Source of the DNA: Methanothrix sp.
Lineage (GTDB): Archaea > Halobacteriota > Methanosarcinia > Methanotrichales > Methanotrichaceae
Direction: 5' to 3'
DNA length: 22,739 nt
NCBI GenBank assembly: GCA_040770465.1
Contig: JAXGJB010000044.1
Coordinates: 1 to 22,739, forward strand
This document shows, piece by piece, positions 1 through 22,739 of the stretch. How positions within the stretch are numbered: position 1 is the stretch's first letter; each line of letters starts with the position of its first letter. Position numbers and translations under genes: made by a program. Below the pieces are notes generated by a model. It searched no databases. It saw only the letters and a list, made by a program, of their open reading frames with translations, and was not told the DNA's origin.

Positions 1-17
1 GATGCACCGTTAGAGGC

Positions 18-380
18 TCACAGCCTCCGACTTATCCTTCTCAGCCATCCTTCGATGCTGCTCGATGCGCATTCATAGTTAGTTATTTTATGAAGCACGT
101 CGAATATTTCATCCTCGTCGCTCTCGTCGAAATGATATCCGCACGTCCTCAGAATTATGGCAGCTAATGTAAAGGCCGTCCGTGTTTGCCCATCATAGAA
201 CGGGTGAAAATGCGCGATGCATAACGCCCAAGTCGCTTTCTTGAAGACGTCAGATTCAGCGTTGATCCGGCCAACGAGGTAATCGATCGTTCCCTCTCAA
301 ATGACACCAGGAGTTCCGCCTCCAGTCTCAACGAGGTCATCATGTATCGATAAAACCATATCCCTGGTTATCCTGATCAT
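18..380 (-). pseudogene. Fic/Doc (death-on-curing) family toxin interrupted by an in-frame TGA at 297-299
   Basis: Manual translation: MIRITRDMVLSIHDDLVETGGGTPGVI*EGTIDYLVGRINAESDVFKKATWALCIAHFHPFYDGQTRTAFTLAAIILRTCGYHFDESDEDEIFDVLHKITNYECASSSIEGWLRRISRRL. It has the Doc-type N-terminus (IHD...GG.PGV), the Fic motif HPFxDG..RTA at 174-206, a C-terminal I..WL and the typical ~120 aa length. An alternative ATG lies at 395. Absent from the ORF track. Confidence 0.85.
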
Positions 381-609
381 GCCAACTGGCCCCATTACTC
401 CTCAAGAGATTTAGCATTACTCCATCAAGCCACTCCCTTAAACCAAGCTGAAAGGGCTCCAAGATGGTGAACTGGCCAGCCAGCCCGACGGTTTCTTCGC
501 GCCGCCCGGCCCTCACGCCTCGATCCCGTCCGCTGCTTCCCCTCGGGTGGCGCGAACCCCGCACGCCCTTCGAGCTGCCTCCGGGCGGACGGCGCCGCCC
601 GCGCGGCAT
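340..609 (-). CDS. Small hypothetical protein with Arg/Gly-rich N-terminus; possible antitoxin partner of the doc gene
   Basis: ATG at 609 has GGAGG at 618-622 upstream. The ORF overlaps the 5' end of the doc-like gene, as in toxin-antitoxin operons. No recognisable domain. Confidence 0.4.
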   Translation of the reverse strand: MPRGRRRPPGGSSKGVRGSRHPRGSSGRDRGVRAGRREETVGLAGQFTILEPFQLGLREWLDGVMLNLLRSNGASWHDQDNQGYGFIDT

Positions 610-715
610 GATCAGTTCCTCCATCAACATTTCTAAAATGATACGCTCGAAAACGTCGATGCCGATCAGAAATTCCAGAGGGAAAATTGTGGTAGATCAA
701 GATGAATTTATATTT

Positions 716-731
716 GATTAAAAATTAAAAA
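716..731 (-). terminator. Oligo-T tract after the repeat-protein gene (archaeal-type terminator)
   Basis: Minus strand reads TTTTTAATTTTT shortly after the stop codon at 745. Confidence 0.4.
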
Positions 732-744
732 TGGGGAGGGGGGC

Positions 745-1755
745 TCAGGTTGCTACCCCATTGTCGTTCAGGTTCCGGAGAACCTTGTAGCGGAAGGTGT
801 TCCCCTCGCTGGGATTATCGTAGGCCATCAGTACCATCTCGGGCCGCGTAAGATCGTCCAGGTTCGCGATCGCCACCCCTGCGCCAGCACCCTCCCAGCC
901 GACACCCCCAACCTCCACGTAGCTGTTGTCCCATCTGTTCGCCACGCCGTTGTTGTTGAGGTTCCAGCCGACCTTGTAGCGGAAGCTGTTCGCCTCGGCG
1001 GGGTTATCGTAGGCCATCAGGATCATCTCGGGCCGCGAATGCTCATCCAGGTTCACGATGGCGATGCCGGCACCCTGACCCTCCCAGCCGACACCCTCAA
1101 CCTCCACGTAGCCGTTGTCCCATCTCTCCGCCACGCCGTTGCTGTTGAGGTTCCAGCCGACCTTGTAGCGGAAGCTGTTCGCCTCGGCGGGGTTATCGTA
1201 GGCCATCAGCACCATATCGGGTCGAGAATCGCCATCCAGATTAGCTATGGCGACACCTGCGCCAGCGCCCTCCCAGCCGACACCCCCGACTTCTATGTAG
1301 CTGTTGTCCCATCTCTCCGCCACGCCGTAGCTGTTGAGGTTCCAGCCGACCTTGTAGCGGAAGCTGTTCGCCTGGGCAGGGTTATCGTAGGCCATCAGCA
1401 CCATATCGGGCCGAGAATTCCCGTCCAGGTTCGCGATCGCCACCCCTGCGCCAGCACCCTCCCAGCCGACGCCCCCGACTTCTATGTAGCTGTTGTCCCA
1501 TCTGTTCGCTATGCCGTTGCCGTCGAGGTTCCAGCCGACCTTGTAGCGGAAGCTGTTCGCCTCGGAGGGATTATCGTAGGCCATCAGCACCATATCGGGC
1601 CGAGAATCCCCGTCCAGGTTCGCGATCGCGACGTCAGCGCCCTGACCTTCCCAACCGACACCTTCAACGGTCGTATACTGGGCAAATGCCGGAGAGATTA
1701 CAAAACAACATAACGCAGTCGCGAGACAAACGCTCACCATCAACTTTGACCTCAT
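745..1755 (-). CDS. Secreted protein made of five 63-aa FG-GAP/VCBS-like repeats (putative Ca-binding beta-propeller)
   Basis: Signal peptide ending in PAFA-Q and RBS GAGGTGG at 1762-1768. Five repeats of GVGWEG.GA.VAIANLDGDSRPDMVLMAYDNP..ANSFRYKVGWNL..NG.A.RWDN.Y. NLDGDSRPD resembles Dx[DN]xDG blade loops. Confidence 0.88.
   Translation of the reverse strand: MRSKLMVSVCLATALCCFVISPAFAQYTTVEGVGWEGQGADVAIANLDGDSRPDMVLMAYDNPSEANSFRYKVGWNLDGNGIANRWDNSYIEVGGVGWEGAGAGVAIANLDGNSRPDMVLMAYDNPAQANSFRYKVGWNLNSYGVAERWDNSYIEVGGVGWEGAGAGVAIANLDGDSRPDMVLMAYDNPAEANSFRYKVGWNLNSNGVAERWDNGYVEVEGVGWEGQGAGIAIVNLDEHSRPEMILMAYDNPAEANSFRYKVGWNLNNNGVANRWDNSYVEVGGVGWEGAGAGVAIANLDDLTRPEMVLMAYDNPSEGNTFRYKVLRNLNDNGVAT
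748..1680 (-). repeat. Five tandem 189-bp coding repeats
   Basis: TTATCGTAGGCCATCAG recurs at 815, 1004, 1193, 1382 and 1571, an exact 189-bp period. Confidence 0.95.
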
Positions 1756-1949
1756 TTTTCTCCACCTCAGTACGGCCTCAGACCCCCAAATTCAGCATCT
1801 CATCCGAATCGTAGGGCAAAACGCCCTATATAAGCAGGGCGACCCACTGGTCAGCATTCTTCGTCTAGGTGGTATGCCAAACAAAGGGCCCAAAACCGCA
1901 ATCTCAGCAATCTACCTCGAGTAGATTTTACCGATAACAGAGTAAATTT

Positions 1950-1963
1950 CTTATATAAATAAG
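1950..1963 (-). promoter_or_regulatory. Candidate TATA box for the repeat-protein gene
   Basis: Minus strand has TTTATATA within CTTATTTATATAAG, flanked by imperfect palindromes at 1909-1927 and 1980-2003. Confidence 0.45.
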
Positions 1964-2383
1964 TTTTGGTCCTGTGAAAAATCACCGGATGATCCGGGTG
2001 ATTACAAATGGTGACTTCTATTTCATTGCAGCATCTTGTTATTCAGTTCTGAGACGAAATTGATTTTCAAGGGAGGATTCAATATCACCAGCAGAAGAAC
2101 ATCCGTTCCGCCTGCAAAATCCATAAGCTCCAGCCCCACAACCTCCGTGCCGTCATGGAGAGGTTGCAGTTCCCGCTAGAGAACGCGCCATCAGACCTTA
2201 GCCACCGCCTCCATAAAAACGAACCATGAAGAGACAAAACCGGAGATGCGTCTGGCACATTCCCCCAAAAGCAAGTCAAACCCAACAAAAATGTAGATTT
2301 TGAAGAGGCTCAGAGCGTGGCTTCGAACAGCTCATCACCTCTTCTTTTGAGCGCGCCATTAGCGCACTTGAGCTGGAGAGTAT

Positions 2384-3424
2384 TCAACGGGAGTCGGTCT
2401 CGTTGACCATGAGACCAGTCTCGTTGACCATGATAGTCCCGTTGACCAAGGTCCCGTTGACCAAGGTCTCGTTGACCAAGGTCTCATTGACCATGATCTC
2501 GGTCTCGTTGACCATGATCTCGGTCTCGTTGACCATGATCTCAGTCTCGTTGACCATGATCTCGGTCTCGTTGACCATGATCTCGGTCTCGTTGACCATG
2601 ATCTCGGTCTCGTTGACCATGATCTCGGTCTCGTTGACCATGATCTCGGTCTCGTTGACCATGATCTCGGTCTCGTTGACCACGGGCTCGGTCTCGTTGA
2701 CCATGATCTCGGTCTCGTTGACCATGATCTCGGTCTCGTTGACCACGGGCTCGGTCTCGTTGACCACGGGCTCTTCGACTGCTACCTCAGTCCCGCTGAC
2801 GGCGGTTAGTATTGGCCCAGTCTCGTTGATCACCGGAGCTGCAGGCCCGGTCTCGTCGATCACAGGTGCTGCAGGCCCAGTCTCGTCGATCACAGGTGCT
2901 GCAGGCCCGGTCTCGTCGATCACAGGTGCTGCGGGCCCGGCCTCGCTGACGACTGGCGCCGAGGGGCCTACTACCTCACACGACCCCGTGCTCGCCGCGG
3001 GGGTTCCCATCCCTATGGAATAGGGCTGCATAGCGTTCGATCCCATGGTATACTGATAGGGACTACCAGAGCCGACGGTGTAAGTCTGAAGGCCGCTCGA
3101 TCCAATCGAATACTGGTAGGGGCTTTCCGAACCGACGGTGTAAATCTGAAGGCCGCTCGATCCAATCGAGTACTGGTAGGGGCTTCCCGAACCGACGGTG
3201 TAAGTCTGAAGGCCGCTCGATCCAATCGAATACTGGTAGGGGCTTTCCGAACCGACGGTGTAAGTCTGAAGGCCGCTCGACCCAACCGAATACTGATAGG
3301 GGCTTCCCGAACCGACGGTATATGATGGAGTAGCTGAACTGCAAATTGTATATGCCACTGCTGGCGATAACATGATGGCTGCCAAGAGAAGCGCCGCCGA
3401 AACCGCCAAAAATCCTCTGGTCAT
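2384..3424 (-). CDS. Secreted low-complexity surface glycoprotein (Y/S/G-rich 20-aa repeats, Pro/Ala linker repeats, VNET sequon array)
   Basis: Signal peptide ending in PAVA-Y, RBS GGAGG at 3434-3438, and three in-frame repeat blocks whose variation preserves the protein pattern. Confidence 0.88.
   Translation of the reverse strand: MTRGFLAVSAALLLAAIMLSPAVAYTICSSATPSYTVGSGSPYQYSVGSSGLQTYTVGSESPYQYSIGSSGLQTYTVGSGSPYQYSIGSSGLQIYTVGSESPYQYSIGSSGLQTYTVGSGSPYQYTMGSNAMQPYSIGMGTPAASTGSCEVVGPSAPVVSEAGPAAPVIDETGPAAPVIDETGPAAPVIDETGPAAPVINETGPILTAVSGTEVAVEEPVVNETEPVVNETEIMVNETEIMVNETEPVVNETEIMVNETEIMVNETEIMVNETEIMVNETEIMVNETEIMVNETEIMVNETEIMVNETEIMVNETLVNETLVNGTLVNGTIMVNETGLMVNETDSR
2480..2773. repeat. 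21-bp tandem repeat, about 14 copies, encoding (EIM/EPV)VNET
   Basis: Unit GGTCTCGTTGACCATGATCTC. Five further degenerate 15-21 bp copies lie at about 2395-2479. Confidence 0.95.
2814..2963. repeat. 30-bp tandem repeat, 5 copies, encoding AAPVIDETGP
   Basis: Unit GGCCC(A/G)GTCTCGTCGATCACAGGTGCTGCA with a 30-bp period; the last copy is degenerate. Confidence 0.9.
3051..3320. repeat. 60-bp tandem repeat, about 4.5 copies, encoding YTVGS(G/E)SPYQYSIGSSGLQT
   Basis: Units begin at 3051, 3111, 3171, 3231 and 3291 and are nearly identical, with no unique spacers. Confidence 0.95.
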
Positions 3425-3685
3425 GTGATCCTTCCTCCGATACCTCTCTAAACTTATTCACATACTGAGCTTAAATAATCTCCCCTCTGACAAGAACCGC
3501 CCTGCTGACCGGCTCTCAAGGAACTGAGCATTCTTCACATATATAGACTTTCGTGGCCGTATTCCTTGATAAGCGCCACTGTACACTCCTATTTTGAACT
3601 TGATAAAAAAGATTATATAAATAATTCATGATGCCCCCCCGGAAGATGGACCTCATATCCGAAGGGCATCTGAAGCGCCAGCCCT

Positions 3686-4984
3686 TTACAGAGGAGGCCC
3701 CTGATTCTTCGAAACGGGACGCTCTTCCCCGTACATCTGGGAGGTCACCACGTCCCACCGGCTCCACTCTCCAGGGGAGTAAGTTCCGGCAAGGTCGCGA
3801 ATTATAAGCCCACCATACCCCCGATCCAGAGACCTTTTGAGGAGGGCTTTCGCCTCATCTGGATCGCTCAAAACCACCTCGTCCGCCAGAAATACCTTCG
3901 CAGAGAGGGGAGTTCCCGCAACGCCTCTCAGGACACCGCTCAGATACCTCCTCCTTTCAGCGTAGCTTTCATCAATAAGCTCCGTTCCGTTGAGGTAGAG
4001 GAGATCTGATGCCGCGAAGGACGAGACCGCTGAATCTTTCGACCTCCCTTTGAGGTTGATCTTTCCGAGCATCTCCGACCGGGGCGAGATATCCCCTCGA
4101 AGGACCAGGACGAACTCGCCCTCCATGATGAAGTTGCCCTTCGCCCTCATCAACTCCTCCGCCAGGTCGGCCAGAGACGAAGTGACGTTCCGAAGCTGGC
4201 TTGTATAGACGAAGACCTGTTCGTTGAACTTGTGGACCTGAACCCTAAGCCCGCCGTACCTGACGACGTAAGCTCTCGGCCCATCCCCCTCGATCGTCTC
4301 CCAGGGGTCCTTGCTCCGCCTGAAGAGCATGAGCCTTGCCGGGTTTGGTGGCGCGATCCTCACGTCGAATATCTCATCTCGAGAAGCGCTGAGAGCCACC
4401 ATCCCAAAATCCGGAAGACGCGCATAAGCCCTCTTCACCAGGGACTCGTCGGCAGAGAAGGCCTTCCCAATGGCCGCCGACATCAGGGACGGGCCCAGCC
4501 CCACCATCATCCTCCCGAGGACGGTCCTGGCTATGTACTTGGCCTCCAGAGGGGAGGCGCCGAGAAGAAGCCCCTTCAGGATGGATTTCTTTCTGAACGT
4601 GGATCCAGCTCCCCTCTGAGCAGGTATCATTCGGAGGGAGTCGTATACCTGCAACATATCCGTCGTCGTCCTGGTCAGGGTCTGCTGAGACCGGCTCTGA
4701 GCCATCGCCTCGGCCAGATCTCCTGCATCGGCTCCTTTAGGCTGCGAAGATACGGCCCGACCGGAGATCTCCTCCAGAACCTCCCTGAGGATCTCGGGGC
4801 CTATCCCCATCTCCTGCGGTTCCCAGGGGGGCCAGAGGCGACCCGATAGAAGCCTGACGGCGGGCCGGATTATCTCGGGAGAGAGACCTTTCATTAGAGA
4901 TGCCAGCAGATCGGCCTTGGCCTCTCTCCGTTCCTCTCTGGATACCGCCTCCAGAGCCCTTGCGATCTCGATGTAAGGAGGCAT
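3686..4984 (-). CDS. ATP-dependent DNA ligase-like protein (N-terminal DNA-binding domain plus degenerate adenylation domain, no OB fold), probably catalytically inactive
   Basis: DBD motifs (EMGIG, GDLAE, ASPLEAKYIARTVLGRMMVGLG, VKRAY..PDFG.VA). Motif I reads VRYGGLRVQVHK versus canonical xKxDGxRxQxHK; motif III MEGEFV; IIIa SDLLYLNG; IV GGLIIRD versus EGxxxK. The protein ends just after motif V. Confidence 0.85.
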   Translation of the reverse strand: MPPYIEIARALEAVSREERREAKADLLASLMKGLSPEIIRPAVRLLSGRLWPPWEPQEMGIGPEILREVLEEISGRAVSSQPKGADAGDLAEAMAQSRSQQTLTRTTTDMLQVYDSLRMIPAQRGAGSTFRKKSILKGLLLGASPLEAKYIARTVLGRMMVGLGPSLMSAAIGKAFSADESLVKRAYARLPDFGMVALSASRDEIFDVRIAPPNPARLMLFRRSKDPWETIEGDGPRAYVVRYGGLRVQVHKFNEQVFVYTSQLRNVTSSLADLAEELMRAKGNFIMEGEFVLVLRGDISPRSEMLGKINLKGRSKDSAVSSFAASDLLYLNGTELIDESYAERRRYLSGVLRGVAGTPLSAKVFLADEVVLSDPDEAKALLKRSLDRGYGGLIIRDLAGTYSPGEWSRWDVVTSQMYGEERPVSKNQGPPL

Positions 4985-4990
4985 TGAACG

Positions 4991-5317
4991 CTACCGTTCG
5001 ATCTTGATATCCTTCAGCCCTCTCGCCATCTCCTGAAGCTGATCGATGGCAAAATCCAGGTCTTTGAGAAAGAGCCCGGTCCGCTCCGTGGTGACGGCGC
5101 CCGGCGCCGAGGCGGCGATGAGCCCCTCCTGCTCCAGCACCCGCAACGAGTACCGAACCTTGTGGCTGGGTATCCCCGTCTCTTCAGCCAGCTTGAGGAT
5201 GCCGATCGGCTCATTCTCCACCACGTATTTCAGGATGGTAAGGTGCCTTCTAAGCATCTCAAGCTCTCTTTTCACCTTCTCTGTCACCAAATTCTCACGT
5301 CCGTTCTCAGCGCCCAT
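4991..5317 (-). CDS. Archaeal winged helix-turn-helix regulator (COG3388-like)
   Basis: Signature RHL.IL..V.E.EPIGI.KLAEETG.P.HKVRYSLRVLEQEGLI..S..GA. The start is likely ATG 5317 or GTG 5287 rather than 5512. Its stop is 6 bp from the ligase-like start. Confidence 0.85.
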   Translation of the reverse strand: MGAENGRENLVTEKVKRELEMLRRHLTILKYVVENEPIGILKLAEETGIPSHKVRYSLRVLEQEGLIAASAPGAVTTERTGLFLKDLDFAIDQLQEMARGLKDIKIER

Positions 5318-5815
5318 AACAATATTTATTAAGCAATCTCTATGCTTTATAATTCCATCGATTGACATGGCACATGTTATCATTTGCGGTTCGGATCGGC
5401 TCGTTATATCAGCCCTCCAAAGGGACCATCCCACCAAGGCGGGGGGACCATCCCTCCAAAGGGTCGGGGAGGAGACCGGTCCGCCTTCGTCCGGGACGCC
5501 GATGAAACTCATTATTTGGAGAGACGACCCCCAGGGCTTTTGCTGCCAATTTGGGTTCAGAGCTGATCGAGTCCCAGGAATAATCTCATTTTTACCTGGG
5601 TTTTAAAAACTCACGAGTTTGTCCGAATGCGAATTTCGTTGTGACACGTTTTGACATGCCATGAACTCGGGGCTCGCTCAATTCTCAGTTATTTTGAATC
5701 AACAGATTCATATACGATAGGCTCTTAGCAGGTAATATAAAATGATGAAGAGTTGGAGATCAGATGGGGTTGCAGCTTAGGGTTTTCCGGATCAAAAATA
5801 GTGTGGTCGTCTGAG

Positions 5816-6136
5816 ATGATACGAATCTTGAACTCAGAGTTCGACTTGGCTCGGCTTATGCCCGGCGAGGAGGAGCTGGTCGTCGCCTTCGTGCCGACAA
5901 ACCGCGACATATACAGAATGCTCCAGTCCTGTCACAAGCTGAAGGCGGTTTACATCCACCCTGACACCTTCAAAGATATGCCCTGTGTAGGCCAGACCCT
6001 TCTTTACATGCAGAAGGTGGAATTGGTGGTGGATGACGCAGTCCCAAAGAGTTTGTCTGAGCAGGAGAAGGACGCCGGCAAAGCCCAGGAGCCTGAACCA
6101 TCTCACCCCGCAAGCCTCGTCGTGGTCGGCCGTTGA
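5816..6136 (+). CDS. DUF1699 family protein
   Basis: MIRILNSEFDLARL.PGEEE...AFVPTNRDI..MLQSC.KLKAV.I...F......LL.MQ.VEL matches the methanogen DUF1699 pattern as I recall it. The start was moved from TTG 5753 to ATG 5816. Confidence 0.75.
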   Translation: MIRILNSEFDLARLMPGEEELVVAFVPTNRDIYRMLQSCHKLKAVYIHPDTFKDMPCVGQTLLYMQKVELVVDDAVPKSLSEQEKDAGKAQEPEPSHPASLVVVGR

Positions 6137-6223
6137 CCTCGGCTCCCTGCCATGAGAGTCCGGTTCGTCCTCAAACGCTAACTGCTCTTTTTTGCTGTGA
6201 TGGACCTTCAAAATTTAGAAGCG

Positions 6224-6263
6224 TCAGGCGAAGGGTTTCAGAAATCGGTTCGCCTTCGCCTGA
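6224..6263 (-). terminator. 11-bp stem-loop straddling the ftsZ stop codon
   Basis: TCAGGCGAAGG (6224-6234) pairs perfectly with CCTTCGCCTGA (6253-6263). A short U-rich tract follows on the minus strand. Confidence 0.4.
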
Positions 6264-7416
6264 GAAAATCTATCCCATGTTTGGAGACGACCCGGCTCGA
6301 TCTCAGATCTTCCTTGCCCAGGATCTGAGGAGACGAGACGCCGGTCACCACCAGCATCGTCCTGATGCCGTTGTCGAGGCTCGGATCGATCTGGGCACCC
6401 CAGATGATCCTCGCTTCTGGGTTTATCCTCTCGTAGACCTGTTCCACCACCGTCTCGGCATCGGAGATCGTCATGCTCGATCCGCCCACCACGTTGACCA
6501 GCGCCGAGGTCGCTCCAGAGATGTCCACATCCAGGAGGGGGCTTCTCAGGGCTTTGATCACCGAGTCTTTGCTCTTCATCTCGCCTTCGGCCTCCCCGAG
6601 ACCGATCATGGCGACGCCCCCGTTGGACATTATCGTCCTGACGTCGGCGAAGTCGAGATTTATCAGGCCAGGCCTTGTGATAAGCTCCGTTATCCCCTTG
6701 ACCGAACGCATCAAAACCTCGTCCGCCACCTTGAAGGCCGCCTGGAGGGGAAGATCGGGGACGACTTCGAGGAGCCGGTCGTTGGGGACCACGATGACGG
6801 TGTCTGATACCTCTCGGAGCCGTTTCAGCCCAACATCGGCGTTGGCCATCCTGATCGCCCCTTCGGCGGCGAAGGGGAGGGTCACCACAGAGATGGTGAG
6901 AGCGCCCATCTCCCTTGCCACCTCCGCAACGACCGGGGCGGCACCGGTCCCGGTCCCGCCGCCGAGGCCGCAGGTGATGAAGACCATGTCCGCCCCCTCC
7001 ACTGCGGCCCTGATCTCATCTATGCTCTCCCTCGCCGCCTCTTCTCCAATGGATGGGAGGCTCCCCGCCCCAAGGCCCCGGGTCGTCCTTCGCCCGATCA
7101 GGAGCCGCCGGTCCGCGTTTATGTGGAGAAGGTGCTGAGCGTCGGTGTTCATGGCAAAGAGCTCGGCGCCCTCGATCCCGGTCTCGGCAAGCCGCTCGAT
7201 GGTGTTGGACCCACCTCCGCCGCAGCCGATTACCTTTATGACCGTTGTGAGCTGCTCCAGAACCGCCACCAGATCATCGTCGTTCTCCATGGACCTCGAC
7301 ACAACTCTCCGATCTTCAAGATCTTCGTCGTCCTCCATGACCCTCGACGGAACTGTCCGGCCCTCGAGCTCAGCTCTATTAAGAGCTTCATCTATAATCG
7401 ACTTCACGTCCATCAC
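6238..7416 (-). CDS. ftsZ: Cell division protein FtsZ (archaeal FtsZ1-like)
   Basis: [17 protein letters not shown], tubulin signature [10 protein letters not shown]7 loop INLDFAD, IIWGA, N-terminal extension and C-terminal GIDF. Start is GTG 7416 or ATG 7413. Confidence 0.98.
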
Positions 7417-7732
7417 CTGGGCTTCTTGTCCTTGAACCTGACTGATTACTTATGGGTATATGGATTTTTTCATAGTGACCCGAAACGGGTGTCGATAGCT
7501 TCAATACATAGCTTGCTATATTAAATTATTGATGGAAACTTCTGCACAGCCTCGATATCATCGGGGCGGAGGCCCTTCGACCTCCTGCCTCCGACCCCGG
7601 CAGATCGACCATAACCAGCATCTGTAACTGTCGCAGTCACGGCTCAACCGCCTTCCTGCCAAATCAGGATCAAATCGAGATCGGTTCCCTTGCTCACCCG
7701 TATTCGTCTCCGAGCCGCCAGTTACGCGGCCG

Positions 7733-8719
7733 TCAAACCCTCCTTCGGCTTTCGTTCAGGGCGCTGACCATGCCTCCGAATCCCAGGCTGACGGATGAAA
7801 GCTCGATCAGGAATCCGACGAGGGGTATGAGGAAGAGGACGCTCAAAACCAGGTAGCCCAATACGAAAGCGGGCGTATCTCCAAGGTCCTTGTTCAAAGA
7901 CGAGGCGATCCACCTCCCCAGGCTGAAGGAGACGAAGAGGTTTGCAACCAACAGGGCAGCAACGAAGAGGGCCAGGAGTAGAAAGCCCAGCGGCATTCCG
8001 ACGACGGTAACCATCGAGACGAAGATCAGAACCATCGAAGCCACGATGAGCCCAAGGCCCAATACCGCCCATTTCGGCGGAGATCTCCTGATCTCCCGAT
8101 CGACGGCAGATATGCTTTCAGGAAAGATTCTCAGGATCAGGACGCCGACGATGAGAAAGCCGAGGATCATAAGTATGCTGAAGGTCGATATGAAGGGCTC
8201 AGGCTTCCCGGCAGCCTCGTCTTCCTCCCACATCTGGAACTTCACATCGCCAGCTGTGCCTGTATTCTCGAAGTCTCCGGCGTTGACCCAGAGGGTCCCC
8301 GTCACGTTCCCCGCGTTGCGGACGTCGCCTCCGAAGATTGCGGCGTCCATACCGATATCCGAGGAGGAGAGTATCCGGACGGTCCCCCCGGCCATCACCA
8401 CGTTCCTCTCGACGTCGCCCCTGAGGTTGATGGTGCCGCCTGCAGCCAAGATCTTCCCGCCTACTTCAGAGTTCAGGTCGACCTCACCCCCGGCGACGAT
8501 CAGATCGCCTTTTATCGGGGCGTCTACGTTCACACTCCCCCCGAAGATGACAGCGCTATCCACCGGAGCGTTGACGTTCACTGTATCGCCTCCGGCGAAT
8601 AAGTCGTCGGCCACGGGAGAGTCGACGGATATCAGGTCGCCTTCCATGAACTCCAGGGCAGAAGCCGCCTCGGCAAACGCGATGATCGATGTCAGAAGCA
8701 GAACATTTAGCCATCTCAT
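7733..8719 (-). CDS. Membrane protein with extracellular bactofilin-like (polymer-forming) beta-helix and about 5 C-terminal TM helices
   Basis: Signal peptide, ~15-aa repeats (GDL..AGG.V.....V.G), then hydrophobic helices with VG.PLG and LIPLVG. GGTGA RBS supports ATG 8719. Confidence 0.8.
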   Translation of the reverse strand: MRWLNVLLLTSIIAFAEAASALEFMEGDLISVDSPVADDLFAGGDTVNVNAPVDSAVIFGGSVNVDAPIKGDLIVAGGEVDLNSEVGGKILAAGGTINLRGDVERNVVMAGGTVRILSSSDIGMDAAIFGGDVRNAGNVTGTLWVNAGDFENTGTAGDVKFQMWEEDEAAGKPEPFISTFSILMILGFLIVGVLILRIFPESISAVDREIRRSPPKWAVLGLGLIVASMVLIFVSMVTVVGMPLGFLLLALFVAALLVANLFVSFSLGRWIASSLNKDLGDTPAFVLGYLVLSVLFLIPLVGFLIELSSVSLGFGGMVSALNESRRRV

Positions 8720-8876
8720 CTGGATCACCATGCTCAAGTTGGCTTTTATAGGATAAGTAAATTATGTTTCAAAAGTACTCTCCCGCGGAGAAGATGCTCA
8801 ATTCAAGATTGATATGATGAAACGCATAAAAAGGGTCTTGTGACGGGGAGGTGCACAGCCCGGGTTTTCCGCTCCT

Positions 8877-9677
8877 TCAGGTGGTGACCTCGTAGGTGAC
8901 GACCACCTGGGACCTGACCTCCAGCATCCCCGGTCCGGAAGATGCGGCCGCATCAGATGAGTATGAGGGTCCGAAGAGATATGGTGAATCGGAGGTGGGT
9001 GATGATGGGTCGAAGGTTTCTGGCCAGCGGAAGCCGAAGGCATCCATCATGCTGAAGCCGAGCGGGTCAAAGCCTTCAGTCGGCTGAGAGACACTTGGAC
9101 TTGATGGCTCGAAGATCTCAAGCCTCTTCCCCAGTTTGACCCCCGCGGCGGAGGCGAGAGACCGGGCCTCGACATCGGCGTCTTCTACGGCCTTTTGCCG
9201 CGCCTGGGCAAACGCCCCGTCCTTCTCTTCAAGACCATACCCGGATATGGAGGCAATAGCCCCCTCGGCTCGCGCGACCTCAAAGCTCCTGTTGATCAGG
9301 GCCTCGTCTTCGGCATCGAACCTGATGGTGACCTCTTCGGTGACCCTGCTCACCGCCTCGTCCGCCACCATCAAAACCGTGGAGTTGTTATATACTCTGC
9401 TAGTGGTCTGGATCCTCGACACACTTCTTCCCCGTCCGGCCTGGAAGTCGTCCACGTCGACGCCGGCTCCGATGAGAGCCTCTATCGTCCGGTTCAGGGT
9501 TTCAGAGCAGTTCGAAGATGCCCACGTGAGGTTCTCATCTTGGGTCGTCGCGCTGATCGAGACGTAGACGACGTCGGCCGGGACCTGAACCGCCCCATCG
9601 CCGACGACGGTCAGCGTCGAGGCGTCCGCCAAGACTGTAAGAGCGAATAGGCTTAACAAAATCGCCACGGTCTTCAT
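8877..9677 (-). CDS. SIMPL / DUF541 domain secreted protein
   Basis: Signal peptide then LTVVGDGAV.VPADV..V, AR.KAVEDA...A..LA.AAGVKLG...EI.E and C-terminal PG.LEV...V.VTYE. Start placed at ATG 9677 (MKTVAILL). Confidence 0.88.
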   Translation of the reverse strand: MKTVAILLSLFALTVLADASTLTVVGDGAVQVPADVVYVSISATTQDENLTWASSNCSETLNRTIEALIGAGVDVDDFQAGRGRSVSRIQTTSRVYNNSTVLMVADEAVSRVTEEVTIRFDAEDEALINRSFEVARAEGAIASISGYGLEEKDGAFAQARQKAVEDADVEARSLASAAGVKLGKRLEIFEPSSPSVSQPTEGFDPLGFSMMDAFGFRWPETFDPSSPTSDSPYLFGPSYSSDAAASSGPGMLEVRSQVVVTYEVTT

Positions 9678-9811
9678 ACCATTCCCCCGGGCCGTTATAA
9701 GGTCGCATAAGACCTTAAAGTAAGCGGTCGGATGAAGGTTCACCTTCGCATTTCAGCCCTGCCGCCCAAAGGATGGGCCGGAACGCCGGATCAGATCACA
9801 GGTGACCCCTC

Positions 9812-10795
9812 TTGAAGAAGATTGATCCCACCAACGGAGGATGGTGGCGCAGGACCGGGGACCGGGCCGAGTCCCTCTTCGTCCGGGCCGACGGCTTTAG
9901 CCGCGGCGCTCTGAGCCTATCGATCGAAGCTCTGCGAAGCTTCAACGCGGCCCGGGGATCGGAGGCGGCGGCGGCGATCGCCTACTACGCCCTCTTCTCC
10001 CTATTTCCGCTTTTGATCATCCTGGTGGTGCTGGCCAGCCCCCTCCTCCAGAGCCAGGAGGTTCAGATCCAGATTTTGAAACTGGTGAGGGAGGTTCTGC
10101 CTCCAGGTGAGGAGCTGGCGAAGGAGAGCCTCCAGCGGATCCTGGAGCTGGGTCGCCTCCCATCGGCTCAGGATATGCTGAAGGAGAACGTCGCCCAGAT
10201 GATGATGCTGAGGGTGCCGGTGGGGATCGTGGCGGCGGCAGGCCTCCTCTGGTCCTCGACCTCCGTATTCACCGCCCTCGCCCTCAACGTCGATCGGGCC
10301 TGGAGAGGGGCGACCCGAAGGAACTACTTGAGATGGCGCCTCCTCGGCCTGGCCATGGCCGGAGGGTTGATGACGGTCCTCCTCGTCGTCTCGCTATTTT
10401 TGGCAGGCCTCTTCGGCCTCTTATCAGGGGTCTCGGGCGGCAGCACGCCCTTGTATCAGGCCTGGTTCTTGGGGACCCTCTCAAACCTCGTCCCCGTCAT
10501 CCTCGTCTTTTCCATCTCATTCGCCCTTTATCTCTGGGCCCCAAACACCGATGTAAAGCTGGACGAGGCTGCGTTGGGCGCTCTCGTCGCCACCTCCGCC
10601 TGGACGGTCAGCAAGATGGCCTTCTCGTGGTACCTGGCGATATGGCTTGCAAGACACCGGCTGGTCTACGGCTCCCTGGGAACGGTGGTGGCCCTGATGC
10701 TCTGGGTCTACCTGAGCGGGATGATCATCCTTTACGGGGCGCACCTCAGCGCCGCCATCGCCCAACGAAGACGGCGGCGGCCAGCTGGAGGATGA
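9812..10795 (+). CDS. YihY/BrkB family integral membrane protein
   Basis: AAAIAYYALFSLFPLL, LLWSS..F.AL...., LY.WAPN, GALVAT..W, VYGSLG.VV.LMLW.YLS..I.LYGA motifs. GGTGA lies upstream of the TTG start. Confidence 0.93.
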   Translation: MKKIDPTNGGWWRRTGDRAESLFVRADGFSRGALSLSIEALRSFNAARGSEAAAAIAYYALFSLFPLLIILVVLASPLLQSQEVQIQILKLVREVLPPGEELAKESLQRILELGRLPSAQDMLKENVAQMMMLRVPVGIVAAAGLLWSSTSVFTALALNVDRAWRGATRRNYLRWRLLGLAMAGGLMTVLLVVSLFLAGLFGLLSGVSGGSTPLYQAWFLGTLSNLVPVILVFSISFALYLWAPNTDVKLDEAALGALVATSAWTVSKMAFSWYLAIWLARHRLVYGSLGTVVALMLWVYLSGMIILYGAHLSAAIAQRRRRRPAGG

Positions 10796-10897
10796 GGAGA
10801 GGAAAGGGAAGGGACGAGAGGGTAATAAGAGAAGGCACCTCAAGATACGAGAAGGTAATACGAGAACGTGTCTAGTCGGATGGCATGAAAGCCGACA

Positions 10898-11404
10898 TCA
10901 GGGGCAGGAGATCCATTCCGCTGCCCCTTGAGAAGAGCTCTGGTTCGATCCCAGCTTGATCGTCATATCAATGGAGAAGACGCCCACTAGATCCGTTACC
11001 CTCCTGCCGTACTCCGCGGGGCGTCCGCTGCCTCCTCCCTGGGCCAGGCCGACGCCGGTCAAAGCTCCGCCAAAAAGTCCGGTTTCGTCGAGGCCCGGAG
11101 AGGCAGAGGTCGCGTTCTCATCCTGCGATCTGTTCTCCGCTCCGGGGTCGCCGAAGCTGGCGTTGAGGCTCTCGTTCTCCATCCCCGTCGTGTTCAGGCT
11201 CTCGGCATCAGCGGTGGAGTTGAGACTGAACCCGGCACCCGGCGACCAGTCGATGACGATCGCACCGCCTTCAAGCCGAAAGAGCCCCCCCGTCGCCCCG
11301 GAGCTTCCGCCATCCTCGACGGCCCCAGCTGGAAAGACGCAGATGGACAGAAAGAGAGAGAGGACCAGATAAGTCCCAACGGCCAGAAGCGATTCAGAAC
11401 CCAA
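10898..11404 (-). CDS. Hypothetical secreted protein
   Basis: Hydrophobic N-terminal signal, six N-x-S/T sequons and a C-terminal beta segment TDLVGVFSIDMTIKL...WISCP. TTG start is uncertain. Confidence 0.65.
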   Translation of the reverse strand: MGSESLLAVGTYLVLSLFLSICVFPAGAVEDGGSSGATGGLFRLEGGAIVIDWSPGAGFSLNSTADAESLNTTGMENESLNASFGDPGAENRSQDENATSASPGLDETGLFGGALTGVGLAQGGGSGRPAEYGRRVTDLVGVFSIDMTIKLGSNQSSSQGAAEWISCP

Positions 11405-11451
11405 TGACGCGCCCCCGGGATTATGGGGCGCACTGAGGATTAAGCCTTTGC

Positions 11452-11913
11452 CTACCTCTTCCCCTCCTGGATCAGGTTCTGGTAGGCCTCCGTCGCCAGC
11501 TCCCTCACGTCCGCCCCCATCTCTTTTGCCACCAGCAGGGCCACAGCGTCCAGGTTCACCAGCCCCTGGAGGGAGTCTTGCCTCTCATTCACCATGGAGA
11601 TGACCTCCTTTCTTTGCATCCCCGTGGCTGAGACGATCAGACGAACGCTCCTCTCGAAGATGTCCTCCTCCTTCGACGGGCTGAAGCCGACGGGAACCTC
11701 GGCCTGTCCCTCGTCGAAGGCGGCGTGGACGTAATCTCCCTCGATCCGGACGAGCCCCTCTTCGGCCGCCTCCTGGAGGAGCCCCCTCACCTTCTCAGGA
11801 GATCCCCACTTCAGGTCCAGAGATAGGGCGAAGACGAAGTCGCTTATCTTAAGGCTCTTCTTGTCCCTCTTCTTGAAGGGGGTGGCAACAAGATAGGCCC
11901 GTTCACGATCCAC
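11452..11913 (-). CDS. DUF2240 family protein
   Basis: VATPFK......DFVFALSLDLKW.SP..V..L...A.EEGL.....FD.....VP.GF.P and A.LVAKE.G.D. GTG 11913 is preceded by GGTGAGG; ATG 11925 is the alternative. Confidence 0.88.
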   Translation of the reverse strand: MDRERAYLVATPFKKRDKKSLKISDFVFALSLDLKWGSPEKVRGLLQEAAEEGLVRIEGDYVHAAFDEGQAEVPVGFSPSKEEDIFERSVRLIVSATGMQRKEVISMVNERQDSLQGLVNLDAVALLVAKEMGADVRELATEAYQNLIQEGKR

Positions 11914-11918
11914 GGGCC

Positions 11919-12146
11919 TCACCATCCCCAGAGAAAGTCCTCATCGCCATGGGGCCTTTGCACTTCTCTTTGCCAGAAATAGATGTCGATCAACGGTATG
12001 GATATGCAAAACCCGACCGAGATGATCTCCGCTTTGAGATGGAGAGAGGTTGGCCATCGGTTATAGTGCTCCAGCAAAAGATTGATACTGACCATCGTTA
12101 CACACATGGAATAAGCGAATAGCCCTAATTTTCGTTTATATCGCAC
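11919..12146 (-). CDS. Small hypothetical membrane protein (2 predicted TM segments)
   Basis: 75-aa ORF with two hydrophobic stretches, abutting the DUF2240 gene. GTG start; no recognisable family. Confidence 0.45.
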   Translation of the reverse strand: MRYKRKLGLFAYSMCVTMVSINLLLEHYNRWPTSLHLKAEIISVGFCISIPLIDIYFWQREVQRPHGDEDFLWGW

Positions 12147-12198
12147 CTTTGATGAAAATACCGAAACATTTATAGTTCCTTATCTTAGATATCACCTT

Positions 12199-12999
12199 AT
12201 GTTAAATTGTTTTAGGATAGAACTGCTATTACTTGTCGTAGCAATAGTGTTACCTATTGTGGCATTCTCTGAACCAGATTACAATACATACGATGCCTCG
12301 GAATTCAGCGTCGAATATCCTTCAGATTGGCAAGTTGAGAATAAGGTCTTTGAAAAAGGGAATTCGAGTTTCACTTTTCTCTCTGAAAATCGTTCAATAA
12401 GCGTTGTTCTTTCGCCCACAAATCTAAATTGTTTTTTAATTGGCTTTAACAGGGGAAATTTCTCTATCCCTAGAAATCAAGCCAATTTCTCCTACAGAAG
12501 ATTCAAACCCCCAGCAGAAAATGAAGCTCCTTTAGGGACACGTGAAAACCCGCTCCCTATTGGAGAGTATAGCCTCACCACATTTGATAAATGGAAAATA
12601 TCTGTCATAAGCGTCATTCCAAACGCAACTGATATTGTGCTTGAGGAGAACACGTCCAACTATCCACCAAAAGCCGGGTATCAATTTTTCTTAGCAAGAA
12701 TTAGAGCCTGCTATGTCGGCTCGGGTTCTGACGAATTTAAAGGTCCAATTGTCCCAGGCTCTGGCGGAGTACCTCTCAAGAGGTTGAAGGCTCTTGGTGC
12801 ATCAAATGTGGTTTACAAAAGGGACGACCTATGCGGTGTGATTCCCGATCCGCTACCAGATTCTGAGGTTCTCTCTGGCGAATGTCTCGAGGGATATGTT
12901 GGATGGGAGATAAAATCAACTGATGCTACCTCGTTGGTGATGTTTGATGGGGGCCCCGTAATCAAAGGCGAGCACAAATATCTCTCACTTGTACCTTAA
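12199..12999 (+). CDS. Secreted protein: short PsbP-like N-terminal segment plus DUF4352-like Ig-fold domain
   Basis: Signal peptide; YNTY...EFSVEYPSDWQV (PsbP-like start); GTRENPLPIGE...WKISV..V.PNAT..V..EN..N.PP.AG.QF..A.I...YVG; EV..G...EGYV.WEI. Codon usage is AT-rich. Confidence 0.7.
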   Translation: MLNCFRIELLLLVVAIVLPIVAFSEPDYNTYDASEFSVEYPSDWQVENKVFEKGNSSFTFLSENRSISVVLSPTNLNCFLIGFNRGNFSIPRNQANFSYRRFKPPAENEAPLGTRENPLPIGEYSLTTFDKWKISVISVIPNATDIVLEENTSNYPPKAGYQFFLARIRACYVGSGSDEFKGPIVPGSGGVPLKRLKALGASNVVYKRDDLCGVIPDPLPDSEVLSGECLEGYVGWEIKSTDATSLVMFDGGPVIKGEHKYLSLVP

Positions 13000-13015
13000 T
13001 GAGGGTTACAATATC

Positions 13016-13038
13016 AATTTCATTTTTTCCATTTTTAT
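13016..13038 (+). terminator. Oligo-T terminator
   Basis: AATTTCATTTTTTCCATTTTTAT lies just after the stop at 12999. Confidence 0.5.
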
Positions 13039-13282
13039 ATCCGCTTAAATCTTCTTAAGATTATGATTGCAAATGGCAGCAAACAACTTAAAAACATCAA
13101 CATAGTACAACGGTAACTTCATCTCCACTCCAGGATATGAGAAAAACGAGAATGTCGGAGAAAGATGGATGGATCCGGCTTTCTATCCGGCGCTTATCGC
13201 CGACACCGAGATCCGGATCCGCCCCCCCGCCAGCTTGATGGTCCATCTTCTCCTGTCTTGCGATCCCAGGTCCGTCCTGGGT

Positions 13283-14104
13283 TCACCAGACGTAGACCCA
13301 TATCGGGTTGCTCCAACCGGAGCGGCTTCCCCATACCGCTATCTGGTGCCATCCTTGGGCATCGGCCCCAAACCAGGCGTGGCGGTAGCCTGGATACCAG
13401 TATCCCCAGAACTGCCATGATTCATATCCGCTGGGGTACCTCTCATAAGACCAGAGCATCTGGTATTGGTCGTTCCTTATGATGGTGTTCGTCTGCTGGC
13501 CGTAGATCAGGGATGCGGGCCCGTAAGTCCACCTTCCGCAATAGTAGATCCACTGCTGAAGCCCGCCGCGGTACCGCTGGTAAGGCTGGGTCCCGCCGTA
13601 ATAGCTCTGAAAAGCCACCTGCGACCCGGCCCCAGACCCCGGGGGAGCCGCAAGGCCGCCGGGCGCCATGAGGCTGGAACCTCCCGGAAGTCTGCTCACC
13701 TCGAGCTCGGATAGACCCGCCCCGTCTTCGAGGTATGGGATAGAAGACCCCGTCGATGCAGAAGGGGTGCTCGAGGGCTCGCGGCCTTCGGGTCTGGTGG
13801 TGGTGGGCGTGCCATCCCGGAAGGTGAACTGCTCTGGCGTCGGCTCTGTTATTGGACGAGCCTCCTCCAACGGGCTCAGCCAGCCGTATTCCCACCCATA
13901 TGTCCAGCCGTCGCCCCATCGATACGACCAGGTATAATCCCACTCGCTTTGCCGGTCATCCTGCCCCGACCTCAGAAGCGGCCAGGGATCGTGATCGGGA
14001 TACGGATGCGGACCTCCATCCCACGACTGTGCCGAGGAGAGCGCCGCCATTAAAATGGTGGCAGCAAAGGCCAGCACGAATCCAGTTCCTATCTTTCTGT
14101 TCAA
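13283..14104 (-). CDS. Secreted Trp/Tyr-rich protein with C-terminal WF.AD beta-sandwich domain
   Basis: Signal peptide ending in SSA-Q, RBS GAGGTGG at 14111-14117 before TTG, P/S/T linker, and C-terminal YE.YP.G...GY...WFGAD..G.H......SN.I.V.V. Confidence 0.8.
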   Translation of the reverse strand: MNRKIGTGFVLAFAATILMAALSSAQSWDGGPHPYPDHDPWPLLRSGQDDRQSEWDYTWSYRWGDGWTYGWEYGWLSPLEEARPITEPTPEQFTFRDGTPTTTRPEGREPSSTPSASTGSSIPYLEDGAGLSELEVSRLPGGSSLMAPGGLAAPPGSGAGSQVAFQSYYGGTQPYQRYRGGLQQWIYYCGRWTYGPASLIYGQQTNTIIRNDQYQMLWSYERYPSGYESWQFWGYWYPGYRHAWFGADAQGWHQIAVWGSRSGWSNPIWVYVW

Positions 14105-14621
14105 TCATTCCACCTCGCTTTAAAGTCCATGGGCTATGGGAAATACGAATTCTCTCGGAGGTTACCCGCTCCGCAATCGAGCGATGGATAGCCCATCAAC
14201 CCTTTCCTGTACCAACATAATGCCGGCTTTAATTTATAACTTATCGCGATTGTATCCGGGATGCTGAAGACCCTTCCGATCCCGGCCTGGATCGCTGGGG
14301 CTCCACATCTGCTGATAGTCTGATAGTCAGAGGAGGAAGTTACCCCCAGGTCCAGAGGCAGAATTGGCCGCAAAGCTTATTCATGCATAGTCCTTTTAAC
14401 CAACCTGCGCATATAATTGAGTTAAAACCGAAATGGCTCGGGACGGAGCGTCCCTTCCATGGCAAGAAGACCGAAGGGTTCTCACCGGCGTTTCCAATCA
14501 GGGGGATGGCGCCGATAAGGACTATCGAAACCCTCTGGTGACGGGATCGTTCCCCGCCAGGGGAGAGATAGGCGGACCATCCGCCGGACTTATCTGATGA
14601 TCAACCGAGAGTGGTGCCCAG

Positions 14622-16208
14622 ATGAAGCTCTTAAGCCTGCTCGCCATCCTGCTCTTGCTGGTCGCCGTTTCCACGGCAGAGCTTGCGGCAGACGTAGATC
14701 GATTCGAATTGGAACTCCATCCTGGTGAGATGACCGAACGGGTCCTCGCCCTCGAGAACTCGGGGGACGGACCCATCCGCGAGCTCACCATGAGCCCCGT
14801 CGCCGGCAGTGCGAGAGATCTGGTGGAGATGGAGATTGAGGATTTTGAGATGCTCCTTCCGGGGGAGAAGGCGGTGGTGGATATCACCTTCACTTCGCCG
14901 TCGGAGACTATCCCCGGAACCTATTCGGGGTTCGTCTACTTCTTCGACGATGTATCCTCGCTGCCGATCATGGTGGAGTTTGTGATCGAGATCATCGAGC
15001 AGGAGAGCTATGGGGTCAGCTTCAGCATCGATGATGCGAGATCTGCCTCTTTGACCGCGGACCCTGATGAGCCCGCAGAGTTCGAGCTTCTGGTCAGAAA
15101 CGCGGGCCTCTTCAAGGACGTCATATCCATCGACGCCCCCCAGCTCCCGCCCCGATGGACGGCGACCCTCTTCGACGGCGCCGACGCCGTGGCCCTGCCC
15201 TACAACCTCACCCTCTCCTCGGGGGTGAGCCGGATCCTCGGCCTGGAGATCGCGGGCGGCAGGCCGGGAGAGACTCAGGAGATCGAGATCGAGGCGACGT
15301 CCCTTGGCGACCCCTCCAAGAACGCCACAGTGACCGCAGAGATCGAACTCAATCATGAGATCCGCCAGTATGAGGCGATCATCGACCTGCCGGCGGTTAT
15401 GGTCACCGACAGGACCCATACAGGATCCATCAGCATCGTTCTGAACGTCGACGAGCTGATCTCCGTCGAGATTGCAGCTCCTCCAGAAATTCTGGTGATG
15501 CCCGAAAGCCAGGTGATACCGGTCGGAGAGACGAGGTCGGGGAAGGGGGAGTTCACCCTCCTGGCCACCGAGCCGGGAAGGTTTGAGATCGAATTCTACC
15601 TCCACGACTCGTACAACATAAGCCTCCCCACCGAGAGCTCGGAGGTTCTGGTGGTGGATTCGGCCCAGTTCGCCATCGTGACCGGAGACGGCCTATTGTA
15701 CAGAGCTCTGGCCTTATCCTACTCTGAAGGGGTGGTGAACGATACCGTGCCCGTGATCACCCTCAAAGGCGGCGAGCTATCCGATGAAGACATCCAGCTC
15801 CTGGAAGAACTCCCCCTCGCCAAGGTCGTGATCCTTGGCAACGAGTCGGTCGTCTCCTCGGAGGTGGAGACGCTCCTCTCGGAGATGATGCCCACCGATA
15901 GGATAGGGGGCGACGACATCTGCGAGACGTCGTGGCTCTTCGCATCGACGATCTGGCCGAAGGGGGTTGACGCGGTGGTCCTGGCAGGATCGAACGAGTC
16001 GGAGGCATTTGCGGCATATCAGGAGGCGAAGAAGGTCGGTGCGCCTCTGATAATCTGCGGTGCCCCCCTCTCGGAGACGAGTTCTGCCGCGATGAAGGGT
16101 ATGAAGGAAGAGGGACTGTCCAGAGCCCTCATTGGAGGGGCCGGAGTAGATGCGAATGCTGTAGAGGCGCTGAAGGATGAGGGCCTCTCCATCGAGGAGG
16201 TGGGATAG
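14622..16208 (+). CDS. Secreted protein with about 3 Ig-like (COG1470/NEW3-like) domains and two C-terminal cell-wall-binding-2-like repeats
   Basis: Signal peptide; beta-sandwich motifs (L.PGE......L.N.G, PGTYSG, FEL.VRN.G...D). PVI...GELS......L.....KVVILG.ESVVS.EVE..L....DRIGGDDICETS and APLII match the CWB2 (PF04122) pattern. Confidence 0.78.
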   Translation: MKLLSLLAILLLLVAVSTAELAADVDRFELELHPGEMTERVLALENSGDGPIRELTMSPVAGSARDLVEMEIEDFEMLLPGEKAVVDITFTSPSETIPGTYSGFVYFFDDVSSLPIMVEFVIEIIEQESYGVSFSIDDARSASLTADPDEPAEFELLVRNAGLFKDVISIDAPQLPPRWTATLFDGADAVALPYNLTLSSGVSRILGLEIAGGRPGETQEIEIEATSLGDPSKNATVTAEIELNHEIRQYEAIIDLPAVMVTDRTHTGSISIVLNVDELISVEIAAPPEILVMPESQVIPVGETRSGKGEFTLLATEPGRFEIEFYLHDSYNISLPTESSEVLVVDSAQFAIVTGDGLLYRALALSYSEGVVNDTVPVITLKGGELSDEDIQLLEELPLAKVVILGNESVVSSEVETLLSEMMPTDRIGGDDICETSWLFASTIWPKGVDAVVLAGSNESEAFAAYQEAKKVGAPLIICGAPLSETSSAAMKGMKEEGLSRALIGGAGVDANAVEALKDEGLSIEEVG

Positions 16209-19200
16209 ATGAGACGCTTTTTAACTCTCCTGACGTTGTTTGCCATATTCGCGATCGCAGCCGGTGCCCAGATGGAGAGGGGGACCAAATCGGATTCTCT
16301 GGAAGAGATCATCCTGGTCGGGGCCGACGACTGGCGTCCAGCGGTCGCAGCGACGCCTCTTGGAATCTGGTCGGAGGACGGCGGCGTCGAGACGAGGCCC
16401 ATCCTGATATTGCCGAGGGATGTTCAGGCAAAAGAGAGGCTTGGCTGGATCGATCAGGCCGACCTCGAACGGTACGGCCCGGTCTCCGCCCTCCACGCCA
16501 TGACCGCGGCCAACGTATCGGCCCTGGTGATAGACGCCGATGGAGATCTCGCGAAGAGCCTGGTGGAGGCGGCCAAAAAAGAGGGGGTAAAAGCTTACGT
16601 CACCGCCACCCTGGACGTTCCAGATGACTCCGAGACGGGGGTCTCCGATGATGACGTCCTGGAGGCAGAGGACGAAAAAGCCGCCTTGGGACTTTTGGCG
16701 GAGATGCTCGTAGGGGACCATGAGGTCGAACCTGCCACCAGATCCGGCTCCGTTCCGGAGGAGTACAGAGACCTTTATCCTGACTCGGCCCAGATCGCCA
16801 TCGGCTCCGGCGGCGTCGTCATCTCTGACCGATTATGCCCCGTGGATCCCGATGCCAGAGATCATCTCTACGACCGGGTCGAGGAGGTGATAGAAGATTA
16901 CGGCGCTGACGGCGTCGTCCTCCTCGACTTCGGATTCATCGACGAAGATCACTGCCTCTGCGACGTCTGCAAGGAGGAGTTCTACAACGATACGGGGGTC
17001 GACCTGTCCAGAGCGGGGTCCAGCAGCTATAACCAGCAGCTTTGGGCCCGATGGAAAGAGGAGCAGATAAAAGAGGTCGTCGGGGAGGTGGGCAACATCA
17101 CCTCCCAGCTCGGTCCCGCGAAGCTCGGCATCGCCCTGGGCGACCCCTTCGACCGGAGCGAGGGATACAACTTCGCTGAGATCTCCGACCTCGCCGACTT
17201 CGTGGTGGTGAACCCCGTCGATCCGGCGGACATGGGAGTGGCAGCATCGATGACCGACACCCCCGTCTACGTCAGGCTCAGCGACGACTACGTAGAGTAC
17301 ACCATATCCACCCAGAACGTGGAGGGTGCCGTCGGCCAAATCGAAGATCTGGCAGAGGAAGGCGCCTCCGGGATGGTCTTCGAATATGACGTCGTCTACA
17401 CCCCCCTCTGGTCGGAGCTTCAGCCTCCGTCCCCCTCGGTCCAATGGCTCATGGACCGGCTGGAGGGCAGGACCCTGGGCATAGGCGACGTACTCTGGGA
17501 CTGCGACTCGGTCATAAAATATAATGACAGCTCTGAGATGGCATCAAAGATCGCCTCACGGTGGGAAAGCTCCCCCGGTGCGGTCCTGGTGGGCGACAAC
17601 TACAGCGCCGGCCTCACCGGCGCGGCCATAGCATCTTACCTCAACTGGCCGATCCTCTTCGTCGACGGCGAGCTCTCCAACACCACCGAAAACGACCTGC
17701 TCCGCCTCGGGGCGACGACTGCGATCACAATGGGGCCCGTATCCGAGAGGGCAATATCTCGCCTCACCGACCTGAACATGACGATCGTGGAGGGGGATAA
17801 TGAGCTATTGGTCCATGAGATGAGGGCCCGCGGGGACGATGTAAACTCAGTGGTCCTGACCAACTCTCACGACCTCTCCCTCCTCGCCCCTAAGCCGAAA
17901 CTGGTCCTGACCAGGACGGAGATCGACGAGAACCTCGTCCTCGAGGTTGAGGCGAACCCGGCTGAGATCCCATCCGATCAGGAGGGCGAGATCGTCCGGC
18001 TCAAGATAACCCTCAAGAACGACGGCGATGAGGTCCTGGAGGATCTGGACCTGACCGACGTTTTCCTCCCCACGAGGCTCGTAGCCTGGTGGAGCTCTGC
18101 ATCCGGAAAAGTCGAGGTCGTCGATCCCTTAACAGGAGAGGAGCCGACCGTCGAAAGCTCCTTTTTCAGCGGGACGAGCCTCAACTGGACCGTCGACCAG
18201 CTGGGGCCTAAAGAGTACGCATCTCTGAATCTGGAGGTGCTGATCCTCCACGCTCTGGACGCGGGGTGGACCCAGCCCCTGGACGGCGGGATCTGGGTGA
18301 CCTACCACGACATGGATGAAGATGAGGATGAAGACGATGAGGACGGAAACGGCGGCGAAGATGGTGATGCCGCCGCAGACGGCCCGTTCGCCAACATAAC
18401 CTACCCCTCCGTCACCTCGCCGGGATGGACAAATCTGTCCTGGGATGTTACAAGGGATTTGTCCACCGTGATCCTCAACTACCGCAGCCCCGATGGGAGC
18501 GAAGACAGCCTCTACTTCTACAGCTGCCGGCCGGGGAAGGTCTCCAACGCCACCGTCCTCTTTGGAAGGCCGGGAACCTGGACCTTCAACCTCGAGGCGT
18601 GGAGCCAAGGCGAGATGGATCACAGGACCGAGAACTTCACAGTGAGGGTCAGATCCGCCGCCAGCCCCATCAACGTGACCGCCTTCAGCTTCACCAAGAT
18701 CCCCAAGATTTCCCTCATCTCGGCAGAGATGGCCGGGGCGAGGGGAGGGATCCTCGTCGATGTTGCAACTGATCCTCAGGATATCGATCCATCGGAGGTG
18801 GAGGAGGACCTCCAGACCCTGGTCGAAGAGCTGGATATCTCGCCGGCGTACCTGATCGTGGTGGGCGGACCCGGATCTCTTCCCTTCATATCCACGGGAG
18901 ATAGACAAACGTCATGGATCTTCGAGTACGACCTGTACCGCGATTACACAATCCAGCTCGACGACGATGGCTACCAGGACGTCGCCACTGGGAGGATGAT
19001 GGGACTGAGCGTCTACGACGCCTCCCAGATGGCCGCCAGAACCCTCGCCTACGACAGGATTGGAGGCGACTGGAGAGACTCCGCCCTGATAATATCGTCA
19101 CCTGCCGACATTCCCACCTGGCCCGCGTCGCCGGTACCGCTGCGGATCGGAGAGTACCTGAGGGCTGCGGGGCTCGACGCCGAGAACCTCCGCTGGGAGG

Positions 19201-20639
19201 AGGCAACCTACCAGAGGGTATCCTCGAAGATGAACAGCGGCGAGAACATCGTCTACTTCGATTATCATGGTGTCGAATGGGGCTGGGAACTCTCTGTCTG
19301 GTCCCTGATGGACCAGCTTCTGGACGAGGAGCATGTCAAGCAGCTGACCCTCGCACCTCAGACCACCACCACTTCGGCCTGCCTCACCTCCAGGTTGAAG
19401 GGGGAGATCTTCCCTTACAGAGACGGGATCGAGATATACATCCCGATGAGGCTGGAGGACTCCATGGCCCTGGCGTTCCTCAAGGCGGGGGGCGTGAACT
19501 ATGCCGGACCTGCCGCCAACTCCTGGATATTCATCTCCGATGACTATGTAGGAAGGATGCATCAGGCCATGATCTTCGAGAACGCCACCATCGGCGATTC
19601 GATAATGGCTGCAAACAACCATTACGCGTCGAAGATCCTGGCCACCGAGGGGATCGATCTTGAGAAGATCGACGAAACCCAGATCTGGGACCTCTCCGTC
19701 GAGGAGATGCTCAACCAGACCGTGAGAGTCTTCACCCTCCTTGGAGATCCCGCCTTCAGGCCCTCGATACCGAAGACCCCGGAGCTGCCCTATTCGGTCG
19801 AGACCTCGAACGTCACCGAATCGAACGCCACAAACGATGTATCGGTAACCATCACCCCTTCATCAGAGTGGTCCAGCGACTGGATCTACTGGATCGTCGA
19901 GGACTCGTCGGACGACTATCTGAGCCTCAACTCGCCCGCCGCCCTGATTGGAGAGGTGACCCTCCCCATAGACGCCGAGGAGATCGTGGTGAAAGAGAAG
20001 GGACGGGCTGTATGGCACGGCGAAGAATTGATCGGATCGTTCAAGCGGGTGACTTGGCCGGTTCTGAGCCCCGCCCTCGGCGAGAGCAGGACATTCACCG
20101 TCGAGTACAGGCTGATCCCGGGGGAGGTCCAGGTCGTCAACGTCTCGGTGGGGTGGACACCATTCTCCCTCCACCTCGCACCGAAGGATCCTTCCGTCAC
20201 CAAGCTCCTGGATAAGAAGGACTATCGAGGGATATTCACCATCGCAGGAGACGGCTGGAACTACACCATCAACGACGACCAGGCCGTCAACGTGACAGAC
20301 CTCGTGCCTGGGAGGGGGTACATCATAGACGGCCTGGAGAGCTTCTCCCTGGAGATAGCCGGAAAGCCGGTAGACCTCCCCTATGCTGTGGAGCTTTACG
20401 AGGGCTGGAACCTGGTGGGAGTTCCCAAAAACGAGACGGTCTTCCTCACCAACGTCACAGTGAGGGCGAACCACAAGCGATATTCATACTCCGAAGCCGT
20501 CGATGAGGGGATAGTCTCCGCCTTCCTCTGGACTTATCGGGACGGAGGTTGGGTCAATATAGAGAAGAACGAACCCATGATCCCCGGGGTGGCCTACATG
20601 GTGGAGGCTGCAGAAGAGTGCAAGCTGGAGTTTGGCTGA
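16209..20639 (+). CDS. Large secreted multidomain hydrolase: CWB2-like repeats, glycoside hydrolase-like TIM barrel, DUF11/Ig-like domains, peptidase C25 (gingipain-like) and paired GWN repeats
   Basis: Signal peptide. GH-like LCP.DP..R..L...VEEV...Y.ADGV.L.D with C.C..C. CWB2-like AA.ASYLNWPILFVDG.LS. C25 motifs YL.VVGG...LP, VATGR..G, YHG (H1020), SACLT (C1058), A.AFL..GG..Y.G, TIG, LLGDP. C-terminal GW(T/N)....PG.(G/A)Y repeats. RBS GGAGGTGG at 16196-16203. Confidence 0.85.
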   Translation: MRRFLTLLTLFAIFAIAAGAQMERGTKSDSLEEIILVGADDWRPAVAATPLGIWSEDGGVETRPILILPRDVQAKERLGWIDQADLERYGPVSALHAMTAANVSALVIDADGDLAKSLVEAAKKEGVKAYVTATLDVPDDSETGVSDDDVLEAEDEKAALGLLAEMLVGDHEVEPATRSGSVPEEYRDLYPDSAQIAIGSGGVVISDRLCPVDPDARDHLYDRVEEVIEDYGADGVVLLDFGFIDEDHCLCDVCKEEFYNDTGVDLSRAGSSSYNQQLWARWKEEQIKEVVGEVGNITSQLGPAKLGIALGDPFDRSEGYNFAEISDLADFVVVNPVDPADMGVAASMTDTPVYVRLSDDYVEYTISTQNVEGAVGQIEDLAEEGASGMVFEYDVVYTPLWSELQPPSPSVQWLMDRLEGRTLGIGDVLWDCDSVIKYNDSSEMASKIASRWESSPGAVLVGDNYSAGLTGAAIASYLNWPILFVDGELSNTTENDLLRLGATTAITMGPVSERAISRLTDLNMTIVEGDNELLVHEMRARGDDVNSVVLTNSHDLSLLAPKPKLVLTRTEIDENLVLEVEANPAEIPSDQEGEIVRLKITLKNDGDEVLEDLDLTDVFLPTRLVAWWSSASGKVEVVDPLTGEEPTVESSFFSGTSLNWTVDQLGPKEYASLNLEVLILHALDAGWTQPLDGGIWVTYHDMDEDEDEDDEDGNGGEDGDAAADGPFANITYPSVTSPGWTNLSWDVTRDLSTVILNYRSPDGSEDSLYFYSCRPGKVSNATVLFGRPGTWTFNLEAWSQGEMDHRTENFTVRVRSAASPINVTAFSFTKIPKISLISAEMAGARGGILVDVATDPQDIDPSEVEEDLQTLVEELDISPAYLIVVGGPGSLPFISTGDRQTSWIFEYDLYRDYTIQLDDDGYQDVATGRMMGLSVYDASQMAARTLAYDRIGGDWRDSALIISSPADIPTWPASPVPLRIGEYLRAAGLDAENLRWEEATYQRVSSKMNSGENIVYFDYHGVEWGWELSVWSLMDQLLDEEHVKQLTLAPQTTTTSACLTSRLKGEIFPYRDGIEIYIPMRLEDSMALAFLKAGGVNYAGPAANSWIFISDDYVGRMHQAMIFENATIGDSIMAANNHYASKILATEGIDLEKIDETQIWDLSVEEMLNQTVRVFTLLGDPAFRPSIPKTPELPYSVETSNVTESNATNDVSVTITPSSEWSSDWIYWIVEDSSDDYLSLNSPAALIGEVTLPIDAEEIVVKEKGRAVWHGEELIGSFKRVTWPVLSPALGESRTFTVEYRLIPGEVQVVNVSVGWTPFSLHLAPKDPSVTKLLDKKDYRGIFTIAGDGWNYTINDDQAVNVTDLVPGRGYIIDGLESFSLEIAGKPVDLPYAVELYEGWNLVGVPKNETVFLTNVTVRANHKRYSYSEAVDEGIVSAFLWTYRDGGWVNIEKNEPMIPGVAYMVEAAEECKLEFG

Positions 20640-20670
20640 AAGGATAGGTGAAAGGATAGGTTACGGTGAG

Positions 20671-20707
20671 AAAGAAAAAATTGCCATGACCTAATCAGGT
20701 CATGGCA
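20671..20707 (-). terminator. Perfect 11-bp hairpin plus U-tract terminator between convergent genes
   Basis: TGCCATGACCT-AATC-AGGTCATGGCA (20682-20707), followed on the minus strand by TTTTTTCTTT. Confidence 0.7.
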
Positions 20708-20737
20708 TCTCCTCAAACTCGCGGTCGAAGAGGAGAT

Positions 20738-21739
20738 TCAATTACCGGTCCAATATCTCCCTTTGCAATCGTTTCCTCCCTCGTCCCTGGTGCAAACCCG
20801 GAGCTGACAGGTGTCCTCGTCGGTGTATCCGTTGCAGGTCACATTACAGGTGTAGTAACCCGCGTCGCTCTCCTGGACGTTCCTTATGATGTAGGTGCTG
20901 GAGGTGGCCCCCTCGATGATCACTCCCGTCTCGGTGGACATCCCCTTATACCACTGGTAGCTGGGATCTTCGCAGCCCGAGACAAGCGCTCTCAGGGTGG
21001 CTGTCTCATTCCTGCACTTGCACTCGTTGGGGACGACGACGGCCAGGTTCTCGAAGACTCTGTACCTGATCTTATTGCTCTTGGTGATGACGTTCGTCTT
21101 CTCGTTTTGGACCTCGTACCAGACGGTGTAGTCGCCCGCCGAATCCGCACTGAACCAGACGTGGTAGGCCCTCTGCGCCTTCACCCGCCATTCGGGAACG
21201 TAAGTATGTTTAGTCCCGTCGGGCTTCAGCTCGCTGATGGTCAACTTCCCGTCCATCCCCGGTATTATCAGCTCCTTCGCGTACCTCCCCTTCTGTATCT
21301 CGAGCTTTGTGGTCCGGACGTTGGTGCTGTACGGAAAGACGATCCACAGGGCGTTCTCTTCGGGACCGGGCATCCCCGGATGGTCGATGGTGTCTCCCCA
21401 TCCGAACTCCTCCCCCTCAGATCCGGCGTAATCGCTGTAGAAGCCCTCGTCGATGACCCAGTCGTCGACATCGGCGCTTCCGTCCGACGACGCGTCAGAG
21501 ACCTCGTCACCCGAAACGTCGTCTGCCGAAACACCGCCGTCCGAGACGTTCTCTTCAGAGGAGGGTCCCACCTCACCTGGAGTCTCCCAGACGAAGTCGT
21601 CGCCAAAATCGAGCTCGTCGCCGAACGGGGACCAGTCCTCTCCGAAGGGCAAGGCCATCTCTTCATCCGCTCCGAGGGACGGAGAGACCAAGAATAGGCC
21701 GATGACCAATGCGGCCGTCAAAAGTTCAATCGCCTTCAT
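20738..21739 (-). CDS. Secreted protein: acidic disordered N-terminus, WF.AD beta-sandwich domain, Cys-rich immunoglobulin I-set-like domain
   Basis: Signal peptide; D/E/S-rich tract; ISELKPDG...WFSADSAG.Y.....SNKI.Y.V; then SYQWYKG...IEGATSSTY.I.NVQESDAGYYTC.V. Confidence 0.82.
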   Translation of the reverse strand: MKAIELLTAALVIGLFLVSPSLGADEEMALPFGEDWSPFGDELDFGDDFVWETPGEVGPSSEENVSDGGVSADDVSGDEVSDASSDGSADVDDWVIDEGFYSDYAGSEGEEFGWGDTIDHPGMPGPEENALWIVFPYSTNVRTTKLEIQKGRYAKELIIPGMDGKLTISELKPDGTKHTYVPEWRVKAQRAYHVWFSADSAGDYTVWYEVQNEKTNVITKSNKIRYRVFENLAVVVPNECKCRNETATLRALVSGCEDPSYQWYKGMSTETGVIIEGATSSTYIIRNVQESDAGYYTCNVTCNGYTDEDTCQLRVCTRDEGGNDCKGRYWTGN

Positions 21740-21777
21740 GCTAACAATCTCCCTTGATGATAACTTACAACCTACTG

Positions 21778-21797
21778 ATATAAAAGATTAATTTTTC
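21778..21797 (-). promoter_or_regulatory. BRE/TATA promoter of the Ig-domain gene
   Basis: Minus strand GAAAAATTAATCTTTTATAT about 40 bp upstream of ATG 21739, with a GGGAG RBS between. Confidence 0.55.
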
Positions 21798-22040
21798 AAA
21801 GATCGGTCCGGGTTTCCGCTCGCCGATCCCGTCGCCAAATCCGGGGATGGCAGGTTAAAATACGGTGGCTGGCGACGGCAGCCCGAGGTCGGTTCTGCCC
21901 CATACCGGGTCCCGCGCCGCCTTCGTCCTGGCGGTGCTGGAGGATCTCGCGCACCTCGGAGAGGAGGTGGTGGAGGGGGGAAAGTGCGAAATCAATCCGA
22001 CCGGCTGAAACAAAATCGCCGTTGATACAGAACTCGCCGA

Positions 22041-22739
22041 TCAGGCCGGACCCTCATCCTCAGCCTCGATCCTCTCTTCGAGCCTGGATTTGAGGTGACC
22101 GATGAGCCGATCCGCCTCTTCGGATCGTGGGAGAAACTCTAGGGTCTCATCGAGGTATCTTCGATCCCTGACCGCCACCAGGGCGGGCCGATAGTTCAGG
22201 TCGAAGACCCAGCTCGCCTGGAGGAGCTTGAAGTCGTTGAGCCGTTTGACGCCGGCGAGCTTCACGATCTTCCCGGCTGCGATGTCGCGAACGACCGCCT
22301 CGCTGATCCCCGGATCGTCGGATAGGTCCAGCTCCAGAGCCGCGTTCCGATACCCTTCCGTCTCGCGCCTACGGTAGTAGTCGAGGAGGACGGCCCAGAT
22401 GTCCAGCTTATCGGCGTCGCGGAGGAGCTTTGAGAAGAAGAGGCATCGGTCCGACTCCTCCTCCGATAGGCTGGCCCGGTTGTGGCGGGATATAGCCTTG
22501 AGGATGAGCTCCTGCTCCAATGGGTCGAGAGGGTCGAGGACCCGGTTTTCTCGGAGGACTTTTACGGAGAGGGCGGCGTGGTCGCAGGATCGGCGATCGG
22601 AGAAGGTCCCGTAAGTGGCGTACTGGGGGAAGCGGCCGAGGTCGTGAAATAAGGCCATCGCCTCCGCCAGGCGGAGGTCGTCGTCGTTGAGGTCGAGGGA
22701 TTCGCCGATCTCGCGGATCTCCCGGCGTACGCGGGCGGT
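22041..22739 (-). CDS. HD-domain metal-dependent phosphohydrolase (5' end outside the window)
   Basis: ALFHDLGRF.QY..Y.TF.D..S.DHA, AI..HN and LRDADKLDI. The frame stays open to the window edge (TARVRREIREIGESLDL...). Confidence 0.92.
   Translation of the reverse strand, partial: TARVRREIREIGESLDLNDDDLRLAEAMALFHDLGRFPQYATYGTFSDRRSCDHAALSVKVLRENRVLDPLDPLEQELILKAISRHNRASLSEEESDRCLFFSKLLRDADKLDIWAVLLDYYRRRETEGYRNAALELDLSDDPGISEAVVRDIAAGKIVKLAGVKRLNDFKLLQASWVFDLNYRPALVAVRDRRYLDETLEFLPRSEEADRLIGHLKSRLEERIEAEDEGPA

Follow-up and report, generated by a model that had tools for sequence, protein, structure and literature searches.

We found that the gene at 3686..4984 of the window (the whole 22,739-nucleotide stretch of Methanothrix sp. 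contig JAXGJB010000044.1 that was analysed) encodes a ligase homologue whose catalytic residues are lost across all orthologues, beyond this copy alone, and whose intact frame has been retained over the long term under purifying selection. Because the catalytic residues and the third domain are lost yet the gene is intact family-wide, a non-enzymatic, DNA-related job is most likely, and we consider this protein, hereafter the pseudo-ligase, to be probably a selected, non-catalytic DNA-binding scaffold, possibly associated with PCNA. The layout of the gene is as follows.

3686..4984, minus strand: pseudo-ligase coding sequence, 432 amino acids plus stop; DNA-binding domain (DBD) and nucleotidyltransferase (NTase) domain of an ATP-dependent DNA ligase, with degenerate catalytic motifs and without OB domain.
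4370..4984, minus strand: DBD, approximately residues 1-205, all-helical; placed by Pfam PF04675, AF2 helices to residue 201 and ligase-conserved columns (8 of 12 kept).
3737..4342, minus strand: remnant of the NTase (adenylation) domain, approximately residues 215-416; placed by Pfam PF01068, AF2 strands and ligase-conserved columns (12 of 33 kept).
3689..3736, minus strand: C-terminal tail, residues 417-432, predicted to be disordered (pLDDT < 50), poorly conserved, with noisy and higher dN/dS.
3425..3685, no strand: spacer 3' of the pseudo-ligase stop, 261 nt, with no recognisable OB-domain remnant.

The first-pass annotation, made from the letters alone, had described an intact 432-codon frame lacking an OB domain, and both points stand: 3686..4984 (minus strand) contains no internal stop, and neither a Pfam OB match in the protein nor an OB remnant in 3425-3685 was found. 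In Pfam, DNA_ligase_A_N (PF04675) matched residues 3-166 (E 2.1e-30) and DNA_ligase_A_M (PF01068) residues 239-408 (E 2e-22), while DNA_ligase_A_C (PF04679), the OB domain, gave no match to the 432-aa protein, which ends 16 residues after motif V. When the C-termini of 12 longer family members and of the genome's own ligase were compared with 3300-3800 by tblastn, no OB remnant appeared 3' of the stop, and all matches with E < 0.01 lay inside the pseudo-ligase ORF. Two details of that annotation had to be corrected. The frame was said to end after GEER, and 10 further residues (PVSKNQGPPL) are present; its C-terminal end was likened to the first OB strand, and DVVTSQ aligns instead with WLKIKP, which is motif V in the genome's own ligase.

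Archaeal ligases (4eq5, 9df9 and 2cfm; E ~1e-48 to 1e-50) head the sequence matches in the PDB, and these alignments stop at about residue 410, which is motif V. All equivalog ligase models of NCBIfam score the protein far under their cut-offs (TIGR00574: 149.3 bits, cut-off 217.8). A ligase-like fold is nevertheless predicted with confidence: the AF2 model has a pLDDT of 90.1 and a pTM of 0.87, and its TMq is 0.83-0.88 against archaeal ligases and ~0.78 against human LIG1-DNA complexes.

Three catalytic sites could be located by codon check and alignment.

4250..4261, minus strand: remnant of motif I, with KxDG degenerated to RYGG (R242-Y-G-G, codons AGG TAC GGC GGG).
3797..3814, minus strand: remnant of motif IV, reading GGLIIR instead of EGxxxK, with Glu changed to Gly and Lys to Arg.
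3737..3757, minus strand: position of motif V, which reads WDVVTSQ instead of WLKxKP; both lysines are lost.

The initial reading of these residues was confirmed: the codon check places AGG at 4259-4261 as the first codon of RYGG, the GG..R proposed for motif IV is GGLIIR, and WDVVTSQ indeed lacks lysine. Motif III is retained as MEGEF in the same codon check. Since motif I lacks its Lys and Asp and the residues of motifs IV, V and VI are gone, the pseudo-ligase is predicted to be unable to perform canonical adenylation and nick-sealing chemistry. The degeneration extends to the orthologues, for which a search for KxDG had been suggested: none of 75 relatives and none of 23 family representatives carries it. 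The motif I Asp is missing in all 75 relatives, the motif IV Lys position is occupied by Arg in 74 and His in one, and the LKxK pattern of motif V is present in no family member among them. At the motif I Lys position the relatives have K, R, W or I, and global representatives also L, V, N, S, A or F; this position is variable even inside a genus.

We then scored, in the 23 representatives, the columns that are at least 85% conserved in 101 true ligases. Retention was 8 of 12 columns in the DBD versus 12 of 33 in the NTase domain and 0 of 17 in the OB domain, which bears out the earlier impression of a well-kept DBD. One DBD column counts against our preferred reading, as R168 is 95% conserved in true ligases and found in only 17% of the representatives. 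The same columns bear on whether the protein is still an enzyme, with an unconventional nucleophile or chemistry, for instance binding or transferring a nucleotide in the absence of the motif I Lys. The motif I Arg (column R255) is kept in 87% of the representatives and Q257 and H259 in 100%, the motif III Glu is kept in this clade, and in some distant family members motif I still begins with Lys (KYPG). Against this, the motif I position varies freely as described above, and retention is 0% for E248, D252 and K418, 4% for R270 and K401 and 9% for F340, with E396 and K420 likewise lost. Nor is there a family-specific invariant Lys: the near-invariant K23, K149 and K252 of the pseudo-ligases include columns common to the genome's own ligase. 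The OB domain with motif VI, required for adenylation in true ligases, is also absent. We therefore regard a surviving enzymatic activity as very improbable.

The genome does contain an active-type ligase, as the first-pass annotation had asked to be confirmed. On another contig (G000 contig C6) lies a canonical 563-aa ligase with all six motifs (among them KFDG, DGE, EGVMLK, WLKIK and RFPR) and the OB domain; it is a paralogue of the pseudo-ligase over the first two domains and, unlike the pseudo-ligase, nests among true ligases on the tree. Across the genus, identity is 82-90% for the 563-aa true ligase versus 58-70% for the pseudo-ligase. An active ligase paralogue was found in every genome examined. 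The protein thus has clear homology to an active family together with an active paralogue in the genome, and is a pseudoenzyme in this sense. Genes of the family are labelled in databases as 'DNA ligase' or 'hypothetical protein', and ligase copy number is therefore miscounted in these genomes.

A pseudo-ligase-type locus occurs in ~100 of 105 genomes, in 16 genera and with single-contig genomes included; these 105 all belong to the order's only family (source labels Methanotrichaceae, Methanothrix and Methanocrinis). Four family genomes (66-88% complete) yielded no such locus, and one more (56% complete) is ambiguous. Among 102 genomes of five other families of the class the pseudo-ligase was not found, and they yielded only full-length ligases with ~29-34% identity to the query. 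In a ligase tree with a midpoint root only, from which neither the donor of the duplicate nor the order of events is inferred, 47 family rows form one clade separate from the true ligases (SH-aLRT 99).

A slowly decaying pseudogene or an annotation artefact might be suspected, as the gene evolves faster than the true ligase and is progressively truncated in places, by loss of the OB domain, in forms of ~363 aa in one genus, and in a locus cut just inside the OB-domain start. This explanation, however, is already contradicted and hardly credible: the frames are intact in ~100 genomes of 16 genera, and the high-confidence fold was predicted from a 51-sequence family alignment with 20 invariant columns. 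In 14 same-genus genome pairs the pseudo-ligase had a median dN/dS of 0.27; the true ligase had 0.15, and the adjoining winged-helix gene described below had 0.16. By domain, the pseudo-ligase medians were ~0.24 (DBD) and ~0.32 (NTase), so that the per-domain calculation proposed at the outset gave values far below 1. Non-synonymous change is ~2.4 times faster than in the true ligase (dN 0.22 vs 0.09), and constraint on the pseudo-ligase is therefore only moderate. Together with the active ligase elsewhere and the lack of KxDG in all 75 relatives, the dN/dS value upholds the original idea that a non-catalytic paralogue is under selection here and that the gene is no random pseudogene. Evidence of expression is thin: from the metatranscriptome libraries of one study there are four low-depth, short contigs (>= 99% identity) on 4561-5048, for which DNA carry-over is possible, and the absence of contig cover over 3400-4560 is uninformative either way.

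The loss of the third domain has a history within the family. Long forms of ~525-571 aa (source labels Methanothrix) belong to the same clade, have degenerate motifs I-V and the same winged-helix neighbour, and differ from the 432-aa pseudo-ligase in having retained a homologue of the ligase OB domain as their third domain. This domain is itself degenerate: motif VI is ruined (e.g., YSILEPVIEG vs YALRFPR in true ligases) and PF04679 matches the long forms only below threshold, while hhalign matches 17 of them to true ligases in an alignment of 515 columns that takes in the OB domain (probability 100, E 1.8e-56). The original picture of the family is thus refined in one respect: some orthologues do have a third domain, a degenerate OB in which motif VI is destroyed. 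Short and long forms interleave on the tree, requiring at least four changes, or at least six when metagenome rows are included. As far as these alignments tell, the ancestral pseudo-ligase would have had three domains, and the OB domain appears to have been lost at least four times in the family. The ~363-aa forms mentioned above belong to genus g2, and their homology ends before motif IV; those of genus g14 have 385-410 aa, and the locus cut just inside the OB-domain start is L024. The C-terminal part of the NTase domain is therefore not universally needed, as the g2 and g14 forms show.

Upstream of the pseudo-ligase lies a small gene whose product might be its partner.

4991..5316, minus strand: small winged-helix gene (wHTH, HTH_24-like); the ATG at 5316 is the likely start and the last ~100 residues are the conserved part.

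Its stop is 6 nt ahead of the pseudo-ligase ATG, and by coordinate comparison the pseudo-ligase lies 6-10 nt behind the wHTH gene in 88 of 96 family genomes. All 30 loci that were fetched have the wHTH gene directly upstream on the same strand. One RNA-library contig bridges the junction (4758-5048), which is a weak hint. The two genes are most likely co-transcribed. A scan of 3300-5800 detected no terminator-like sites, and the three sigma-70-like promoter matches in the same interval are irrelevant for an archaeon. The wHTH protein itself shows only generic wHTH, SorC/CggR-N and ArsR likeness. A Csa3/CARF identity was rejected because the matches cover only the generic wHTH part of those models (E 4e-5 to 7e-3), as was membership of the pseudo-ligase in a defence system, PADLOC giving no match for it.

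Given this arrangement, the pseudo-ligase could serve the winged-helix protein, sensing nicks or ends or adding DNA affinity in transcription or chromosome regulation near ftsZ, away from the replisome. Besides the spacing and the conserved order, the four family genomes without a pseudo-ligase match are also without a wHTH match, and this joint absence fits one shared locus missing from incomplete assemblies. The wHTH gene, however, is single-copy and present in 193 of 201 genomes of the class, families without the pseudo-ligase included, and in those families it is followed by GluRS or RtcB. None of the seven genomes of genus g14 has the two genes linked, and the wHTH gene comes directly after ftsZ in the one g14 genome examined. 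Since the genes are unlinked there and the wHTH gene stands alone in other families, the pairing need not be functional. Fused longer forms (757-2160 aa) were not found at E <= 1e-40, which is weak evidence in the same direction. We consider such a partnership unlikely.

Indirect hints, the retained DBD columns among them, point towards DNA and the sliding clamp. A loop of the DBD touches PCNA in the Pyrococcus furiosus ligase through the motif QKSFF (PMC13136779), and its counterpart can be placed in the pseudo-ligase.

4673..4687, minus strand: QQTLT loop, residues 100-104, aligned with QKSFF, the motif by which Thermococcales ligases contact PCNA; its Gln (Q100) does not vary across the family.

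Q100 and L103 give the loop the pattern Gln-x-x-(Leu/Phe). All 23 representatives have the loop Gln and a Leu or Ile; of 101 true ligases, 67 have the Gln and 77 the Leu. The aromatic position that follows counts against PCNA binding, as it is Thr in this protein, Ser in 13 and Phe in 4 of the 23 representatives, and Phe in 40 of the 101 true ligases. Both domains are more basic than in true ligases, of which only 8 were compared: the median net charge of the DBD is +2 versus -1, and that of the NTase domain +5 versus -3. In a complex prediction with the genome's PCNA, the pseudo-ligase scored 0.53 (runs 0.54, 0.53 and 0.51, sharing at least 91% of contacts; partner pLDDT at least 86), with 0.00 for the best of three controls. 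The pass is a low one and supports the contact weakly. Of 157 solved complexes 116 reach the mark, as do 2 of 215 mismatched pairs; only 18 of the 157 solved complexes and both passing mismatches score 0.60 or less, and low passes are more often wrong unless the pairing is likely beforehand. The pass may also reflect structural likeness only, because ligase-PCNA complexes have already been solved.

These observations would also suit a modulator of the true ligase, which pairs or competes with the active paralogue for nicks or PCNA and so tunes the sealing of Okazaki fragments. The active paralogue present in every genome examined and the retained DBD and PCNA-loop Gln would serve such a function, which overlaps with our preferred explanation; on the other hand, the two ligase genes lie on different contigs. 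Taken separately, we judge this modulator quite unlikely.

Returning to the DNA-binding scaffold, we propose the following course. A duplicate of the archaeal replicative ATP-dependent ligase would have arisen in or before the common ancestor of Methanotrichaceae and lost both the Lys that accepts the adenylate and the Asp of motif I, along with the residues of motifs IV, V and VI; the OB domain would have been lost later in this lineage, while selection kept the helical DBD joined to the NTase-fold body. The resulting protein would most likely bind DNA as the first two ligase domains do, without sealing it, and would be recruited probably via the loop of the DBD with which archaeal ligases hold on to PCNA. 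It could then, without any catalysis, read or protect strand discontinuities or serve as a scaffold at them, or it could compete with the true ligase. A more specific version, which we put forward as doubtful, is a clamp-tethered nick reader, a replicative ligase duplicate that binds strand discontinuities it cannot seal and holds the nicks open or marks them; examples of what this might serve are strand discrimination in repair, coupling of replication to division near ftsZ, and the timing of Okazaki-fragment maturation. If this were true, the repeated OB loss would mean that encircling and sealing are dispensable, and the DBD-NTase platform and the PCNA loop would be the working parts.

Replicative DNA ligases are usually regarded purely as enzymes, and here a dead second copy is under selection in a whole family of environmentally dominant acetoclastic methanogens. 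The pseudo-ligase resembles a natural separation-of-function mutant, presenting DNA-binding and perhaps clamp-binding surfaces without chemistry, and could reveal roles of the ligase domains besides sealing. The independent OB losses offer a comparative series for mapping the surfaces that carry the new function.

Among known systems, the archaeal replicative ATP-dependent ligase (Lig1-type; 2cfm, 3gde, 3rr5, 4eq5, 9df9/9dfa and 2hiv) shares the DBD and NTase folds and the PCNA-loop alignment with the pseudo-ligase, and differs in having the motif I Lys and Asp, the motif IV Glu and Lys, the motif V lysines and the OB domain with motif VI. Our literature search found no published description of a dead-ligase family of this kind; the accessible part of a survey of replication genes (PMC3984812) mentions paralogues of RFC and PolB in Methanosaeta and does not mention a second ligase. 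The nearest precedent is the poxvirus processivity factor A20 (OPG148), which is reported to derive from an NAD-dependent DNA ligase and to have been inactivated (bioRxiv 10.1101/2022.11.22.517515), that is, a ligase with a disrupted catalytic site and a non-enzymatic role in the replisome. As described there, A20 is viral, belongs to the NAD-dependent (LigA/LigB-type) branch and is detectable by structure comparison only, whereas the pseudo-ligase is cellular, derives from an ATP-dependent replicative ligase, can still be plainly recognised from its sequence and shares the genome with its active parent.

The pseudo-ligase is intact as a reading frame and altered at its catalytic motifs. In ATP-dependent ligases, the lysine of motif I is the AMP acceptor, motifs IV and V provide phosphate contacts, the aromatic residue of motif IIIa stacks on adenine, and motif VI has a part in adenylation. 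The frame and its motifs read as follows.

3686–4984, minus strand: pseudo-ligase frame, 432 codons, no interruption
4259–4261, minus strand: AGG codon of R242 in motif I, which reads R242-Y-G-G (codon check)
within the frame, minus strand: motif IV, GGLIIR (codon check)
within the frame, minus strand: motif V position, WDVVTSQ (codon check and alignment with the genome's own ligase)

The first-pass annotation had claimed the uninterrupted 432-codon frame, the RYGG motif with its AGG codon, the loss of motif IV and the absence of the motif V lysines, and all of these were confirmed. Two details required correction: the frame does not end after GEER, where it had been placed, but continues for 10 more residues, and the DVVTSQ stretch, which had been likened to an OB strand, is motif V itself in the alignment with the own ligase. 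Pfam assigned the DNA-binding domain (DBD) to residues 3–166 (E 2.1e-30) and the adenylation (NTase) domain to residues 239–408 (E 2e-22). No OB domain was matched by Pfam at the C-terminus and no OB remnant was found in the 261-nt spacer downstream, in agreement with the claim that this domain is missing. The protein scored 149.3 bits against the general ligase model of NCBIfam, under the cut-off of 217.8, and its PDB sequence matches were archaeal ligases (E ~1e-48 to 1e-50), with alignments ending at residue ~410.

A search of the whole assembly (66 contigs, 2.54 Mb) yielded two PF01068 matches, the pseudo-ligase and a second gene on contig C6 coding for a 563-aa ligase that carries KFDG, DGE, EGVMLK, WLKIK and RFPR; the genome thus has an intact ligase elsewhere. 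One same-genus genome (G030) contained a third ligase-like match (L049, contig C148:16–1605), 40% identical to the true ligase and with one in-frame TGA, which may be a further ligase homologue or a broken one.

A protein search with the pseudo-ligase gave 82 matches, 7 of which were ordinary ligases at <30% identity. The other 75 (P0001–P0075; 33–98% identity) had no PF04679 call, came from sources labelled Methanothrix, Methanocrinis or Methanotrichaceae, and were named "DNA ligase-1", "ATP-dependent DNA ligase" or "hypothetical protein". When the 75 relatives were aligned jointly with the genome's own ligase, none had KxDG: the motif I Asp was gone in all of them and the Lys position was K, R, W or I. 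The motif IV Lys was replaced by Arg in 74 and by His in one, and the LKxK pattern of motif V was found in 0/75. When a profile built from 51 members was run against 1.84 billion representative proteins, some two dozen family representatives came up at E <= 1e-81. They too lacked KxDG, with L, V, N, S, A or F as additional residues at the Lys position; a canonical 551-aa ligase (P0104) fell among them in the list, and ordinary ligases came after. Among columns at least 85% conserved in 101 true ligases, 23 family representatives from that list retained 8 of 12 in the DBD, which bears out its description as well kept. Retention was 12 of 33 for the NTase columns and 0 of 17 for those of the OB domain; E248, K250, D252, R270, F340, E396, K401, K418 and K420 (own-ligase numbering) are among the columns lost. 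A residual, unconventional enzymatic activity of such a protein is a rival to the reading of a catalytically dead paralogue. On the tree, another ligase-like protein with degenerate motifs (P0131, 426 aa, SARFGGVY at motif I) did not join the pseudo-ligase clade and had a very long branch (1.49); it is possibly an independent inactivation.

The order as searched comprised 105 genomes, which fall into 16 genera of a single family. A pseudo-ligase-type locus was present alongside a full-length ligase in about 100 of them; four (66–88% complete) showed the true ligase alone, and one (56% complete) was placed in neither group. Five further families of the class, represented by 102 genomes, yielded full-length ligases only (~29–34% identity to the query); among the genomes searched, the pseudo-ligase was found in one methanogen family alone. 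In a 75-row tree, the 47 rows of the family formed a single clade (SH-aLRT 99) apart from the true ligases, and the genome's own ligase nested among the latter. Because the root is a midpoint only, we infer no donor for the duplicate.

Selection on the gene was estimated by the Nei-Gojobori method between the window genome and 14 congeneric genomes.

Median dN/dS, with dN and dS, for the pseudo-ligase and two reference genes
Pseudo-ligase: dN/dS 0.27, dN 0.22, dS 0.84
True ligase: dN/dS 0.15, dN 0.09, dS 0.65
Neighbouring winged-helix (wHTH) gene: dN/dS 0.16, dN 0.08, dS 0.55

With a dN/dS of 0.27, far below 1, the pseudo-ligase evolves under purifying selection; the value of 0.15 for its active parent puts the relaxation at about two-fold. 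By domain, hand medians were ~0.24 (DBD) and ~0.32 (NTase domain), while the short tail was noisy; for scale, PCNA is 94–98% identical across the same genus. Decay of the gene is contradicted by these values and by its family-wide retention. With loci in ~100/105 genomes and KxDG in 0/75 relatives, the proposal of a selected non-catalytic paralogue rather than a random pseudogene stands: the protein is a paralogue of the replicative ligase that lacks the OB domain, has been kept by selection and is predicted to be catalytically dead.

An AlphaFold2 model built from the 51-sequence alignment (pLDDT 90.1, pTM 0.87) showed disorder only at residues 417–432, and Foldseek matched it to archaeal ligases (3gde, TMq 0.88; 3rr5, 0.87; 2cfm, 0.84) and human LIG1-DNA complexes (TMq ~0.78). 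Eighteen of the 75 relatives have at least 500 aa. In a profile alignment of 17 long forms to true ligases, 515 columns were covered, those of the complete OB domain among them (probability 100, E 1.8e-56), so an OB-homologous domain is kept in the long forms, but PF04679 was matched only below threshold (best E 0.005) and motif VI is ruined (e.g., YSILEPVIEG versus YALRFPR... of true ligases). Long and short forms are interleaved on the tree, and parsimony required at least four changes when the rows were the 31 derived from genomes (27 short, 4 long), a minimum that rose to six once metagenome representatives were added; loss of the OB domain in the family is secondary and repeated. One locus (L024) ends just within the start of the OB domain, and forms from genus g14 have 385–410 aa. 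In the ~363-aa proteins of genus g2 (L099–L101), homology to the long forms stops before motif IV in 3/3 genomes, so this genus can do without even the C-terminal part of the NTase domain.

The pseudo-ligase is usually encoded right behind the wHTH gene (HTH_24, E 2.3e-6), whose stop lies 6 nt ahead of its ATG. This arrangement was seen in 30/30 fetched loci, across which the wHTH protein is 52–87% identical (mostly at least 63%) versus 37–71% for the pseudo-ligase. By hand comparison of coordinates, the two genes were adjacent on one strand in 88 of 96 family genomes with both; they were apart in 7/7 g14 genomes, and in the remaining one the wHTH gene lay at a contig end, so that it was counted in neither group. 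The wHTH gene predates the pseudo-ligase and was single-copy in 193/201 genomes of the class. GluRS or RtcB follows it in other families, and in the one g14 genome examined (G099) it comes directly after ftsZ with a 21-nt gap, for which reason ftsZ-wHTH looks like the older arrangement. A functional pair of the two proteins would be a rival reading to the role proposed below for the pseudo-ligase; the relatives of the wHTH protein are generic wHTH only. Four short metatranscriptome contigs from one anaerobic-digester study map to 4561–5048 at >=99% identity, one crossing the junction of the two genes, a weak hint that the region is transcribed.

Other features of the window are as follows.

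5753–6136, plus strand: DUF1699 gene, divergently upstream of the wHTH gene, conserved in closer genera
6238–7416, minus strand: ftsZ, beyond the DUF1699 gene
2384–3424, minus strand: 346-aa protein without a match in Pfam or NCBIfam; a hydrophobic, signal-like stretch lies at the N-terminus, and there are two long arrays of tandem repeats (first YTVGSGSPYQYSIGSSGLQT-type, then ETEIMVN-type); it may be a protein of the surface or sheath; in closer genera its first ~150 residues are conserved at the position immediately downstream of the pseudo-ligase (52–83% identity)
12001–13000: G+C 0.42 versus 0.51–0.62 elsewhere, possibly foreign DNA
12199–12999, plus strand: 266-aa ORF without a Pfam match
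14622–20639, plus strand: two large putative surface proteins in tandem, the first of 528 aa with weak CWB2 and NEW3 matches, the second of 1476 aa with a Peptidase_C25 (gingipain-type) domain

The retained DBD-NTase platform would allow DNA binding. Eight true ligases were compared with the family in charge, and the family's were the more basic domains. In the Pyrococcus furiosus ligase, the PCNA-contacting DBD loop bears a QKSFF motif (PMC13136779). Alignment to the Thermococcus sibiricus ligase pairs this motif with Q100-Q-T-L-T of the pseudo-ligase, and Q100 is invariant across the 51-sequence alignment. The loop Gln and Leu/Ile are present in 23/23 representatives versus 67/101 (Gln) and 77/101 (Leu) true ligases; the next aromatic position is Ser in 13/23 and Phe in 4/23, versus Phe in 40/101. 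Complex prediction with the genome's PCNA scored 0.53 (runs 0.54, 0.53 and 0.51; at least 91% of contacts agreeing, partner pLDDT at least 86), and the best of three controls scored 0.00. The mark for such predictions was reached by 116/157 solved complexes and 2/215 mismatched pairs, with scores of 0.60 or less in only 18 of the 157 and in both passing mismatches. The prediction lends weak support to the pairing; solved ligase-PCNA complexes already exist, so the pass may reflect resemblance to them and not binding. The pseudo-ligase may ride on PCNA, and it may serve as a reader or scaffold that does not seal, or compete with the true ligase.

Our literature searches found no published description of this protein family of Methanotrichaceae. 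The nearest precedent found is poxvirus A20, which a preprint (bioRxiv 10.1101/2022.11.22.517515) reports to be an inactivated NAD-dependent ligase acting as a processivity subunit of the replisome. The two cases would be alike in the exaptation of an inactivated ligase, while the Methanotrichaceae case differs in belonging to a cellular archaeon and originating in an ATP-dependent replicative enzyme.

Follow-up and report, generated by a model that had tools for sequence, protein, structure and literature searches.

In the window analysed here, the whole 22,739-nucleotide stretch of Methanothrix sp. DNA, two abutting genes encode a pair of proteins to which we give an even chance of being a secreted, non-membrane, envelope-tethered cysteine-protease unit dedicated to the Methanothrix-type protein sheath. 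The pair is a testable candidate for the processing of this sheath because its spread follows one protein-sheath type. The features of the locus are collected in Table 1.

Table 1. Features of the gene pair and its surroundings (positions in the window)
Feature	Position	Strand	Remarks
Linked third family, secreted, unnamed 107-aa Trp/Tyr-rich domain (WFxAD..GWH)	13283..14104	-	adjoins it in Methanotrichaceae and in ANME-1
Small secreted partner, 528 aa	14622..16208	+	signal peptide, three putative Ig-like domains, two CWB2 repeats
Ig1-Ig2 tandem, about aa 24-245	14691..15356	+	sole part retained in ANME-1 partner
Two CWB2 repeats of small protein, about aa 346-528	15657..16205	+	Pfam, family profile, hhalign
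Large secreted C25 protein, 1476 aa	16209..20639	+	
CWB2-like repeat C, about aa 30-72 and 407-452	16296..17564	+	split by inserted barrel; model secondary structure
TIM barrel, Cwp19/PgaB/GH42 type, aa 74-406	16428..17426	+	superposition; column counts
CWB2 repeat D, aa 453-543	17565..17837	+	profile vs Cwp6 E 3.8e-8
C25 N-terminal subdomain, about aa 544-553 (first strand) and 820-948	17838..19052	+	doubles as third trimer repeat in model
Caspase/gingipain-fold catalytic subdomain, aa 949-1190	19053..19778	+	RgpB superposition
Catalytic His1020	19266..19268	+	CAT codon; aligns with RgpB TGHG
Catalytic Cys1058, putative nucleophile	19380..19382	+	TGC codon; kept in ANME-1 P0102
C-terminal beta domains	19821..20636	+	putative Ig-like (about aa 1205-1304); twice-repeated GW(N) domain (1305-1476)
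11-bp hairpin, possible terminator	20682..20707	-	between large gene and convergent downstream gene

As described in the earlier note, the genes abut: the stop codon of the first (TAG, 16206-16208) is followed immediately by the start codon of the second (ATG, 16209). Each protein contains a single hydrophobic stretch, which is N-terminal (Kyte-Doolittle 19-residue means of 2.46 for the small and 2.01 for the large protein), and no other stretch exceeds 1.46 in either, in agreement with the claims that both have signal peptides and neither has a membrane anchor; this check was made by hydropathy, not by SignalP. Orthologues occur in the cultured strains M. thermoacetophila (ABK13981.1) and M. 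harundinacea (AET63894.1). Those of M. thermoacetophila are listed with a signal peptide and no TM helices (Table S5, PMC11576556); Mthe_0182 is scored 'no' for a signal peptide in the supplement of PMC10470525. RNA contigs (one study, contigs only) span both genes, and one crosses the junction. A weak search among proteins of 1013-2890 aa found no fused form of the two genes. The hairpin in Table 1 belongs to a class which is not significant, since five were found against 4.0 expected from shuffles, and a sigma-70 promoter scan of the window, with a consensus that does not cover archaeal promoters, remained at chance level.

The pair is more than a chance arrangement because its order and adjacency, one locus per genome, hold in 37/37 Methanotrichaceae genomes (3-59 bases between matches), which bears out the linkage in relatives on which the earlier note depended; in 24 genomes of sister families the pair was not found. 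In sampled genomes of four of the five genera, the large gene is the only C25 match. Whole-gene matches in a phylum sample of 401 genomes were confined to the pair's own family (13) and ANME-1 (6/54), and a sheath-protein (SH)-like profile from this genome matched the same two families and 0/334 other genomes. The pair was detected in seven of 66 ANME-1 genomes. Six of these carriers belong to one genus, so that the co-occurrence with SH amounts to about two independent lineages. Strong Methanothrix-type SH matches (E<1e-10) were found in 8/66 ANME-1 genomes, six of them among the seven carriers. The three discordant genomes, each 86% complete, are G341 and G317, with SH matches and no pair, and G356, with the pair (its large gene has an internal stop) and no SH match. 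A named ANME-1 record with the pair has the WGS prefix QENH01, and two QENH01 genomes have been reported to encode 10+8 and 7+1 SH proteins (PMC11576556). Of our SH profiles, A9 alone matched sequences of that paper; A11 is SH only putatively because its motifs were not found in the sequences available from it. A protein atlas search with the SH-like protein gave no usable match.

The single conserved locus, the lack of the pair in sister families, the co-occurrence with SH and the invariance of the catalytic dyad described below speak for a role in the sheath, as does the enrichment of both orthologues in sheathed Methanotrichales, 13/13 vs 0/35 (Table S5, PMC11576556). On the other side, a bulk transfer of envelope genes would produce the same co-occurrence, and the pair, located on contig C44, is not adjacent to SH genes, whose clusters lie elsewhere in this genome; no conserved context of SH genes is reported in PMC11576556. 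The correlation with sheathed methanogens expected in the earlier note thus stands for the sheath-bearing Methanotrichaceae and a few ANME-1. It does not seem to extend to the sheathed Methanomicrobiales, for which Table S5 (PMC11576556) gives no such family and which, like other SH-bearing ANME-1 genera, apparently do without the pair.

A general protease for envelope maturation or quality control, acting on the S-layer and secreted glycoproteins, would account for the SH match by shared ancestry plus one bulk transfer. Cwp84 and Cwp13 have this role in C. difficile, the phyletic signal comes down to about two events, and the 1.95- and 2.5-fold rise of the 'Peptidase C25' Mthe_0182 with magnetite (supplement of PMC10470525) could be an envelope-stress response. 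We nevertheless regard this explanation as unlikely. In ANME-1, the pair follows the Methanothrix-type SH, whereas other C25 genes are widespread there (28/54). Moreover, the S-layer, one of the two targets originally proposed, makes a poor specific target, since Methanosarcina and its relatives, in which the pair was not found, possess the DUF1608 S-layer and archaeosortase A too. With archaeosortase A in 35/36 genomes of the family, its replacement by the pair was rejected.

The C25 domain of the large protein, with its two catalytic residues, was confirmed by sequence profiles and by fold. Pfam C25 (PF01364) matched aa 878-1184 with E 6e-29 (101.9 bits against a cut-off of 23), and His1020 and Cys1058 are each invariant in 95/95 orthologues. 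The AlphaFold2 model superposed on RgpB with Z 31.0 and rmsd 2.9 over 306 residues (chain 239-579), beginning at model residue 523/524 (aa 544/545) and covering both subdomains, in agreement with a second structural search; for Kgp, Z was 29.6 (about 306-310 residues aligned for the two gingipains, rmsd 2.9-3.0). The N-terminal subdomain is interrupted by two beta-sandwich domains (about aa 560-815). With its intact His-Cys dyad, the domain is a candidate for proteolytic activity. Arg/Lys specificity seems unlikely because Asp163, the Arg-specificity residue (acidic S1) of RgpB, aligns with the invariant Pro975, inside a gapped, low-pLDDT loop. The C-terminal GW(N) domain had no Pfam match, and only unnamed archaeal look-alikes were found in protein atlas clusters. 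A complex prediction for residues 545-1310 of the large and 24-245 of the small protein (barrel, repeats C and D and the small-protein CWB2 left out) scored 0.00 with unfolded controls and speaks neither for nor against a complex.

Instead of simply cutting, the C25 domain might act as a PorU-like transpeptidase which cuts a secreted substrate and passes its new C-terminus to a glycan or protein, cross-linking hoops or attaching adhesins while the barrel presents the acceptor. PorU has a gingipain-like domain and acts by transfer (PMC5562754), a dead, sugar-binding barrel beside the C25 site would suit acceptor presentation, and weak matches to the PorU model were obtained in 23/30 orthologues (best E 5e-4). 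However, these matches reach 9.4-12.6 bits (about 10-13 bits over some 26 residues in the window's protein) vs a cut-off of 420 for NF033707, and a look through the clusters of a crude secretome, not designed as a search for it, revealed no common C-terminal sorting domain. Nor is there an anchoring gap to fill, because archaeosortase A is nearly universal in the family and the S-layer protein here carries PGF-CTERM. We consider such a transfer activity improbable.

The CWB2-like scaffolds claimed for both proteins were upheld by family profiles and folds. In the large protein, Pfam CWB2 matched aa 440-506 below its cut-off, and repeat C gave a weak sequence signal (hhalign 18% to repeat D). 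The AlphaFold2 model superposed on the full Cwp8 trimer from model residue 9 (aa 30) to 905 (aa 926), with Z 16.0, rmsd 3.1 and 241/285 Cwp8 residues aligned. On this one model and one superposition, the large protein is predicted to build its own CWB2-like trimer, with the gingipain N-terminal subdomain as its third repeat, and to form a compact unit in which repeat 1 of the trimer bears the barrel and repeat 3 the protease. A single-sequence PDB search gave no match. Comparison of the C25 subdomain with CWB2 sequences detected no homology (hhalign probability 0.1-2.3, not above that of controls), and the second structural search included no CWB2 protein in its best 50 matches, which extended down to Z 17.8, above the Cwp8 score. 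The host archaeon has, to our knowledge, no peptidoglycan, and we know of no bacterial PSII-type polymer in these archaea.

In the small protein, Pfam CWB2 matched aa 427-515 above the cut-off (28.4 vs 24.9 bits), and the family profile matched Cwp8 with E 1.8e-19. Its repeats, two as against three in the Cwp8 trimer, resemble repeat D of the large protein (hhalign probabilities 85 and 97) and were detected in 16/29 orthologues at E<=0.01. The ANME-1 partners (278-365 aa) lack CWB2; in five of the seven ANME-1 loci, the gene immediately upstream is matched by profile positions 1-207, and the other two loci start inside the large gene. What is conserved in the small protein is the Ig tandem, and in this respect the original emphasis on the scaffold has to be corrected. 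There is no need to suppose that the two proteins pool their repeats for one trimer, because the large model has three and the ANME-1 partners have none.

The fold of the barrel was likewise confirmed as a GH-type TIM barrel (superpositions of the model: Cwp19 Z 24.1, BpsB Z 23.0, GH42 Z 20.3), with a Pfam GHL10 match at aa 209-297 below cut-off and four invariant Cys (210, 249, 251, 254). Glycosidase activity, also suggested earlier, is unsupported, as most orthologues have lost the GHL10/GH-A catalytic positions. Position 240 after strand 4, corresponding to Asp196 of Cwp19 and Asp466 of PgaB, is acidic in just 13/95. The strand-7 catalytic position (register from the profile alignment to Cwp19 Gly328) is Arg356 in 90/95, Y/L-x-x-G stands where all 15 nearest GHL10 relatives have D-x-x-R, and neither the strand-3 Trp nor the P-M-x-Y motif is left. 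Because of this lost signature, the barrel is probably a glycan-binding pseudo-enzyme. A dual enzyme, whose barrel would trim envelope glycans before proteolysis by means of non-canonical residues, is quite improbable in view of these losses, even though strands 4-8 are conserved like the protease (mean column identity 0.73 vs 0.68-0.73), the acids D315 (94/95), D359, D360 and E392 (94/95) are conserved, both the protein of the window and the ANME-1 forms retain Asp240, and Cwp19 is active despite lacking the strand-7 acid.

That the pair is a protease for nutrition or a lineage marker, without any structural role, is very improbable: many genes are family-specific by descent alone and enrichment tests within one order cannot part sheath from ancestry, but the pair is retained in every sampled genome, has a glycan-anchor architecture and, in a distant ANME-1 genus, is accompanied by the third family as well as by SH-like genes, and acetate is what Methanothrix lives on.

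In the sheath-processing reading, which we prefer, the trimer and the degenerate barrel would bind glycans between membrane and sheath, as the CWB2 trimers of C. difficile do with PSII. The C25 domain would make limited cuts in SH subunits, SH-adhesins or plug proteins, which might thereby mature, or hoops might be opened for growth and filament breakage. As the large protein lacks a gingipain-type propeptide, whereas the two further C25 genes of the genome (missed by the family profile of the large protein and recovered by the Pfam search) carry a long N-terminal extension ahead of the C25 domain, the Ig tandem may serve as an adaptor or regulate the large protein in trans. On the substrate, and on cutting as against cross-linking by the C25 domain, we can only infer. 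It is conceivable, though doubtful, that the missing machine for assembly or remodelling of the amyloid-like Methanothrix-type sheath is this pair, possibly together with the WFxAD-domain proteins, and that it moved along with the SH genes between Methanotrichaceae and a single ANME-1 genus. A glycan-docked enzyme of gingipain fold would then cut, and possibly re-ligate, SH hoops or plug proteins, so that the rigid tube could grow and break. As a model-based corollary, the gingipain N-terminal subdomain itself would be a CWB2/toprim-type repeat, still residing within its trimer here. Such a subdomain, predicted to be common to the CWB2 trimer and the gingipains, would join two families of surface proteins treated apart so far.

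The statement in the earlier note that the architecture had not been described needs qualification. ABK13981.1 and ABK13982.1 are rows in Table S5 of a 2024 study (PMC11576556); the function, architecture, barrel and ANME-1 occurrence are not given in that entry. The main text of the paper does not mention C25, states that sheath or plug formation could be linked to no further proteins, and leaves the entry of new hoops into the archaeal sheath and the builders of the plugs unresolved. Our literature searches found no paper on peptidase C25 in Methanothrix, on gingipain and the sheath in Methanosaeta, on C25-family peptidases and the S-layer of archaea, or on the pair under its locus tags and accessions.

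What the pair provides is a single definite enzyme whose putative nucleophile, Cys1058, can be mutated; cultured strains possess orthologues of it, and candidate substrates can be named. Methanotrichaceae filaments are the scaffold of anaerobic digester granules and of electron-transfer partnerships, and their growth and breakage are therefore of practical weight. Wider interest would attach, if confirmed, to an enzyme that acts on a functional amyloid-like wall.

Among the known systems, the whole catalytic module of the gingipains RgpB and Kgp (MEROPS C25) superposes on the large protein. Unlike them, the large protein has neither a gingipain-type propeptide nor a T9SS C-terminal signal, and its N-terminal subdomain is split by the beta-sandwich domains and, in the model, merged into the CWB2-like trimer. 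In PorU of type IX secretion, too, a domain of C25 type works alongside partner subunits in a machine for surface processing (PMC5562754), although the pair scores far under the PorU family cut-off and has no outer membrane, PorV or A-LPS context. The barrel is nearest to that of Cwp19, yet most orthologues lack its Asp196. In the C. difficile Cwp proteins, the passengers are appended to the repeats, whereas in the large protein they are inserted inside them, and the protease of Cwp84 is a papain-type C1A enzyme, not C25. The logic is nevertheless the same, that of a tethered surface enzyme, for which Cwp84, a CWB2-tethered protease maturing a surface protein, is the precedent.

The two genes of the pair abut exactly (stop TAG, then start ATG), as the earlier note had it, and the catalytic codons lie where it had placed them, His1020 at 19266 and Cys1058 at 19380. 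Each protein has a single N-terminal hydrophobic stretch and none elsewhere, in agreement with the proposed signal-peptide-like start and lack of a membrane anchor. Both genes were covered by RNA contigs in four runs of one digester study and one contig (15423-16378) crosses the junction, which is no proof of a shared transcript.

Features of the window and related loci (G000, the window's genome, with contigs C; L047, an ANME-1 record; SH, sheath proteins)
Feature	Position	Strand or place	Remarks
Secreted protein, 336 aa	745-1755	-	five near-identical ~63-aa FG-GAP-like repeats
Secreted low-complexity protein	2384-3424	-	six ~21-aa Ser/Gly/Tyr repeats, then ~20 repeats of a 7-aa unit
432-aa protein	3686-4984	-	upstream region of ftsZ-like gene
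ftsZ-like gene	6238-7416		
Secreted-looking protein	10898-11404	-	C-terminal 43 aa resemble SH-type protein ends, E 7e-5
Secreted protein, 266 aa	12199-12999	+	island, GC 42% vs ~58% elsewhere
Third family gene	13283-14104	divergent, upstream of pair	107-aa domain
Small protein	14622-16208	+	528-aa ORF
Large protein	16209-20639	+	1476-aa ORF
GW(N) domain, C-terminal in large protein	20121-20636	+	
Secreted protein, acidic N-terminus, C-terminal Ig I-set	20738-21739	-	Pfam Ig_3 E 9e-10; weak WFxAD-domain match, E 4e-5
Secreted C25 genes, long N-terminal extensions	G000:C7:34729-37890; G000:C30:25262-27703		two further copies
Very large secreted adhesin-like proteins	G000:C10:47723-64990; C21:3586-18548; C15:25625-30517		1631-5756 aa
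ANME-1 large gene, interrupted	L047:2075-6706		533- and 1004-aa frames

Among the remaining window genes, the FG-GAP-like product is a probable beta-propeller, and the low-complexity protein would be expected to carry dense N-glycosylation, its 7-aa unit containing an N-E-T sequon. The 266-aa protein gene is absent from the other 20 loci and is likely a recent insertion. The 432-aa product presumably resembles a shortened ATP-dependent DNA ligase.

The large protein was modelled with AlphaFold2 over residues 22-1200 (pLDDT 84.3, pTM 0.82) using 95 rows: the window protein, P0102 from ANME-1 ERB7 and 93 of the 96 large-protein matches, the self hit and two fragments being left out. In a shorter model (22-545 alone, 30 rows), the repeat-C segments fell below pLDDT 50, for which the absence of the C-terminal part and the lower alignment depth may both be responsible. 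The predicted C25 domain was borne out by the RgpB fold of the long model (Z 31.0, rmsd 2.9, 306 aligned) and the retained His-Cys dyad. Since the RgpB match begins at residue 545, the first C25 strand precedes a ~260-residue insertion, predicted to form two beta-sandwich domains. The proposed GH-like TIM barrel was likewise recovered, residues 74-407 of the model matching Cwp19 (Z 24.1) and PgaB/BpsB (Z 22-23). As for the CWB2-like repeats, repeat D and both small-protein repeats are clear relatives by sequence, whereas the sequence signal is marginal for repeat C and undetectable for the third repeat. According to the accessible part of PMC5842191, CWB2 domains form a toprim-fold trefoil which binds PSII and requires all three repeats. 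The model superposes on residues 315-599 of Cwp8, its CWB2 region, over 241 residues (Z 16.0, rmsd 3.1), which lie between residues 30 and 926 of the large protein. As repeats C and D together comprise only ~180 residues, the remainder must be supplied by the C25 N-terminal subdomain, which by this one model and one superposition would have to be the third part of a CWB2-like trimer. The GW(N) domain, which has no Pfam family, is also seen in unrelated proteins from other Halobacteriota and in mostly archaeal, unnamed clusters. Some orthologues (P0094, P0096) carry a ~95-aa insertion between the catalytic and C-terminal domains.

Identity is 46% or higher for all 96 matches to the large protein, with no intermediate ones, and the relatives that carry a name are Methanocrinis, Methanothrix and Methanotrichaceae. 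Each protein was matched in 37 of 61 related genomes, i.e. 37/37 of its own family (16 genera), and neither in 24 genomes of two sister families. The linkage expected in relatives held in all 37 family genomes (same contig and strand, 3-59 bases between matches). The flanking genes vary among 20 wider family loci, which defines the pair as a two-gene unit; at one locus the small gene was removed by the ORF filter of this comparison, although the genome search shows it there. The combined architecture was found only in the family and in proteins P0102 and P0103 (profile of the N-terminal 524 residues, 1.84 billion representatives). With P0102, 39 of 401 phylum genomes were matched, 13 own-family and six ANME-1 genomes by the whole gene and the other 20 by a single domain only. 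The large gene is present in 7/66 ANME-1 genomes (six of genus g82, one of g103). At five of the seven named ANME-1 loci, the gene immediately upstream encodes a short protein that is homologous to the first two Ig-like domains of the small protein and lacks CWB2 repeats; the remaining two have no upstream DNA present. In L047, an in-frame stop right after repeat D may be a natural split, read-through or error. In the C30 copy of the secreted C25 genes, other residues seem to stand in place of the usual His-Gly and Cys motifs, so that this copy may be inactive.

SH proteins occur in all Methanotrichales, Methanospirillum, Methanolinea and some ANME-1 (accessible part of PMC11576556). From the multi-copy secreted SH-like genes of the window's genome, three profiles of four rows each (A9, A10, A11) were built. 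A9 shares a motif match with SH-like viral sequences in the available portion of that source, and A10 matched the same ANME-1 ORFs as A9. The motifs of A11 were not found in the data file of that source, and its assignment to SH is inferred from its tandem position and its fusion to Ig arrays only. Among 66 ANME-1 genomes, A9 and A10 gave six matches each, all g82, and A11 nine (five g82, G317 and three weak g84); in the phylum sample A11 matched 12/12 own-family, 8/54 ANME-1 and 0/334 other genomes. The supposed correlation with sheathed lineages stands in the family and in six of the eight ANME-1 genomes with strong SH matches, but not in G341 and G317 (strong match, no pair) or G356 (pair with internal stop, no SH-profile match). 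Since kin are non-independent, the co-occurrence counts as about two events, with bulk transfer possible. The S-layer, also invoked earlier, does not explain the pattern because DUF1608 and archaeosortase A are also present in relatives that lack the pair. The most likely reading, to which we give an even chance, is that the pair would act, by analogy with Cwp84, as an envelope-docked enzyme for limited proteolysis of the Methanothrix-type sheath. General envelope maturation is rather unlikely.

His1020 and Cys1058 are each retained in 95/95 rows. Opposite RgpB Asp163, to which that enzyme owes its Arg specificity, the alignment has the invariant Pro975, within a gapped loop, so the cleavage specificity probably differs from that of RgpB. 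PorU-like transpeptidation (accessible part of PMC5562754) is unlikely. The barrel keeps four invariant Cys resembling the GH42 cluster. Its position 240, in profile register with Cwp19 Asp196 and PgaB Asp466 (equated in the available part of PMC5765458), is an acid in 13/95 rows; the D-x-x-R motif of 15/15 nearest GHL10 relatives is Y/L-x-x-G in this family, and Arg occupies the strand-7 position in 90/95. Strands 4-8 are as conserved as the protease, and such conservation despite altered catalytic positions would fit a binding role. Asp240 in the window's own and the ANME-1 copies and several further conserved acids count against a binding-only barrel. A catalytically active barrel, compatible with the other readings, is quite improbable. 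That the pair has no structural role is very doubtful. The 'Peptidase C25' Mthe_0182, taken by annotation to be the large protein's orthologue, was up 1.95- and 2.5-fold with magnetite (accessible part of PMC10470525).

The 107-aa WFxAD domain of the third family has no Pfam match and occurs in five genes of the window's genome, one of which immediately precedes an SH-like adhesin gene. The third family lies upstream of the pair in 7/20 family loci (six of one genus) and in 4/5 g82 genomes possessing it. Matches came from 8/8 own-family and 2/31 ANME-1 genomes, against 0/221 others, and the family is a candidate substrate or partner. Given the weak WFxAD match downstream, both flanks may belong to one family. 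The secreted-looking protein with the SH-type end has homologues in the same place in 4/20 loci and, lying near the pair, may be an SH protein that is truncated or has an accessory role. The adhesin-like proteins, with an SH-like core near the C-terminus, are candidate substrates.

No functional study of the pair was found in the literature searched, subscription papers and most supplements being outside the search, and both proteins may be listed in sheath proteomes. The available part of PMC11576556 ties no further proteins to sheath or plug formation, and a term search of its whole text gave no 'C25', 'peptidase' or 'gingipain'. The architecture, which the earlier note called undescribed, is indeed newly described, but both orthologues were already flagged as enriched (13/13 vs 0/35) in Table S5 of its supplement. 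The pair is real and uncharacterised, and combines known parts in a new architecture with a newly described link to ANME-1.
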